Source: Candidatus Bathyarchaeota archaeon
GTDB lineage: Archaea; Thermoproteota; Bathyarchaeia; Bathyarchaeales; Bathycorpusculaceae
DNA: 64,000 nt
NCBI GenBank assembly: GCA_963780185.1
Contig: CAWABA010000006.1
Coordinates: forward strand, 576,001 to 640,000
Reading direction: 5' to 3'
Position numbers and translations under genes: made by a program. This document shows positions 1 through 64,000 of the stretch, piece after piece; positions within the stretch are counted from its first letter, which is position 1, and the number at the start of each line of letters is the position of its first letter. The notes under the pieces are model-generated. The model did no database searches and was not told the DNA's origin. It saw nothing but the letters and a program-made list of their open reading frames with translations.

Positions 1-17
1 TTTTTATGGGCAAAAAA

Positions 18-164
18 TCAATGTCCTTCCTTTGAAGATTTATCCTTAGCAAGCAGGTATTCGACGTATTCTCTCATTGTACGATCGGTTTCCGCTGCTC
101 GCTTTCTGATGTCTTCATGGACTTTGTCCGTAACTGTTATGCATTTGTATCCTTTTCTCGGCAA
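18..164 (-). CDS. Small ribbon-helix-helix-like protein, 48 aa (not in ORF track)
   Basis: Manual translation from TTG164: MPRKGYKCITVTDKVHEDIRKRAAETDRTMREYVEYLLAKDKSSKEGH*; GGAGGAG SD upstream; strand-helix-helix pattern. Confidence 0.7.
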   Translation of the reverse strand: MPRKGYKCITVTDKVHEDIRKRAAETDRTMREYVEYLLAKDKSSKEGH

Positions 165-269
165 ACTCCCTATCTCCTCCCGTACTTTACAGTACCATGA
201 AATATATAATTAACGGTGAATCTTGAATATTATTAAAAGCTTATATTAATGTACGTCCGCTAACTAAGC

Positions 270-467
270 TTGAGAGGGGAACATAAAACGCCGAAAAAAG
301 GCTACAAAAGCATCACTGTAAAGACGGAGGTCTACGATTACTTTTTTAGCGAGTGGCTTAAAGTCAAAGAGGAATACGCCATAAAGAAGGGAATTCGCAG
401 TTTTTCGGCGTACGTTACCTACCGTTTGGCGCAGCTTATGGCGGAAGACAAGAAACTGACAAAGTAA
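270..467 (+). CDS. Small RHH-like DNA-binding protein, paralog of the divergent gene
   Basis: PKKGYKSITV matches PRKGYKCITV; start may be ACG288 after GAGAGGGGA. Confidence 0.7.
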   Translation: MRGEHKTPKKGYKSITVKTEVYDYFFSEWLKVKEEYAIKKGIRSFSAYVTYRLAQLMAEDKKLTK

Positions 468-533
468 ACAGAGCCACCGCCAGCCCCTACAAGTTTAAAT
501 ATGCTTGCGATGACTTGTCAACCGTGAATACCC

Positions 534-1532
534 ATGCCTTGCACCGTAATTGTCGGCGCCTTCTGGGGAGACGAAGGCAAAGGAAAAATAATATCCTACT
601 TAGCGCTTAAAGACAACCTTGATTTCTGCGTCAGAACCGGCTCCGTGAACGCGGCACACACGGTTTGGTTTGAAGGCAAAAAATACGCCCTACACATGGT
701 CCCAGCGGCCTTCATTAACCCTAAAACCCGTCTGCTAATCGCGGCAGGAGCAAACGTTGATGTTAAGACTTTTTTCAGCGAGGTTGAACTGACAGGTGTG
801 CAGGGGAGAATCGGCATTGACCAAAGCTCCTCGATAATTGAGGAAAAACACAGTGCTCAGGACAAGGCAAGCGCGGTTAACAAGGGCATCGGCACCACTG
901 GACGCGGCGTCGGACCCGCCATAGAAGAACGAGTACGCCGCACAGCAAAACTCGCCAAAGACATCCCCGAATTGAAACCGTACCTTGCCGACGAAGTTCA
1001 GGAAGTTAACGACGGCTTAGACGCAGGCAAAAGCGTGCTTTTGGAAGGAACACAGGGATTCATGCTTTCGCTGTTTTTGGGAGGCGGCTACCCCTACGTT
1101 ACAGGAAGAGATACGGGTGCCTCAGCCATCGCATCGGAGTCGGGAGTCGGACCTACTAGAGTCGACGATGTGCTAATCGTGTACAAATCATTCATCACCC
1201 GTGTCGGCGGTGGACCGTTGCCTGGAGAAATTTCAAAAGAAGAAGCGCAGAAAAGAGGCTGGTTTGAAACCGCGGCGGGAACAGGAAGAGACCGACGTTC
1301 AGCACCCTTTGACTTTGAATTGGCAAAGAAAACGGCGAAAATAAACGGCGCCACGCAAGCATCGCTCACCAAGCTAGATACCCTTTTCCCAACATGCAGA
1401 GGAGCCAAAAAATACAGTGATCTGCCAGCAGAAGCTAAAGCGTTCATAAAAGAGGTTGAAACCAGAACCGGCGTGCCAGTTGTTCTGATCGGGACTGGCC
1501 CCGAAGCGTTAGATATCGTTGACCGAAGGTAG
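534..1532 (+). CDS. purA: Adenylosuccinate synthetase (short archaeal type)
   Basis: GAFWGDEGKGK, GIGTTGRGVGP, LLEGTQG, YPYVT, TKLD motifs. Confidence 0.97.
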   Translation: MPCTVIVGAFWGDEGKGKIISYLALKDNLDFCVRTGSVNAAHTVWFEGKKYALHMVPAAFINPKTRLLIAAGANVDVKTFFSEVELTGVQGRIGIDQSSSIIEEKHSAQDKASAVNKGIGTTGRGVGPAIEERVRRTAKLAKDIPELKPYLADEVQEVNDGLDAGKSVLLEGTQGFMLSLFLGGGYPYVTGRDTGASAIASESGVGPTRVDDVLIVYKSFITRVGGGPLPGEISKEEAQKRGWFETAAGTGRDRRSAPFDFELAKKTAKINGATQASLTKLDTLFPTCRGAKKYSDLPAEAKAFIKEVETRTGVPVVLIGTGPEALDIVDRR

Positions 1533-1711
1533 CGTTTTTACGCTGCCGTTCCTGTAACATTTGAGGTCGTCAGCGGCAATCGGCGGCAGGATAAAGAAAG
1601 ATGAAGCCCAGGCCCTTACAGGCGAGGGAAAAATTAAGGGTTCCTCATATTACTTGGCAGTAAAACGGGTTAATGAAAGAATAAACTTCGCAACGTCTAT
1701 TCCGAAGCGAG

Positions 1712-2014
1712 TCAAATTCTATGCCATTGTGGTTTTAGCGGTTCGTTTTCAGCTTTGTTTGTTTGCGGTGCATTCTCCTCTTTTAAGTCAAAATGGTCTC
1801 TTTCAACCGCCAAATTGATTATCTTTTGAGAATAGCATGCAGAGCAGTAATGTTTTCCATCTATTTCATAAAGCGTACGTGATACAACGCTGATAGTTTC
1901 GTTGCATTCGGCGCAATGGATAAATTTGGTTTCCTGCCCTATTTTTTCATCTGATTTTCTTTCGTTTACGAAAATATTAGTTTGCGGTTTGAAATGTTCA
2001 CTGTCCCAACCCAT
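1712..2014 (-). CDS. Small putative zinc-finger protein
   Basis: CAEC-x17-CSAC. Confidence 0.55.
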   Translation of the reverse strand: MGWDSEHFKPQTNIFVNERKSDEKIGQETKFIHCAECNETISVVSRTLYEIDGKHYCSACYSQKIINLAVERDHFDLKEENAPQTNKAENEPLKPQWHRI

Positions 2015-2203
2015 GGTTTTCCTTTCCTCCAGACTGAGACAAGATGTTTAGCATGTCTTGCGGTAAAAAGCTTTCCACATTCCATCCGATAAGAAAAGTT
2101 CTTTTTTCTGTGGTAACTGAAAGATTGCTTTTTTCTCAGAATTTTTCTGCGGGTATTATTATGGAAAAGTCTTATTAGGTTATTGAATTTCATGTATGTC
2201 AAC

Positions 2204-3610
2204 ATGAGATTTAAGCAACTGTCGATTTTGCTTGTTATCTTGCTGGTTTCGCCTTTAGTCATAAATTGTTTCTCGGCGGCTAAGGCTCAACCCGCGCAGA
2301 CGTCGCCTGACCTTTATTTTGGCGTTGACGTCGCGTTCGCAAGCATCCCTGTAACTGAACAATTGATTGATAACATTAGTTCCTACACTAATTTCTTCAT
2401 TATTGGATGCGCCGAAAAGATAGGCAACAACTTCTACGGCGGCGGAATCTACAATGAAACAAGGCTTAGCATCGTTAGCCAGTATGCTTACGACAAAGGT
2501 TTAAGTTTCATAGTTTACAGCGACGACCTTAGTTACCCCTCGAAGCAATGGCTTGAAAATGCCACTGTGGATTTTGGCAAAAGCTTCATGGGAATCTATT
2601 ATTTTGACGAGCCGGGAGGGAAAACGCTTGACCAAGCTGCTTACCCTGTGCTGCTTTCTGCGAACAACTTTACTGACGCGGCTGACCAGTATGTTCGAAC
2701 TTTGAATACTTGGGTTCGCGGTCCGCAGTTGGGGATAACCCGCAATTTTGATTACCCAACAGAATATCCGCTGTTTACTTCAGATTACGGGTTGTACTGG
2801 TACGATTACCAAGCGGGGTACAACACGGTTTTTGCGGAGTTCGGGGTTAACAGCGGAAGCGAAAACTACAGTCGACAGTTAAGTATGGCTCTCTGCAGGG
2901 GAGCAGCCTCCGAATTTAATCAGAACTGGGGAGTTATGATAACTTGGTCATCTACCAAGTATCCTTACATGGAAAATAGCACGGATCTTTACAATGACAT
3001 GGTGCTGGCATACCAGAACGACGCAAAATACATAGTTGTTTTTGACACTAACGCGAACTGGACTCAAAACGTCTTGGATTCTAAACAGCTTGACGCGATG
3101 AAGCTGTTTTGGCAGTATGCTCAGGCTAACCCGAGGACTGTGAGACAACCAAGTGACCGTTCGGTTTATGTTCTTCCGCAAGACTTCGGCTTTGGTTTTC
3201 GTAGCCCCAACGACACAATTTTCGGGTTATGGAATGCCAATTGGAACGGTACAGCTTCTCTTACTTTTGTCGCTGACATCAGCATGTGTGTAGTCTCTTT
3301 TCTGCAGATGCTTGGCTCTAAACTGGACATAGTCTACCCGGTCACTAACGGAACCGTTGAGTCGGTTGGGTACAAGAACGTGATTTACTGGAACGATACT
3401 TCGCTTGTGCCGAACATGCCGAGCATGCCACTTTCAAGCCATGCCGTAGGCATCTACAAGCCGCCGCCCATCGCACCATTCCACCGAAAAACCACACAAA
3501 CCAACGACACAACGATGAATGAAGTCTACGTAATCGTCGCTGCCATTGCAGTTGGCGTTACCATTGGCGGAGTAACTTTAACGATTAGAAAACGCCGCTT
3601 ATCCGCTTGA
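2204..3610 (+). CDS. Secreted, C-terminally membrane-anchored protein, possible glycoside-hydrolase-like barrel
   Basis: Signal peptide, C-terminal TM helix + RKRR, many N-x-S/T sites, FDEPGG and FAEFG motifs; ORF track start 2183. Confidence 0.75.
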   Translation: MRFKQLSILLVILLVSPLVINCFSAAKAQPAQTSPDLYFGVDVAFASIPVTEQLIDNISSYTNFFIIGCAEKIGNNFYGGGIYNETRLSIVSQYAYDKGLSFIVYSDDLSYPSKQWLENATVDFGKSFMGIYYFDEPGGKTLDQAAYPVLLSANNFTDAADQYVRTLNTWVRGPQLGITRNFDYPTEYPLFTSDYGLYWYDYQAGYNTVFAEFGVNSGSENYSRQLSMALCRGAASEFNQNWGVMITWSSTKYPYMENSTDLYNDMVLAYQNDAKYIVVFDTNANWTQNVLDSKQLDAMKLFWQYAQANPRTVRQPSDRSVYVLPQDFGFGFRSPNDTIFGLWNANWNGTASLTFVADISMCVVSFLQMLGSKLDIVYPVTNGTVESVGYKNVIYWNDTSLVPNMPSMPLSSHAVGIYKPPPIAPFHRKTTQTNDTTMNEVYVIVAAIAVGVTIGGVTLTIRKRRLSA

Positions 3611-3633
3611 ACTCGCATCAGAAGTTTTTGGTG

Positions 3634-4889
3634 CTACGTAAAGTAGGATGGTTGCACTGCTGCTTGGATGGTTGAGCATGCGATGAACGTTGAGTTTTCA
3701 GCTGCATTGAGGCTTATTGATAGGTACCGTGCGTTGCTGAACCATTGGTTGTTTCCTTCGCTGAGGGCTTGATTGTCTTTTGCAATGCTTTGGAAAGCAG
3801 TTAAAAACGCGTTAGCCGCGCTACTGCTGTTCCACTCTATTTTCCAGGTGAAAAGGTAGCTGCTGTTGTCGCCGCCGTTTTGGTAATAGGTGAAGCTGTC
3901 GCCTATCCAGCCTGCTGAAATGGTTTGGGCTTGGCTCTGTGTAAGCCAGTTGCCCAGGAGGTCTTCGATGAAGTATTCGCCGTAGGTGTTGTAGTTTTGT
4001 CCGTAACTTGTCTGCATCTGAGTCCAGTTCCCGCCTGACGGCGTTGGCAGCGTAACAGGTTTGGCGGTGACGTTTTCAAAGTATTCTTCTGGGTTAAGTA
4101 TCTGCGCTGTGGTGCTTGGAACGTATCCTGAGGTGTAGGCTCGGTTGACCGTGGCGAAGCCGCCGCTCTGATGCAACGCGTTAATGAAGATGCCGCCTTG
4201 CGTGTAGGGGAAATAATCCAAGTTTGAAAGCGTGTCAGGATGAAGGTCGGAGAGCGTGATGATGTCGGCTGGGAAACCTGGGGTTGAGCTGTGACGTCGG
4301 CTTTGATTGCGCCTGTTTTGGTCAGGTTCGTGTACGTGTCAGCCATGAAGGAGGCGTCGCCTTCTATGAGGGCTGTGTGTGCTTTGTCTTCGTCAAACGT
4401 GGTTGGCGAAGGAAGATTTGATTGCCAAATGTGGGTTAATTCATGCACAAAAGTGGCTTCGGAGCTCGGCAGGTCCCATGGGTTAAAGTTTTCTTTTACA
4501 ACGTAAATCTTGCCTTCCCAAGTTGCCGCTACATAGTTTCCTGCCCAATCAACTTCGGCTTGGTAGAGGCTGCGGTTCTGCGGAATCAAAAAGAGCCCTT
4601 GATAGATGTTTTGCTGTATCGTAATTGCCTGCAGGTTCTGCTGTGCGTAGCCTTTGCCCCAAGTGTCAATCGCCCACTGCTTGGTAACCACCTCAAGATC
4701 AACTCTGGGAAGCGTCCCATTTCGGATTTGCTCCCAGGCGCCATAAGCATTGTTAAATATTTTTTGGGCTTGGGCCTTGTAAGCCGCCATGCTTGGACTC
4801 GGCTGGTTAACAACGATGAATAACGTTACCGCCACGACAGCGATGACGAGGCAGGTGGCAGCAACCACGATTTTTCTTTTGAAATTCAA
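3634..4889 (-). CDS. Membrane-anchored putative zinc metallopeptidase, frameshifted near 4275
   Basis: N-terminal TM, VHELTH (HExxH), ALIEGDA; continues in another frame through LDYFPYTQG and PSTTAQILNPEEY. Confidence 0.75.
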
Positions 4890-4992
4890 ACGCTCACCCG
4901 AAGCATTACAGTTAGGCGGTTTAGGAGTCGAGCAAAAAATAAACGTTTCCCCAAATGGCTAAAAAATGCCGTTTTAGGGTGTGTTTGGAAAG

Positions 4993-6585
4993 TTAGCCAA
5001 GGCATTTGCGGATTTTTGCGGCTTCAAGCAGCGCTTTCTTTGCCTCGGCGTCTTCTTTGTGCAGGTAGCTGAGCAGGAAGTTGTTTGTGAAGTTTTCGTG
5101 TTTCCGTCCGCAGACGTTTTTAGGTCCAAGTTTTATGCCTAAGTTCCGCTTCGACCGTTTTCAGGTCTTCGAGGCTGTTCTGGAGGGCTTTTCTAACTGT
5201 TCCCTCGCTCATGTTGGCTCTTTTTGCCAGTTGGTTTCCCATTTCCAGAAGCATGCTTATGTTTTCCCAAGAAACATATTCGCCGATGAGTTTGAGGTCA
5301 GTCTCCATTTTCACGTAGTACTTTTTTAGAAGCTGGGTTTCTTTGTCGTTTAACTGGTTGAGTGCTCTTAAACCGATAAATTCAGGCGGTAACCCGACGC
5401 TGTACAGGGACGCGGAGAAAGAAATTGCCCGTGGCAAACTTACTCCCGCAACGCTTCTGCTGTAGCCGAAGAGCCCGATGTGGAGTTTTCTTGCTCTTCT
5501 CTGCAGGAACATAGGCTGAAACCGTGTTTATGAACGGAGCCATTAACTCGATTTGGCTCTCGTACTCTTGCCTGCATTTGGAAAGAACTCCCAGAAGGCT
5601 CTGTTCCTCGTCGGCGGTGACGGCTTCTGGTTCGCCGTTTGGAAGCCGCTGATTTAGGCAATCGATGCCTTCCTTTACCTGTGCAAGGGGGTAATCGTAC
5701 CTGAATGCTGATTGCACAGTTACAGTCGATACGCCTCTGTATTCTTCCAAGGAAGTTATCGATGTTTTCTGGTGAAAGATGCCCCCTGAACGGCTTTGAG
5801 CCAACTCCCATGATGGGTTCGATTGGCGTGTTTTGTTGTTTTTCTACTTGCTTGAGTTTGCTTAGGGCTATTTTGGTTAGCAAAACGGCACATAACAATC
5901 CATAGTTTAAAGCGGGGTCGGATCTTGCGAGGAAAACCCTTTGACGCGCAGGCTTAACCGAGTTCAAGTAGGGTAATATTACGTTGTCGACGTGCAGTAT
6001 GCTGTCGAAGTCTTCGACTAGGGGAATTACCTTTATTGTTTTTGGGTGGAAGGACCCTAGCCAATCCTTGGTTTTTGTGGATTCGTAAAGGGTTAATTCT
6101 TCGTCGGCGATTATGGCTTTTTTGTAGTAGTTTAGAAGCATGATGAGTTCTTGGGCGTCGGTTGTGAAAGGCAAGATGACTTCGAAAATGGGGGTAACTG
6201 GCCGCTTGTACATTAAGGAGGCGACGTCGTAGGCGACGGGGATGTTTTGGAGGGTTTCCATGAAGAATTTGCGTTCGGCACCCTCGATTTTCGGGTTAGG
6301 TATCCTGTATGTTAAGTAAACGTCTTCGCCTATGGTGTGGGCTGAAAAGTAATCCCAATGCTTCTGCAAAAGCTTACGAACGACCCGTGTGTCTGTGTCT
6401 TTGCCTTCTGAATCCCACATTACCTCTTGACAACCCAACGTGCTGTAAGAGTAGAAGGCTTCATACACCTCTGCCGTCCCGTTGATAACCTCTTCTGTGC
6501 TCCATTCTGGAATGGCAGCGTTGTCAGGGTGCTGAGTAGACATCGTTGCCGGAGCCTTATGCTGATCAATAAATTTGCTGTTCAT
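4993..6585 (-). CDS. ppcA: Archaeal-type phosphoenolpyruvate carboxylase, three +1 indels (~5746, ~5504, ~5140)
   Basis: MSTQHPDNA, MWDSEGK, FLARSDPALNYG, PFRGHLSP, TVQSAFRYD, LPRAISF, C-terminal IRKCLG. Confidence 0.93.
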
Positions 6586-6845
6586 TTTAAGCCCACTACA
6601 TTATGCTTAATCTTCAGCAAAGACAGAGGGTTTTATTTTAATTTTGCAGTTCAACCAGCGCATGTCGCCATACAAATCACCCATTATTTCGACTCAACCG
6701 CAAGGGCGTCCGAAGCCGCATCGGCCTCAGGCACCGAGAAGTGTTGGGTTTGAAGAAACGGGAGGCTTCGCGTTTGGTAGAAAATATGGCAAACTTTTAA
6801 TAACAATAAACAGGAAACTATTGCAACGCTTGGAGTAGGCTAAAC

Positions 6846-7817
6846 TTGAAAAAAACCATCACCGCCATAATCCTTGCAGCTTTAATCTTGGCTGCGTTTC
6901 CCATCCTGATTGTACCGAATGCGAAAGCGAGTGCCGCAGAGGCTAATGTTGTGTCTTACAGTTATTACACCGCTTCTGCGAATAGTCTTCTGGCTGCAAA
7001 GGCTGGTGACTTGGTTGTTGTCGGCGAAATTCAGAATGTCGGTTCAAACATCATTCAGAACGTAACGTTAACCGGGACAGCTTACAACTCCAACGGGACT
7101 GAACTTGGCACCGGCCAAGGGACAGCGTTCGTGTATGAAACAATCCCTAACGGGAGAGCCCCCTTCAGCATAGATATTGCGCCGCAAAGCAGCAGTACAA
7201 GTCAAATTGCGGCTTCTTCAGTTGGCTCTGTCACCGTGACGGTTCTCTCCGTGACTGACACCGTTGTGCCTCCCTACTCAGGCTTTAAGGTTCCAGCGAC
7301 TCCTACCGCCTTCAACAACAGCGGCGTCTACACCACTGTGGGCACAATAGTCAACAACGGCTCGCAGACGTTAGGGTACATTTGGGTTGTAACCACCTTC
7401 TACAACAACGCGCACACGGTTGTAGGTTTGAACTTTACAAATTACGTGAATACTCCCCTTGCACCTCTCAGTCCAGGTCACGCGACAAGATGGGTCGCTA
7501 CACCCATAGACAACACAATGGACCTAAGCAATGAAATAGCGTCATCCTCATACGTGATTGACTCAATGCCATATTCAACTTCGACGTCGACGGCTACGCC
7601 AACTCCGACTGGCTCAGGTTCATCTTCGCCGTTTCCAACGCTACCCGTAGTCGTCGTGGTAGTTGTCGTTGTCGTTGCAGTTGTGGCTTTGATGTTGCTA
7701 AGAAAACGGCAAGGAACAGAGACCCCGCTGCCTCCACCGCCACCTCCACCACCAACGCCCGAAGCCACCGAAAACCCAAGCACTTCTTCTGTTTTTTTCT
7801 TAAGAAGCCCTTCTTAA
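6846..7817 (+). CDS. Secreted protein with two FxLYD-like Ig domains, TM anchor and poly-Pro tail
   Basis: Signal peptide; VVGEIQNVG..TAYN and TVGTIVNNG..TFYN repeats; poly-Val TM; P9 tract. Confidence 0.75.
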   Translation: MKKTITAIILAALILAAFPILIVPNAKASAAEANVVSYSYYTASANSLLAAKAGDLVVVGEIQNVGSNIIQNVTLTGTAYNSNGTELGTGQGTAFVYETIPNGRAPFSIDIAPQSSSTSQIAASSVGSVTVTVLSVTDTVVPPYSGFKVPATPTAFNNSGVYTTVGTIVNNGSQTLGYIWVVTTFYNNAHTVVGLNFTNYVNTPLAPLSPGHATRWVATPIDNTMDLSNEIASSSYVIDSMPYSTSTSTATPTPTGSGSSSPFPTLPVVVVVVVVVVAVVALMLLRKRQGTETPLPPPPPPPPTPEATENPSTSSVFFLRSPS

Positions 7818-7902
7818 AGTTAAACTGAAAAAGCTAAAATGCTTTTTGCGAAATAGCCCAACAACAAATTTTTCATTTAGAAATAAGCAGCTGAAGTGTG
7901 GG

Positions 7903-8700
7903 TTATGTACCAAATCTGCGTTTTCGGAGTTGGAATGTTCTGATGGCTCTAAGAAGGTCGATTAAGCGAAAGTCTGGCCAATAGACATCCAAAAAGAGCA
8001 GTTCGCTGTAGGCGGCTTGCCAAAGCAAAAACCCGCTTAACCGTGTTTCGCCTGAAGTACGTATAATCATGTCTGGATCCTGCTTATCCATATGCGAAGT
8101 GTAAAGGTACTTACCAAACGTATCCTCTGTAACGTCAGATATCTCCAACTCGCCATCCTTAACTTTCTGAGCGATGGTTTTAGCTGCATCCACAATTTCC
8201 GCTCTGCCGCCGTAAGCAAAAGCAAAATTCCAGAAATAGCAATCGTAATCCGCAGTGGCTTTTTCAATGTCCGCGATGGCTTCCTGCAGAGCTTTGGGCA
8301 GAAGGTTAACTCTTCCGATAATTTTCACGTGGACTTTGTCGCGGTGTAGGCGTTCGTCTTTGAGCAGTTTGCGGAATCTTTCCTCGGCAATCTGCATAAT
8401 TTTTTCCACTTCCTCCGATTTGCGAGAAAAATTCTCTGTGGAAAACGTGTAAAGAGTCACGTATTTAACATCAAGCATGTGGGTCCAATCTAGGAGCAAC
8501 TCAACCGTGTCGGCGCCTTGCCTGTGACCATACTTATCCTGCGCGAGCATAGGGTCAGGTTCCTGCCCGTTTGCCCACCGCCTGTTTCCATCCAAAATTA
8601 TGGCGATATGTTCAGGCTTTATTCCGCCTTTCACCTGCTGCCAAAGCCACTTCTCATAAAGCTTGTATGCACCGATGAAAGAAAGCATTTTTTTAAGCAT
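7903..8700 (-). CDS. uppS: cis-prenyltransferase (polyprenyl diphosphate synthase)
   Basis: HIAIILDGNRRWA, FSTENF, YGGRAEI, IRTSGETRLSGFLLWQ, RRFG; ORF track start 8781. Confidence 0.96.
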   Translation of the reverse strand: MLKKMLSFIGAYKLYEKWLWQQVKGGIKPEHIAIILDGNRRWANGQEPDPMLAQDKYGHRQGADTVELLLDWTHMLDVKYVTLYTFSTENFSRKSEEVEKIMQIAEERFRKLLKDERLHRDKVHVKIIGRVNLLPKALQEAIADIEKATADYDCYFWNFAFAYGGRAEIVDAAKTIAQKVKDGELEISDVTEDTFGKYLYTSHMDKQDPDMIIRTSGETRLSGFLLWQAAYSELLFLDVYWPDFRLIDLLRAIRTFQLRKRRFGT

Positions 8701-8824
8701 TAAGCCTGACTCCGCAAGTTGGATGTTTGTTTGGATGATAGGTTGGATATTTGCATTATGTTTAACCCTGAATTCTTTCAAATAAGTCTTGCTCTAATCC
8801 AAGGGAATAACGTCGGGGATTTCT

Positions 8825-10060
8825 TTATTTAGTGACTTCGTCCTTTTCGGGTTTTTGGAAAAAGTCTTTGGACGACCTGTTGACGATGAAGATCAACAGT
8901 ACCGACGCTATGCCGATGAGGATTCCTACTATGACTGTGTAGATGAACACGGAGAAGATTGGGTCGTTAAGAACAGAAACTGCTCCTCCGCCTGACTTAA
9001 TCGGGTTATAGAGCACGTTTGCTGTTGCATCAAGAATCCAGCGCATCCACGCGATTGAAACGATTAAGCCGACGTTACGCAGCATCCTTGAATCCCGCTC
9101 AAAGTACAGACGCACACTTCGCCCAAAAAGAACTATGATTACGCCAATAACTATCAGGGTTTCTACTCCTTTGATAAAGAACGTAGCTATTTTGGGGGCT
9201 GCGGCGACCCAGCCTTCGAAAGAAGTCGGAAACGGCGCCCCGTTAATGTTTACGTTTTGAACCCCCAGATAAACGCTGACTGCGATGCATAGGATTCCTG
9301 CGAAAACCGTGTAGTTTGAGATTTGCATGGGCAGCGACGGCGGCGAATACTCCCTGACCCATGTAACCGCTTCTTTAGCTGACTTGTCAACGCCGAAGCC
9401 TTTGATAAGCAAGAAGCCGCCGATAACGATTACAATGGCAATCCCGAAGTAGGCAATAGCACCGGGATAAACGTAGTTGTTGATAGCCCAAAGAATGCCG
9501 AAAATTAAGACCAATAATCCAGGCAGACCAAGCGCTATACGTGCGTACCGTGGGTTTTCCACCAGCAATTTAGCATATTTGGTGAAGACCGCTGCTGTTT
9601 CCTCGATTGATTCACTATGCTTTATCACTATACGCCGAACCGAAGACACGGGCACTCTGGATTCTACCAGCGGCAGCACTGCCTCGTCAGAGTAGCCGTC
9701 TGAAACCAGAATAACCTCGCTGGCGTTGAAGGAGTCAAGCAGGTTATTTAGTTCAGCAACGAGTTTTCTGTCTGCACTGACCCCGCCGAGCTCCGAGCCC
9801 GATATGGTTGCGACTTCAAAAATTTCTTCAGGCAACTTCTCGTTCTGCAGCCTGTCATGGAGACGCACCGCCTCAAACATGGCGTTCGCATCAGGTTCCT
9901 CAGGATCCTTTAAAGCTAATGCAACGGCTCCGTCCAGATTGGCGGTTCGTCCAAGAAGCGGCGTCTTAACTCCCGCTTTAACTTCTAGGTCGCCGTCTCG
10001 ATCGACACATAAAATCAGGATACGCTTTTGCGTCTGATCTTGCGTTTCCTTCTTAGCCAT
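8825..10060 (-). CDS. DUF373 family membrane protein
   Basis: ILCVDRDGDL, DPEEPDANA, VSDGYSDE, multiple TM helices. Confidence 0.88.
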   Translation of the reverse strand: MAKKETQDQTQKRILILCVDRDGDLEVKAGVKTPLLGRTANLDGAVALALKDPEEPDANAMFEAVRLHDRLQNEKLPEEIFEVATISGSELGGVSADRKLVAELNNLLDSFNASEVILVSDGYSDEAVLPLVESRVPVSSVRRIVIKHSESIEETAAVFTKYAKLLVENPRYARIALGLPGLLVLIFGILWAINNYVYPGAIAYFGIAIVIVIGGFLLIKGFGVDKSAKEAVTWVREYSPPSLPMQISNYTVFAGILCIAVSVYLGVQNVNINGAPFPTSFEGWVAAAPKIATFFIKGVETLIVIGVIIVLFGRSVRLYFERDSRMLRNVGLIVSIAWMRWILDATANVLYNPIKSGGGAVSVLNDPIFSVFIYTVIVGILIGIASVLLIFIVNRSSKDFFQKPEKDEVTK

Positions 10061-10095
10061 CTGGACTTCAATCCAATATTACTTTCGAGTTAACT

Positions 10096-11053
10096 TTAAT
10101 CTTGTGCTTCCGAATCCTCTTTTGAGTCTTCACCCATCATAAGCTGAAACTCATCCCAACTTACCTCTTCGCCTTTCTGAAGTTTTTCCCTCGCTTCAGC
10201 GCTAATCTTCTCTTTGATTGCTTGCTCCTTTTCCTTGAGTGCTTGCGCCCTCTCCTTGTTGGCGCTTTGCTGTTCCTGATTAGTCTTTTCATAGGCGGCT
10301 CTTTCGGTTGCCCTGGTTTCGGCTTCAGCTTTGGCTTCCTTCGCCAATTCGGCTTTTACACTGTTAAGTTGTCCAATTAACTCCCCGATTTTTTCGTATA
10401 TTTGCGGAATCGTTTCGTCTTTTGTTTTGATGTAAAGTTGATGTTGACCGTCGGCTTGAGCTCTGCTGTTCTTCATAACGTTTACTTTTTCAATCATTTT
10501 CGAGTGGATTTCTTGGCTTTTAGCGGCTAACTCTGTTACTTCCTTATGGTAAACTGATGCTTGCTCGTCGAACGTTTTTCTCTGAGCCAATGCGGCTTTG
10601 ATTTTCTTGTTCTGCGTGTCGATTTTCTTGTAGCCGCTCAGCATTATTTCAAGCTGTTTAACATTCTCTATGAGGCCTTTTTCTTCTTTTAAGTCAAGGG
10701 AAGTGGTCGAAATCTTCCATTCAATTGCGTCATGCTCTTCCTGTAAATTGCGTTGGCTTTCGCGTGGAAGAGTCTTTTTAAGTTCAGCGATTTTGTCTCT
10801 GGCGATTTTTATTTCTTCGTTAAGCGGGTCGGATTGAACCCTGATTGCGTCCCTTTGACTTTTGAGTAGGCTGACTTTTTCGTTTATTTGGTCGCGTTCG
10901 GCTTTTAACGCATTAATCTCGTCTCTTGCCTTCTTTACTTCCTCGTTCAGCTCGTTTCGTCTATCAACGCAGTTCTTTGATCTGTACGTTTGCGTTGTTA
11001 GCTTCTTCTCTGAGTTTTTGGATTTGCTGGATGATTTCTTGTTTTGAATTCAT
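10096..11053 (-). CDS. Archaeal coiled-coil protein (COG1340-like), frameshift near 10977
   Basis: Manual extension MNSKQEII...RNELNEEVKK...IEWKISTTSLDLKEEK joins the 10644 ORF; C-terminal KLQKGEEVSWDEF. Confidence 0.8.
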
Positions 11054-11223
11054 GTTTTGTTCTTTTGTCACGAGGAAGCCTCTGATACCACTTTCATAGT
11101 GTCGTAGCGGTGGAATTTATAACGATTATCCATAATAAACATTCTTTTTATGGGGTAAAGATCGGTTTGGCTTATAATTTTTAAATACATGGTGCACCCA
11201 TTGTGAGGTTGAGATGTACAGTT

Positions 11224-11634
11224 ATGACGTATAATTACGATGACTTGTTAAAGAAGGCTTGCTCTCAAATGCCCGAAGTCTCCGCAAAACATGAACGCTT
11301 AGAGTTGCCGAGATTAATGGTGAGCATGGTTGGCATGAGAACAATAATCTCCAACTTCAAAGAAGTCGCCGACGCCCTCGACCGCGACCCCCAACACATC
11401 CTAAAGTTCCTTACAAGAGAAATGGCGACAGCCGCCACCTTCCAAGATTCAAGGGCAATTTTCCAAGGCAAATTCCAGCGGGACAGTTTCGAACGCCTGC
11501 TGCAAAGGTACCTTGAAAGCTACGTTGTTTGCCCAGTTTGCAAACGCCCCGACACAAGGGTAGTTAAGGAAAAGCGTTTGTCTTTTCTGGTCTGCAACGC
11601 ATGCGGCGCAAAATCATCTATAAAGCAGCTCTAG
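11224..11634 (+). CDS. eif2b: Translation initiation factor aIF-2 subunit beta
   Basis: TIISNF..LDRDPQHILKFL, YVVCPVCKRPDT, CNACGA zinc ribbon. Confidence 0.95.
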   Translation: MTYNYDDLLKKACSQMPEVSAKHERLELPRLMVSMVGMRTIISNFKEVADALDRDPQHILKFLTREMATAATFQDSRAIFQGKFQRDSFERLLQRYLESYVVCPVCKRPDTRVVKEKRLSFLVCNACGAKSSIKQL

Positions 11635-11648
11635 GCGAGGGACCTTAA

Positions 11649-11945
11649 ATGGAAGTCTACGTGAACATGAAACAAGCTGGCAGAAACGTTCTCTTAGCCG
11701 TCTGCGACTGCGACTTGCTAGGCAGAACGCTTAAAGAAGGAAAAATCGTTTTCAAAATCAAAGAAGAATTCTACAACGGCAGAAAAGCAACCGTCGACGA
11801 AGCCATGAACATGATCGACAACTCAAACATAGTTAACCTCGTAGGCAAAGTCTGCGTAGAAAAAGCCATAGCGCACGGCTACGTGCACCCCGAAGCAGTC
11901 ATAGAAATCGAAGGCATACCACACGCCCAAATAATGAAGCTTTGA
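11649..11945 (+). CDS. DUF424 family protein
   Basis: LAVCDCDLLG, EFYNG, NLVG, IPHAQI. Confidence 0.88.
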   Translation: MEVYVNMKQAGRNVLLAVCDCDLLGRTLKEGKIVFKIKEEFYNGRKATVDEAMNMIDNSNIVNLVGKVCVEKAIAHGYVHPEAVIEIEGIPHAQIMKL

Positions 11946-12174
11946 TTATGCTTTTGGACAAAAAATAAGACTTTTTATAATCCTGAAATGACGGTTCAAG
12001 CATTTTAGCAATCGTTTCAGCGCTTCAACTACCCTTGGATTTTCTTCGCTTGTTCCCAATCTACTTTTTCTGTGGAGAATCGGACAACATGTCCGCTTTG
12101 GCAGAGCAGGTTTCCATGCAAGAACAACGGCACTCGCCGGGCAATCAGTTACTCAGAAAACATTTGCTGACTTT

Positions 12175-12600
12175 TTATTTAACTTGGTCTTGAAGGATTC
12201 TTGCTTCTAGACAGCCTTTGCATAGTTTGCGTTTGTATCTTGTTTTGTAGTATTCTTCGAATTCTTTGTGGCAAGAGCTGCACCTCAATTTGGGCTTTTT
12301 CACTTCGAGAAGCGTGATTCTTCTTGCTATTTCCATTTTAACTTCTTCATTATGCTCCTGCTGGAATGCTTCCTTCAACAACTTGAGGGCATACTCTGAA
12401 CTTCTATCTCCAAAAAGTTTTCCAAATGGACTCAGAGGCTTTCCTGACTCAAAAATTTCTTTCGGCAAAATGCATACGAAATTTGCTGGGTAACCTTTGA
12501 AGTTGTTCGGGTCAATAACCGCAAAACGATACTGCTTCACCCAGTTTTTCCTGCTCAAAGGTTCAAAGACCATTAACCGATAATCAAACATTGGGGACAC
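12175..12600 (-). CDS. Hypothetical protein with C-terminal CxxC..CxxC
   Basis: 141 aa ORF; CSSC-x14-CKGC. Confidence 0.65.
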   Translation of the reverse strand: MSPMFDYRLMVFEPLSRKNWVKQYRFAVIDPNNFKGYPANFVCILPKEIFESGKPLSPFGKLFGDRSSEYALKLLKEAFQQEHNEEVKMEIARRITLLEVKKPKLRCSSCHKEFEEYYKTRYKRKLCKGCLEARILQDQVK

Positions 12601-12791
12601 TTAGAAGAATCCAAGGCAATAAATCAGCTAATATTGCTTGCCAACATATAATCTATAGAGCTTTATTGATTGTTTAGGCTAATTTATTATGACAGAAAAA
12701 ACGTGTCAAAAAAGGTCGACGCAATACAGAAGGATTTACAAGACTAAACCAAAGAAGCCCGTCTTCGGGCGGAACCTTTTTTGTTGACGAA

Positions 12792-13361
12792 CTATTCAGT
12801 TAACGTTTTTTTTGCTACCTCACTAGCCCAACTTCGGATGCCGTCTAAATCTCTTAAGTCGTATACCCCAGCAGCCGATTCTTTGTAGCCCGCGCTTTCG
12901 AGTTTCGGCTTGATTGATGACAGCGTCTTCTTGAAGAAGAAGTTCATCTGGTTAAAGTCGTAGCATCCGCCGAAGAAGCCCAACGCGATCGGGTTAATTT
13001 TGAGTTCAACGGCTTTTTCTTCAAGGTATTTTCTCCTCGCATCATCCATTTCCGTCTTCTTCTTTTCGCCTTCGGAAAGCGGATTTGCGGCTCCGCAGGA
13101 GACGAAGAGGGCAACCTTCTTGTTTGCCAGTTCTTCTCGGTGTTTTTTGAGGAATTCCTCGGGTTCTTTGGTCCATTTGCCCATCTGGATGCCGCTGCCA
13201 ACGATGATGAGGTCGAATTCGCCTATGCTTTGCACTTTCTCTTTTTTGGCATCGACAACTTTCACTTCATATTCTGTCTGTCGAAGAGTGCCTGCAATAA
13301 CTTCCGACGTTTTGGCAGTTGCGCCAGTGCGGGTCCCAAAAACAATCAAAGCCTTTTTCAT
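12792..13361 (-). CDS. Flavodoxin-domain protein (HemG-like)
   Basis: IVFGTRTGAT FMN loop, DLIIVGSGI, KKVALFVS. Confidence 0.88.
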   Translation of the reverse strand: MKKALIVFGTRTGATAKTSEVIAGTLRQTEYEVKVVDAKKEKVQSIGEFDLIIVGSGIQMGKWTKEPEEFLKKHREELANKKVALFVSCGAANPLSEGEKKKTEMDDARRKYLEEKAVELKINPIALGFFGGCYDFNQMNFFFKKTLSSIKPKLESAGYKESAAGVYDLRDLDGIRSWASEVAKKTLTE

Positions 13362-13885
13362 TTGGAACCCTCAGTCTTTGTAAAAGTATAGGTGTATTCC
13401 CCTTTTTTCAGGAAGTTAAACATTTTTCCTTCAGTCACCATCGACAGAATATCAGGTTCCTTTAGGTGATGGTCGTTGAAAGACAGCAAGCCTTCATTTT
13501 TCAGGGTTCTGTAAATCTCTTTCAAAACGGCTTGTTTGTCCTCCAAGTCGTGGAAAACATCATACATCAAAACCAAATCTAAGCTTCCGTCAGGCAAGCC
13601 AGTTGCCCCCTCAGAAAGAATTGTCTCCACGTTTTTCAACCCGTTCTTGGCAACAAGGTCTTTTACCATCTTTATAGCGATTGGCATTGCGTCAAGGGCG
13701 TACACTTTGCCTGTTTCCCCGACTAAACCGGACGCAGCAACCACGTAGCCGCCTGGACCACAGCCGAAGTCGAGCACATAAAAACCCTGTTTTATCCCGA
13801 CTTCCTTCAAAATGTTAGCTCTCGGGTTACGGTAATCTCGAATCTTGAATTCTAAAGCCATCAGCCTAAACCATACACTTGACAT
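13358..13885 (-). CDS. Class I SAM-dependent methyltransferase
   Basis: VLDFGCGPG motif I, GKVYALD, DVFHD. Confidence 0.9.
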   Translation of the reverse strand: MSSVWFRLMALEFKIRDYRNPRANILKEVGIKQGFYVLDFGCGPGGYVVAASGLVGETGKVYALDAMPIAIKMVKDLVAKNGLKNVETILSEGATGLPDGSLDLVLMYDVFHDLEDKQAVLKEIYRTLKNEGLLSFNDHHLKEPDILSMVTEGKMFNFLKKGEYTYTFTKTEGSK

Positions 13886-14176
13886 TGAACTTTCGACCTC
13901 GCCTGCCCTTTCACAGGCTGGTGTTGACGTCTCGTCTAATGTGTTTGGTTCCGCTTATGAGTCTTGTTGAAAAATTGAGGGTGAGCGCGAAGGCGCAATT
14001 CTTGTTTTCAGTGCCTACTATGGCTACGGATGCGGCATGATTGGAAACCAGACCATAAAACACATCCTGCCTTTTTCATCAGGATTTTTCCTTTTTTGAA
14101 AATCAAAGCTGCCATGCAGGCGGCGGCTTGTTTAACCGTCAATCATAAATATTCAAAGCTGAGTATAGCCTGAATT

Positions 14177-14446
14177 ATGTTGAACTTTCAAGTTGAAGAC
14201 AAAGGCGGATGTGACACGGCGAAGCGGCATTCAAGTCCATTCGCGCCCATCGTCGCTTCAATCCTAGGAGCGCTCGTTTGGCTGGTTTTTATTCTGTTCT
14301 TTGCGTTGTTCTGGTCTGGGGGTTACAGCCTTTTTCAGGACTTTGTCGTCTTCATTGCCACGCTGTTGATTACCGTACTAGTGATAGGGTTGATGTGGCT
14401 TATCTGGGGTAGAAACCAATGGCACTGGTGGTCAAGCCACTACTAA
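14177..14446 (+). CDS. Small two-TM membrane protein
   Basis: Two hydrophobic helices. Confidence 0.6.
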   Translation: MLNFQVEDKGGCDTAKRHSSPFAPIVASILGALVWLVFILFFALFWSGGYSLFQDFVVFIATLLITVLVIGLMWLIWGRNQWHWWSSHY

Positions 14447-14600
14447 CGCAGCCGCCGCTTCACACCAGAAAAAAACGTTACCAAAAAATCTATAACCGAC
14501 TCCGACCTAGTTTTCGCATCCGACAAAAACGGCGGATTCTCTTCTATAGAAAATCTTTTATTATCAACCGAGCAATCGGTGAGTGGGAAGCTATTTTTTG

Positions 14601-15461
14601 CTAATAGTTTTGCTTTGATTTCGCCGATGGTGGTGTCTTTTGCTTTGTATAAACTGTGAATGCTACAAAGCAAGCAATCAACGCAACAATGGCGCCAAAT
14701 GGATATTCAGGAGCCACAAATCCCACTGGATTAACGGTTACACCGTTTGAAGCTTGAGCTTCGGACGCAGCATAATAGTAGTCGCCACCAAAAACAGCTT
14801 TAAAGTACACGGTTGAACCAGTAGGCACACTATGATAAGAAGGCTGGAAACCCAAAGCAGCTTGCCCGTTACTATAAGTATAATCACTGAAAAAATAAGT
14901 CCAGTCACCAGAGCCCACCTTATAATAGAAGTCGATGACCTCATGGTAAAGTCCATTTCCGTTACTAGTCAAAGTTGCAGTCACCGTCGTGTAGCCATCA
15001 GGAGCAATGCTGGTAGGAGAACAATCAAGCGACAAAACAGTAGGATTAATGCAGACGGTTACACCGTTTGAAGCTTGAGCTTCGGACGCAGCATAATAGT
15101 AGTCGCCACCAAAAACAGCTTTAAAGTACACGGTTGAACCAGTAGGCACACTATGATAAGAAGGCTGGAAACCCAAAGCAGCTTGCCCGTTACTATAAGT
15201 ATAATCACTGAAAAAATAAGTCCAGTCACCAGAGCCCACCTTATAATAGAAGTCGATGACCTCATGGTAAAGTCCATTTCCGTTACTAGTCAAAGTTGCA
15301 GTCACCGTCGTGTAGCCATCAGGAGCAATGCTGGTAGGAGAACAATCAAGCGACAAAACAGTAGCAGCAGATTCAGCTTTAGCCTGATTTACAAAGCTCA
15401 TAGAAACAACCATTAAACAGATCAGAGTTAAACAACAAAACGTAAAGTAACGGTTCCTCAT
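14601..15461 (-). CDS. Secreted protein with two identical Ig-like repeats and a PEF-like (PEYP) C-terminal anchor
   Basis: Signal peptide, 107-aa period repeat, VAPEYPFG-TM-basic tail. Confidence 0.8.
   Translation of the reverse strand: MRNRYFTFCCLTLICLMVVSMSFVNQAKAESAATVLSLDCSPTSIAPDGYTTVTATLTSNGNGLYHEVIDFYYKVGSGDWTYFFSDYTYSNGQAALGFQPSYHSVPTGSTVYFKAVFGGDYYYAASEAQASNGVTVCINPTVLSLDCSPTSIAPDGYTTVTATLTSNGNGLYHEVIDFYYKVGSGDWTYFFSDYTYSNGQAALGFQPSYHSVPTGSTVYFKAVFGGDYYYAASEAQASNGVTVNPVGFVAPEYPFGAIVALIACFVAFTVYTKQKTPPSAKSKQNY
14734..15364. repeat. Perfect 310-bp direct repeat (14734-15043 and 15055-15364), period 321
   Basis: No mismatch found on base-by-base reading; identical shadow ORFs 321 nt apart. 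Confidence 0.95.
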
Positions 15462-15709
15462 TTCCTCGGTCTCCTTTTTCCTTTCTAACTTGGCATTATC
15501 TTCATAGCATTTGCTTAAAAGACTTGTCCAAGAAAAAAAGCATCTAGAGATTTCTCACATTCAAAACAGCCAAATAAATCCTGTAAATGCGGAAAATGGT
15601 GGTTTGAGAGTTGAAAAAAGCTCGGGTGCAGCGATTTTGCAGTGAGTACAGAGTCAAAAATGCTGGATTCACACTGAAAACACCTGAATCAGGGCTTCAA
15701 GTGCACCTT

Positions 15710-15965
15710 CTAAATCTTAGATAGAAGAGCATCAAATTCGTCTTCTAAATAGCGTTTAAACCCTTTTTCTATCAACTTTGATATGTTTGAGCGTGCTATC
15801 CTGAAAATAACCAAGCCGTCTTCAATACTCTTTTTTGCTGAAGTGTCTGCTTGTCCGCAGAAAGACTTTGTTGTTATGTACACTCCACAGCAGTTCTCAA
15901 AAACACTTTTGGAACGAAGCATAGACACGAAGTGTTCCATGTTTTCTGAACTAACAACTTCCTTC
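15710..15965 (-). pseudogene. C-terminal remnant of an Mrr-like restriction endonuclease domain
   Basis: VSSENMEHFVSML..CGVYITTKSF..A..VIFRI resembles the Mrr catalytic C-half; no own start. Confidence 0.45.
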
Positions 15966-16178
15966 GTTGGCAAGCATAGCTTTGCGGGGAAGAAGGTGGC
16001 GTTGTTCTTCACGCTGGACAATAATCCGCGTGGCGCCGTTGAGAAAACAAAGAAGCTGATGTCTGGCGCGTACTTTGTCGGCGAACTCGTGCTTGTGAAG
16101 CCAACCCAAGACAAGGAAGCGGCGAAGAAGAAAATCGGTGAATGGTGCGGCACGCTTAAGGCGAAACTCCAGATTTAA
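15960..16178 (+). pseudogene. C-terminal remnant of a flavodoxin
   Basis: SFVGKHSFAGKKVALFFT..KIGEW; FMN-binding N-terminus absent. Confidence 0.55.
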
Positions 16179-16219
16179 CCCTCTTAGGACATTTTGTGAG
16201 GGACCTTACAGGCGGTTAA

Positions 16220-16475
16220 GCCTACAAACTTTTGGAATATTCCAAAAACCCAAACGGAAGCCACCATTTCCGCGCCACCTGCAATTCAAGCCCACAACAG
16301 AATCTAAGCCTAAACCTAAAAACCAACCTGAAACAAGCACTTCCAAAAACAACCTACCGACGGGAGGGGGTCTAGTATTTACATCAAAATTCCATTGTAA
16401 AAATGGGTTAATCCCAAGCCGACCCCACGAGGTACCCCACTATTTGTAACCAAAAACCAACACAAGAACTAGCCA
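16220..16475 (+). repeat. Dispersed non-coding repeat, copy A
   Basis: Collinear with the reverse complement of 33605-33863 (GGAATATTCCAAAAAC; CTACCGA..GGGGTCTAGTATTTACATCAAAA; GGTACCC; CCAAAAACCAAC; AACTAGCCA). Confidence 0.85.
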
Positions 16476-16567
16476 CCTTCCCAGAAATTGCCGCTCCACC
16501 CATTTCCTTGAAACCAAAACTCTTAGAAAACTGTTATAGCCTAGTTCGCTCAAGCCAATGTGACTGA

Positions 16568-17248
16568 GTGATGTGTTTGGCTAAAGCTTTGATTGCTGGC
16601 GTTGACGAGGCGGGGCGCGGATGCGTTATCGGACCGTTAGTTGTTGCCGGCGTCATGGTGAAAGCAGAGGTTTTGCCGATTCTCACCGAGCTAGGCGTCA
16701 AAGACTCCAAACTGCTTACGCCCCAGAAACGGGAGCTGCTGTACCCCGCAATTCTGCAGCTAGCCGAAAAATACCACACGATAAAGGTGCCGCCAAGCCA
16801 GATTGACACAGTTGTAGAGAGCACCCGACGCCTGCATAAACTAAACCGCCTGGAGGCTCAGACAATGGCGCAGATTATTGATGAGTTAAAACCTGAGGAA
16901 GCGTACGTTGACGCGGCCGACACGGTTGAGCACCGATTCGGGAACCACATACGGGAATGCCTCAAAGTTAAAACCCGAATCATTTCACGGCATAAAGCTG
17001 ACAGGATTTACCCTGTGGTTTCAGCCGCATCCATCATTGCGAAGGTTGAGCGGGACAGAGAAGTTGCAGCATTGAGGGCACAGTGGGGCGACTTCGGCAG
17101 CGGATACTTAACCGACGACAAAACCATGACTTTTCTGCGCCAACTGCTGGAAAAAAACGATGAATACCCGAGCTTCGTCAGGAAATCATGGAAACCCGCG
17201 AAAAGAGCAAAAAGCGAAAGAGGCACAACCCAAAGTACGCTGGCTTAA
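16568..17248 (+). CDS. rnhB: Ribonuclease HII
   Basis: GVDEAGRG, DSKLL, YVDA, HKAD, VSAASIIAKV, FGSGY. Confidence 0.96.
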   Translation: MMCLAKALIAGVDEAGRGCVIGPLVVAGVMVKAEVLPILTELGVKDSKLLTPQKRELLYPAILQLAEKYHTIKVPPSQIDTVVESTRRLHKLNRLEAQTMAQIIDELKPEEAYVDAADTVEHRFGNHIRECLKVKTRIISRHKADRIYPVVSAASIIAKVERDREVAALRAQWGDFGSGYLTDDKTMTFLRQLLEKNDEYPSFVRKSWKPAKRAKSERGTTQSTLA

Positions 17249-17384
17249 CAGTCTTTAGCATAAACATGTCACGTTTGTAGTCAAATAGCTAGGTGAAACG
17301 TCTACAAAAAAACATTAGTTATATAAATGTCGAGTCCCATCCTTTAATCTGGGAGAGAAGCGAGTTTTAGACGGCGGTTGCCTA

Positions 17385-19067
17385 ATGAGCGAAAAAGACG
17401 TTACAAGGTTCCTCCAAATTCTGGGTCTCTCAAAACGGGAAATTCAGGTCTACATGTTCTTAGCTAAAAGCGGCGTCCAATCAACAAGCTTCGTTGCCAA
17501 AAGACTTAAGATGGAACGTGTCCAAGCCTACCGCACGTTCAAGAAGCTGCAGGAGAAAGGCTTCATCGAAGCCACGTTGGAGCGACCTACCAGATTCACC
17601 ATCGTTGCGTTTGAAGCCCTTGTGGACTCGTTCATCACGACTAAAAAGAACGAAGTCACCAACCTGACAGACCAAAAACAAACCCTGCTAACGGCTTGGC
17701 AGTCAATCAGCGCGCCTGAATCAGAGTACCCTGTGGCTAAATTCTCAATCATTACAGGCAAGAAAAAGATTCATTCAAAAATGCTTTCCATGATTGAAGA
17801 ATCAAATCATGAAGTCATAATCTTAACAACTTCCTTGGGATTGATTCAGGAAGATATAGCAGGAGTCTTCGACTCAGCCATCAGCGCATCACAAGACCGC
17901 AACATACAGCTACAGATTATAACCGACATCTCTCAGGAAAACTACAAAACGGTCGAGAGAATGGACCGCACCATAGCAGAAGAAAAATTATCCATGAAGC
18001 TTCGCCACGTCGGAATGACCTCCAAGTTCTTCCCAAGATTCCTCATAAAAGACGAGGAAGAAGCCATGCTGTACGCGCCCTTCGGCAACGAAGCATCCGT
18101 CCTGAATTTGGAAGATGAGGGCTTATGGATTAACGACAAGATGTTCATCTCTGTTTTGAAGGCTTTCTTTGTTCAGATGTGGCAGTCAGGCGTTGAAGCG
18201 TCAAGACGGATCGATGAGTTGAAAAGCGGAATCCCCATAGGCGAAACGTTGGTCATCAAGGACGCTGACGAAGCATGGAGCAAAGTCACGAAGGTGCTTG
18301 ATGGCGCCAAAAAAGACGTTGTGGTGATTACTTCATCGCAAAGCATCAACCGCCTCGCAGAAGAAGACCCCCTTATGGAGTACTTCAAAAAAGGCTTAAA
18401 AATCCGAGTTATGGCCTCCATCGACCTCGACAACCTGGAACCCGCACAGAAACTTGCAACACGCTACGAAATCAAACATGTTCCAATCAGCTACCTCACG
18501 ATGATGCTTGTCGACAACAAGCACCTGTTCATGTTTAAGATGCCGCCTCTTAGCGACTTCGGCTCAGAAGCCGCATTCTACTTAACAGACACATTTTACT
18601 CAACAGACCCCAGCCAAATCGAAAGAGTAAGCGAAATGCTCAACGACATCTGGAAACGAGGCATAGAAATCCAAGAAGTCAGCAGCCAAGCCGGCACCAA
18701 ACTCCCCGCGGTCACGGTTTCAACAAACGAGACTATAGCGATGATTGTTGACAAAATGATTAGAAACGGCGTCACCTCGGTTTTAATTACTGAGCAGCAA
18801 AAACCAGTCGGTGTACTCAACGACCGCGACCTCCTCAAAGACATCGTTGAAAAACGGAAGAACCCTGAGAAGGCTTTAGCGAAAGACCTCAGCTACACGC
18901 CCCTGATAAACCTGCAGGAAAACGAAACAATGATTACCGCCATGAAGCAGATGGGAGAAAAAGGCATCAAGAGAGCCGCACTGGTCAAGAACGGACAACT
19001 CATCGGCATGCTGGTTGAGCCAGTGGCTAAAAAAGCCGCGATTGAAGTTAAAGCCGCTGCTCAATAG
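17385..19067 (+). CDS. TrmB-family regulator with two effector-like domains and C-terminal CBS pair
   Basis: LGLSKREIQVY..LQEKGFIE..PTRF wHTH; repeated FLIKDEEEA / MMLVDNKHL segments; PVGVLNDRDLL CBS. Confidence 0.85.
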   Translation: MSEKDVTRFLQILGLSKREIQVYMFLAKSGVQSTSFVAKRLKMERVQAYRTFKKLQEKGFIEATLERPTRFTIVAFEALVDSFITTKKNEVTNLTDQKQTLLTAWQSISAPESEYPVAKFSIITGKKKIHSKMLSMIEESNHEVIILTTSLGLIQEDIAGVFDSAISASQDRNIQLQIITDISQENYKTVERMDRTIAEEKLSMKLRHVGMTSKFFPRFLIKDEEEAMLYAPFGNEASVLNLEDEGLWINDKMFISVLKAFFVQMWQSGVEASRRIDELKSGIPIGETLVIKDADEAWSKVTKVLDGAKKDVVVITSSQSINRLAEEDPLMEYFKKGLKIRVMASIDLDNLEPAQKLATRYEIKHVPISYLTMMLVDNKHLFMFKMPPLSDFGSEAAFYLTDTFYSTDPSQIERVSEMLNDIWKRGIEIQEVSSQAGTKLPAVTVSTNETIAMIVDKMIRNGVTSVLITEQQKPVGVLNDRDLLKDIVEKRKNPEKALAKDLSYTPLINLQENETMITAMKQMGEKGIKRAALVKNGQLIGMLVEPVAKKAAIEVKAAAQ

Positions 19068-19119
19068 GATAGCTTGTTCCTCATTTTCTTAAGCCCGAAT
19101 AAACGGCAAATGATATTAG

Positions 19120-19836
<717 letters not shown>

Positions 19837-19844
19837 ACATGTGA

Positions 19845-20732
19845 TTGGCTTTGAAGGTTGAACCCGAATGTGAATCTTGCCTGCTTTCGCGGGCACAAAC
19901 CGAAACTTACCAAGCGACAACAAACCCTGCCCTACGTTTCCGATGTCTCGCGGAAGTTGTTCGTCTTCTGAATCGGGAATTCAAATCTTCTTCTGTAGCC
20001 GCGGACTTAGGAACGAAGCGGGACCGCTTAATCAAGGAGTTAACAGGCAACAACGACCCTTACAGCAGAACCAAGAAAGCCGCTAACGAAAAAGCGCTAA
20101 AGCTTCTGCCGCATGCGAAAAAACTTGTTGAAGCAGGGTACAGTCAGCAGGAACGGTTCAAGAAGGCTTGCCTGTGCGCCATCGTGGGGAACATCATGGA
20201 GTTTGACATTCCAGGTCACAAGTTTACGCTTGACAGTTTAGCCGCGTGCATTCGGGAAGCAAGCAAAGACCTCTTCATCGACGACATCGACAGAGCGTAT
20301 GAGTTAGCGAAAAACGCTGACAGCGTGCTTTATTTGGCGGATAATGCTGGAGAAATCGTTTTTGACAAGCTGCTGGTTGAGCAGCTCAAGAACATGGGCT
20401 TGAAAGTAACTTACGTAGTTAAAGGGGGCTCCGTTATCAACGACGCCACCATGGAAGACGTAGTTTTGACAGGCATGGATGCTTTAGCCGACGACGTGTT
20501 GACCACGGGCACCGACGCGGTTGGCTTGCTTAAAAAAGAAGTTTCTCCTGAATTCCTCAAGGTTTACGACGCGGCAGAATTGGTTTTCGCCAAAGGCATG
20601 GGGTACGCTGAAACCCTCACGGAATACAAGCTAACCAAGCCGCATCTGCTGCTTTTCAGAACAAAATGTGTTCCCGTAGCAAACTATTTCTGCGCTCCAC
20701 GCGACAAGAACATCGCCAAGCTGATGCCGTAA
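19845..20732 (+). CDS. DUF89/ARMT1-like damage-control phosphatase
   Basis: ECESC, DPY..K, GNIMEF, LADNAGE, INDAT, KGMGYAE. Confidence 0.9.
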   Translation: MALKVEPECESCLLSRAQTETYQATTNPALRFRCLAEVVRLLNREFKSSSVAADLGTKRDRLIKELTGNNDPYSRTKKAANEKALKLLPHAKKLVEAGYSQQERFKKACLCAIVGNIMEFDIPGHKFTLDSLAACIREASKDLFIDDIDRAYELAKNADSVLYLADNAGEIVFDKLLVEQLKNMGLKVTYVVKGGSVINDATMEDVVLTGMDALADDVLTTGTDAVGLLKKEVSPEFLKVYDAAELVFAKGMGYAETLTEYKLTKPHLLLFRTKCVPVANYFCAPRDKNIAKLMP

Positions 20733-20733
20733 A

Positions 20734-22798
20734 ATGAAGCTGCCCACTATCGCATTCAACCAAAACGAGCTTTCCCGCTTCGGCGAGGCTATCGGCAAAG
20801 AGTGGCTTATAACGAACGGGTTAGGCGGCTACGCGTCAGGCACGGTTTTAGGCGTTAACTCGAGAAAATATCATGGGCTTTTGGTTGCCGCGTTGAATCC
20901 GCCTGGCGAACGCACAGTTTGCCTCTCAAAACTTGATGAAGACATCTCCGTGGGCAGCGACGTTTACAGACTTGGCGCTAACGAGTTTGCAGGCACGATT
21001 TATCCGCATGGCTACGATTTTCTGACTGGTTTTTCATCTTCACCGTTTCCCCAGGTGGACCTACCGCGTTGGCGCTGTTGAGCTTAGCAAAACAGTGTTT
21101 ATGCCTAAAGGCAAGAACGCTGTCTCAACAATCTACAAGGTCACAAACCGCGGCGCAGCAAAAGCTAAACTTGCCATCTACCCCATGTTAACGTGCCGAC
21201 ACTTCCACACCGTTGTAAACCGAAAGGAAAAGCCGCTGGAGTTCACCCAGAAAAGCAGCCTGCAAGAGATAGAAATCGCCTTCCGGAATCCTGCCGCAAC
21301 AATCGTCTGCAGAGTGACGGACGGCGAGTTTCATGAGAAAACCAACTGGGTGGATGGCTTACTGTACCGTGCGGAGGCGGCAAGAGGCGAAGCCAGCCGT
21401 GACGACTGGCTCCAGCCAGGCTATTTCGAGCTGCATCTTGATGCTGAAGAAGAAAAACTGTTTGCAGTCAGCGCCGCCGCAGATGTTGACGGTCATGCTG
21501 CGTGGGAAGCTTTGGATTCGCTGGGCAAAACAACTAACGAAGTCAATGACTTGTTCAATGGGGAACAGTCAAGGCAGAGAAATTTGCTTTACGGTTTTTA
21601 CGGTTTGCATCCTGAGGCTCCAATGACCGATTGGCTGAGCTGGATTCTTTTAGCCGCCGACTCTTTCGTAGTTGCCGACGCTGCGGGCAAAAAAGCAGTT
21701 ATCGCGGGATACCATTGGTTTGAGCCGTGGGGAAGGGACACGTTTGTTTCGTTGCCGGGCTTGTTGCTGGTTACAGGCAGGTTTAACGCGGCAAGAGATA
21801 TTCTGCAAGCCTTCAATCGGTACTGCAAAAACGGGCTAATCCCAAACTACATCGCCGACAAATCAGGCGAACCCGCCTACAACACCGTCGACGGCACCCT
21901 CTGGTACATCAACGCAGTCCTCCAATACCTCAAATACACAGGCGACTACCCCTTCGTAGAAGCTCAGCTCTGGAGCAACCTGCAAGCAATAATCAGCAGC
22001 CACGAGAAAGGCACGGACTTCGGCATAGGTGTGGACAGCGACGGCTTGTTGAGGCACGGGGCGAGGCTGACGTGGATGGATGCGGAAGTCAACGGGGAAC
22101 CCGTAACGCCAAGAGCGGGCAAAGCCGTGGAAATCCAAGCTTTATGGTATAACGCGTTGCTGGCTATGCGGCTGTTGGCGGGCAAGTTCGGCGAGAAAGC
22201 TTTGGCGGAGAGGTATGCTGCGATGGCGAATAGGGCACGCGTGAGTTTCAATGAGAAGTTTTGGAACCCAACTTTAGATTCTCTCTTCGACGTTTTGGAG
22301 TCTGGTGGACCTGACGCGTCGCTTCGTCCTAACCAGGTTCTGGCTGTTTCGCTTGAGTACCCGATTCTTGACCCTGCCAGATGGCAAAGGGTTGTCGATG
22401 TTGTAGACCGCGAGTTCGTGACGCCTTATGGTCTGCGGACGCTGTCGATGACTGACCCAAGGTTCAATGGGAAATATGTCGGCGACCGAACCAGCAGAGA
22501 CCGCGCATACCACAACGGAACAATCTGGCCGTGGCTGTTAGGACCCTACATTTCAGCTTACCTCAAAACCCAAAACCACAACCAACAGGCACGCGAACAT
22601 GTCCTGCAAAAGCTCGTCGAACCCTTCTTTAACGTTGGGATTAGGCAGGCTGGGCTGGGGTCGATAAGTGAAATCTGTGATGCCGATGCGCCGAATCTGC
22701 CGAGGGGCTGCATTGCGCAGGCGTGGAGCGTTGCTGAGCCGCTTAGAGTCTACGTTGAAGACGTGCTGCTGGTTAAACCGCGTTTTGAGCCAGTTTAG
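20734..22798 (+). CDS. Glycogen debranching enzyme / amylo-alpha-1,6-glucosidase, frameshift in C-run near 21050
   Basis: EWLITNGLGGYAS, RKYHGLL, IAGYHWFEPWGRDT, TWMDA, GKAVEIQALWYN, YHNGTIWPW, QAWSVAE. Confidence 0.92.
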
Positions 22799-22799
22799 C

Positions 22800-22890
22800 T
22801 TGGTTTTGCTTTGTTTTTTGTCGCGAAATTTGGTTACGAATAGTAGCCTACCTTTAGGGTTGTCGTGCTCTGTCTGGCTTGTGTTTTAGG
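22800..22890 (-). repeat. Degenerate unit of the dispersed repeat, copy D
   Basis: Reverse complement AAAACACAAGCC..GGTAGGCTACTATTCGTAACCAAA resembles CTATTTGTAACCAAAAA of copy A. Confidence 0.45.
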
Positions 22891-23088
22891 AAAAGAAGGA
22901 AAATACTCCCTTCATCTTTATTCATCAATAACTCGACGTTAAGACACTGTAGACCTTGAGGTTTGAATCGAAACCAATTGTGTCATCATCTTCATCATCA
23001 TCAACAACAATAACCGCCTAGACGGCTCTGCCAAGCTCAGCCTATAATATAGCGTCGCAGATGCATTGATGAAGCCATTAGTCAACTG

Positions 23089-23268
23089 AACCATTTTTGT
23101 GGTGGTTTCTGTTCACAAATAGTAGACCCCTCCCGTCGGTCTTTCGGACCCATTTTTACGTTGGTTTTTTGAGGTAAAAATGGGGTACCCTGTCAATCGG
23201 GAGAGATTTTAAAAAGGGCTTGTTTTGGGTTGGTTTTTTGTTTTAGGGTTTAGATTGGGCTTAGGTTG
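23089..23268 (-). repeat. Dispersed non-coding repeat, copy C (modules in swapped order)
   Basis: Reverse complement AAAAACCAACCCAAAACAAGCCC..GGGTACCCCATTTTTAC..AAAAACCAACGTAAAAATGGGT..CCGACGGGAGGGGTCTACTATTTGT. Confidence 0.8.
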
Positions 23269-23278
23269 TTTTTCGTTG

Positions 23279-23977
23279 TTATTGTTTCTGTGCGACTATC
23301 ATCGCGTGCAACTTGTCGAAAGGCTCCAAATTGACGACCTCAGCAACGTTAAAGCCTCTCTTGCGCAGGATGCCTGCTTCCTGACGGTAAACCGCTTCAG
23401 GATCCATGGTTACGTCGATGCTTTGGGATTTGACGGCTATCATGACCCAGCCCTGCGGCTTAAGAAAAACGTCGGCGTTGTCTGCCAGCAGCTTTGCCTG
23501 CTCCGGCTGCGCCACATCACAATAAACCGTGTCCACTTTGCCCGAGATGAACATGGCGTATCTCTCTGGCATGCGCGCGTCTTCAAGAATCGGCGTTATG
23601 TTGGGGCGAAAAGCGGCAACGTTATTGACTAAATCGCGGATGGAACGCTGCGCAAACTCCACGCAGTACACATGCCCCGACTCGCCAACGATGTCAGACA
23701 CGTGGCTCGGCGTAGTTCCCGACGCAGCTCCTAGATAAAGCACTTTGCTGCCTGCCTCAATCGGCACGTTTTGCAAGCCTCGGATGATGGCTCCCGCAAG
23801 CTTGCTTCGAAAAGCATCCCAAACCCGATATTCGGCGCCCTTATGCTTGACAAGCCTTTCGCCGTAAACGTTCAAGCCAGGCGTCAGGTTGCGTGTGGCA
23901 AGACGTTTTGCGCCGTCTTCAAGCGTAACCTCATAGATATCCTTGAACTTCGGATGCGGCTTAACCCTGACGGTCAA
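23279..23977 (-). CDS. flpA: Fibrillarin-like rRNA/tRNA 2'-O-methyltransferase
   Basis: VYGERL, EYRVW..RSKLA, VLYLGAASGTT, DVAQPEQ, LEPF. Confidence 0.96.
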   Translation of the reverse strand: MTVRVKPHPKFKDIYEVTLEDGAKRLATRNLTPGLNVYGERLVKHKGAEYRVWDAFRSKLAGAIIRGLQNVPIEAGSKVLYLGAASGTTPSHVSDIVGESGHVYCVEFAQRSIRDLVNNVAAFRPNITPILEDARMPERYAMFISGKVDTVYCDVAQPEQAKLLADNADVFLKPQGWVMIAVKSQSIDVTMDPEAVYRQEAGILRKRGFNVAEVVNLEPFDKLHAMIVAQKQ

Positions 23978-25512
23978 CGCCGCTCTCTTCTCCGACGCCT
24001 ATCCTTGTGCGCTCCACCACGGTTATCTCTAAATGGTGGTCTTCCGCCTCCGCCCTGTTGCGGTGGCCTGTATGGGCGCTCTCCGCCTTGAGCTGGCGGT
24101 CCGCCTTGTGGAGGTGGTCTAAATGGGCGTTCTCCACCTTGAGGGCGCTCGCCGCTTTGAGAGGGCGGGTTGAGCGGTCGTTCTTCGCTTTGCGGAGGAG
24201 GTCTAAAGGGTCGTTCGCCGCCGCCCTGTTGCGGTGGTCGATATGGACGTTCTCCGCCTTGAGAAGACTGTCTAAATGGGCGTCCCCCGCCGCCTTCCCT
24301 GCGTTCCCTGAACGGAGGTTGCCCACCTCTTTCTTGTCTCGGTTTAGGCTCCTTTGGTGCCGGCGGCTCTTTGTATTTTACGTGGATTTCCTCTATGCGT
24401 TTGATAACCTCTGCTCTTAGCCGTTCGCCAATGTAGTTGCCTCCGAAAGCGTCGGCTCTGGCTGCAATGGCGAGTTTCCCAGCGATGACTCGAGCGATTT
24501 TTCCTCTTTGCCACCGTTTGGCGTCATGTAGCAGGGTGTGCTGGAAGATTAAGCCGTGTTTGGGCGGTCTTGCTCCTGTTTTGAGTGAACGGAAGAGGGC
24601 TTTTTCAGCGCCTAAAACCTGAATGGTGCTGGCTGGTCTCATGGCGAGGTTTTGTAGACTGCCCGCGATGGCGATTAGCCGCGCGCCCAAAAGTGCGCCT
24701 GCGACTGTTCGAACGTTGGGCGCCATTTCCTCCATAATTCGGTCAACATAGTTCTCCATGTTTTTGCGCAACTCGTAGAAGGCAAGCACGTTTTGGGCTA
24801 ATTCCTGTATCTGGGAGAGGTCAAGCTCTGCGATGTCTGCGCCCATGGATGCTTCAGCGGCTTTCGCAAGCAACACCGCCCGATCCTTAGGAACATTTTC
24901 CTTCTCTAAGGCTTCAGGCGTGAAGTTTTCTCTGTAGCCCAGATTCATGACTAGGCGTGAGTAGGTTTCGTGTTTTTCGATTAGTCGGTCCAACTCTGGG
25001 AAATAGACGCCGTACCATTCGCGGAGTCTGCCCATAAACAGGTTAACTGTTCGGTCCAAGTCATCCAGCGTCTGAATGCCCTGAGCCACGATTAAGTCCC
25101 TTTTTTCAGCGGCGCCTTTAACGCGGAGTTTAGTTAGTTCCATGCTGACGTTGCGGTTCCAAAGGCTCAACTCCTGCTCATCAGAGACAAAACCCGACTC
25201 AACCGCCACCGTATTCATCAACGCACGTAAATCCTCGGCTTCAGAGGCTTTGGCGACTTCAACGTTGACGTTCATTTTACGTTGGGTTTCCTCTGCCAAA
25301 GTGGCGTTTTCAAAAACAAACATGTCGTAACCCCCATTTTTAAGCAGGGTTACCAATGCGAAAACTTCGTCAGACAGCTTGCCTGCTTCTGTTTTGAGCA
25401 GGCCTTTTGCGGCTGCTACGGGTTTCTTTGGAAACAGAACCTTGTCAACTAAACTTTTCTTGTCGTCGAAGGCTGCGACGCCGAACGGGAATTGAATTAT
25501 GAATGCTTTCAT
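23974..25512 (-). CDS. nop5: Box C/D RNP subunit Nop5 (Nop56/58) with low-complexity C-terminal tail
   Basis: RLREWYG.YFPEL, SMG, PASTIQVLGAEKALFR, PKHGLIF, RGKIAR. Confidence 0.95.
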   Translation of the reverse strand: MKAFIIQFPFGVAAFDDKKSLVDKVLFPKKPVAAAKGLLKTEAGKLSDEVFALVTLLKNGGYDMFVFENATLAEETQRKMNVNVEVAKASEAEDLRALMNTVAVESGFVSDEQELSLWNRNVSMELTKLRVKGAAEKRDLIVAQGIQTLDDLDRTVNLFMGRLREWYGVYFPELDRLIEKHETYSRLVMNLGYRENFTPEALEKENVPKDRAVLLAKAAEASMGADIAELDLSQIQELAQNVLAFYELRKNMENYVDRIMEEMAPNVRTVAGALLGARLIAIAGSLQNLAMRPASTIQVLGAEKALFRSLKTGARPPKHGLIFQHTLLHDAKRWQRGKIARVIAGKLAIAARADAFGGNYIGERLRAEVIKRIEEIHVKYKEPPAPKEPKPRQERGGQPPFRERREGGGGRPFRQSSQGGERPYRPPQQGGGERPFRPPPQSEERPLNPPSQSGERPQGGERPFRPPPQGGPPAQGGERPYRPPQQGGGGRPPFRDNRGGAHKDRRRRRERR

Positions 25513-25731
25513 GTCTTAAAGCCTCAGTAAACTAAGTACTGTCAAGAGTTTAACCTAATAAATAATTGTTTTTAATTTGCACATTCAGAGATTAACGTGG
25601 CATCGTTTTAGTCAGACAATCGCGTTAAGTTGCCTATTCGTATTTTTCTAGTGTTGTAGAAGTTTTTGTTTAAAGTCTTTATTATGCCTGTTAGTGAATG
25701 TTTAGAGTATGAAAAATATAGCAAGGCCGTT

Positions 25732-25761
25732 AGTCCAGAAACTTTGACTGTTCAAGTCAAG
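25732..25761 (+). promoter_or_regulatory. Tripartite AGTCAAG / CTTGACT / AGTCAAG-like site upstream of a TATA box
   Basis: AGTCCAG-AAAC-TTTGACT-GTTCA-AGTCAAG; same layout at 59536-59566. Confidence 0.45.
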
Positions 25762-25810
25762 AATCTTTTACGATAAGCCTTTTATTGCAAACCGTTTCCA
25801 AGAGTAATCC

Positions 25811-27097
25811 ATGAATAACTGGGGTAAAACCATTGCTTTACTGCTTGTTGCCTTGTTCTTTACTTCTTTAGTTACCCTATCATCCGCTGTGCCTGTTCAT
25901 GCTGCTGCTTTATCATGGAATGTTCAAACGGTAGATGGAAACGCTGTCTATGGCGGCGATTGCCCCCTTGCAGTTGACTCAAACAACGTAACCCACATAG
26001 CCTACAGCCAATTGACCAATGACGAGAAGTATTCTATACAGTACGCAAGCTGGAACGGCACAGGCTTCAACACACAAGCAATAGACACGGTTGAGGGCAG
26101 CGTGTACAGTCTTGTACTGGATGCAAACGATAATCCGCATGTATTATACAGTCACTCGTTTGAATCATATAATCAGGCCTTCATTAACGAATTAATAATT
26201 GCCACTTTGAACGGAGGAAGCTGGGTTCGCCAAGATACAGGCATTAACGCACGTTATGCAGTCCTTGCCTTAGACTCATCTGGCAACCCGCACATCGCGT
26301 ACACCGACGACAAAACCGTGAAATATGCAAGTTGGACAGGAACAACCTGGACTAACCAGATAGTAGACACATATGCCAGCATTCCTCGTAGCTTGTTTTT
26401 GTCGTTCGACTCCCACGATACACCGAAAATTCTCTACGCTTTCACGAGAAGTATCACCCTTGTTCAGGACATGGGTTGGAACTATGAAAATTTGAAGCTT
26501 GCAAGCTTCGAAAATTCTGGCTGGGACATCCAAAATTTCACCTTAAACGTGAATGATTTCGGCGACATGGTTTTAGATTCTAAGGGATTTCCCCACTTTA
26601 TTTGTCAAGAGTTCTTTCCGATAACGACTGGAGGCGGCAACAGCACCCTTTTTTACGCCAGTTGGAATGGGGTAGTTTGGAATACAGAGCCAGTTATTTC
26701 TAACACGGCTCTTAATTCAATCGGTTCCTTAACGTTAGACTCCAACGGCAACCCCCACATCTGCTATGTTATCCCCGCTCCAAATGGTGAGACAAAAATG
26801 CTTTATGCTAGTTGGACGGGCAAAGCCTGGAATACGCAAACCGTAGAAAATATTTCTGCGAGTGGTCCGTGCTACTTAGCATTGGATGTTAGCGGCAACC
26901 CACACATAAGCTCCATCGGAGATTCATTCTATTGGATTGCGACTTTGAAGTATGCCGCAGCCACAGAGGCAACACAGACGCCTCCGCCAAGCATTCCAGA
27001 CTACGCTATACTGTCATTAATATCGGCGGGTATCATTGTGGCAGTTGCAGCTGTTTTCTACGTTTGGAAAAAGAAGATAAAGATGCATGCTGAGTAG
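25811..27097 (+). CDS. Secreted repeat (beta-propeller-like) protein with TM anchor
   Basis: About 7 repeats of LxLDSxGNPHIxY..YASWxGxxWxxQxVD; IPDY-TM-KKK. Confidence 0.8.
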   Translation: MNNWGKTIALLLVALFFTSLVTLSSAVPVHAAALSWNVQTVDGNAVYGGDCPLAVDSNNVTHIAYSQLTNDEKYSIQYASWNGTGFNTQAIDTVEGSVYSLVLDANDNPHVLYSHSFESYNQAFINELIIATLNGGSWVRQDTGINARYAVLALDSSGNPHIAYTDDKTVKYASWTGTTWTNQIVDTYASIPRSLFLSFDSHDTPKILYAFTRSITLVQDMGWNYENLKLASFENSGWDIQNFTLNVNDFGDMVLDSKGFPHFICQEFFPITTGGGNSTLFYASWNGVVWNTEPVISNTALNSIGSLTLDSNGNPHICYVIPAPNGETKMLYASWTGKAWNTQTVENISASGPCYLALDVSGNPHISSIGDSFYWIATLKYAAATEATQTPPPSIPDYAILSLISAGIIVAVAAVFYVWKKKIKMHAE

Positions 27098-27100
27098 ATT

Positions 27101-27685
27101 CTACTGTCGCTGAATTTTTTGGATTTGTTTGTATCTAAAACACGTGACTAAGTGGTCGTTTACTAGGCCTGCGGCTTGCATGAATGCGTAGCATATGGTT
27201 GGGCCGACAAATTGGAAGCCTCTTTTCTTTAGGTCCTTGCTCATCGCTTCTGACTCAGGGGATTCTGCTGGCAGTTCGGATAGCTGGGTAAAAGTGTTTT
27301 GGATGGTTTTGCCGTGGACGAATTGCCAGATGTAGGTGTCAAAGCTGCCGAATTCCTTTTGAACTTTCAAGAAGCAGCATGCATTGTTGACGGTAGCCGC
27401 GATTTTGGATCGGTTTCGAACTATGGCAGCATCTTTCACTAAGCGTTCTATGTCGTTGTCGGTGTACTTTGCGATTTTCTCTGGATCAAAGCCGTCGAAA
27501 GCTTTTCTGAAAGCCTCCCTTTTCCGCAGAATAATCAGCCAAGAAAGCCCTGCTTGAAAAGCATCCAAAACCAAAAACTCAAGCAGCTTATCGTCATCGT
27601 GGACGGGAACGCCCCATTCCTCATCGTGATAAGCCACGTAAAGCGGATCATCAACGTTCCAACATCTATTCAACTCATGGGTCAT
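27101..27685 (-). CDS. tag: DNA-3-methyladenine glycosylase I
   Basis: YHDEEWG, FQAGLSW, IVRNRSKI, FVGPTICYAFMQAAGLVNDH. Confidence 0.95.
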   Translation of the reverse strand: MTHELNRCWNVDDPLYVAYHDEEWGVPVHDDDKLLEFLVLDAFQAGLSWLIILRKREAFRKAFDGFDPEKIAKYTDNDIERLVKDAAIVRNRSKIAATVNNACCFLKVQKEFGSFDTYIWQFVHGKTIQNTFTQLSELPAESPESEAMSKDLKKRGFQFVGPTICYAFMQAAGLVNDHLVTCFRYKQIQKIQRQ

Positions 27686-27798
27686 TGACTCGCACTCTCT
27701 CTAGCACTCAAATGTCGCTCAGATACTCAGGTCTTAGATAGATTTCCGCTTAAATGCTTTTCATGCTTGAACCGACGCAGGTGAGAACCTAACCGCTT

Positions 27799-28137
27799 TT
27801 ATTTTTTTGTGGAAGTTTGCGGTTCAAATGGCTTGAGTTTGCCATCTTTGTCTGTGATGTATAGTTGAAAGTCGTATTCTCTGCAGTAGTTTTTGAAGTC
27901 TCTCCACTGCGTTTTGTCGCCTTCAAAATCCTCTTCAGTCACAATTTGGCAAATTCGTTTTAAGCAGCCTTTATGTGCCATAACGTCTGGTACGATGCCG
28001 CCGACCTCGGAGGGTTTTTCCCAGCCTTCAGTATTCGCCTTCACCAGCCAATTGTCTTTTTTGAGATCTTCGGCAATAGTTCTTACACACGCATCATGGT
28101 TGTCTAATTTTCCAGATTTTTTCTCAACCACTTTCAA
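27799..28137 (-). CDS. Hypothetical protein, possible PD-(D/E)XK-like fold
   Basis: 112 aa ORF; VPDVMAHK..ICQIVT. Confidence 0.6.
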   Translation of the reverse strand: MKVVEKKSGKLDNHDACVRTIAEDLKKDNWLVKANTEGWEKPSEVGGIVPDVMAHKGCLKRICQIVTEEDFEGDKTQWRDFKNYCREYDFQLYITDKDGKLKPFEPQTSTKK

Positions 28138-28213
28138 AACCCCATAGATTGCTGTTTTAGAAATGTTAAATTAAGGATTTAAAGTTGAACCTCTAGCCTT
28201 GTTTTCCCTGAAG

Positions 28214-28444
28214 TTAAGCGGCGTTTGTCTGCGTCTCGGGTTTGTAGAGCGCTATCGCGGCGCCTAAAATGATTGATCCGACACCTAAAAGCATGAAAAG
28301 TACGACTGCGGCTCCACTCATCGAGTAAATGCTGAAGACGAATCCCCAGACAGCCGACCCGCTGAGAAGCACGCCGAGCAGAATAATTGCGATTCCGCCA
28401 AGCAAATTGTCTCTGCGTTCATCACTCAAATTCGGCAGTTTCAT
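28214..28444 (-). CDS. Small two-TM membrane protein
   Basis: Two hydrophobic helices. Confidence 0.6.
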   Translation of the reverse strand: MKLPNLSDERRDNLLGGIAIILLGVLLSGSAVWGFVFSIYSMSGAAVVLFMLLGVGSIILGAAIALYKPETQTNAA

Positions 28445-28514
28445 GAGGCTTACCTTTCAGCAAACGTTAATCGGATAGACTTGTTATTGGCGTTGGGGTA
28501 GAAATTCTTTTGCG

Positions 28515-29054
28515 TCAAGACGCTTTTTCCAAAGTTTCCATTATCTGCCTGTACCTGTTGTCGGTGAAGGTTAGGTTGTATTCTTGGAATTCCTGGAGCA
28601 TTTTTTGCTGTTCTTTTTCGGTGAAGTACCTCATTGATGAGATGAAGAAGTGTTTGTCTTCTTTTTCGATGTGCCGGGGGTACAGTTCAATAAGGGTGTT
28701 TAGCGCCTCAAGTAGGCTGCTAAAGGACCCAGCGTTGCCGCCGATGTAGCTGGCTTCTTGTTTCTCAAGGATAGTCACGGTTCTTCGTGCGGAGGCATGC
28801 TCCAAAATTAGTTCCCGCATCATCGCGGCGTCGGCTTCAGACAGCTTCCTTTTGTAGAGTGCGTTGAACAGTATGCCTTCTTCCTTTCCATGGTGGTAGC
28901 GGTCGGCGTAGGTTCTGAAAAAATCAACGGATGCAACAACGAAGTTTGGGTCAACCTTGCCAGAGGCAACGATTTTCTGGTGTTCTTTTTTGAGGACACC
29001 GACCGCGTGGAGGATTAAGCGGTGTTCGCTGATTAAAATTTCAACAGGCAACAT
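28515..29054 (-). CDS. Hemerythrin/HHE domain protein
   Basis: SEHRLI, HHGKEE..LF, EHASAR, HIEKED. Confidence 0.9.
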   Translation of the reverse strand: MLPVEILISEHRLILHAVGVLKKEHQKIVASGKVDPNFVVASVDFFRTYADRYHHGKEEGILFNALYKRKLSEADAAMMRELILEHASARRTVTILEKQEASYIGGNAGSFSSLLEALNTLIELYPRHIEKEDKHFFISSMRYFTEKEQQKMLQEFQEYNLTFTDNRYRQIMETLEKAS

Positions 29055-29120
29055 AACTCGAGACGTTCCTTTTTAATGCTATGTCGTGGGAATCCTAAAA
29101 GTTTGCGCAAAAGGCGGCGT

Positions 29121-29525
29121 TTAACCCGTGCTTTCTCCGTTTTGCTCGGTTTCACCAAGTTCTTTTTTGAGGTTTTTTTCTGAGAAGAAAAGCAGCGCGG
29201 CAACTATGCCGAGGATTACGGCGGCTGAAATGGATAGAGCGGGAACAAGGTTGACTGATGATGTTGCGGACATGGGGACTGCGGTGGGTGCCGCGACAGC
29301 GGAGGTTGGGGCTGGCGTGCCTGTGTTGTAGGGACCCGCTGTTGGGCTGGGGGTTGCGGGGGTGCCGTTAAAGTATTGGGCTGGGGTTGGCTCTGGCGAA
29401 GGCTGCTGTTGAGTTGAACCTTGCGGTCCAGCCGGCAAGAAGCTTACGCCTGCAGCAAGAGACAGAACTAGCGCAACGGCAAGAAACGGCGCAAACAACA
29501 TTTTCCTATTCAACAAACTTCGCAA
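29121..29525 (-). CDS. Membrane protein with Pro/Thr/Ala-rich linker
   Basis: Two hydrophobic segments flanking a low-complexity PT region. Confidence 0.65.
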   Translation of the reverse strand: MRSLLNRKMLFAPFLAVALVLSLAAGVSFLPAGPQGSTQQQPSPEPTPAQYFNGTPATPSPTAGPYNTGTPAPTSAVAAPTAVPMSATSSVNLVPALSISAAVILGIVAALLFFSEKNLKKELGETEQNGESTG

Positions 29526-29555
29526 CCTTTAAACTTTGATTCCTTAGCGCCATTA

Positions 29556-29571
29556 AACGGTACAAACCGTT
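29556..29571. promoter_or_regulatory. Inverted repeat AACGGT-N4-ACCGTT, candidate operator
   Basis: Perfect IR flanked by CATTAA and TTAATG in the divergent intergenic region. Confidence 0.4.
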
Positions 29572-29679
29572 ATTTAATGTTATATTTTAGGTTCCCTGTA
29601 CTAAGGTTTCGAACATTTGCTTTGAAGCCGTTCTGGGGTAGTTTTTAAATTGCTCCCTGCTCCTTTGTCTGGTTTGTGG

Positions 29680-30108
29680 ATGGCTTTGCCTGACGACGAC
29701 TCCAAAGAAGTGCTCAGGGGAACAACGCTGGAAGTTTACCGTTTCCTGCTGAAAAGCAACAAGCCAGTGGGAACACGCGAACTGCAAAGAGCACTCAACC
29801 TAAGCAGCCCCTCAGTAGCCACGTATCACCTGTCCAAGCTGGAGGATGCGGGCTTGCTCAAGAGGGAAGGAGGCGGCTTCACAGTCAGCAAGTACCTTCT
29901 GGAAAACAGCGTCAAAGTCAACCGTTTCTTGATTCCAAGGTTCCTCTTCTATGCCATCTTCGCCGTCGCCGCCCTCGCCGTCGAATTAACCCTGATGAAG
30001 CCCACCGTGCTTACTCGTGAATACGTGTTTTCAGCGCTTGCAATCGGCATACTTGCCGTCTTCTGCACCTACGAAACAGTCAAAACATGGCTCCGAGGCA
30101 ACCTGTAG
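29680..30108 (+). CDS. Winged-helix (ArsR-like) regulator with two C-terminal TM helices
   Basis: VGTRELQRALNLSSPSVATYHLSKLEDAGLL followed by two TM segments; ORF track start 29650. Confidence 0.82.
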   Translation: MALPDDDSKEVLRGTTLEVYRFLLKSNKPVGTRELQRALNLSSPSVATYHLSKLEDAGLLKREGGGFTVSKYLLENSVKVNRFLIPRFLFYAIFAVAALAVELTLMKPTVLTREYVFSALAIGILAVFCTYETVKTWLRGNL

Positions 30109-30366
30109 GACACAAAAGATGCTGTCCGAGATGCGTTTTAAGAGAGCGGTTAATCTTTAAGGCTTATTTCTAAAAACTGGAAAAAGATTTTCACAATCTC
30201 CGCGGTATTGCTTGAAATGGGGCTCAGATTGCACTTTTTCTGGCTGCAAAGTCTCGAATAACCGCAAAAACGGCTCTAAAATCAGGGAATTAAACTCTTA
30301 GTTAACTTTAAACGGTTGCTTGAACAATATGAGTGGCACCGATTTGGGACTGGTGGGAAAGGGTTT

Positions 30367-32586
30367 ATGGTTAATCAGCCTCCGCTTCGTGCACGCGGCG
30401 TCAAGGTGCTTAAAGCTGTTTCTTCACCGCTTAGGCTGCAAATCCTCAATTTGCTCTTTGACAGAAGCGCCCTGAGTTACACGGAACTCATGAACGCGTT
30501 GAAAATGAACCCGAGTCGAGACGCGGGCAGGTTCGCGTACCACCTAAAGTTCCTGCTGAAGGCTGATTTGGTTGAGGCGGATGTTGAAGCAAAAAAATAT
30601 TACCTGACTGATTTGGGCAAGATGGTTTTGGATGTGGCTGACCGTGTTGAAGCGAAGGCGGTCAAGCCCAGAGGCATGGTTGTTCGCACTTCGCATTTGA
30701 CGATGGAAGAGTTCGACGCCAACAAAATCGCGAATTCGCTCATAAAAGAGGCTAAGGTGCCTGCGGAGTTGGCGCAGAAAGCAGCGAAAGAAACCGAGAA
30801 ACGCCTGGTCAAGTCAAAAACCAAGTATCTTACCGCCGCGCTAATCCGCGAAGTCGTAAACGGGATTTTGATTGAGAAAGGCTATGAAGACTACCGTCAC
30901 AAACTCACACGCGTCGGCATGCCTGTGCACGAAGTAACTGCGCAGATTGAAGCTAAAGATCAAGCCTCAGATTCAGCAGCCATCATCACCAAGGCGGGTG
31001 AAGCGGTGCTGGAAGAGTACACGCTGCTTAACATTTTTCCAAGAGACATCGCTGACGCTCACCTCTCTGGCGCCATCCACATCGACGGCTTAGGCACCTG
31101 GATAACCAAACCAAATGAAGTCAACCATGACCTACGTTTTTTCCTGCAGAACGGACTCAAACTGGACAATCCCCTGCAAGCCAACATTGAGCCGCCCAGC
31201 ACCTTCGAATCGGCGCTTGCCATCGCGCTGGATGTTTTGCTGCATGCCAACAAAGAAGTCAGCCGAACCCAAACCTGCAGCTACTTCAACGTCTTCCTAG
31301 CCCCATACGCAAAAGGCGTCGATCCAGCGCGGCTTAAAGAAAACCTGCGCCTGTTCATCTTGAACCTGAACCAGCACTCGCAATCGGCGTTAGCGCTTGA
31401 ACTCTCCATTCCCAAAGCGACCGCGGAGAGGGAAGCCGTGGGTCCGAACGGAAAAATCTGCGGCAAATACAGCGACTACGCAGCAGAGAGCCAGCTTTTA
31501 GCTGCGTTGGCAATCGAGGTTTTTTCGGAGGAAAGCCAAAAGAAGCCGCTGCTTAACCCCAAGCTGATTATACGAGTTGGCAAAGAATCCTTCGCGGATG
31601 AAGCCTCAAAGATGCTTTTGCTTAAGGCGCATCAGTTGGCGGCTGAAAAAGGCGCACCTTACTTCGCCAATGCGTCGCGCAAAGAAACCGAAAATGCCGT
31701 CTACTCATCCACCGGCGTTAAACTTACTTCGGATTTGACAAGCGACTGGGAAACCGACACATTGCGCACGGGCTGCCTTGGCTGCGTAACAATTAACATG
31801 CCCAGAATCGCGTTGGAATGCGAGAAGGACAAAAACAAGTTTTTCGACCTTGCCCGCGAACGCTTCGAGCTTGCCGCCCGCGCCTTAGGAATAAAAGGCG
31901 CCGCTCTGAAGCAGTTCGGCAGAAACTCTTTGCCTTTCCTTCTGCGAAACGGCAACGGCGACGTTTACTTCAGGCTGGAAAACAGCAGCCGCATGATTAA
32001 TCTAGCTGGGTTTCGGGAAGCCGTGGAGGCTTTCACGGAGAAAGGCTTCAACTCGGAGGAAGCTCGAGCCTTCGCTGCGGAAACGATCCAGTCGATTCTG
32101 GCTTTTAAGCAGAAAATCGGCAGAAAATACGGCAGACGCCTCTACCCCGCCTTGCTTGGCAACAGTGAAGCGGCTGAGCGGCTTGCGCAGCTGGATATTG
32201 AACGGTTCGGCGTGGCTAAAGTCAAGTTTTCGGGAACAAGAGAAAAACCCTACTATTCGAACACGCGCAGATTCCAGACGAAAACTATGGGGGAAACGTT
32301 GGCGCTTGTGACGGAGCAGTTGGAGACCGCGCAGAAATTGAAGGGGCTCAACGCAGGCGGAACCCTGGAAATCATCGAGTTGGAAGGCGGCGCGTATAAG
32401 GCTGAGGCGTTGATGGATTTGAGTCGTCGCCTAATAGAAAACCAATCCCTCGAGTTCTTCACGTACAATCGCATCGTGAGCTACTGTGACACCTGCAAGA
32501 AAAGCTGGTTCGGAACGCTACACAAATGTCCCTGCTGCGGCTCCATGAGTGCCTTGGCAACTTTTGACCGTTTCGCGTCAATATAG
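30367..32586 (+). CDS. wHTH + ATP-cone + class III (NrdD-like) RNR fusion lacking catalytic residues
   Basis: SSPLRLQIL..RFAYHLKFL wHTH; VRTS..EEFDANKI..LIREVVN ATP cone; DIADAHLSGAIHI, FNVFLAPY, VTINMPRIA, CDTC..CPCC; no PNC, MGC or RxxGY; ORF track start 30316. Confidence 0.85.
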   Translation: MVNQPPLRARGVKVLKAVSSPLRLQILNLLFDRSALSYTELMNALKMNPSRDAGRFAYHLKFLLKADLVEADVEAKKYYLTDLGKMVLDVADRVEAKAVKPRGMVVRTSHLTMEEFDANKIANSLIKEAKVPAELAQKAAKETEKRLVKSKTKYLTAALIREVVNGILIEKGYEDYRHKLTRVGMPVHEVTAQIEAKDQASDSAAIITKAGEAVLEEYTLLNIFPRDIADAHLSGAIHIDGLGTWITKPNEVNHDLRFFLQNGLKLDNPLQANIEPPSTFESALAIALDVLLHANKEVSRTQTCSYFNVFLAPYAKGVDPARLKENLRLFILNLNQHSQSALALELSIPKATAEREAVGPNGKICGKYSDYAAESQLLAALAIEVFSEESQKKPLLNPKLIIRVGKESFADEASKMLLLKAHQLAAEKGAPYFANASRKETENAVYSSTGVKLTSDLTSDWETDTLRTGCLGCVTINMPRIALECEKDKNKFFDLARERFELAARALGIKGAALKQFGRNSLPFLLRNGNGDVYFRLENSSRMINLAGFREAVEAFTEKGFNSEEARAFAAETIQSILAFKQKIGRKYGRRLYPALLGNSEAAERLAQLDIERFGVAKVKFSGTREKPYYSNTRRFQTKTMGETLALVTEQLETAQKLKGLNAGGTLEIIELEGGAYKAEALMDLSRRLIENQSLEFFTYNRIVSYCDTCKKSWFGTLHKCPCCGSMSALATFDRFASI

Positions 32587-32593
32587 CGGCGGC

Positions 32594-33863
<1,270 letters not shown>

Positions 33864-33997
33864 ATACCTCGGCGGCATCAGTCAAACGATTTCTCTCACA
33901 GCTCACCCCTCGGTTCGCTAGATTAGCCAAATAGACTGAAGAACCAACAGCAAAAATCTTATACTTCTTCGCTCTAAGGATGAGATGGCGCTTACAC

Positions 33998-35182
33998 ATG
34001 AACACTTTTCATGTAGCGACAGCAGCAGTTTGCATAATTTTTCTCTCCAGCATAGCCTGCATAGGCTCCGAGAACATCAACGGTTGCGTTTTGGGTGTTC
34101 CTTCATCAGCTCTTTCTGTGTCTATTTCGCCCGCGGCAGCTGCTTTTAACCTTGGGCAATCTCAACCGCTAACCGCTACTCCTAGCGGCGGCTCAGGTTC
34201 CTACACAGGTTATCAATGGTACGTAGGTGGGTCTGCTCAGACGGGCCAAACCGCGTCAACCTTCAATTTCTCGCCCGCTTCCGCGAATATGTACTCAATC
34301 AGTGTGACAGTTACTGACAACACAGGCGCAACTTCGGCACAGTCAAATGCTACAATGATTATGGTGGTGGTCGGTCAAACAGTTTCTGTCTCTCCTGGAT
34401 CTGCGTCCTTGGATATGGGTCAGTCTCAACTTTTCACTGCTGTTTTCAACAGTGGTAATAGTGGTTCTCTTCCTTGGATGTATCAATGGTACGTGGATGG
34501 AACTGCCCAGTCGGGTCAAACTGCATCAACCTTTAATTACGCTCCTGCCTCCGCGGGCACTTACTCAATCACTGTGATGATTTTCAACAGTACAGGTTTT
34601 CCTGTAATGCAGTCTGCACCCGCAACGGTCACGGCTTCGGGAACTACGGCTGCAACTCCAACTCTAAACCCGACTCAAAACCCAACGGCAAATCCAACTC
34701 AGCCACCGACAACTGTGCCTGCGACCACAGGCGATGGCTCGACGGTTGACCTTGCAATCAGTGGAAACATAGCTAGCTCCCAGATGTCCAACGTCGCAAT
34801 CATCGCAAACCAATCTGCGTCAACGACAAGGGTGTCTTTCACAGTGACTGGGGCAAGCGGCACTGAAGGTTTAGGCAACATAACAATTCCGAAAAGCTTG
34901 GTGCCGTACGGAACGACGCCGACAATCTACATCGACGACCAGCCAGCCCAAAACCAAGGATTCACTCAAGACAGCGACAACTATTACGTTTGGTACACGA
35001 CGCATTTCAGCACGCACCAGGTTTCCATCGTTTTCACGGGCGGCTCTTCGGGGTCTGAAGGGACAGCAAGTTTGATCGGGGCAGTTTACGGCGCAATAGG
35101 CGCCATCGTCGTGGTGGCAGCAATCATAGCAGCACTTATGCTGATGATAAACCGCAGAAAAGGCACAATCTCAGAAAATTGA
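33998..35182 (+). CDS. Secreted protein with two PKD/Ig-like repeats, PT linker and TM anchor
   Basis: VSxSP..YQWYV..AQxGQTASTFN..YSIxV twice; NITIPKSL..YTTHFSTH domain. Confidence 0.8.
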   Translation: MNTFHVATAAVCIIFLSSIACIGSENINGCVLGVPSSALSVSISPAAAAFNLGQSQPLTATPSGGSGSYTGYQWYVGGSAQTGQTASTFNFSPASANMYSISVTVTDNTGATSAQSNATMIMVVVGQTVSVSPGSASLDMGQSQLFTAVFNSGNSGSLPWMYQWYVDGTAQSGQTASTFNYAPASAGTYSITVMIFNSTGFPVMQSAPATVTASGTTAATPTLNPTQNPTANPTQPPTTVPATTGDGSTVDLAISGNIASSQMSNVAIIANQSASTTRVSFTVTGASGTEGLGNITIPKSLVPYGTTPTIYIDDQPAQNQGFTQDSDNYYVWYTTHFSTHQVSIVFTGGSSGSEGTASLIGAVYGAIGAIVVVAAIIAALMLMINRRKGTISEN

Positions 35183-35189
35183 GCCAACA

Positions 35190-36230
35190 CTAAAGCTTTA
35201 TTGTTTGCCTTAGGGTTTCGGCGGCGGTTTCAGGCGTCACCGTGTTGATGTAGGTTCCCGTTGTGATTTCGAAGCCTGCCCAAATCGAAAGTTTCGGCTG
35301 AACCTCCAGATGCCAATGGTAAAAGTCCTCTGCATTCTTGTCTAATGCCAAGTGGAAACCGTAGTTGTAAGGCGGGTCATTCACCAAATCCTTCAGCGCC
35401 CCAAGACTTGCCTTAAGAGTCTTAGCTAACGCAGCCACCTCGCCGTCGCTGAGGCTGAGTAAATTTGCCGCGTGTTTTTTGGGCACAATCCAGAACTCCA
35501 TCGGGTTAATGCTTGCGTAAGGCGCGAAAACCGCGAAGTCTGCACCGTCCGAGATGAGCCTTGGACCCTTCGTTTCCCGCTCGATTATGTCGCAGAAAAC
35601 GCATTTCCCGTGTTCAGCGTAGAATTTTTTGCTGGCATCCAGCTCCTCCTGAATCAGGGGCGGAACCATCGGCGTGGCAATCACTTGGCTGTGCGCGTGA
35701 GACATGGATGCGCCTGCCAGCTGCCCATAATTGCGGAAAATAGACACATACTTCACATAAGGCTTTGCGCTCAAATCCCTGAGCCTGTCGATGTAGGCGT
35801 GGATAAGCAACTCCAGCTGGGGCAACTCTGCATCTGCGGGTCCTTCATCATGGTTTGGAGACTCAACGATAACTTCATGGTGCCCTATCGCGTTGCCTAA
35901 GGATTCGCTCGAAAAGATTTGCTCCGTGTCCTGCGGCTGCTTGGGCGGGCTAAAAGCTGGGTACAGATTTGGGATGCAGCGGACAAGCCAATTCTTTGGG
36001 CGCTCACCAACCAAGGGGTCTTGAGCTATGTGCACTTCGTCGCCGTCTTTGAGATACAGCATCACCGCTGGAGGCGTCATGGACTCGTTACCCACACACA
36101 TCGGGCAAACCGCCACCTTCGCATGCTCAGTTTTCTGCTTCGCAAAATCAGTCGGACGCCGACCCCGCTCAGTCGCAATAACAACCCAACGGTCCAGCAA
36201 ATAATCTTTCCTAAGCTCATTATACGGCAT
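35190..36230 (-). CDS. galT: Galactose-1-phosphate uridylyltransferase family (GalT/HIT)
   Basis: ELRKD..WVVIATERGRRP, CPMC, NLYPA, HEVIVE, GASMSHAHSQ, YHWHLE. Confidence 0.85.
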   Translation of the reverse strand: MPYNELRKDYLLDRWVVIATERGRRPTDFAKQKTEHAKVAVCPMCVGNESMTPPAVMLYLKDGDEVHIAQDPLVGERPKNWLVRCIPNLYPAFSPPKQPQDTEQIFSSESLGNAIGHHEVIVESPNHDEGPADAELPQLELLIHAYIDRLRDLSAKPYVKYVSIFRNYGQLAGASMSHAHSQVIATPMVPPLIQEELDASKKFYAEHGKCVFCDIIERETKGPRLISDGADFAVFAPYASINPMEFWIVPKKHAANLLSLSDGEVAALAKTLKASLGALKDLVNDPPYNYGFHLALDKNAEDFYHWHLEVQPKLSIWAGFEITTGTYINTVTPETAAETLRQTIKL

Positions 36231-36325
36231 GATAGGCACCCTCAAAAACAAGGGCGCTGAAACATTTTAGCATTTCCCAAAGACAGACGCATGAGCCATA
36301 GGTTTTCCGCAGCTGCTTAAAGAAA

Positions 36326-36517
36326 TTAAACTTGATTTTCAGTTTTTCTTTTTGTTATATCTAAAAACATGAGTTTTTGTTCTTCTCGCTCTTGTTTGGG
36401 CGCCAAAATAAAACCATAATTCACATAAAATTTAACCGCCGAGTCAACGGCATCCACAACCAAAAAACCAACAGTCTTTGGCTTTAGCGGTGGCTGAGAA
36501 GGAATGAAACAGTTCAA
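36326..36517 (-). pseudogene. Internally deleted GNAT acetyltransferase
   Basis: FLVVDAVDSAVKFYVNYGF..MFLDI is the GNAT C-terminal motif; acetyl-CoA motif A absent. Confidence 0.55.
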
Positions 36518-36655
36518 TTAAAGAGGACAGTTCTTAAAAGTTTCCGTTGCCCTAAGGTACCGCGCCTCATCTGCTTCAGTTGGCTTGCGCTTGATTTCCT
36601 TCTCAACCGCTGCCCACTGCTCAGAATCAAGGGTTGGTATAGGTTTGGGCAACAT
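36518..36655 (-). CDS. Small 45-aa antitoxin-like protein (not in ORF track)
   Basis: MLPKPIPTLDSEQWAAVEKEIKRKPTEADEARYLRATETFKNCPL*, stop abuts the GNAT start. Confidence 0.5.
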   Translation of the reverse strand: MLPKPIPTLDSEQWAAVEKEIKRKPTEADEARYLRATETFKNCPL

Positions 36656-37114
36656 TTTTTATTCGCCTTCTTTTCTGGAAACTATCGATTTACCACTACT
36701 AATTACTAGGACGGTTGGTTGATAAATTTATGTGAACTTGCTGAAGTTTCCATGCTTTGACTTAACCAACCGATAATAAATGCATCAATTTCTACAGTTT
36801 TTTCGATGCAAAAATGACTTTCAAATGCCTACCATTATAAAATTCTCTTTTCTGACAAGACTTCAGCATCTAAACCGTGAACTCTAAGGTAAAGCATATC
36901 CTGAAGACTCAACTTTGTGATTTTTTCATCTTTAACTTGTGAGGCGAAAAATAACTTTAAATGGAGAAAGTACATCCGCATTTTCATTTTAAGCTGTTCT
37001 GAATGTGGTATAATCGTGGTTGAAAGTATAAACAAAAAGGAGAGATTTAGGAACCATAACAGAGAAAGAGGAAATGTGATTGCTATTTTACTTCGCATCT
37101 AAGTTTGTTTCGAT

Positions 37115-37879
37115 TTAAGAACTCCACTGCAGTATATCTGAATCACACGTAAATGATACTTGGGCGGTTCCTGTCACTTGAAAATACCATAGAGTCAACG
37201 TATGAGTGCCTTGGCTGAGATTTATGGTCGTGGTTTGTGTTCGATAGGAATGCGAAGTAAAATCATTTATTAAAACAGAACCGTCGAGATATAATTCATC
37301 TCCGTCGTCTGCACCGATAGTGAAGGTTACGGGTCCGTTTCTCTGCATCTTGACCGTCATAGTTGCTTCAAAGCCAATGTAGGTTGCGTACGACTGAAAT
37401 ACATTTCCAGTTACCCAATTATAATTAAACGTTGAACATAATTGGGAAGTTCCAACTGTACCCCCCCATTGCAAAGAACCAGTTAATGTCATCCATGTAG
37501 CGGTCCATTGAGCAAAAGTAATAGGTGTCCCGGCGGCACAGTGTCACCCTTTTGGCCCTGTTGTCCAGTAGCGCCTGTAGCTCCTTGTGGTCCTTGTGGA
37601 CCGGTAGCACCAGTTGCTCCTTGAGGACCAGCCGCGCCTGTCGCACCAGTATCTCCCTTTGGTCCTTGGGAACCAGTCGCGCCAGTTGCTCCTTGAGGAC
37701 CTGTTGCTCCGGTGAGCTCCAGTCGCCCCAGTTGCACCAGTGTCACCTTTGTCGCCTTTTTGCCCTTTAAGCATATTTAATTGGGAAACCGCCCCAGCTG
37801 AAAGTAAGCTTGCAACCAATATTGCAACAATCAATCCAACAACAAATATACTCTTTGATATTCCGTTAAATGAAGCCAT
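37115..37879 (-). CDS. Membrane-anchored collagen-like (GXY) protein with C-terminal PA14-like domain; indels near 37714 and 37540
   Basis: N-terminal TM, GATGPQ/GDTGAT repeats, [26 protein letters not shown]. Confidence 0.8.
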
Positions 37880-38266
37880 CAGTATACCCTCGTTCCTATT
37901 GTTGCGTTTTTATTATAAGACTTGTGCTTTACAATGTGTTTGAAGCTTCTTTTTTGATAAATTTGGTGAATATATGAACAATGGCGAAACCAATGTTAAA
38001 AAGATTGCATAAGGCGAAGCAAAAAATTCACAAAAAGCAAACGAAAATAGAAAAAATCGAAGGCTTATTTTTCTTTCGATTCTTGTAAGTTATAATTGCA
38101 GAGTCGATAACAAAATTTCAATCAAAATTGAGGTTTTTTACCCTAAGCCCAATCTTTGGCTTTCACTAGCGTCTTTCAGGGCTTAAAGAGAACTTGTGAG
38201 GGTAAAGGCATATATCTTTAGGCTTAACTTGTTAGTTTTCAACTTTAACCCGTTACGGGCGAAATA

Positions 38267-39170
38267 ATGGATTTAACTCAAGAAATCCTCAAGCTTAAAA
38301 AGGAAAAAAAAGCAGTCATTTTAGCTCATAATTACCAGAGGCCAGAAATCCAGGATATGGCTGACTATATCGGCGACAGTATCGAGCTGAGCCGCAAAGC
38401 GGTTGAAGAAAAAGACGCTAAAATGATTGTTTTTTCAGCGGTGGATTTCATGGCTGAATCCGCCGCGATTCTGAATCCTGGAAAAAAGGTTCTTTTGCCC
38501 TGCTTGGGCGCGCGTTGCCCCATGGCGCAGATGCTTACCGTTGACGAGATAAAACGCGCCAAAGAACTGTACCCAAAGGCTCCAGTGGTTTTGTACGTTA
38601 ACACTTTGGCGGTTTGCAAAGCAGAGTGCGATGTGTGCTGCACAAGCGCCAACGCCGTGGAAGTTATAAAAAGCCTCGATGCAGAAACCGTCCTGTTTGG
38701 TCCAGACAAAAACCTCGCCGAGTACGTCTCCGAAAAAACAGGAAAAACCCTGATTCCGATTCCAGCAAACGGCTTCTGCCCAACTCATTTGCTTTTCCAG
38801 CCTGAAGACGTCAAAGTCCTCAAAACGGAACATCCAGACGCTCTGTCATGGTTCACCCCGAATGCAGCTCGGAGATGCGAAAAGTCGCAGATTTCGTCGG
38901 CAGCACCTCGAAAATGTGCCGTTCGCCAAAGAATCAAACGCCAAAGACTTTATTGTCGGCACAGAAGAAGGCATCCTGCATCGCCTCCGAAACGAAAACC
39001 CAAACAAAAACTTCTACCTGGCCTACGAAGGCGCAATCTGCCCCAACATGAAGCTGACAACGCTGGAACAACTCTACGCCTCACTGAAAGAGGAAAAGAA
39101 CGTTGTCAAGGTGCCGGAAGCAGTCGCGAAGAAAGCCCGTGGCTCATTGGAACAAATGTTCCAAGTTTGA
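38267..39170 (+). CDS. nadA: Quinolinate synthase; indels near 38845 and 38921
   Basis: LAHNYQ, GDS, FMAE, CPMA, YVNT, CTSANA, PDKNL, VHPEC, GST, CPNMK. Confidence 0.93.
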
Positions 39171-39293
39171 TAGCGCTTCCCTATACATTTTCTTCAATGA
39201 TAGTCATTATTTATTTTCTTTTGCGCTGAAATTCTAACTTTATTGAATCATTATCAGCAGAAATAGCAATTCTTAAATAGCAAAGCGGATTCA

Positions 39294-39947
39294 ATGGATT
39301 TTGTCAAGATGGTAAGCTTGAAGAACAAAATTTCCACCTTAATCTTGATATCTTTTGCAGTTGTCTCGCTACTTGCAGTTTCCCTGTTGCATTTTGGCGG
39401 GGCACAAAACTCAAACACTAACACGTTCATCTACGCCTCAACCGGTGTAGGAGGCTCTATTACTCCAAGCGGAAACATCAGCGTTGCCTTTGGCGGTAGT
39501 CAGACTTTTACGATTACAAGCTCAAGCTACCAACTGCTGAGTGTTTTGGTGAATGGGACGTCAATGGGAGCCCAAAACACATTGACGATCCAAGACGTCA
39601 CTGGACAAACCACAGTCTATGCCACTTTTCTTGTACCGCCAAGCGCAGCGCCGACCCCATCCACTGGCGGAGCGAGCGATTACGGGTTCATCCAACACCC
39701 AACTAGCTCGCCGACGTCGAGCCCAGCGCTAGCCGAAGCGGTACCAACCCTGACCAGTTCGCCGATGCCTTCAGCGGCTACAGCATCACCATCACCGCAA
39801 CCCTCGTCTCCAGCACCGACACCATCTATCCCTGAGTTCTCTGCACTGTTGCTGCTGACTATTACCGTGATTGCAGTAATCACTGCGATCGGGAGCCTAA
39901 TACGAAAGCGTGGGAAATACACAAGTTCCATAAGAACTGCGGCCTGA
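39294..39947 (+). CDS. Secreted protein with a repeat-type Ig domain, PT linker and PEF-CTERM-like anchor
   Basis: GGSITPSG..GGSQTFTI; IPEF-TM-RKR. Confidence 0.78.
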   Translation: MDFVKMVSLKNKISTLILISFAVVSLLAVSLLHFGGAQNSNTNTFIYASTGVGGSITPSGNISVAFGGSQTFTITSSSYQLLSVLVNGTSMGAQNTLTIQDVTGQTTVYATFLVPPSAAPTPSTGGASDYGFIQHPTSSPTSSPALAEAVPTLTSSPMPSAATASPSPQPSSPAPTPSIPEFSALLLLTITVIAVITAIGSLIRKRGKYTSSIRTAA

Positions 39948-39963
39948 TAGTTGTTTTCAAACC

Positions 39964-40372
39964 CTAAATTGTCACGATTGTTGTTTTGAGTATTTTTACT
40001 CCCCTGCGTGTTGTGAGTTCGTCGCTTAGGTGGCGGATTTCTGAGGCTTTCCCCTTTACCGCAATGGCTTCGAGGCAGTCGCGTTCGCTGATGTGGACGT
40101 GTAGGGTGCTGGTGATTATTTTTGAGTGTTCATGCTGGGTCTCCGTTAGGTCGCTTTCTAACCCTTTTGCGTCGTGGTCGTACACCATCAAAATTATGCC
40201 TGTTTGAGGGGTGGCTTCTTCTTTGATCCATTTGCGTTCAGAAACATACAGTCTAACAACGTCTTGGAGGGCTTTGCTGCGGCTCTGGTAACCCATGTGG
40301 GTCTATTATTTCGTCGAATTCTTTGAGGAGCTCCGGGGGAAAAGTTGCTCCTATACGTGTGACTTTGGACAT
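39964..40372 (-). CDS. nikR: Nickel-responsive regulator, frameshift near 40300
   Basis: Manual N-terminus MSKVTRIGATFPPELLKEFDEII joins GYQSRSKA; YDH, QHEH, LHVH, CLE. Confidence 0.9.
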
Positions 40373-41422
40373 ATCGGTTCGCTATTGACTGTTAGCGGTT
40401 TACACCTAAAAGCTTTTTCAGCTTCTCATTGTTTCGTTTTGCGTTTAACCAAGAATCATACCACGCGGATTAGATTTGCAATCCGTTGTAAAGACCAGAA
40501 GTAACGCACACAGCATTAAGTCCAGAACTGCCAACAAAGAAACAGTTTAGCGTGGTGATGATCTCAGCGTCTTGTTATTAGGTAGCTTGATGCATCCGGG
40601 GGCTGATCTTTGTTTATCCAAGATAGCTTTGCAAGCGCAACCTTTGAAAGTGGAATATTTCGGTGATCGCGCTGAGAATCAGTACTTCACGGCTTCAGTT
40701 TTGGCATGCAAATAAACCAGAGTTCGACACAATTTCGAACTCAGACGGCGGTTGGATCAGCGGCTAATTCATACATACCAGGTGAACTTTTCCGAAGACC
40801 AAACAGCGCTCGACTACTTGAACATCCGGACATACCATAGCGGCAAATCCAGCTACAATTTGCTTCGCGGATATAATGAGCGGGTTAAACGCGGTTTTTG
40901 TAACGTTCGAACACCGCGGCTAACGGTAGTTTGGCGTGGGCGTTTGTATACCCCTCTGAGCAAGGTCCTCAAATGAAGGTTGTATCGTCAACTGTTGAAG
41001 TGGACGTTTAGTACAAATTTGACGTCGCTTCCGGCGTTAATGGCGCGACCGAGACATTTCAGTTTTCAGCCTGAATGATTTACCCAATTCGCAGTCTACG
41101 TCAAGCGGCGCATTAGTTGGAGCCCGACGGTTTTCGATCTCAGAACATATGCAGCAACGGCCACAGAGGCGAAACGTTTAATCGGAGGAAATATCAAACA
41201 GTGGAATGCAGTCGGCGATAACCGCACAAGCGCCACGGCAATTCCCATCGCAACTATCGGTTCTTATCTTGTTAATTGCTAGCGTCTACATCAGCCGCCT
41301 TGACTGTGGCTCTGAGAAAGCGAGAAAATGGTCTCAAGCTTAGCTGGTTGCTGATTGTTAAGAATGCGTCCGCTTTTTCGTGAGTTTTGTTCGTTAGCGA
41401 CGGTAAAGCCTTTATATTTCAA

Positions 41423-41450
41423 GTAACACGTTTTCGATTGAAAGTGTTAC
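41423..41450. promoter_or_regulatory. Candidate NikR operator GTAACA-N16-TGTTAC
   Basis: Perfect IR between TTTATAT (41411) and the SD of the Ni permease; same geometry as E. coli GTATGA-N16-TCATAC. Confidence 0.75.
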
Positions 41451-41463
41451 GGAGGCTGAAGAT

Positions 41464-42540
41464 TTGACTCAAAACCCATCCCCACAAAACCTCACAGGCA
41501 ACGAAAAAGCAAAGATAGCCATAATCTTCGGCGTCCTAATCGGCATCACCATCTTCGGGTTTTCAGCAGCCTTCATCATCGGAAAAATCGCCGTTGTCCT
41601 CGCGGGGCTAGGCATCGTCGCCTACGTTTTCGGTTTGCGCCACGGCGTAGACGCTGACCACATAGCAGCCATCGACAACACAACACGCAAGCTCATGCAG
41701 GAAGGCAAACGCCCCTTCACCGTCGGCATGTGGTTCTCGCTGGGACACTCCACCGTCGTCGTCGCACTCATCGTCGGCTTAGTCGTGGCGACACGGGCAG
41801 TGGCAGGCAGCATCTCGGCGCTTCAAAGTACGGGCGCGGTGGTCGGCACGTTGGTTTCGGGGAGTTTTCTGTGGATCATCGGCTTCATCAACGCCGTCAT
41901 CGTAATCGGCATCTACAAGATTTTCCAAACCCTAAAGCAGGGCAGACTTAACCAGCAGGAACTGGATAATCTGCTGGAGAACCGTGGGTTCATGAACCGT
42001 TTTTTCCGTCCCCTCTTCAAAGTCATAAGCAAACCGTGGCAGATTTTCCCTGTCGGCGTGCTCTTCGGTTTGGGCTTTGACACGGCAAGCGAAGTGGCGC
42101 TCATAGCTATCAGCGTGGGGATCGGGGTTTCCACAAGCATACCTCTCTACTACATCCTGATTCTGCCATTGCTCTTTACCTGCGGCATGGTAACCGTTGA
42201 CTCCGCAGACGGCGTCGCAATGCGCCTCGCCTACGGCTGGGCATTCCTCAATCCCATACGCAAAATATACTACAACCTCACCGTCACCGTCATATCCGTC
42301 TTGGTTGCGTGGGCAATCGGCTCGGTGGAGCTGTTGCAGGTGCTTTCAAGCGAGTTCAATCTCAGCGGCGGCTTCTGGAGTTGGCTCAACGCCTTGAACT
42401 TTGAAATGATCGGGTTCGGCATCATCGGTATCTTCGTTTTCAGCTGGCTGCTCTCGTTCGGTTACTGGCGGTACAAAAAATACGACAAACTCGCCGCGTT
42501 TCCGCAAATGCAGGAATCGCCCAAAATGAAGTCTATCTAA
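41464..42540 (+). CDS. NiCoT (HoxN/HupN/NixA) nickel/cobalt permease
   Basis: GLRHGVDADHIAAIDN, FSLGHSTVV, LFGLGFDTASE. Confidence 0.95.
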   Translation: MTQNPSPQNLTGNEKAKIAIIFGVLIGITIFGFSAAFIIGKIAVVLAGLGIVAYVFGLRHGVDADHIAAIDNTTRKLMQEGKRPFTVGMWFSLGHSTVVVALIVGLVVATRAVAGSISALQSTGAVVGTLVSGSFLWIIGFINAVIVIGIYKIFQTLKQGRLNQQELDNLLENRGFMNRFFRPLFKVISKPWQIFPVGVLFGLGFDTASEVALIAISVGIGVSTSIPLYYILILPLLFTCGMVTVDSADGVAMRLAYGWAFLNPIRKIYYNLTVTVISVLVAWAIGSVELLQVLSSEFNLSGGFWSWLNALNFEMIGFGIIGIFVFSWLLSFGYWRYKKYDKLAAFPQMQESPKMKSI

Positions 42541-42671
42541 AACAAAAAGCTTACTTGAAAAAACATGGGCAAAGCAAGCAGGTTAATCTGCGTTTTCTGG
42601 GCTTTTGTGTGGATAAACGTAAAATTGATTAATGGGAAGTGCTTTTGTCATAGCGTTAAGGTGAAATTTGA

Positions 42672-43100
42672 ATGGCAAGCAAGGTTCTCGTAAGAGACAT
42701 AATGAACAAAGATGTTAAAACCGTCAATAACAACACCACAGTCCAAGAAGTTATCGCGATAATGAACAAGTTCGACAAAGACGCAATCTTAGTCATCCAG
42801 AGCGGTAAACCAACAGGCATCATCACCGTTAAAGATGTCCTTATCCGAGCAGTTGAAAACGCCGCGTTCGCACCGTTGACAACCATCATCGCAAGAATGA
42901 TCTACACAAACCCGCTAGTCACAATAGAAGAAAACGCAACCGCTGAAGAAGCAGCCAACCTGATGAAAGAATGGAAAATCAAGCATCTACCGATCGTTGA
43001 CAAAGCCGGCGCACTCGCAGGCATGGTAAACGACAGGGACGTAATTTATTCGGTTCCCACGTTGATGTCTACGATGGAAGAGTTCTGTCGAACAAAATAA
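42672..43100 (+). CDS. CBS-domain pair protein
   Basis: VRDIMNKDV, GIITVKDV, IKHLPIV. Confidence 0.9.
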   Translation: MASKVLVRDIMNKDVKTVNNNTTVQEVIAIMNKFDKDAILVIQSGKPTGIITVKDVLIRAVENAAFAPLTTIIARMIYTNPLVTIEENATAEEAANLMKEWKIKHLPIVDKAGALAGMVNDRDVIYSVPTLMSTMEEFCRTK

Positions 43101-43197
43101 GGCGCATACGGCAACCTTTTTTTATCCTTTTTAAAATTTTTAAAGAAAACAAAAATTAATCAAAGTGAGATTTTCAAAAAATTGTTGAAAAAGAGAG

Positions 43198-43494
43198 CTA
43201 TGCTTTTTGCTCTTTAGCCCATTCTTCTTTGACGAGTTTTGTTATGTTGTCAATGTTTGGCTGTGCGGTGAGGTCAAAGATTACGTTGTTTAGTTCGTTC
43301 TTTATTAGCAGGGCGATTTCGCCGGGTCGCAGAGGCTCTGGACGCGTCGATTGATAAACCCGCAGGGCACGCATGGCGAACTTTATCATAACGCATTGCA
43401 GTTCGTCCTGCAAATCCTGCAGTTCATTCTTGCTGTTTTTCATCAGTTTGTCGAAACCTTTCGAATCCCATTTTCCTTCATCTGCCATTTCCAA
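43198..43494 (-). CDS. Hypothetical protein
   Basis: 98 aa helical ORF downstream of pyrG. Confidence 0.65.
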   Translation of the reverse strand: MEMADEGKWDSKGFDKLMKNSKNELQDLQDELQCVMIKFAMRALRVYQSTRPEPLRPGEIALLIKNELNNVIFDLTAQPNIDNITKLVKEEWAKEQKA

Positions 43495-43558
43495 TCAAAT
43501 CCTAACGTTTCATGTAAACGGGGCATTATAGCCTTTTCTAAAAAAAGGGGTTACCTGC

Positions 43559-45187
43559 TTAGGAAATTGGGGTTTTTGGTTTTCCAAGTTTCTTGTTGAC
43601 GCATGCTTGGATGAATCCTGCGTATTCAGGTTCGGGTCTTCCGGGTCGGCTTTTGAATTCTCCGTGGAACTGCGATGCGAAGAAGAAGTATTTGTCGGGT
43701 AATTCTAGGGTTTCCATTCGTCGTCCGTCGCTGCTTTTGCCTGTGAAGCATAATCCGTTGTTTTTCTGGGTTTCTTGGTAGTCAAGGTTGACTTCGAAGC
43801 GGTGTCGGTGGCGCTCGTAGATTTCTTCCTGTTGGTACATGCTGTAGGCTAAGGTGCCTTTTTGGAGGACAACTTTGTGGGCGCCTAAACGCATGGTTGC
43901 ACCCTTAATTTCTATGCCGCGTTGCTCAGGCATCAGGTCGATGACTGGGAATGGGGTTTCTGGGTTGATTTCCGTGCTGTTCGCATCTTTGAGTCCGCAG
44001 ACGTTTCTTGAAAATTCGATGACGGCAAGTTGGAAGCCGTAGCAGATGCCGAGGAACGGGATGTCGTTTTCGCGGGCGAATTGGACAGCTAAAATCTTGC
44101 CTTCCGTACCTCGGGGTCCGAAGCCGTAGGGAACGAAGATGCCGTCGAAGTTGGCGAGGTCTGCGACGCATTGGGGATCATGCTCAAGTTTTTCTGCTTC
44201 AAGGTAGCTGATGCAGACTTTGGTTTTGCATGCGCCGCCGCCGTGCCTAAGCGCCTCGGTCATGCTTACGTAACTGTCAGTTAAACCAGCGTATTTGCCG
44301 ACCAACGCAATTTTGACTTCGTGTTCGGGGTGTATGAGGCCGTCGACGAATTGTTGCCATGTGCTGAAGTCTTTGCCTTCGCATTTGATGGCTAACCGTT
44401 GGCAGATAAAGTCGCCCATGCCTTGCCCATCCAAGATAAGCGGTACCTGATAGACGGATTCCGCGTTGTAGCTGCAGAATACTGCGCTTTCAGGGATCGT
44501 TCCGAATAACGCTATTTTTCTGAGGGCTTCAGCGTCAATCATTTTGGGGCTTCTAGCCACTATCGTATCTGGTTGGATACCGATGCCTCTTAACTCGTTA
44601 ATGCTGTGCTGTAAGGGTTTAGTTTTCATTTCTCCGGTGACATCTAAAATTGGAACCAAAGCCAAATGAACGTAAAGCGTGTTCTCATAGCCTTCCTCCA
44701 TACGCATCTGGCGGATGGCTTCAAGGAAGGGTAAGCCTTCGATGTCGCCGACTGTGCCGCCTACTTCGGTGAGAACGATGTCGGCGCAGGCTGATTTGCC
44801 GACGTTTCGGATGCGGCTTTTGATTTCGTTAGTTACATGCGGCACAATTTGGACGCATCGCCCAAGGAAGTCGCCTCGCCGCTCTTTCTCAATGACGGAT
44901 TTGTAAACCATACCTGTGGTTAAGTTGTTTTCTTGTTTGAGGCTTAAATCCAAGAAACGTTCGTACCAGCCGAGGTCAAGGTCAGCTTCCCCGCCGTCGT
45001 CAGTAACATAGACTTCGCCGTGCATGTACGGGTTCATCGTTCCCGCGTCAACGTTTACGTAAGGGTCGATTTTAACCACTGTACACTTTAAGCCTCTTGC
45101 CTGCAGCATCTTTCCAATGGAAGAAGTCAATATTCCTTTGCCGACGGAACTTAACACGCCTCCCGTGATGAAAATGTACTTAACCAT
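43559..45187 (-). CDS. pyrG: CTP synthase
   Basis: [53 protein letters not shown]. Confidence 0.97.
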
Positions 45188-45490
45188 GATTTTCCCCGCA
45201 ATAACCACACCTTTCATGCAATCTTAATATAACTCTTTTGTGTGCACAGCTGCAAAAACGTGCAACCAACCATGGTTAAAAATAACAAAACAAACAGGAA
45301 AACAGGAGGCAGACGTGCATTTGCGGTTGAATTCCAGCGGCGTCGTTTCCTAGATTTTTCCTTTTCAAACGCTTCACGTGAAGTAAAAAACCAATGAATT
45401 TCTCGGTTTCGTCCATCTTGAGCGAAAGGGTTTGCCTTTACTTCAGAAAAATTTTAATTGGCACTGTGCTAGATATGAGTGGAGACTGAA

Positions 45491-45724
45491 ATGCCTAAAG
45501 CCTTTGTGTTGATAAATGTTGAGTCGGGCTCGGAAGAAGAAGTTCTTGAGCAAATCAAAAAAAGCGAAGGGGTAGAAGAAGCATACTATTCCTATGGGGT
45601 ATACGACATCATTGCCAAGATAAAAGCCGAAACCATGGAGAAACTTAGGGAAGCCGTGTCGCAGAAAATGAGAACCATCAGCAAAGTCAGATCCACATTG
45701 ACTCTTATAATGATGGAAGAATAA
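45491..45724 (+). CDS. Stand-alone Lrp/AsnC ligand-binding (RAM) domain protein
   Basis: AFVLIN..G.E..GVEEA..YGVYDII..VRSTLT. Confidence 0.88.
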   Translation: MPKAFVLINVESGSEEEVLEQIKKSEGVEEAYYSYGVYDIIAKIKAETMEKLREAVSQKMRTISKVRSTLTLIMMEE

Positions 45725-45916
45725 GAAACATTTTGGCTCCAAGTTTTTTCCCTCAGAACGGGCGCAACCTGCACCTCCTGCATAAAAAATAACCAGAAAA
45801 GCCCAGCCCAGACGTAACCCTGAACCGTTTTTGCGTCTCAAGCAGCGGCGGAGTTTCTTTGCGTATTGCTTAATAGTTTAGCCGCTGAAAGGTAAGGGAA
45901 GGCTTGGAAATTCAAC

Positions 45917-46945
45917 ATGGAACCCGCTGGAAAACCCTTGGGGCAAAAGGTGATTCTTGCAGTTCTGATTTTAGGTCTCTTCGCCTTCCTACTCTACTTC
46001 TTCCTGTACATCAAACCTGCAGAGGTCGCCAAGATTCTATCAAAAACAAACTTGGCAATTTACTCCGTTGCATTCGTCGCTTACATCGCCTACACCCTGT
46101 TCTCCTCGCTTGTGTGGCGCAGCCTCCTTGGCAGCCTCTCCGTAGAAATCAGCACCCGCAAAGCATTGCTCTTCACTTGGGTCGGCTTGTTTTTCGACGC
46201 CACCGTTCCGCAACTCGGATGGTCAGGCGAAATCTCGAAAACTTACATGTTAACCAAAGACTCAAGCCTCAGCGCGGGAAAAATCGGAGCGTCGGTTGTG
46301 AGCCAAAAAATCTTCAACATGACAATAACCGTTGTAGCTATGTCGCTTGGGTTAGGAGTGATGCTTGTCGGTTACCCTCTGCCTCTTCTTGTGACCTTTC
46401 TGATTTCTCTTGTTTTAAGCCTGCTAATTCTTACCTTAGTCTTGGTCTACCTCATAAGCGTCAAGCCGTCCGCCACCAAAACCTTGCTGAACTGGGCGGT
46501 ACGCATGATTTCGTTTTTCAAAAAAACATGGAACCCACAAAACTTCAAGGCTAAAGCAGAAGGACTCCTGTCTACGTTCCATGTCGGGATGCAGAATATG
46601 AAGGCTAACCGAAAAGCGTTGGTTAAGCCAATCATTTATTCGGTTACAAGTTTTATTCTTGAAATCTCAGTTACATTCATCACTTTTGTCGCTTTAGGCT
46701 ATCCTGTGCCCGTGGATAAGGTGCTTGTAGTGTTTACTTTAACGGGGACGCTTCAAACGGTCGGCTTTGCTTTCTTCGGTTTTCCCGAGTTAATAATGAC
46801 CGTGTCATACACTGCCCTCGGAATCCCTGTTGCGCTTGGCGTTTCAGTTACCTTGCTTACGAGGGTGGTGAGCCTTTGGTTCCGTCTTGTCGTTTCCTAC
46901 GCTGCTTTCCAGTGGGCTGGAATAAAAGTTATGCTTAACAAGTAA
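45917..46945 (+). CDS. LPG-synthase TM / UPF0104 flippase-like membrane protein
   Basis: W..LL, FFDATVP..SGE..K, LLTR..SLW; about 8 TM. Confidence 0.8.
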   Translation: MEPAGKPLGQKVILAVLILGLFAFLLYFFLYIKPAEVAKILSKTNLAIYSVAFVAYIAYTLFSSLVWRSLLGSLSVEISTRKALLFTWVGLFFDATVPQLGWSGEISKTYMLTKDSSLSAGKIGASVVSQKIFNMTITVVAMSLGLGVMLVGYPLPLLVTFLISLVLSLLILTLVLVYLISVKPSATKTLLNWAVRMISFFKKTWNPQNFKAKAEGLLSTFHVGMQNMKANRKALVKPIIYSVTSFILEISVTFITFVALGYPVPVDKVLVVFTLTGTLQTVGFAFFGFPELIMTVSYTALGIPVALGVSVTLLTRVVSLWFRLVVSYAAFQWAGIKVMLNK

Positions 46946-47020
46946 ACGTTTTTTTCGCATGCGCACCGCTGTCTTGTTTGTCTGCTAGCAAACTTTTAAT
47001 GCACGCTAAGCTAATCAGTT

Positions 47021-47275
47021 ATGGTAGGACAGATTGATATGCCAACAGCCTTTGTACTGATAAACACTGAAATTGGTTCAGAATCTGACGTTCTTAAAGA
47101 ATTGAAAAAAGTCGAAGGTGTAGAGGAAGCATCAGCAGTTTACGGGGTCTACGACATTGTTGCAAGGGTAAAAGCTGACACAATGGATAGGCTCAAAGAG
47201 CTGGTGACCTGGCGGATTCGCCGCCTAGACAAAGTGCGGTCAACGCTGACAATGATTGTTGTGGAAGAGAAATAA
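47021..47275 (+). CDS. Stand-alone Lrp/AsnC RAM domain protein
   Basis: MPTAFVLINTEIG..YGVYDIV..VRSTLTM. Confidence 0.88.
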   Translation: MVGQIDMPTAFVLINTEIGSESDVLKELKKVEGVEEASAVYGVYDIVARVKADTMDRLKELVTWRIRRLDKVRSTLTMIVVEEK

Positions 47276-47517
47276 CCATTTTTTAACTCCTTTTCTTTCA
47301 ACACGAAAAAACAGATTCAGAATCTTTTGTTACTTTAAGCATGCACACACGCTTAAAGCTGAAACTTAAATTTATTGTGAAGTGATAAAATTGAAAGCAG
47401 AATTTAAATGTCCATGGTGTGGAAGCGACTTCCGAAACGGAAGAGACTTAGACACACATGCAAGAGAGCACTACTCAAAATCAATTTAGCCAGCCCAAGA
47501 AGACCTCTGCCAACACA

Positions 47518-47580
47518 GCGCCAAGTTGTGACTGTGCCTATACAATCACATAATCTTAAATTTTTTACAATTGAATTAAC
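47518..47580 (+). promoter_or_regulatory. Duplicated promoter block with TGTGACTGT-N6-ACAATCACA palindrome and TATA
   Basis: About 63-nt near-identical match to 54836-54898. Confidence 0.75.
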
Positions 47581-47822
47581 AACCTGTGCATCTGATGCAA
47601 CTGAGTGAGAGAACAAAAATGCGAGAAACTGATAGTTTGCCAGGGAGCAACCACCACCCGACAGCGAAACTCTCATTTTTAGCAGGTGCGCCGAATTTTT
47701 TATCGGTTGCGTTGAAGAGATTTGGATTCAAACTGACGTTTTTTCTTGTTCCCCTTGAACATGGAAGAGCACCCAATCTCTGAAACCAACCATTTAAAAA
47801 CCTTTGGAGTTTGAAAAGAAAA

Positions 47823-48242
47823 ATGCCAACAGCTTTCGTACTTTTAAATACAGAAATCGGAGCCGAAAACCAAGTTTTAAGTGCACTTAGAAAAATTGAA
47901 GGCGTAGAAGAAGCTCACAACCTTTGGGGAGTTTACGACATAATCGCAAACGTCAAGGCAGAGAGCGTCGAGAGGCTTAGGTACATAATTACCAAAAAAA
48001 TCGGCCAAATTGGAAGAATAAACTCGAAGCTTACAATGATGATAACGGATACGACCGCAGCCGACATTGGAAGAGAAGGTGTTTTTTGCGCAGAACCCGA
48101 TGGAAAACGCTTTGGTCCATTAGTTCCACCTCAATTTTTTTTATTTAAACAACATTTTTTTAACCTTGCAGTCCATTCTCTAAATCAGCTTGGAGAGAGG
48201 ATGCTTGACCACGCAACAGGTAATGCATATCGGGTTAGATGA
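47823..48242 (+). CDS. Stand-alone Lrp/AsnC RAM domain protein (true end possibly ~48123)
   Basis: MPTAFVLLNTEIG..WGVYDII; tail overlaps tiaS, suggesting an indel. Confidence 0.75.
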   Translation: MPTAFVLLNTEIGAENQVLSALRKIEGVEEAHNLWGVYDIIANVKAESVERLRYIITKKIGQIGRINSKLTMMITDTTAADIGREGVFCAEPDGKRFGPLVPPQFFLFKQHFFNLAVHSLNQLGERMLDHATGNAYRVR

Positions 48243-49561
48243 TACAGACTCAACTAAAGGAGGCTGCACCACCTACCTCGCCGCTTTGCTTGTTGAGAAA
48301 CTCGTCGGATTTCCAAGCAGAATTCATCGACTACCCACTCTTAATTCGGCTTAACCCAAACGTGCCGTGGAAAACCCGAGGCAACGGCGCCCTTTGCCTA
48401 AGATTCAGGCACCCAACCGCCTTGGAACAGAAAATAAAAGAAATAGCTCTGGAGCTGTGGGAGAAAAACTCAGCCGTCAAGGAAAAAGGCACGGACCCAG
48501 GCATAGTTTTTTTTAGCGGGGAAAAAATTCCCGAGGAATTTACGGCGTTTTCGAAAAGGGCTGAAACAAGCATTGTGACGCTGCGGGAAGCGTTGTCGCT
48601 TATCAAGAGGTTTGGCGGGGAGGCTTGCGGGTTTAACTCTTGCCGCGGCATAATCGGCGCTTTGGCAGCCATCGGCGAAACCCTCAGCTGCGACCACACT
48701 TACGAGCTAATCGCTTACAGGACGCCGCAGATGTGGGGGACAAAGCGGCTGGTGGACGAAGCGTCAATTTTCGAAATGGACAAACAACTGGAACCCTGCG
48801 TCTTTAACAACGTGGATGCGGAGAAACAAAGAGTAATCATCACTCCGCGAGGTCCAGACCCCATCCTTTTCGGCATCAGAGGCGAAACACCAGAAGCAGT
48901 AAAACAAGCTTTCGGGTTGGTTAAGCCGCTTGAACCCGTCGAACGATGGGTTATCTTCCGCTCAAACCAAGGCACCGACGCCCACCTCAAACACGCCCCA
49001 ACCCTAAGAAGCATCGAACCATACAGCTCCGTAATCGCCAAAGGAGAGGTTTCGCAGAATCCGCGGATTGTTCCCCTGCGCCACGTTATCTTTTCAATAC
49101 GGGACGATTCGGCAGAAGTGGATTGCGCCGCCTACGAGCCGACGGGTGACCTGCGGAAAATCGCCAGAGAACTGATAGTAGGCGACTGCGTCGAGGTGTA
49201 CGGGGCTGCCCATAAGGCGACCAAGAGTAAGCCTTTGACGATTAACCTTGAAAAAATCAACATACTCAGCCTTGCATCGAAAACGCGGACAGAGAACCCG
49301 CTTTGCCCAGACTGCGGCAAACATTTGAAATCGATGGGGAAAAACCAAGGTTTTCGTTGTGAAAAATGCGGCGGGAAATTTGCAGGTTTGAAAAAGAAAG
49401 ATTTGGCTGTGCCCAGGGCGCTTGGGGTTGGGTTGTATGTGACTTCGACAAGGTCGCAGAGGCACCTAACTAAGCCGCTAAGGCGGTACGGGCAGGAAAA
49501 AACCGCAGCCTCGCCGCCAGTGCTGATTGACGGGTGGCACAGTGGTTTTCACAAAATTTAA
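48205..49561 (+). CDS. tiaS: tRNA(Ile2) agmatidine synthetase, frameshift near 48312
   Basis: Manual N-terminus MTTQQVMHIGLDDTDSTKGGCTTY; LIRLNPNVPWKTRGNGA, GPDPILFGIRG, AAYEPT, CPDCG..CEKC, RHLTKPL. Confidence 0.92.
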
Positions 49562-49606
49562 TATTGACCGCGTAAACTAAAACCCGTTCGTAGGTCGTCA
49601 GCTTAA

Positions 49607-50626
49607 ATGGCAAACAGAGAACTCCAATTTGGCTTGGTAACGCCGCAGGAAGGTAAAACGTGCGAGCAGATTCTCTCCAGTGCCCGACTGGTCGAAGAGC
49701 TTGGGTTTGACTCTGTCCACCTCTACGACCACCTTTACATGTCGTCGGGTGCGCCGTATCCTGAATGCTGGACCATGCTATCCGCCATCGCCGCAGGAAC
49801 CAGCCGAATCAAGTTCGGTCCCCTTGTCCTCAACAACCTGTTTCGTCACCCCGCGCTCGTAGCGAAAATGGGGGCAGCGTTAGACCAGATTTCCCAAGGC
49901 AGACTCAAACTGGGCATAGGTGCAGGCTGGAACAAAGATGAATGCGTCGCATACGGCATCGAATTTCCAGAGTACAAGCAAAGAGTTGCGATGCTTGCCG
50001 AAGCCATCGAAATTATCCAAAAACTGTGGAAAGCCCGCGGTCAACCAGTCTCATTCCAAGGCAAATACTACGCCGTAAAAGAAGCTGTCTGCATGCCGCC
50101 GCCCCATTCGGAGCCGACGCCGCCTATTTTTGTCGGAGGTGCAAGCAACGAAATCCTGCGGGTTGTAGCGAAATACTCGATTGGGCTTAACGTCGACCAA
50201 GACTGGAACGTCGGGTTGGCACGTTTGCAACGAACCTTCACGGCTTTAGACCAAACCTGCCAGCTGGAAGGCACCGACCCAAAGAATAAACCGCGGTCCC
50301 TTTGCGTAAGGCTTTTTGTTGGCGCCAGCGAAGAAGAAGCGGCTGCCCAACAAGCCAAGTTTATGACTGCGTCAACGCCTGCCACGCTTCGGGTTTACCT
50401 GCACAGGGCAATGGAGAAGGCCCGCAAATCCACGCGAACGCATGGCCCGATTATTAGGGGGCAAACCGCCGTTTTAGGCACCCCAGAAGACTGCGTCAGC
50501 CAACTCCGCGAGTACCATGCGTTAGGCGTAACTGAGTTTCTATTCAAAGTGTATGACTTCACCGATTCAGACCTCCTAAAAGTTGTCGCTGACCAAATAG
50601 TCAAGCCGATGAGGGAACAAAATTGA
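49607..50626 (+). CDS. LLM-class flavin/F420-dependent oxidoreductase
   Basis: ELGFDSVHLYDH, FRHPALVAK..LDQISQGRL.LGIGAGW, PIFVGG. Confidence 0.9.
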   Translation: MANRELQFGLVTPQEGKTCEQILSSARLVEELGFDSVHLYDHLYMSSGAPYPECWTMLSAIAAGTSRIKFGPLVLNNLFRHPALVAKMGAALDQISQGRLKLGIGAGWNKDECVAYGIEFPEYKQRVAMLAEAIEIIQKLWKARGQPVSFQGKYYAVKEAVCMPPPHSEPTPPIFVGGASNEILRVVAKYSIGLNVDQDWNVGLARLQRTFTALDQTCQLEGTDPKNKPRSLCVRLFVGASEEEAAAQQAKFMTASTPATLRVYLHRAMEKARKSTRTHGPIIRGQTAVLGTPEDCVSQLREYHALGVTEFLFKVYDFTDSDLLKVVADQIVKPMREQN

Positions 50627-51702
50627 CGGACCCTATACGTGTAGGCATCGTAGGTATAGGCGGCGTCGCCCAACTTCGTCATCTCCCCGCTTGGCGCAGA
50701 ATCCCTTCAGTTAAGGTTCAGGCAGTCTGCGACCTCGACGTCAGATGCGCCCAAAAAATCGCGAAACTCCACGCCATCCCCAAAGTCTACCGAAACTGCG
50801 AGGAAATGCTTCAAGAAGAATCCTTGGACATTGTGGATCTTTGCTCGCCAGCTTCAACCCATGCCGCCGCTGCGATTTCAGCTTTAAAGCATGACGCAAA
50901 CGTTGTTGTTGAGAAGCCGATGGCGATGGATTATTCCTCCGCCAAACAAGTTTACGACGCTGCACATGGTAGCTCGAGGAAGTTCACAGTTGTGCAAAAT
51001 TTTCGTTTCATGACGTGCTATACAGAATTGAAGAAAAAAATGGCTGTAGGAGAAGTTGGATTCATTGATTTCTTATACAGCTATTTTGGTTTTACAAATC
51101 CCGACTTGAACGACCAGTTTCTTCCTGCTTACCGCCGTGGGATTCTTTTTGAAACGGGGATTCATGATATTGATAGTTCCAGAGATTTGCTCGGCGAAGT
51201 TGCAGAGGCAAATGCCACGGTAACTAAGCACACTTTAAGCGGGCAAGCTCGGAGCATAAACTGTGTTCTAACCCATAAGAGTAAAGCTTTGTCGATAATT
51301 AGGGTGTCATTCGCTGCTGCAAACCACAGCCACCGACTAGAAGTCAATGGACGCAAAACACGGGCAAGCATAGATTTCAATCAAGGACTATTGGATTTCG
51401 AAAGAGAACCTCGTACCCGTAAGGAGTTTATTCATTTCGCGTTGAAAGAAATTCCGAAATCTGCGACTCGAATTAAACGCGACCTTGGCGGTTTTATTTC
51501 GCTTCAGCTAGACCGAGATAGGAGCTACTTCCCAGCGGTCGCCGCATATGAAGTTTTTTTCCAACAATTCGTTAGGAGCATTCAGGAAGACAGGACACCC
51601 CCAGTAACTCTGGAAGAATCTTACGCCAACATGAAGATACTGGAGGCATGTAGAGTTTCCTCAGAAACGGGGCAGCCTCAAAAAATCGTGGATTTAAAAT
51701 AG
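50623..51702 (+). CDS. Gfo/Idh/MocA oxidoreductase
   Basis: VGIVGIGG, VVEKPMA, ETGIHDID. Confidence 0.9.
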   Translation: MTDPIRVGIVGIGGVAQLRHLPAWRRIPSVKVQAVCDLDVRCAQKIAKLHAIPKVYRNCEEMLQEESLDIVDLCSPASTHAAAAISALKHDANVVVEKPMAMDYSSAKQVYDAAHGSSRKFTVVQNFRFMTCYTELKKKMAVGEVGFIDFLYSYFGFTNPDLNDQFLPAYRRGILFETGIHDIDSSRDLLGEVAEANATVTKHTLSGQARSINCVLTHKSKALSIIRVSFAAANHSHRLEVNGRKTRASIDFNQGLLDFEREPRTRKEFIHFALKEIPKSATRIKRDLGGFISLQLDRDRSYFPAVAAYEVFFQQFVRSIQEDRTPPVTLEESYANMKILEACRVSSETGQPQKIVDLK

Positions 51703-51875
51703 GCTCGGTGACCGTTTACTAAAGCGGAAAACCTCACAGCATTCAAAAAAAATAAAAGAAGAGAGAAGAAAGGCTTGTGGGGCGAAAATATCCCCTTTTT
51801 AACATTTACCTTTAAATCAGTGAAATCCATAGAAACTCTCCAATAACAAGCAATCTTAGGTCAAAAACGAGGCAA

Positions 51876-54689
51876 ATGTCTATGACAGATAAAACGTTCC
51901 CGGCGGAAGCTTATGCTCTCCCATTCTTCAAGCAAGAAGGCTTCGTGAGGAAGCATTGTCCAAAGTGCGGCGAATGGTACTGGACTCAAAACCAAGCGCA
52001 GGAAACCTGCGGCGAATCCAGCTCGGACGAATGCGGATTCTACACTTTTATCAACAACCCCGCAACCAAGAAAAGCTTCACGCTGCCCGAGATGCGCGAG
52101 GCGTTTTTGAGCTTTTTCGAGAGGAACGGGCATACACGCATTAAGCCTTACCCTGTGGTTGCCCGCTGGCGTAAAGACATTTACCTGACGCATGCAAGCA
52201 TCATCGATTTTCAACCCTACGTAACCGAAGGCATCGCGCCGCCCCCAGCTAACCCGCTGGTGATTTCTCAGCCATCCATCAGGCTCACAGACATTTCCAA
52301 TACAGGTCCAACGTTTGGAAGGCACCTAACCATCTTCGAAATGGGCGGAGCACACGCCTTCAACTACCCAGACAAAGAAGTGTACTGGAAAAACGAAACC
52401 GTACAGTTCCACCACCGCTTCGCAACCGAAGCTCTTGGCATAAAATCCGAGGAAGTCATCTACAAAGAGGGAGTTTGGGTTGGCGGAGGCAACGCTGGTC
52501 CAGACGTGGAATGCATATGCCGCGGCTTAGAAGTCGGCACGTTGGTTTTTATGCAGTACAAGGTTGTCGGCGACGACTTCGTAGAGTTGCCCATACGCAC
52601 AGTGGACACGGGGTACGGGATTGACCGTTTCGCATGGATAAGCCAAGGAGTGCCAAGCGCTTTTCAGGCGATTTACGGCAAAATGCTTGACAAAATCTAC
52701 GCGATGGCTGGCTTAACTAACGTTGACAACAACTTTTTGTCTCAGGTTGCGAAGTATTCGGGTTTGGTCAGTGTCGACAAAACCGCGAACCGCATGGTTA
52801 CCCGCAGACGCGTCGCTGAACTCTCAGGCATAGACCTGAAAACGTTGGAGTCGGTGCTTATGCCTATCGAGAATGCTTGGGCAATAACAGACCACACCAA
52901 AACCCTAAGCTTCATGCTTGCCGAAGGTGTTGTGCCGTCAAACATTCAGGAAGGCTACTTGGCGCGGCTGCTGTTCCGCCGTGTGTACCGTTTAATGCGG
53001 ACCCTCAACATTGAACCCGCAAAACTCTACGACATCGTAGACATGCAGGTAGATTACTGGTCAAAAGACTTCCCGCAAATCAAGGCGATGCAAAACGAAA
53101 TCATCGAAATGCTCAAAGTTGAGGAAGAAAAATTCAAAGACACACTCCTCCGCGGCGAAGGCATGGTAAAGCGCATAGCCAGCGACCTGAAAGCAAAAGG
53201 CACAGGCAAACTCCCAATGGACACACTCACTGAACTCTACGATTCACATGGGTTGCCGCCGGAGATTGTGAAGCAAGCGGCTGAAAAAGAAGGCATCCAA
53301 GTGGAGCTGCCCGAGAACTTTTACGCCCTAATAGCGCAGAGGCACATGGGCGCAGCTAAACCCACCGAAGAGGAAGATGCACAAGCCGAAAAAACACTGC
53401 AGAAAGAAGCTGAACAACTGCCCGCCACCGAGACCCTTTACTACACGGACACTTACATGCGCGAATTCGACGCTAAAGTCCTCAAAATAATCAGCGGCGT
53501 CTACGTCGTTCTTGACAAAACCTGCCTTTACCCTGAAGGAGGCGGCCAACCAGCAGACCACGGCTGGCTATGGGCTGGCGACGCCAAATTTGATGTGGTG
53601 GATACCCAGAAAATCGGCAAAGTCATCGTGCACAAACTCGCTTCTGCGGCAACCTTCAAGGAAGGCAGCGTCGTCCACGGCGTCATCGACTGGGATCGAC
53701 GTTACTCATTGATGAAAGCGCACACAGTTACCCATTTGATTAACGGCGCCGCAAGTCGGGTGCTGGGCGAACATGTTTGGCAGTCTGGAACCCAAAAAGG
53801 CTTAGAAACTTCACGCCTCGACATCACACATTACCGAAGACTAACCCAAGAAGAAGTACACAAAATCGAGCAGCTAGCAAACCAAGCAATTGCCGCCGAC
53901 ATGAAAGTAACCATAAAATGGTACCCACGCAACGAAGCAGAATCACTCTACGGCTTTCGGCTGTATCAGGGCGGCGCAGTCCCAGGCAAAGACATCCGCG
54001 TCGTCAAAACAGGCGACTGGGATGTAGAAGCTTGCGCTGGAACCCACCTGCAAAGCACCCTAGAAGTCGGCTACGTAAAAATCATCTACACCGAACGGGT
54101 GCAGGACGGCGTCGAACGTTTAGGCTACGCAGTCGGGATAGAAGCGGTAAAAGCGGTGCAGAAACAGGAAACCCAGCTTTGGAAAGTTTCAGAGATACTG
54201 GCGGCTCCTGTTGACAAGCTGGATAAGACAGCTGAAAAACTCGTTAAAGAACTCAAAGAAGCCAATGTTGAGAGACGCAGACTAATCAAGGAGTTGGCAG
54301 CGAAGGAGGGTGCGGCGGGGCAGGCTCAGGCGGCTGAGGCAACGACTGAAGTGGATGGGGTAGCGATTGTCAAACGGGACTTCGGCGAAGTCATCGACGT
54401 TGACCGCATGGTGCAAACAGCCACGGAAATGATAAAACGCAACCCAGCCACCGTCACACTGTTCTACGGTTCAGACGGGAAAACCTGCAGGCTCATGGTT
54501 ATGGCAGGCGACGCGGCAGTTCAGAAAGGCGTCAACGCAGGCAACGTGGTGAAGGAGTCGGCTCCGATTTTTGGCGGCGGAGGCGGCGGCAGACCAAACT
54601 TTGCGCAAGGCGGCGGAACAAAACCTGAGAAACTCAAGGAAGCTGTAAACACTGCTGAAGAAACAGTTAAGAAACAGCTGAAACATTGA
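51876..54689 (+). CDS. alaS: Alanine--tRNA ligase (archaeal type)
   Basis: YPVVARWR, PPANPL, RHLTIFEM, DTGYG, HTVTH, ACAGTH, GGGGG C-terminus. Confidence 0.97.
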   Translation: MSMTDKTFPAEAYALPFFKQEGFVRKHCPKCGEWYWTQNQAQETCGESSSDECGFYTFINNPATKKSFTLPEMREAFLSFFERNGHTRIKPYPVVARWRKDIYLTHASIIDFQPYVTEGIAPPPANPLVISQPSIRLTDISNTGPTFGRHLTIFEMGGAHAFNYPDKEVYWKNETVQFHHRFATEALGIKSEEVIYKEGVWVGGGNAGPDVECICRGLEVGTLVFMQYKVVGDDFVELPIRTVDTGYGIDRFAWISQGVPSAFQAIYGKMLDKIYAMAGLTNVDNNFLSQVAKYSGLVSVDKTANRMVTRRRVAELSGIDLKTLESVLMPIENAWAITDHTKTLSFMLAEGVVPSNIQEGYLARLLFRRVYRLMRTLNIEPAKLYDIVDMQVDYWSKDFPQIKAMQNEIIEMLKVEEEKFKDTLLRGEGMVKRIASDLKAKGTGKLPMDTLTELYDSHGLPPEIVKQAAEKEGIQVELPENFYALIAQRHMGAAKPTEEEDAQAEKTLQKEAEQLPATETLYYTDTYMREFDAKVLKIISGVYVVLDKTCLYPEGGGQPADHGWLWAGDAKFDVVDTQKIGKVIVHKLASAATFKEGSVVHGVIDWDRRYSLMKAHTVTHLINGAASRVLGEHVWQSGTQKGLETSRLDITHYRRLTQEEVHKIEQLANQAIAADMKVTIKWYPRNEAESLYGFRLYQGGAVPGKDIRVVKTGDWDVEACAGTHLQSTLEVGYVKIIYTERVQDGVERLGYAVGIEAVKAVQKQETQLWKVSEILAAPVDKLDKTAEKLVKELKEANVERRRLIKELAAKEGAAGQAQAAEATTEVDGVAIVKRDFGEVIDVDRMVQTATEMIKRNPATVTLFYGSDGKTCRLMVMAGDAAVQKGVNAGNVVKESAPIFGGGGGGRPNFAQGGGTKPEKLKEAVNTAEETVKKQLKH

Positions 54690-54835
54690 GCGCCAGAAAG
54701 GTAGGTCGTCCGTCACTTCTTTATTATCCGCGTTCATCCAGAATAATGCCAGATAGATGAATAAGACGTGCTGAACCGAAAACGACCTAATAGTTTAACC
54801 ACCCAGAGTCCGCATAATGTTAAATACGAATCCTT

Positions 54836-54898
54836 GCGCCAAATTGTTACTGTGCCTATACAGTCACATGATTTTAAATTTGGTACAATTGAATTGAC
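54836..54898 (+). promoter_or_regulatory. Promoter block with TGTTACTGT-N6-ACAGTCACA palindrome upstream of PadR
   Basis: Matches 47518-47580; TTTTAAA follows. Confidence 0.75.
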
Positions 54899-54903
54899 TA
54901 AAC

Positions 54904-55305
54904 ATGTTGGCACAGGAAAAGCAACATTTTGAAGACCGCGTTCTCAAAATTGCAAAAAATCGAATCGTCACAGCCTATCTTGATGCCATAATCCTTTGCC
55001 AACTAAAAAATAGTTATTTAGGCGGTTATGATCTTCTCAAAATAATTAACAAAAGGCTTGACGTCATTGTTGGCCCAAGCAAAATGTACTCGGTCCTCTA
55101 TGGCTTAGAGAGACAAGGGTTTATTGAATGTGCATCGAATGAAGCAAAAAGAGTGTACCGGCTAACGGATGATGGGAAAAAAGCGCTAGATGTTATTTCA
55201 AATTCCAGGGAACTGAAGGATTTTCTGCTTCTTGTGAACAAAGAGTTTTTTGCGGAACATATCTACAAATTTATCCTTATAAAAGCGGGTTCTCTCCTCC
55301 TTTGA
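54904..55305 (+). CDS. PadR-family regulator
   Basis: GYDLL..GPSKMYSVLYGLERQGFI..KRVYRLTDDG. Confidence 0.88.
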   Translation: MLAQEKQHFEDRVLKIAKNRIVTAYLDAIILCQLKNSYLGGYDLLKIINKRLDVIVGPSKMYSVLYGLERQGFIECASNEAKRVYRLTDDGKKALDVISNSRELKDFLLLVNKEFFAEHIYKFILIKAGSLLL

Positions 55306-55559
55306 AAACTGCGGGCAACATCATCTTTTATGAACTGCTGAAAAATGAAAGTATGAAGAAAATTGGTTCGGCGGCTGAGGAGGCATTTAAGAAACGATAA
55401 GATGATTCCTTGCTTTGAACTGTTTGAACGGTCGAAATCGTCAAATGCCTGAAAGAAACAACCCAAAATTTTTCCATGCGCTATATAGTTGTATTCCGAA
55501 GTGGAATGACACTTTAAATATATAGTCACTTGTAAACCAATTTAGGGGTTGAGGAGAAA

Positions 55560-55985
55560 ACGCTTTCTATAGAAAGTCAAAAGCTGGAAGAGCAAACCCT
55601 TAAAAGAACACGAGACAAACTTGTAACAGCCTATCTTAGAGGTATCATACTCTCTCGATTGAAAAAAGAGCAGTTAAGCGGTTACGATCTACTTTTAATG
55701 TTAAATAAAGACCTTAAACTCTTTGTTAGCCCCGGCACTCTATACTCAAACCTATATGCTCTGGAACGACAGGGATTTGTTGAATGCAGGGAAACTGGAC
55801 GAAAAAGAATATGCAAATTAACCTACAAAGGAAAAACCATAATTGACGCAATGCAAGAATCTAGCTCGTTGAAGCGTACGCTTTTTCTGATGACGCAAGA
55901 AGTTTTTCCGGCGAAAGGCAAACAAAATCTGGCTATAAGGAATGCGGAAGATTACTACGTCAAGCATCCTGTTTACGTACATTAA
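55560..55985 (+). CDS. PadR-family regulator paralog, putative ACG start
   Basis: SGYDLL..SPGTLYSNLYALERQG; homology extends upstream of ORF start 55659 to ACG55560. Confidence 0.8.
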   Translation, partial: TLSIESQKLEEQTLKRTRDKLVTAYLRGIILSRLKKEQLSGYDLLLMLNKDLKLFVSPGTLYSNLYALERQGFVECRETGRKRICKLTYKGKTIIDAMQESSSLKRTLFLMTQEVFPAKGKQNLAIRNAEDYYVKHPVYVH

Positions 55986-56142
55986 AATTCTTAAGGGCTT
56001 TGATATGCCCTGTTTTTTTATATTGTCTCTTGCTTAATCGCTTTTTTTCAAAGAAAATAGCTCTCAAGAACTCACATGGGATGTTGAGAAAGGCCATTAA
56101 TGCAAAAGCCAGTTAAGTCCCGAATTGCCCGTTCCGAAAAGT

Positions 56143-56166
56143 TGTTGTTGTAATGGTACAGTCACA
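56143..56166 (+). promoter_or_regulatory. Third copy of the palindrome, TGTTGTTGT-N6-ACAGTCACA
   Basis: Identical right half and spacing; TATTTAT follows. Confidence 0.5.
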
Positions 56167-56194
56167 TCAGTATTTATGATTCAAGAGGCGTTAT

Positions 56195-56312
56195 ATGGAT
56201 AACAAGGGAATAACTTAAAGGCAGGCGGACTGATTCTCCCCTCTCTCTTCCCGAATTTTTACGCTTGCCTTTAAGTTTCTCTCTCTTCTTCCTTAACCCG
56301 CATCTCTTTTTA
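56195..56312 (+). ncRNA. Candidate hairpin small RNA
   Basis: 16-bp stem 56212-56227 / 56262-56277 (one G-U), 34-nt CU-rich loop, pyrimidine/T-tract after, no long ORF. Confidence 0.4.
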
Positions 56313-56558
56313 GACAGTGTATCGCATAAAAATGTGATGGCATCTTACCGCTCTGTTGCTTCCTTGTTGCCTCTGGGTTTTGGCTAGAAACAAGCAGGGG
56401 AGTTGATCAAGGCTTTTTTGTTGATGATTTTAAATCGCCGTTGCATTTTTGCCATCAAGAAATGCCGCTTCACTTGCTGTTTCCTTGAGCAAAAAGGGCA
56501 TAGAATCATCTGCATGATTATTTTGTGTGTTAGGCTAGAAGAAACCTTATAAGGGAGC

Positions 56559-56598
56559 ATGCACATGCGTGCATTAGGTGAAGCGGTGCATTAGCACC
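56559..56598 (+). promoter_or_regulatory. Operator-like repeats downstream of the TATA of the grpE-dnaK operon
   Basis: ATGCAC-N4-GTGCAT; GTGCATTAG at 56569 and 56586; GGTGC-N4-GCACC. Confidence 0.5.
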
Positions 56599-56616
56599 AA
56601 AGCACTGGTGAAACAT

Positions 56617-57018
56617 ATGCGTAGAAGCCTAACAGTTACCCCTGAAAACGACAAAAACATACTGCTAACAAAAGGAAAATTCCTAACCGGAGACAACCCA
56701 TTCGACATAGACTACACCACGCTAGTCAACATCTTCATCGAGTTAGGACACAAACTAATGATCGCAGCATGGACCGACACCGCAAACCCCAATGTCCTCA
56801 TACCCAAGAACGAAATCGTCGAATCCTTCAAAAAACACGCCTTCAGCTCAGAACTCAGAGAAGAATCAGTCGGGGACCAAGTCGCCGAAATCATATTCAG
56901 AAAACTGGTAGAACAATCCGGCCTTGCCGACGGCAACCAACCCAGCCAAAACCAGCTTCCCGCCTTGCCCGGCGAACAAATCAAGCACAAAAACGCCAAA
57001 ATACGTGAGTTAGAATAA
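56617..57018 (+). CDS. Hypothetical protein with RHH-like N-terminus, first gene of the grpE-dnaK operon
   Basis: MRRSLTV (strand), PENDKNILLTKGKFL (helix), DYTTLVNIFIELG (helix); GGTGA SD; ORF track start 56578. Confidence 0.65.
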   Translation: MRRSLTVTPENDKNILLTKGKFLTGDNPFDIDYTTLVNIFIELGHKLMIAAWTDTANPNVLIPKNEIVESFKKHAFSSELREESVGDQVAEIIFRKLVEQSGLADGNQPSQNQLPALPGEQIKHKNAKIRELE

Positions 57019-57039
57019 ACACAAAGGGACAAATCCGAT

Positions 57040-57567
57040 ATGGTTGACGAAAAAGAGCCAGAGCAAAAGAATTTCGAGGAACTTATGGAAAGCGAAAAGA
57101 AGCTTTCGCAAGATTACCTGTCTAGACTAACGTACCTGCAGGCGGACTTTGAGAACCTCAAGAAACGCTTTGACCGCGAAGCTGAACAAATAAGAAACTA
57201 TTGCAGTGAACGCATAGTTATTCAGCTGTTAGAGGTAGTTGACGAGTTAGAGCTTGCCGTAAAAAACGGGGAAATCTCGGTCTCATCTGAGGGCTTGCTT
57301 GAGGGCGTCGAGATGACGTTAAAGAAGCTTAGAAAAGTTCTTGAGCAAGAAGGCGTTACACCAATAGAGAGCCCCGAAGGCAAAGTTTTTGACCCGACCC
57401 GACACAACGCGGTAGCCGCTGTCGAACAGGGCGATGTTGCTGACGGCACCGTTATTGAAGAAATAAGAAAAGGCTACTTGATGAAGGGCAAAGTAATTCG
57501 CCCCACCATCGTCAAAGTAGCAGTTAAACCAAAAAATCAAAGTAACCAAACGGAGGAAAAAAAGTAA
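57040..57567 (+). CDS. grpE: Nucleotide exchange factor GrpE
   Basis: QADFENLKKR, FDPTRHNAV, KGY..KVIRP.IVKV. Confidence 0.95.
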   Translation: MVDEKEPEQKNFEELMESEKKLSQDYLSRLTYLQADFENLKKRFDREAEQIRNYCSERIVIQLLEVVDELELAVKNGEISVSSEGLLEGVEMTLKKLRKVLEQEGVTPIESPEGKVFDPTRHNAVAAVEQGDVADGTVIEEIRKGYLMKGKVIRPTIVKVAVKPKNQSNQTEEKK

Positions 57568-59499
57568 ATGAGTAACCAAAATCAAAAAACAAATCAAAAA
57601 GTATTAGGAATCGATTTGGGAACAACCAATTCAGCAGCCGCCATTTATGAAGGCGGACATGCCACGGTTATTCCCAGTGCGGAAGGACCAACCATGGCGG
57701 GAAAAATGTTTCCCTCAGTTGTGGCCTTCACCAAAGACGGGCAACTCTTGGTAGGTGAACCCGCGAAGCGCCAAGCAGCCACCAACACAGAAGGAACTAT
57801 CTTCGAAATAAAACGTAAAATGGGCACAGACTACAAAGTGAATGTTTACGGAAAAGAGTACAGTCCACAGCAAGTTTCAGCGTTTATCTTGCAGAAAATA
57901 AAGAAAGATGCAGAAACGTATCTTGGCGTCCCAATCAACAAGGCAGTCATCACTGTGCCAGCTCACTTCAACGACAACCAACGCCAAGCAACCAAAGACG
58001 CAGGAGAAATCGCAGGCTTCCAAGTAATGAGAATAATCAACGAACCCACCGCCGCATGCCTCGCCTACGGCATCGACAAGGTACAGCAGGAAATGAAAAT
58101 CCTCGTCTTCAGCTTCGGCGGCGGAACCCACGACGTAACCGTCATGGACTTCGGAAAAGGAGTCTTCCAGGTACTTAGCACCAGCGGAGACACTCAGCTC
58201 GGCGGAACAGACGTAGACAAAGCAGTAATGGACTACATCTTGGGCGAGTTCAAACGCCAAACAGGCATAGACATCTCAACCGACAGAATGGCGATGCCAA
58301 GGCTCAAAGACGCAGCTGAAAAAGCCAAAATCGAGCTTTCAACGCTCATGAGCACCGACATCGACCTGCCATTTCTAACCGCAGACGCATCAGGACCAAA
58401 ACACCTACACCTAACTTTAACCCGCACCAAACTTGAAGCCTTAGCACAGCCCATCGTACAGAGAACCCAGCCTACGCTTCTGAAAGCTTTGGAAGATGCA
58501 AAACTGACACCGCAAAACATTGACAAAGTCATCCTGATCGGCGGAATGACAAGAATGCCTCTTGTACAGAGATTTGTCGAACAAATCCTTGGCAAATCAC
58601 CCGAACGCGGAATTGACCCGATGGAAAGCGTTGCGATAGGAGCAGCCATCCAAGCGGCAGTTGTCACAGGCGAAGTCACAGACCTGCTTCTGCTGGACGT
58701 TACACCTTTGAGCCTCGGCGTTGAAACCATGGGCGGCGTCTTCACGAAAGTTATGGATAAGAACACGACCATCCCCACAAAGAGAAGCCAAATCTTCACC
58801 ACAGCCGCAGACTTCCAAACAGCAGTCACAATCCACGTGCTTCAAGGCGAACGAGCCATGGCAGGAGACAACGTTTCACTAGGCATGTTTAACCTGGTAG
58901 ATTTGCCTCCGGCGCCCAGAGGTGTCCCGCAAATCGAGGTAACCTTCGACATCGACGCCAACGGCATAATGAACGTTACAGCCAAGGACTTGGGCACAGG
59001 GAAAGAATCAAAGATTAGAATCACCGCCTCAACGAAACTGTCAAAGGAAGAGAAAGAGCGCTTAATCAAAGACGCCGACCAATACGCGGAGCAGGACAAG
59101 AAGAAGCGGGAAGAAGCCGAACTGCGCAACACTGCTGACAGCTTAGTTTACACGGCTGAGCGGACAAAGACGGATCTGGCGGGCAAAATCACTTCGGAAG
59201 AAACAGGAAAAATCGACGCAGCCGTAACGGAACTCAAAAACGCCTTAGCAAGCAACGACATGGCGCAGGTTAAAGCGAAATCAGACACATTGCAGAAAGT
59301 GTTGCAGGAAGTCGGAACCAAAGTTTACCAGCAAGCCGCACAAGAATACGCAAAACAGCAAGGACAACAGCAACCGGGACAGGCACCGCCAGGCGGAGAA
59401 GGACCACAAATGCCACCGAGCGGCGAACCTGAAGGACCAGAACCCCAAGGCAGCGGCGAAGAAAAAGTGGTTGACTCAGAAGACTACAAAGTAAAGTAG
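57568..59499 (+). CDS. dnaK: Chaperone DnaK/Hsp70
   Basis: [52 protein letters not shown]. Confidence 0.98.
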
Positions 59500-59535
59500 T
59501 TCCCATCTTTCCTTTTCATTTTTGATTTCCGCTTT

Positions 59536-59566
59536 AGTCAAGTTTCCTTGACTTGGCTTAGTCAAG
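59536..59566 (+). promoter_or_regulatory. AGTCAAG-N4-CTTGACT-N6-AGTCAAG site
   Basis: IR plus direct repeat about 19 nt before TTTAAA; similar to 25732-25761. Confidence 0.5.
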
Positions 59567-59613
59567 TTTTCTATACGGCAACACTTTAAAGCCAATTCAG
59601 CGCCCGTTGACTT

Positions 59614-60502
59614 GTGATTACTACGAGCAAAATCTGTGCCTTAATTTTCCTATCTATATTGGCGATTTCGAGTCTGACCCTAATCATTTTGGATATGTCA
59701 CAGGCTCAAACAGCTGAGCCATTTGTCCCCGAATTCACCGTGAAGTACGTTGACCGCTCCTACACAACACCAGTGGTTACGACTCAGTCAACTGATCCCT
59801 TCACAGGGCAACAAGTGACACATACCAGCGGCGGCCAATACGTAGTCAACAAAACAATCGACACCACAATCCAAAACCAACCCTACACGCCCACCACATA
59901 CCCTAATGGCACAGTCATTCAACTTTACTATAGCATTCGCATGAAGGGGCACTTCGCGGATTGGACACCCGTTGCCGACGGCGGCTATGCTTTTCGGCGA
60001 GTCTTAGCATCAACTTCCGATTATACAGTTGCAACCTTCACGATAGGAAGCTCGGACAACGATATTCTAATGGGCTATGCAAACGTGATTATATCTGAAG
60101 GCGGCCAAGAAGATTTTCAAGTCAGCGCACAAGTAGGCTACTTAGTCCCGGATTATGGCGGACACATTATTCCGCAGCCACTTGGATATGATTTTCATCT
60201 CTTTTGGAGACAGCGGCTGGAGCAGCATACAAGAATACAAAATAGGCAACACTGCAACACTCACATCAACCCAGCAACCGTCCCAACCGACAAACCAAAC
60301 ATCCTTCCCTACTCCTTCGCCCGTTCAGAACCCCACGGTTGCAGCTAACCAATCCAGCACACAAACTGGTTCACACTTCACGTTGGATTGGGAAAAGACC
60401 GCGTTGATAATCTTAGTTGCGGCGATTGCAGTCATGGCTGTCGGCATGGCTATGCTCTGGCGTAAGGTATCCGCTAAAACGTCCGTTCAAGAGAGTCCTT
60501 AA
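59614..60502 (+). CDS. Secreted membrane-anchored protein, frameshift near 60193
   Basis: Signal peptide, PFVPEFTVKYVDRSY..DPFTG, DFQVSAQVG, PT linker, C-terminal TM in the second frame. Confidence 0.75.
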
Positions 60503-60692
60503 CCCAAAAACACGCTCAACTTGAGGGAAATGTACAAAGTCAAACGAACCAGCAACCCCTCTTTTCTTTTTTTCTTTTGTTTGCAGCTTTTTTGTGGTCT
60601 GCAGGATTTCATATAACGTTCTAAAGCTTAGTCTTAAATGAACGCCTCGCCAATAAAAATTCAATTACGGTGTAATATCGGAGGCGGCGGAC

Positions 60693-61695
60693 TTGGTCGG
60701 AAAAAAGAGGAAAGTAATTCTTGCTGTAGTTGCCTTATTGTTGGTCTCTGTAGCTCTATCTGTTCTTGTTTTCCCCGATATCCACAGCTACATTTTTCCC
60801 AAAGTGTCCGTTGAGATGCCCTCGATAACACCGATGATGTGGCCTGTCATATCCAACGTCGAATTAAACCAGTCACAAGGGTTTGGCTCGTCGCTGACGC
60901 CCGATGACTCAAACGATCTCCCTTCACGGTTGCTCATTCTGCCGCCCAGCGGTTCAGGTACGGTACCTGTCGTTGTCTCCTCTCCCGTTAACGTCTCATT
61001 TGAGGTTTCGATAAGCGTCTATACTAGGGTCGGAGAATGCAACAACTCAGGGCATTCACTTCAACTTCTTCCCCGAGAACTTCACCGTCACCCCGGGGCA
61101 ACAAGCCACTTCAACCTTGACCATCACCGCAGACGAAAACGCCAAGCAACAACTGTGCACTCCCACGATTACAATACAAACCAACAGGCAAAACAGCGCC
61201 CCCTACGTATTGGGAGGAGCCATAGCTGGACCATCACTGCTCATCGCCAACTACCTTCCCGCATGCCTTTATCAGGTGGACGAACTGGCGATTCCTTCAT
61301 CTGTTCTGGTGATGAATCTGCCTTCCAACTCATCTTCCGCAAGTCCCACGCACGCAACGTGGCCCCTATTTGTTCCCGCTCCGTACCAACTTCCTAACGC
61401 GCCTCCCCTGAACCTTTCACGGGGGCAAACGGCAACCGTCTCTTTCTGCTGCTTCGCCCCTGACCAAATAGCCATTAACGACCAGCTGGACATGAACGTC
61501 ACGGCGCAAAAAGGGTTGACTGCCGAGTTTTCAACGACGCCAACCGACGTGGTTCTGACCAGTACAAGGGGAAACATGTATTTGGTGACGGTGACCGCCA
61601 ACCCAACTCTCGCCGCGGGGACTTATCAGGTGAGGGGTGAGGCAGCGCTAGGTTCCCACTTGTTCGACTGGTCTCTCACTTTCGCGGTCGGCTAA
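60693..61695 (+). CDS. N-terminally anchored Ig-like protein, frameshift near 61051
   Basis: TM after KKRK; removing one G gives FFPENFTVTPGQQATSTLTIT, joining the 61117 ORF. Confidence 0.7.
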
Positions 61696-61830
61696 CTCTT
61701 CCTTCTTCTTGATGCGGCAACTCCAAATGCAAGCAACCTGCCACCACAACTAGAGACGCAGCGATGCAGATTAACGCTGAAGACGGGATTTCGGGCACGC
61801 TTCCAGGCGTTTGCTCAAGGAGTTTAGGAC
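61690..61830 (-). pseudogene. Orphan C-terminal sorting-signal remnant
   Basis: TPGSVPEIPSSALICIAASLVVVAG followed by RIKKK in a shifted frame. Confidence 0.4.
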
Positions 61831-62233
61831 ATGTCGCCGCGGTGGGGCGCGACCTCGAAAGAAACCGTCGGAATCCGCCCATAACTGCCTATGCAAAATA
61901 CATGGAAAGTCGCATTCCGCCCATCCCAAAGTCGCAACCGACAATACGCAACATAGAACACGACCAAACACGACCAGACCTACAAACGAAACAAGCCCCA
62001 AACCAACAAAACAACCCAAAACACAAACAGAAAAAAGTCTCAACTTATTCCTACGGCAAACCCCAACAAAAATGTAGAGAAAACCGAAAACTCGAAAGCA
62101 ACCCCAGAAAAAAGCGCCAAGGAAACCCTTCTTGCGCCAAAAAACGGGTTTGCGGCAGGGAAATGGTATAAATCTGAGTCTATATGCATACTTTCAGTTA
62201 ACAAAAAAAAGCTGATTTAGCGGTAAATGGCTG

Positions 62234-63337
62234 ATGGCTGAAAAGAAAGATTACTACGAGGTTCTGGGCGTTAAACGGGACGCTTCACCAGACGAAATCA
62301 AAGACGCCTACCGAAAGCTAGCCATGCAGTTTCATCCAGACCGAAACAAAGATGCTGGCGCGGAAGAAAGATTCAAGGAAATCAGCGAAGCCTACGCCGT
62401 GCTCAGCGACACCCAGAAACGGCAGCAGTATGATACACTTGGCCATTCAGGGTTTGACCAACGTTACACTTCAGAGGACATTTTCAGAGGAGCCGACTTC
62501 GACTCGATTTTCCGAGACACGGGCTTCGGCGACATTTTCCGAACCTTCTTCGGCGGCGGAGGCTTTACCGAGCGAAGCAACAGAGGCAGAGACTTAGGTT
62601 TTGACCTTGAAATCACGTTGGAGGAAGCCGCCCGCGGAACCGAAAAAGAGGTTGAGATTCCGCGAACCGAAAAATGCGACGTCTGCGGCGGCTCAGGCGC
62701 AAAGCCGGGCACTTCAGCTAAGATTTGCTCAAGATGCGGCGGCTCGGGTCAAGTTCAAAACATGCAAAGAAGCGCATTTGGCACCTTTGTGCAGGTTACA
62801 GCTTGCCCACAATGCCGAGGAAAAGGCAGAATCATCGAAACGCCCTGCCCCAACTGCCACGCCACAGGGCTTGTGCGGAAACGCAGAAAAATCACCGTGC
62901 GCATCCCAGCAGGCATAGATGACGGCAATCAGCTTAGGCTGCGGGGCGAAGGCGAAAATGTAGCTAACGGCGGCGAAGCAGGCGACCTCTACGTCATTGT
63001 CCACGTTAAGCCAAGTCTACAGTATCTGCGGGAAGGCGACGACTTATGGTACGTTGCTATGGTTACTTTTCCGCAGGCGGCACTAGGAGCCGAAGTATCC
63101 GTCCCAACCTTTGATGGACCAACAACCGTGAAGATTCGTGCGGGAACACAGCCCGGCGAAGTGTTGACTTTGAGGGGAAAAGGCATGCCTCGGTTCAGAG
63201 CCTACGGCAAAGGCGACCTGCATGTGCGAATCGGGATTTCTATTCCGGAGAAATTAACAAGCCAGCAGCGGGCACTTATCGAGCAGTTAGCTAAGGAATT
63301 TGGCACTGAAGTTCCAAAGCACAGATTCAAGCTTTAA
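62234..63337 (+). CDS. dnaJ: Chaperone DnaJ
   Basis: DYYEVLG, HPD, G/F region, four CxxCxGxG repeats. Confidence 0.97.
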
Positions 63338-63421
63338 CCTGAACCAAACAGGTCGTCGCCGCAAAGTTTATTGTCACAAATTACTTTATTGTATGTCTGT
63401 TTTTGCGGAGCTTGACTATTG

Positions 63422-64000
63422 ATGAAGTTTGAAACAAAAATAGCTGAGATTATTCCTCGAACCGCGGATATAACCAGTTTCCGTTTCCCCCGACCCGCCG
63501 ACTTGAACTATAAGCCTGGGCAATTCTTTTTTGTCGCCTTAAAACAAGACGGCAAAGAACTCAACAAGCACTTCAGCTTCAGCAGCAGCCCAACCGACGC
63601 AGGCTTCATCGAATTCACGAAGCGGATAACTGACCACGAGTACTCGATGGCTCTTAAAGCCGCCAAAGTCGGCGACTGGGCAAGAATCGACGCACCCTAC
63701 GGAGAATTCACCTTCGACGGCGAACACCCCAAAATCGCTTTTCTGGCAGGCGGCATCGGCGTAACCCCATTCATGAGCATCTGCAAAAACGCCACCGACA
63801 AACATTTGGATTCGCAAATCACGCTTTTCCTCGGTTGCCGCACACCCAGTGACATTCCCTTCAGGCAGGAACTGGAGGCGATGCAGCAAGCGAACAAGAA
63901 TTTGAAGCTTCACTTCGTCGTTAACCAGGCGGGTCCCGACTGGAAGGGTGCCACGGGCATAATTACGGCGGATATGATTCAGAAGGAGCTGCCTGACTAC
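63422..64000 (+). CDS. FNR-like FAD/NAD(P)-binding oxidoreductase, runs off the window
   Basis: Manual translation MKFETKI..YKPGQF..HFSFSSSP..APYGEF..FLAGGIGVTPF. Confidence 0.88.
   Translation, partial: MKFETKIAEIIPRTADITSFRFPRPADLNYKPGQFFFVALKQDGKELNKHFSFSSSPTDAGFIEFTKRITDHEYSMALKAAKVGDWARIDAPYGEFTFDGEHPKIAFLAGGIGVTPFMSICKNATDKHLDSQITLFLGCRTPSDIPFRQELEAMQQANKNLKLHFVVNQAGPDWKGATGIITADMIQKELPDY

What the first reader, a model, noticed from the sequence alone, without database searches (positions are those of the whole stretch)
30367..32586. Catalytically dead class III ribonucleotide reductase fused to a winged-helix domain: candidate nucleotide-sensing transcription factor
Seen: one uninterrupted ORF with an ArsR-like wHTH (~100 aa), an ATP cone, a full NrdD-like barrel and the C-terminal Zn site (CDTC..CPCC). 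Established: NrdD catalysis needs the C-terminal glycyl-radical motif RxxGY and the finger-loop thiyl Cys (YMGCR), usually with a second Cys (RPNC-type). By my eye alignment these positions read DRFASI* (no Gly), YSSTGVKL (~31702) and KPNE (Glu at 31117). The substrate-site GGQ/RGxQ motifs are also altered (SRTQ, NQHSQ), and there is no nrdG in the window. The Cys losses are in-frame substitutions, so indel errors cannot explain them. Inference: an RNR scaffold that kept its allosteric (d)NTP-binding parts, lost chemistry and gained DNA binding, i.e. a possible archaeal functional analogue of NrdR. It sits tail-to-tail with pyrB.
Basis: partly seen in the sequence, partly recalled or inferred. 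Interest (0 to 1): 0.88.

Follow-up and report, generated by a model that had tools for sequence, protein, structure and literature searches.

The report
Dead anaerobic reductase fused to DNA-binding domain
This Bathyarchaeal gene is a well-conserved copy of the anaerobic ribonucleotide reductase that has lost its radical chemistry and gained a DNA-binding head, so it is probably an undescribed nucleotide-sensing gene regulator that databases label as the enzyme.

Summary
Window 30367-32586 (+) encodes 739 aa: an ArsR-type winged helix, an ATP-cone, an NrdD barrel and a Cys4 zinc site. The finger-loop Cys, the second active-site Cys, the HxHD motif and the RxxGY glycine are all absent.

It is not a decaying copy.
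- All 74 wHTH-bearing representatives lack the full catalytic set.
- They form one clade.
- dN/dS is 0.03-0.16.

The genome has a separate nrdR-nrdD-nrdG operon and no class I/II RNR.

The family spans Thermoproteota, including aerobic ammonia oxidisers. In 20 of 55 sampled genomes it sits next to an RNR gene, class III or class II. In 15 of 55 it sits next to pyrB/pyrI.

In this window's clade the neighbouring nrdD is gone. That leaves the tail-to-tail pyrB as a likely synteny relic. A bacterial-type NrdR module is present instead.

DNA binding, nucleotide sensing and targets remain inferred, and I found no operator. I found no paper on the family. The scan has reported this family before on other genomes. 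What is new here is the coexistence with NrdR and the origin of the pyrB adjacency.

The parts
30298..30313 (+). Probable archaeal BRE/TATA promoter of the gene (TTAGTTAACTTTAAAC), about 54 nt upstream of the ATG
   Evidence: A TTTAAA box lies 47-72 nt upstream of the start in 63 of 78 orthologous upstream regions, with conserved flanks. A second conserved block lies about 20 nt downstream. The promoter role is inferred. The 16-mer is not enriched in the genome: 5 hits against 11 for the reversed control.
30367..32586 (+). Coding sequence of the wHTH + ATP-cone + dead-NrdD protein (739 aa, P0001)
   Evidence: At least 120 clusters at 74-100% identity, most of them 738-739 aa.
30394..30660 (+). 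ArsR/SmtB-type winged helix-turn-helix (residues about 10-98), topology a1-a2-a3-a4-b-b-a5
   Evidence: Pfam DUF7347 and HTH_5. Model helices 6-17, 21-33, 38-44, 49-65, strands 69-72 and 77-80, helix 82-98. Foldseek match to HlyU, TM 0.70 to target. The recognition-helix residues G54, F56, Y58, H59 and L60 are at least 90% conserved across 64 relatives.
30676..30927 (+). ATP-cone (104-177) and the conserved linker that follows (YRHKLTRVGMPV, to residue 187)
   Evidence: Pfam PF03477 at 30.3 bits. Invariant V106, R107, F116, I121, L125, E128, R161, L168, R182, G184 and P186. Lowest dN/dS in most of the pairs printed. It is the same 'VRTS...LIRE' type of cone as in intact archaeal NrdDs.
30985..32559 (+). 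NrdD-like alpha/beta barrel without catalytic residues
   Evidence: Pfam NRDD 207-731 at 216.6 bits. TIGR02487 scores 230.1, below its 326.35 cut-off. Foldseek to class III RNRs. dN/dS 0.04-0.18.
31117..31119 (+). Glu251 at the position of the second active-site Cys of NrdD
   Evidence: None of 74 wHTH-bearing representatives has Cys in this column.
31702..31725 (+). Finger-loop equivalent YSSTGVKL, with no Cys where NrdD carries the thiyl-radical Cys
   Evidence: Two of 74 wHTH-bearing rows have a Cys in either finger-loop column, and none has all three catalytic features.
31795..31797 (+). Asn477 of the retained INMPRI motif, an active-site Asn of NrdD that is kept
   Evidence: Invariant in A1 and in 97 of 97 aligned rows. 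Its role in NrdD is recalled, not tested.
32485..32538 (+). C-terminal Cys4 zinc site (C707, C710, C721, C724)
   Evidence: Invariant in 64 relatives. It aligns with the CxxC...CxxC of the intact NrdD and of the T. maritima enzyme.
32539..32586 (+). Truncated remnant of the glycyl-radical domain (…ATFDRFASI, stop). Ser stands where NrdD has the radical Gly.
   Evidence: The residue in this column varies across the family: gap 26, G 13, A 7, N 7, T 6, S 5 and others.
32594..33577 (-). pyrB (aspartate carbamoyltransferase), convergent neighbour. A context feature, not shown to be a target.
   Evidence: TIGR00670 at 381.7 bits. It is the convergent neighbour in 77 of 80 Bathyarchaeal loci. The TIGR00670 match starts at residue 27 of the listed ORF, so the true start is probably later.

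Best explanation
The gene encodes a non-catalytic paralogue of the class III ribonucleotide reductase. It most likely works as a nucleotide-responsive DNA-binding regulator of nucleotide-precursor genes.

Shown:
- The fold is NrdD.
- The radical machinery is gone: the thiyl Cys, the second Cys, the HxHD motif and the glycyl-radical loop.
- An ArsR-type winged helix and an ATP-cone sit in front of the barrel.
- All parts are under purifying selection.
- The family is old and monophyletic.
- Its genes lie beside RNR genes of two different classes and beside pyrB/pyrI in many lineages.

Inferred:
- The barrel serves as a dimerising scaffold, as NrdDs are dimers, and presents two winged helices to DNA.
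- The ATP-cone is directly tethered to the winged helix and is of the same type as in active archaeal NrdDs. It binds ATP/dATP and repositions itself as described for active class III enzymes. This would change how the DNA-binding heads are held and so switch promoter binding.

In this organism's family the adjacent nrdD has been lost, and an nrdR-nrdD-nrdG module is present elsewhere. The targets here are therefore unknown. Candidates are its own promoter, the nrd operon, pyrB or other nucleotide-metabolism genes.
For: Domains and fold.

Loss of catalytic residues in this protein.

Loss across the family: none of 74 wHTH-bearing representatives has the Cys/Cys/Gly set, against 9 of 23 rows without a detectable wHTH. 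Asn477 is kept in 97 of 97 rows.

Single origin: the 74 family rows form one side of a branch with SH-like support 100, nested among archaeal NrdDs.

Selection: dN/dS is 0.03-0.16 over the whole gene in 15 printed pairs of the 99 at 80-97% identity. The wHTH and cone are mostly lower than the barrel.

Constant core. Six family members, from a member lying beside nrdD to a Caldarchaeum protein, were scanned.
- DUF7347 scores 33-41 bits in all six.
- ATP-cone scores 27-36 bits in all six.
- NRDD falls from 288 to 229, 91, 56, 36 and 19 bits.
- The window protein scores 216.6.

The recognition helix is nearly invariant.

The cone is of the same type as in intact archaeal NrdDs that keep Cys, HxHD and RITGY.

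Context in 55 genomes spread over the phylum.
- An RNR gene is adjacent in 20.
- In 12 Nitrosopumilaceae-type genomes it is a class II RNR directly downstream on the same strand, and in a 13th it is divergent.
- pyrB/pyrI is adjacent in 15.

It is not needed as an enzyme: an intact nrdD (661 bits, with MCCRLR and RVVGY) and nrdG lie elsewhere in the genome.

Cone repositioning in class III RNRs: title and abstract of PMC12662201 (listing) and passages of PMC11226230.
Against: No DNA binding, nucleotide binding or target has been shown.

I found no dyad operator in the conserved upstream region. The conserved promoter 16-mer is not enriched in the genome.

The canonical Lys-Arg of the cone hairpin reads Thr-Ser here in an ungapped reading. 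Intact archaeal NrdDs share this feature.

In this clade no RNR gene lies within the fetched flanks of any of 80 loci. The genome has its own NrdR. The strongest context argument therefore comes from other lineages.

Seventeen of the 55 sampled loci have no nucleotide-metabolism neighbour, and 7 have ornithine carbamoyltransferase instead.

The sampled genomes are kin and were chosen by me, so the counts are not independent.
Confidence: 0.55

Rival explanations
1. It is a DNA-associated protein that reads nucleotide pools but is not a gene-specific transcription factor. For example, it could be a chromatin-like or replication-linked factor that binds DNA with little sequence preference.
For: I found no operator motif. 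The family is nearly universal in several lineages as one copy per genome, more like a housekeeping factor than an operon-specific regulator. A weak NCBIfam hit to an Sso10a-type chromatin protein family is far below cut-off: 15.3 bits against 60.
Against: The gene is tightly placed directly upstream of RNR genes of two classes. The nearly invariant recognition helix fits a specific conserved site better.
Confidence: 0.15
2. It is a protein-binding regulatory or scaffold subunit. It would pair with an active RNR or another enzyme, and its winged helix would serve protein contacts rather than DNA.
For: NrdDs are dimers and the barrel is kept under selection. The gene is often adjacent to nrdD.
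Against: In ammonia oxidisers the only RNR nearby is class II, and no second NrdD-like match at E <= 1e-20 was found in 26 of 26 genomes of that family. In some lineages the barrel decays to below Pfam detection while the wHTH and cone stay constant. In this clade no RNR gene is near.
Confidence: 0.12
3. It is still an enzyme. It would either use a non-glycine backbone radical, as in the recently described aminoacyl radical enzymes (Ser stands at the Gly position here), or carry out some non-radical chemistry in the old active site.
For: Ser aligns with the radical Gly. Glycyl-radical homologues with Ala, Ser or Thr at that position form radicals (PMC11528403, abstract and passages). Asn477 and a GG motif of the active site are retained.
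Against: Those enzymes keep the catalytic Cys, and Cys variants of glycyl radical enzymes are inactive. This family has none. The residue at the Gly column is not conserved, and the tail is deleted in 26 of 74 rows. HxHD is lost. No dedicated activase is present: only one NrdG2 scores above cut-off in the genome, and it lies inside the nrd operon. The family thrives in aerobic ammonia oxidisers.
Confidence: 0.05
4. It is a decaying pseudogene or an assembly artefact.
For: None beyond the missing catalytic residues.
Against: The frame is intact. More than 100 clusters have the same length. dN/dS is 0.03-0.16. The model is confident, with pLDDT 89.6. The same losses occur in 74 distant relatives.
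Confidence: 0.01

Closest known systems
Class III (anaerobic, glycyl-radical) ribonucleotide reductase NrdD (PF13597, TIGR02487; solved examples 9d3x, 8p2s, 4coj, 1hk8)
   Same: The ten-stranded barrel fold, the N-terminal ATP-cone of the archaeal 'VRTS' type, the INMPRI Asn, the RLxxLD and GG motifs, and the C-terminal Cys4 zinc site.
   Different: It lacks the thiyl Cys, the second Cys, HxHD and RxxGY, and has no tail beyond the zinc site. It scores below the TIGR02487 cut-off. It carries an extra ArsR-type winged helix.
NrdR, the RNR-specific repressor of bacteria (TIGR00244: Zn ribbon plus ATP-cone)
   Same: A DNA-binding module joined to an ATP-cone, and genes placed at RNR loci in many lineages. 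This is a resemblance in how it may work, not homology outside the cone.
   Different: The DNA-binding module is a winged helix, not an N-terminal zinc ribbon. A whole dead RNR body follows the cone. There is no TIGR00244 match. This genome has a true NrdR of its own.
ArsR/SmtB-family winged-helix regulators such as HlyU (4ooi, 3jth)
   Same: The fold and the recognition-helix pattern.
   Different: The score is below the NCBIfam ArsR/SmtB cut-off: 32.9 against 55. The sensor is a roughly 640-residue enzyme-derived body rather than a metal site in the wHTH dimer. Metal sites were not examined.
Enzyme-derived sensor domains in transcription factors in general, for example phosphoribosyltransferase-like PurR of Bacillus or aminotransferase-like MocR regulators (recalled, not searched)
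   Same: The principle is the same: a former enzyme keeps its ligand pocket and is fused to a DNA-binding domain.
   Different: No known case, in the searches I ran, uses a ribonucleotide reductase as the sensor body.

Membership tests
Class III RNR catalytic subunit NrdD | NrdD barrel homology and fold | tested here: met
   PF13597 at 216.6 bits. Foldseek E 1e-25 to 1e-19 against solved NrdDs.
Class III RNR catalytic subunit NrdD | Score above the curated equivalog cut-off (TIGR02487) | tested here: not met
   230.1 bits against a cut-off of 326.35. The genome's real NrdD scores 661 bits on PF13597.
Class III RNR catalytic subunit NrdD | Thiyl-radical Cys at the tip of the finger loop | tested here: not met
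   YSSTGVKL aligns with SMCCRLR. No Cys lies between residues 365 and 470.
Class III RNR catalytic subunit NrdD | C-terminal glycyl-radical motif RxxGY | tested here: not met
   RFASI followed by the stop aligns with RVVGYL. The stop is confirmed and the pyrB stop lies 7 nt away.
Class III RNR catalytic subunit NrdD | Second active-site Cys and the HxHD substrate-triphosphate motif | tested here: not met
   Glu251 stands for the Cys, and HIDG stands for HIHD. The role of HxHD is taken from PMC11226230.
Class III RNR catalytic subunit NrdD | C-terminal Cys4 zinc site | tested here: met
   C707, C710, C721 and C724 are invariant.
Class III RNR catalytic subunit NrdD | Dedicated activase NrdG | tested here: not met
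   None in the window. The genome's single NrdG2 above cut-off lies in the nrdR-nrdD-nrdG operon on contig 10.
ArsR/SmtB winged-helix transcription factors | wHTH fold with a1-a2-a3-a4-b-b-a5 topology | tested here: met
   HTH_5 at 29.7 bits, cut-off 22. Model topology. HlyU match at TM 0.70.
ArsR/SmtB winged-helix transcription factors | Curated subfamily score (NF033788) | tested here: not met
   32.9 bits against a cut-off of 55.
ArsR/SmtB winged-helix transcription factors | Sequence-specific DNA binding as a dimer | not testable with these tools
   No operator found. This needs EMSA or DAP-seq.
NrdR | N-terminal zinc ribbon plus ATP-cone, TIGR00244 match | tested here: not met
   No TIGR00244 hit among 12 NCBIfam matches. 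The N-terminus is a wHTH. The genome's real NrdR scores 154.6 bits.
NrdR | ATP/dATP binding by the cone controls DNA binding | not testable with these tools
   The cone is present and highly conserved. Ligand binding is untested.
Aminoacyl radical enzymes (Ala/Ser/Thr in place of the radical Gly) | Conserved non-Gly radical residue together with the catalytic Cys and an activase | tested here: not met
   The column is variable or deleted, and there is no catalytic Cys. There is no separate activase. Features taken from PMC11528403.

The most novel reading that the evidence does not exclude
This family is the missing general regulator of deoxynucleotide and pyrimidine supply in Archaea. It would be a dead class III RNR whose ATP-cone, and perhaps its old effector or substrate pockets, read the (d)NTP pool. 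Its winged helix would switch RNR genes of whatever class the host uses, plus pyr genes. In this Bathyarchaeal family it has been partly displaced at the nrd operon by a horizontally acquired bacterial NrdR module, yet it is kept for other targets. That would make this genome a natural experiment in which the two systems coexist.
Probability: 0.4. Interest if true: 0.85.

Novelty: new variant of a known kind. Interest (0 to 1): 0.75.

Why it matters
NrdR, the RNR repressor of bacteria, is rare in archaea (PMC9110341, passages). How most archaea control RNR genes is not known to me. A conserved, single-copy family next to RNR genes of two classes offers a concrete and testable candidate. It is present from anaerobic Bathyarchaeia to aerobic ammonia oxidisers.

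It would also be a striking pseudoenzyme: a radical enzyme reused as a sensor.

There is a practical side. Public annotation calls these proteins 'anaerobic ribonucleoside-triphosphate reductase', even in obligate aerobes. That mislabel can mislead metabolic reconstructions from metagenomes.

Tried and rejected
Operator search. I aligned 78 upstream regions of orthologues. They show a conserved BRE/TATA-like block and a second block about 20 nt downstream, but no clear dyad. The 16-mer of the window, with up to 2 mismatches, gave 5 genome hits against 11 for the reversed control. I dropped it as a regulon marker. The upstream regions of pyrB share no obvious block with the gene's own promoter.

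Ammonia oxidisers. GATC-containing hexamers are over-represented upstream of both the family gene and nrdJ, and an inverted repeat lies upstream of nrdJ. The p-values are borderline after correction for about 2,000 hexamers, and the genomes are kin. I treat this as a lead only.

Expression. No RNA holder was listed for window 29600-33700, and only small-share DNA runs appeared. I did not lay reads.

Complex prediction on two copies of residues 1-200 gave no verdict: score 0.16 against a mark of 0.42.

The ATP-cone alone (95 residues) found no solved relative by phmmer.

Rfam: no match in 27000-37000 at E <= 0.1. The sigma-70 promoter and terminator scan was not above shuffles and does not apply to archaea.

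Literature. Searches found no paper on a wHTH-NrdD fusion, an NrdD pseudoenzyme or DUF7347. Term searches inside PMC9669993, PMC4390871 and PMC9531940 found no mention either. Subscription journals are not covered.

Corrected error. I first labelled the divergent neighbours in L105, L106, L149, L150 and L152-L154 as pyrB. NCBIfam shows that the two I scanned, L105 and L106, are ornithine carbamoyltransferase. I relabelled the other five by their 70-94% tblastn identity to those two and recounted.

Specificity site. I could not map it without residue-level structural alignments.
Full report
WHAT IS THERE

Window 30367-32586 (+) is one open frame of 739 codons ending in TAG. Pfam finds four domains:
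- an ArsR-type winged helix: DUF7347 at 14-89 and HTH_5 at 20-70;
- an ATP-cone at 104-177, 30.3 bits against a cut-off of 25.8;
- the NrdD family domain at 207-731, 216.6 bits.

NCBIfam's NrdD equivalog model scores 230.1 bits, well under its 326.35 cut-off.

An AlphaFold2 model built on 64 relatives is confident (pLDDT 89.6, pTM 0.80). Its best structural matches are all solved class III RNRs. The N-terminal domain matches the ArsR-family protein HlyU.

THE CATALYTIC RESIDUES

The genome holds a second, intact NrdD (P0121) on another contig, and I used it as the ruler. In BLASTP and MAFFT alignments:
- its GAYCVGWD Cys aligns with Glu251;
- its finger-loop SMCCRLR aligns with YSSTGVKL;
- its HIHD aligns with HIDG;
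- its RVVGYL aligns with RFASI followed by the stop codon.

The protein has no Cys between residues 365 and 470, so a shifted thiyl Cys is excluded. The pyrB stop lies 7 nt beyond the TAG, so no hidden C-terminus exists. The four zinc cysteines and the Asn of the INMPRI motif are kept.

NOT A DECAYING COPY

The word-index search listed 120 clusters at 74-100% identity, most of them 738-739 aa. Of these, 117 carry DUF7347, and all carry ATP-cone and NRDD.

The exhaustive search of 50%-identity representatives found 321 proteins at E <= 1e-30. I aligned P0001, P0121 and the 95 of the 150 listed representatives that are 600-810 aa long. The 55 shorter fragments and longer proteins were dropped. 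Results:
- 74 rows have a BLASTP-detectable winged helix.
- Among those 74, none has the first Cys, 2 have a Cys in either finger-loop column, 2 have Gly followed by Tyr or Phe, and none has all three.
- All 74 keep the Asn.
- Of the 23 rows without a detectable winged helix, 9 have the complete catalytic set.

On a FastTree tree of 89 rows, the 74 family members form one side of a branch (SH-like support 100). They are nested among archaeal NrdDs.

Nei-Gojobori dN/dS between orthologues at 80-97% identity is 0.03-0.16 for the whole gene. The winged helix and cone are mostly lower than the barrel, which lies at 0.04-0.18 (15 of 99 pairs printed).

WHICH PART CARRIES THE CONSERVED FUNCTION

In the 64-sequence alignment the invariant columns cluster in four places: the recognition helix of the winged helix, the cone, the linker after the cone, and the zinc site.

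I scanned six family members, from a member next to nrdD down to a 529-aa Caldarchaeum protein.
- DUF7347 stays at 33-41 bits.
- ATP-cone stays at 27-36 bits.
- NRDD falls from 288 to 229, 91, 56, 36 and 19 bits.
- The window protein scores 216.6.

The constant core is therefore the winged helix plus the cone.

The cone is not degenerate relative to its enzyme relatives. Intact archaeal NrdDs that keep the Cys, HxHD and RITGY motifs carry the same 'VRTS...LIRE' type of cone. The Tyr and Arg residues of the last cone helix are kept: Y176 and R177 are at least 90% conserved, and R182 is invariant. In the Prevotella enzyme, Tyr83, Arg87 and Arg91 of that helix contact dATP (PMC11226230, passages). 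This correspondence is my own eye alignment.

THE GENOME'S REAL RNR

Contig 10 carries nrdR (TIGR00244, 154.6 bits), nrdD (661 bits on PF13597) and nrdG (TIGR02495, 183.3 bits) in a row. No class I or II RNR domain was found in the assembly, which is 93% complete.

NrdR is described as rare in archaea (PMC9110341, passages). In a sample of 121 genomes of the class, NrdR is present in G000 and all 9 other genomes of the window's own family, and in 1 of 111 others.

DISTRIBUTION AND NEIGHBOURS

In 201 genomes sampled from the phylum, 143 have a match at E <= 1e-20. That count also includes plain NrdDs. By my count, all but 22 of the listed places begin at query residue 1-20, so they include the winged helix.

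Source names place members in Bathyarchaeia, Nitrosotenuis (an ammonia oxidiser), Caldarchaeum and Methanosuratincola. They are annotated either as anaerobic RNR or as ArsR-family regulator. The protein atlas also points to clusters with this architecture in Promethearchaeota and Nanobdellota. Those are leads only.

I fetched 55 loci from 55 genomes spread over the phylum's families. The choice was mine, and ammonia oxidisers are over-represented with 13 loci. Neighbours were as follows:
- An RNR gene lies next to the family gene in 20 loci.
- Five of those 20 have nrdD or an NrdD-like gene: L108, L109, L110, L113 and L121.
- Fifteen have class II nrdJ: 13 ammonia oxidisers plus L112 and L122.
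- In 12 ammonia-oxidiser loci nrdJ follows directly on the same strand after 194-435 nt. In L146 it is divergent.
- pyrB or pyrI is adjacent in 15 loci, and 4 of these also have the RNR gene.
- Ornithine carbamoyltransferase lies divergently in 7 loci. NCBIfam identified it in L105 and L106, and the other five were assigned by tblastn identity to those two.
- None of these genes is adjacent in 17 loci.

Linkage to RNR genes of two unrelated cofactor classes argues for a role tied to the RNR gene or its product pool. It argues against NrdD chemistry or NrdD pairing.

THE pyrB NEIGHBOUR OF THIS WINDOW

In 80 Bathyarchaeal loci whose protein is 56-90% identical, pyrB is the convergent neighbour in 77. 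The other three contigs end just after the gene. None of the 80 has nrdD, nrdG, nrdJ or nrdR within the fetched flanks.

Sister families show this order: family gene, nrdD, sometimes nrdG, then convergent pyrB with pyrI beside it (L121, L108, L110). Removing nrdD from that cluster gives exactly the arrangement in the window.

The tail-to-tail pyrB is therefore most simply a relic of an ancestral nucleotide-metabolism cluster. The loss of the adjacent nrdD coincides with the presence of the nrdR-nrdD-nrdG module in this family. The coincidence is observed. The order of events is inferred.

MECHANISM

Shown:
- a dead NrdD body;
- a conserved winged helix and cone;
- selection on all parts;
- linkage to nucleotide genes in many lineages.

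Inferred:
- The barrel dimerises as NrdDs do.
- Nucleotide binding to the cone repositions it, as reported for active class III enzymes (PMC12662201, title and abstract only; PMC11226230, passages).
- This changes how the two winged helices meet DNA.

I could not find an operator. I could not obtain expression data. The dimer prediction gave no verdict. Targets in this organism are open.

RIVALS

A non-specific DNA-associated nucleotide sensor and a protein-binding regulatory subunit remain possible.

A non-glycine radical enzyme deserved a look, because Ser stands at the Gly position here and such enzymes were described in 2024 (PMC11528403). Four points argue against it.
- Those enzymes keep the catalytic Cys, which this family lacks.
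- The column is variable or deleted in the family.
- There is no spare activase.
- The family lives in aerobes.

COMPARISON AND NOVELTY

By homology this is an NrdD paralogue, but it fails four defining features of the enzyme. By presumed working it resembles NrdR (a DNA-binding module plus an ATP-cone), yet it shares only the cone with it.

Nine literature searches found no description of the family. Term searches in three RNR phylogeny and evolution papers found none either. Supplements were closed and subscription journals are not covered.

Earlier agents of this scan reported the same family on other genomes. My own tests agree with them. This window adds three things: the coexistence with NrdR, the relic explanation of the pyrB adjacency, and the gradient of barrel decay around a constant winged-helix and cone core.

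Noticed in passing
L001 698-3964 (G000 contig 10, 65530-68796): A complete nrdR-nrdD-nrdG operon in an archaeon. NrdR is called rare in archaea in PMC9110341. In my sample of the class it is confined to the window's own family (G000 and all 9 others) plus 1 of 111 other genomes. That fits a horizontally acquired bacterial-type module. I did not examine the upstream region (L001 382-697) for NrdR boxes.
   Followed up: partly
window 29650-30108 (+): The upstream neighbour is a 152-aa protein with a winged-helix-like N-terminal half and hydrophobic C-terminal helices. It has no NCBIfam match. A tblastn match to it is present in only 4 of 80 related loci.
   Followed up: no
L024-L031, L033, L039, L080 and others, about 80-140 nt upstream of pyrB; window 33578-33979: Many relatives carry a conserved non-coding block with a hairpin-forming core upstream of pyrB. 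The window instead has two repeat units there, the repeat family noted by another first-stage finding. There is no Rfam match.
   Followed up: partly
L109 4176-6083 (-), identical to P0231: The NrdD-like gene next to the family gene in genome G004 is itself degenerate. It has no finger-loop Cys and no RxxGY, and TIGR02487 scores 259.9, below the 326.35 cut-off. More generally, 14 of 23 aligned rows without a detectable winged helix also lack at least one catalytic feature. Dead NrdDs without the DNA-binding head therefore exist too.
   Followed up: partly
L103, L104, L138-L145, L147, L148 (ammonia-oxidiser loci), intergenic regions upstream of the family gene and of nrdJ: A conserved inverted repeat lies about 70-90 nt upstream of nrdJ. 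GATC-containing hexamers are over-represented upstream of both genes. This is a candidate operator for the family in that lineage. The statistics are borderline and the genomes are related.
   Followed up: partly
window 32594-33577 (-): The listed pyrB ORF is probably too long at its 5' end. The TIGR00670 match starts at residue 27, and orthologues align from about residue 22. A conserved TATA-like block lies inside the listed ORF's first codons.
   Followed up: no
P0178, P0182, P0186, P0193, P0232, P0243, P0251 and other hits of 1000-1700 aa: Intact NrdD homologues with RITGY tails are matched in 2-5 separate stretches. They look intein-bearing. I did not check this.
   Followed up: no
L053 (record titled Methanocella sp. 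MAG): A 65%-identical copy with the same pyrB neighbour sits on a contig binned as Methanocella, among otherwise Bathyarchaeal hits. This is possibly a mis-binned contig.
   Followed up: no
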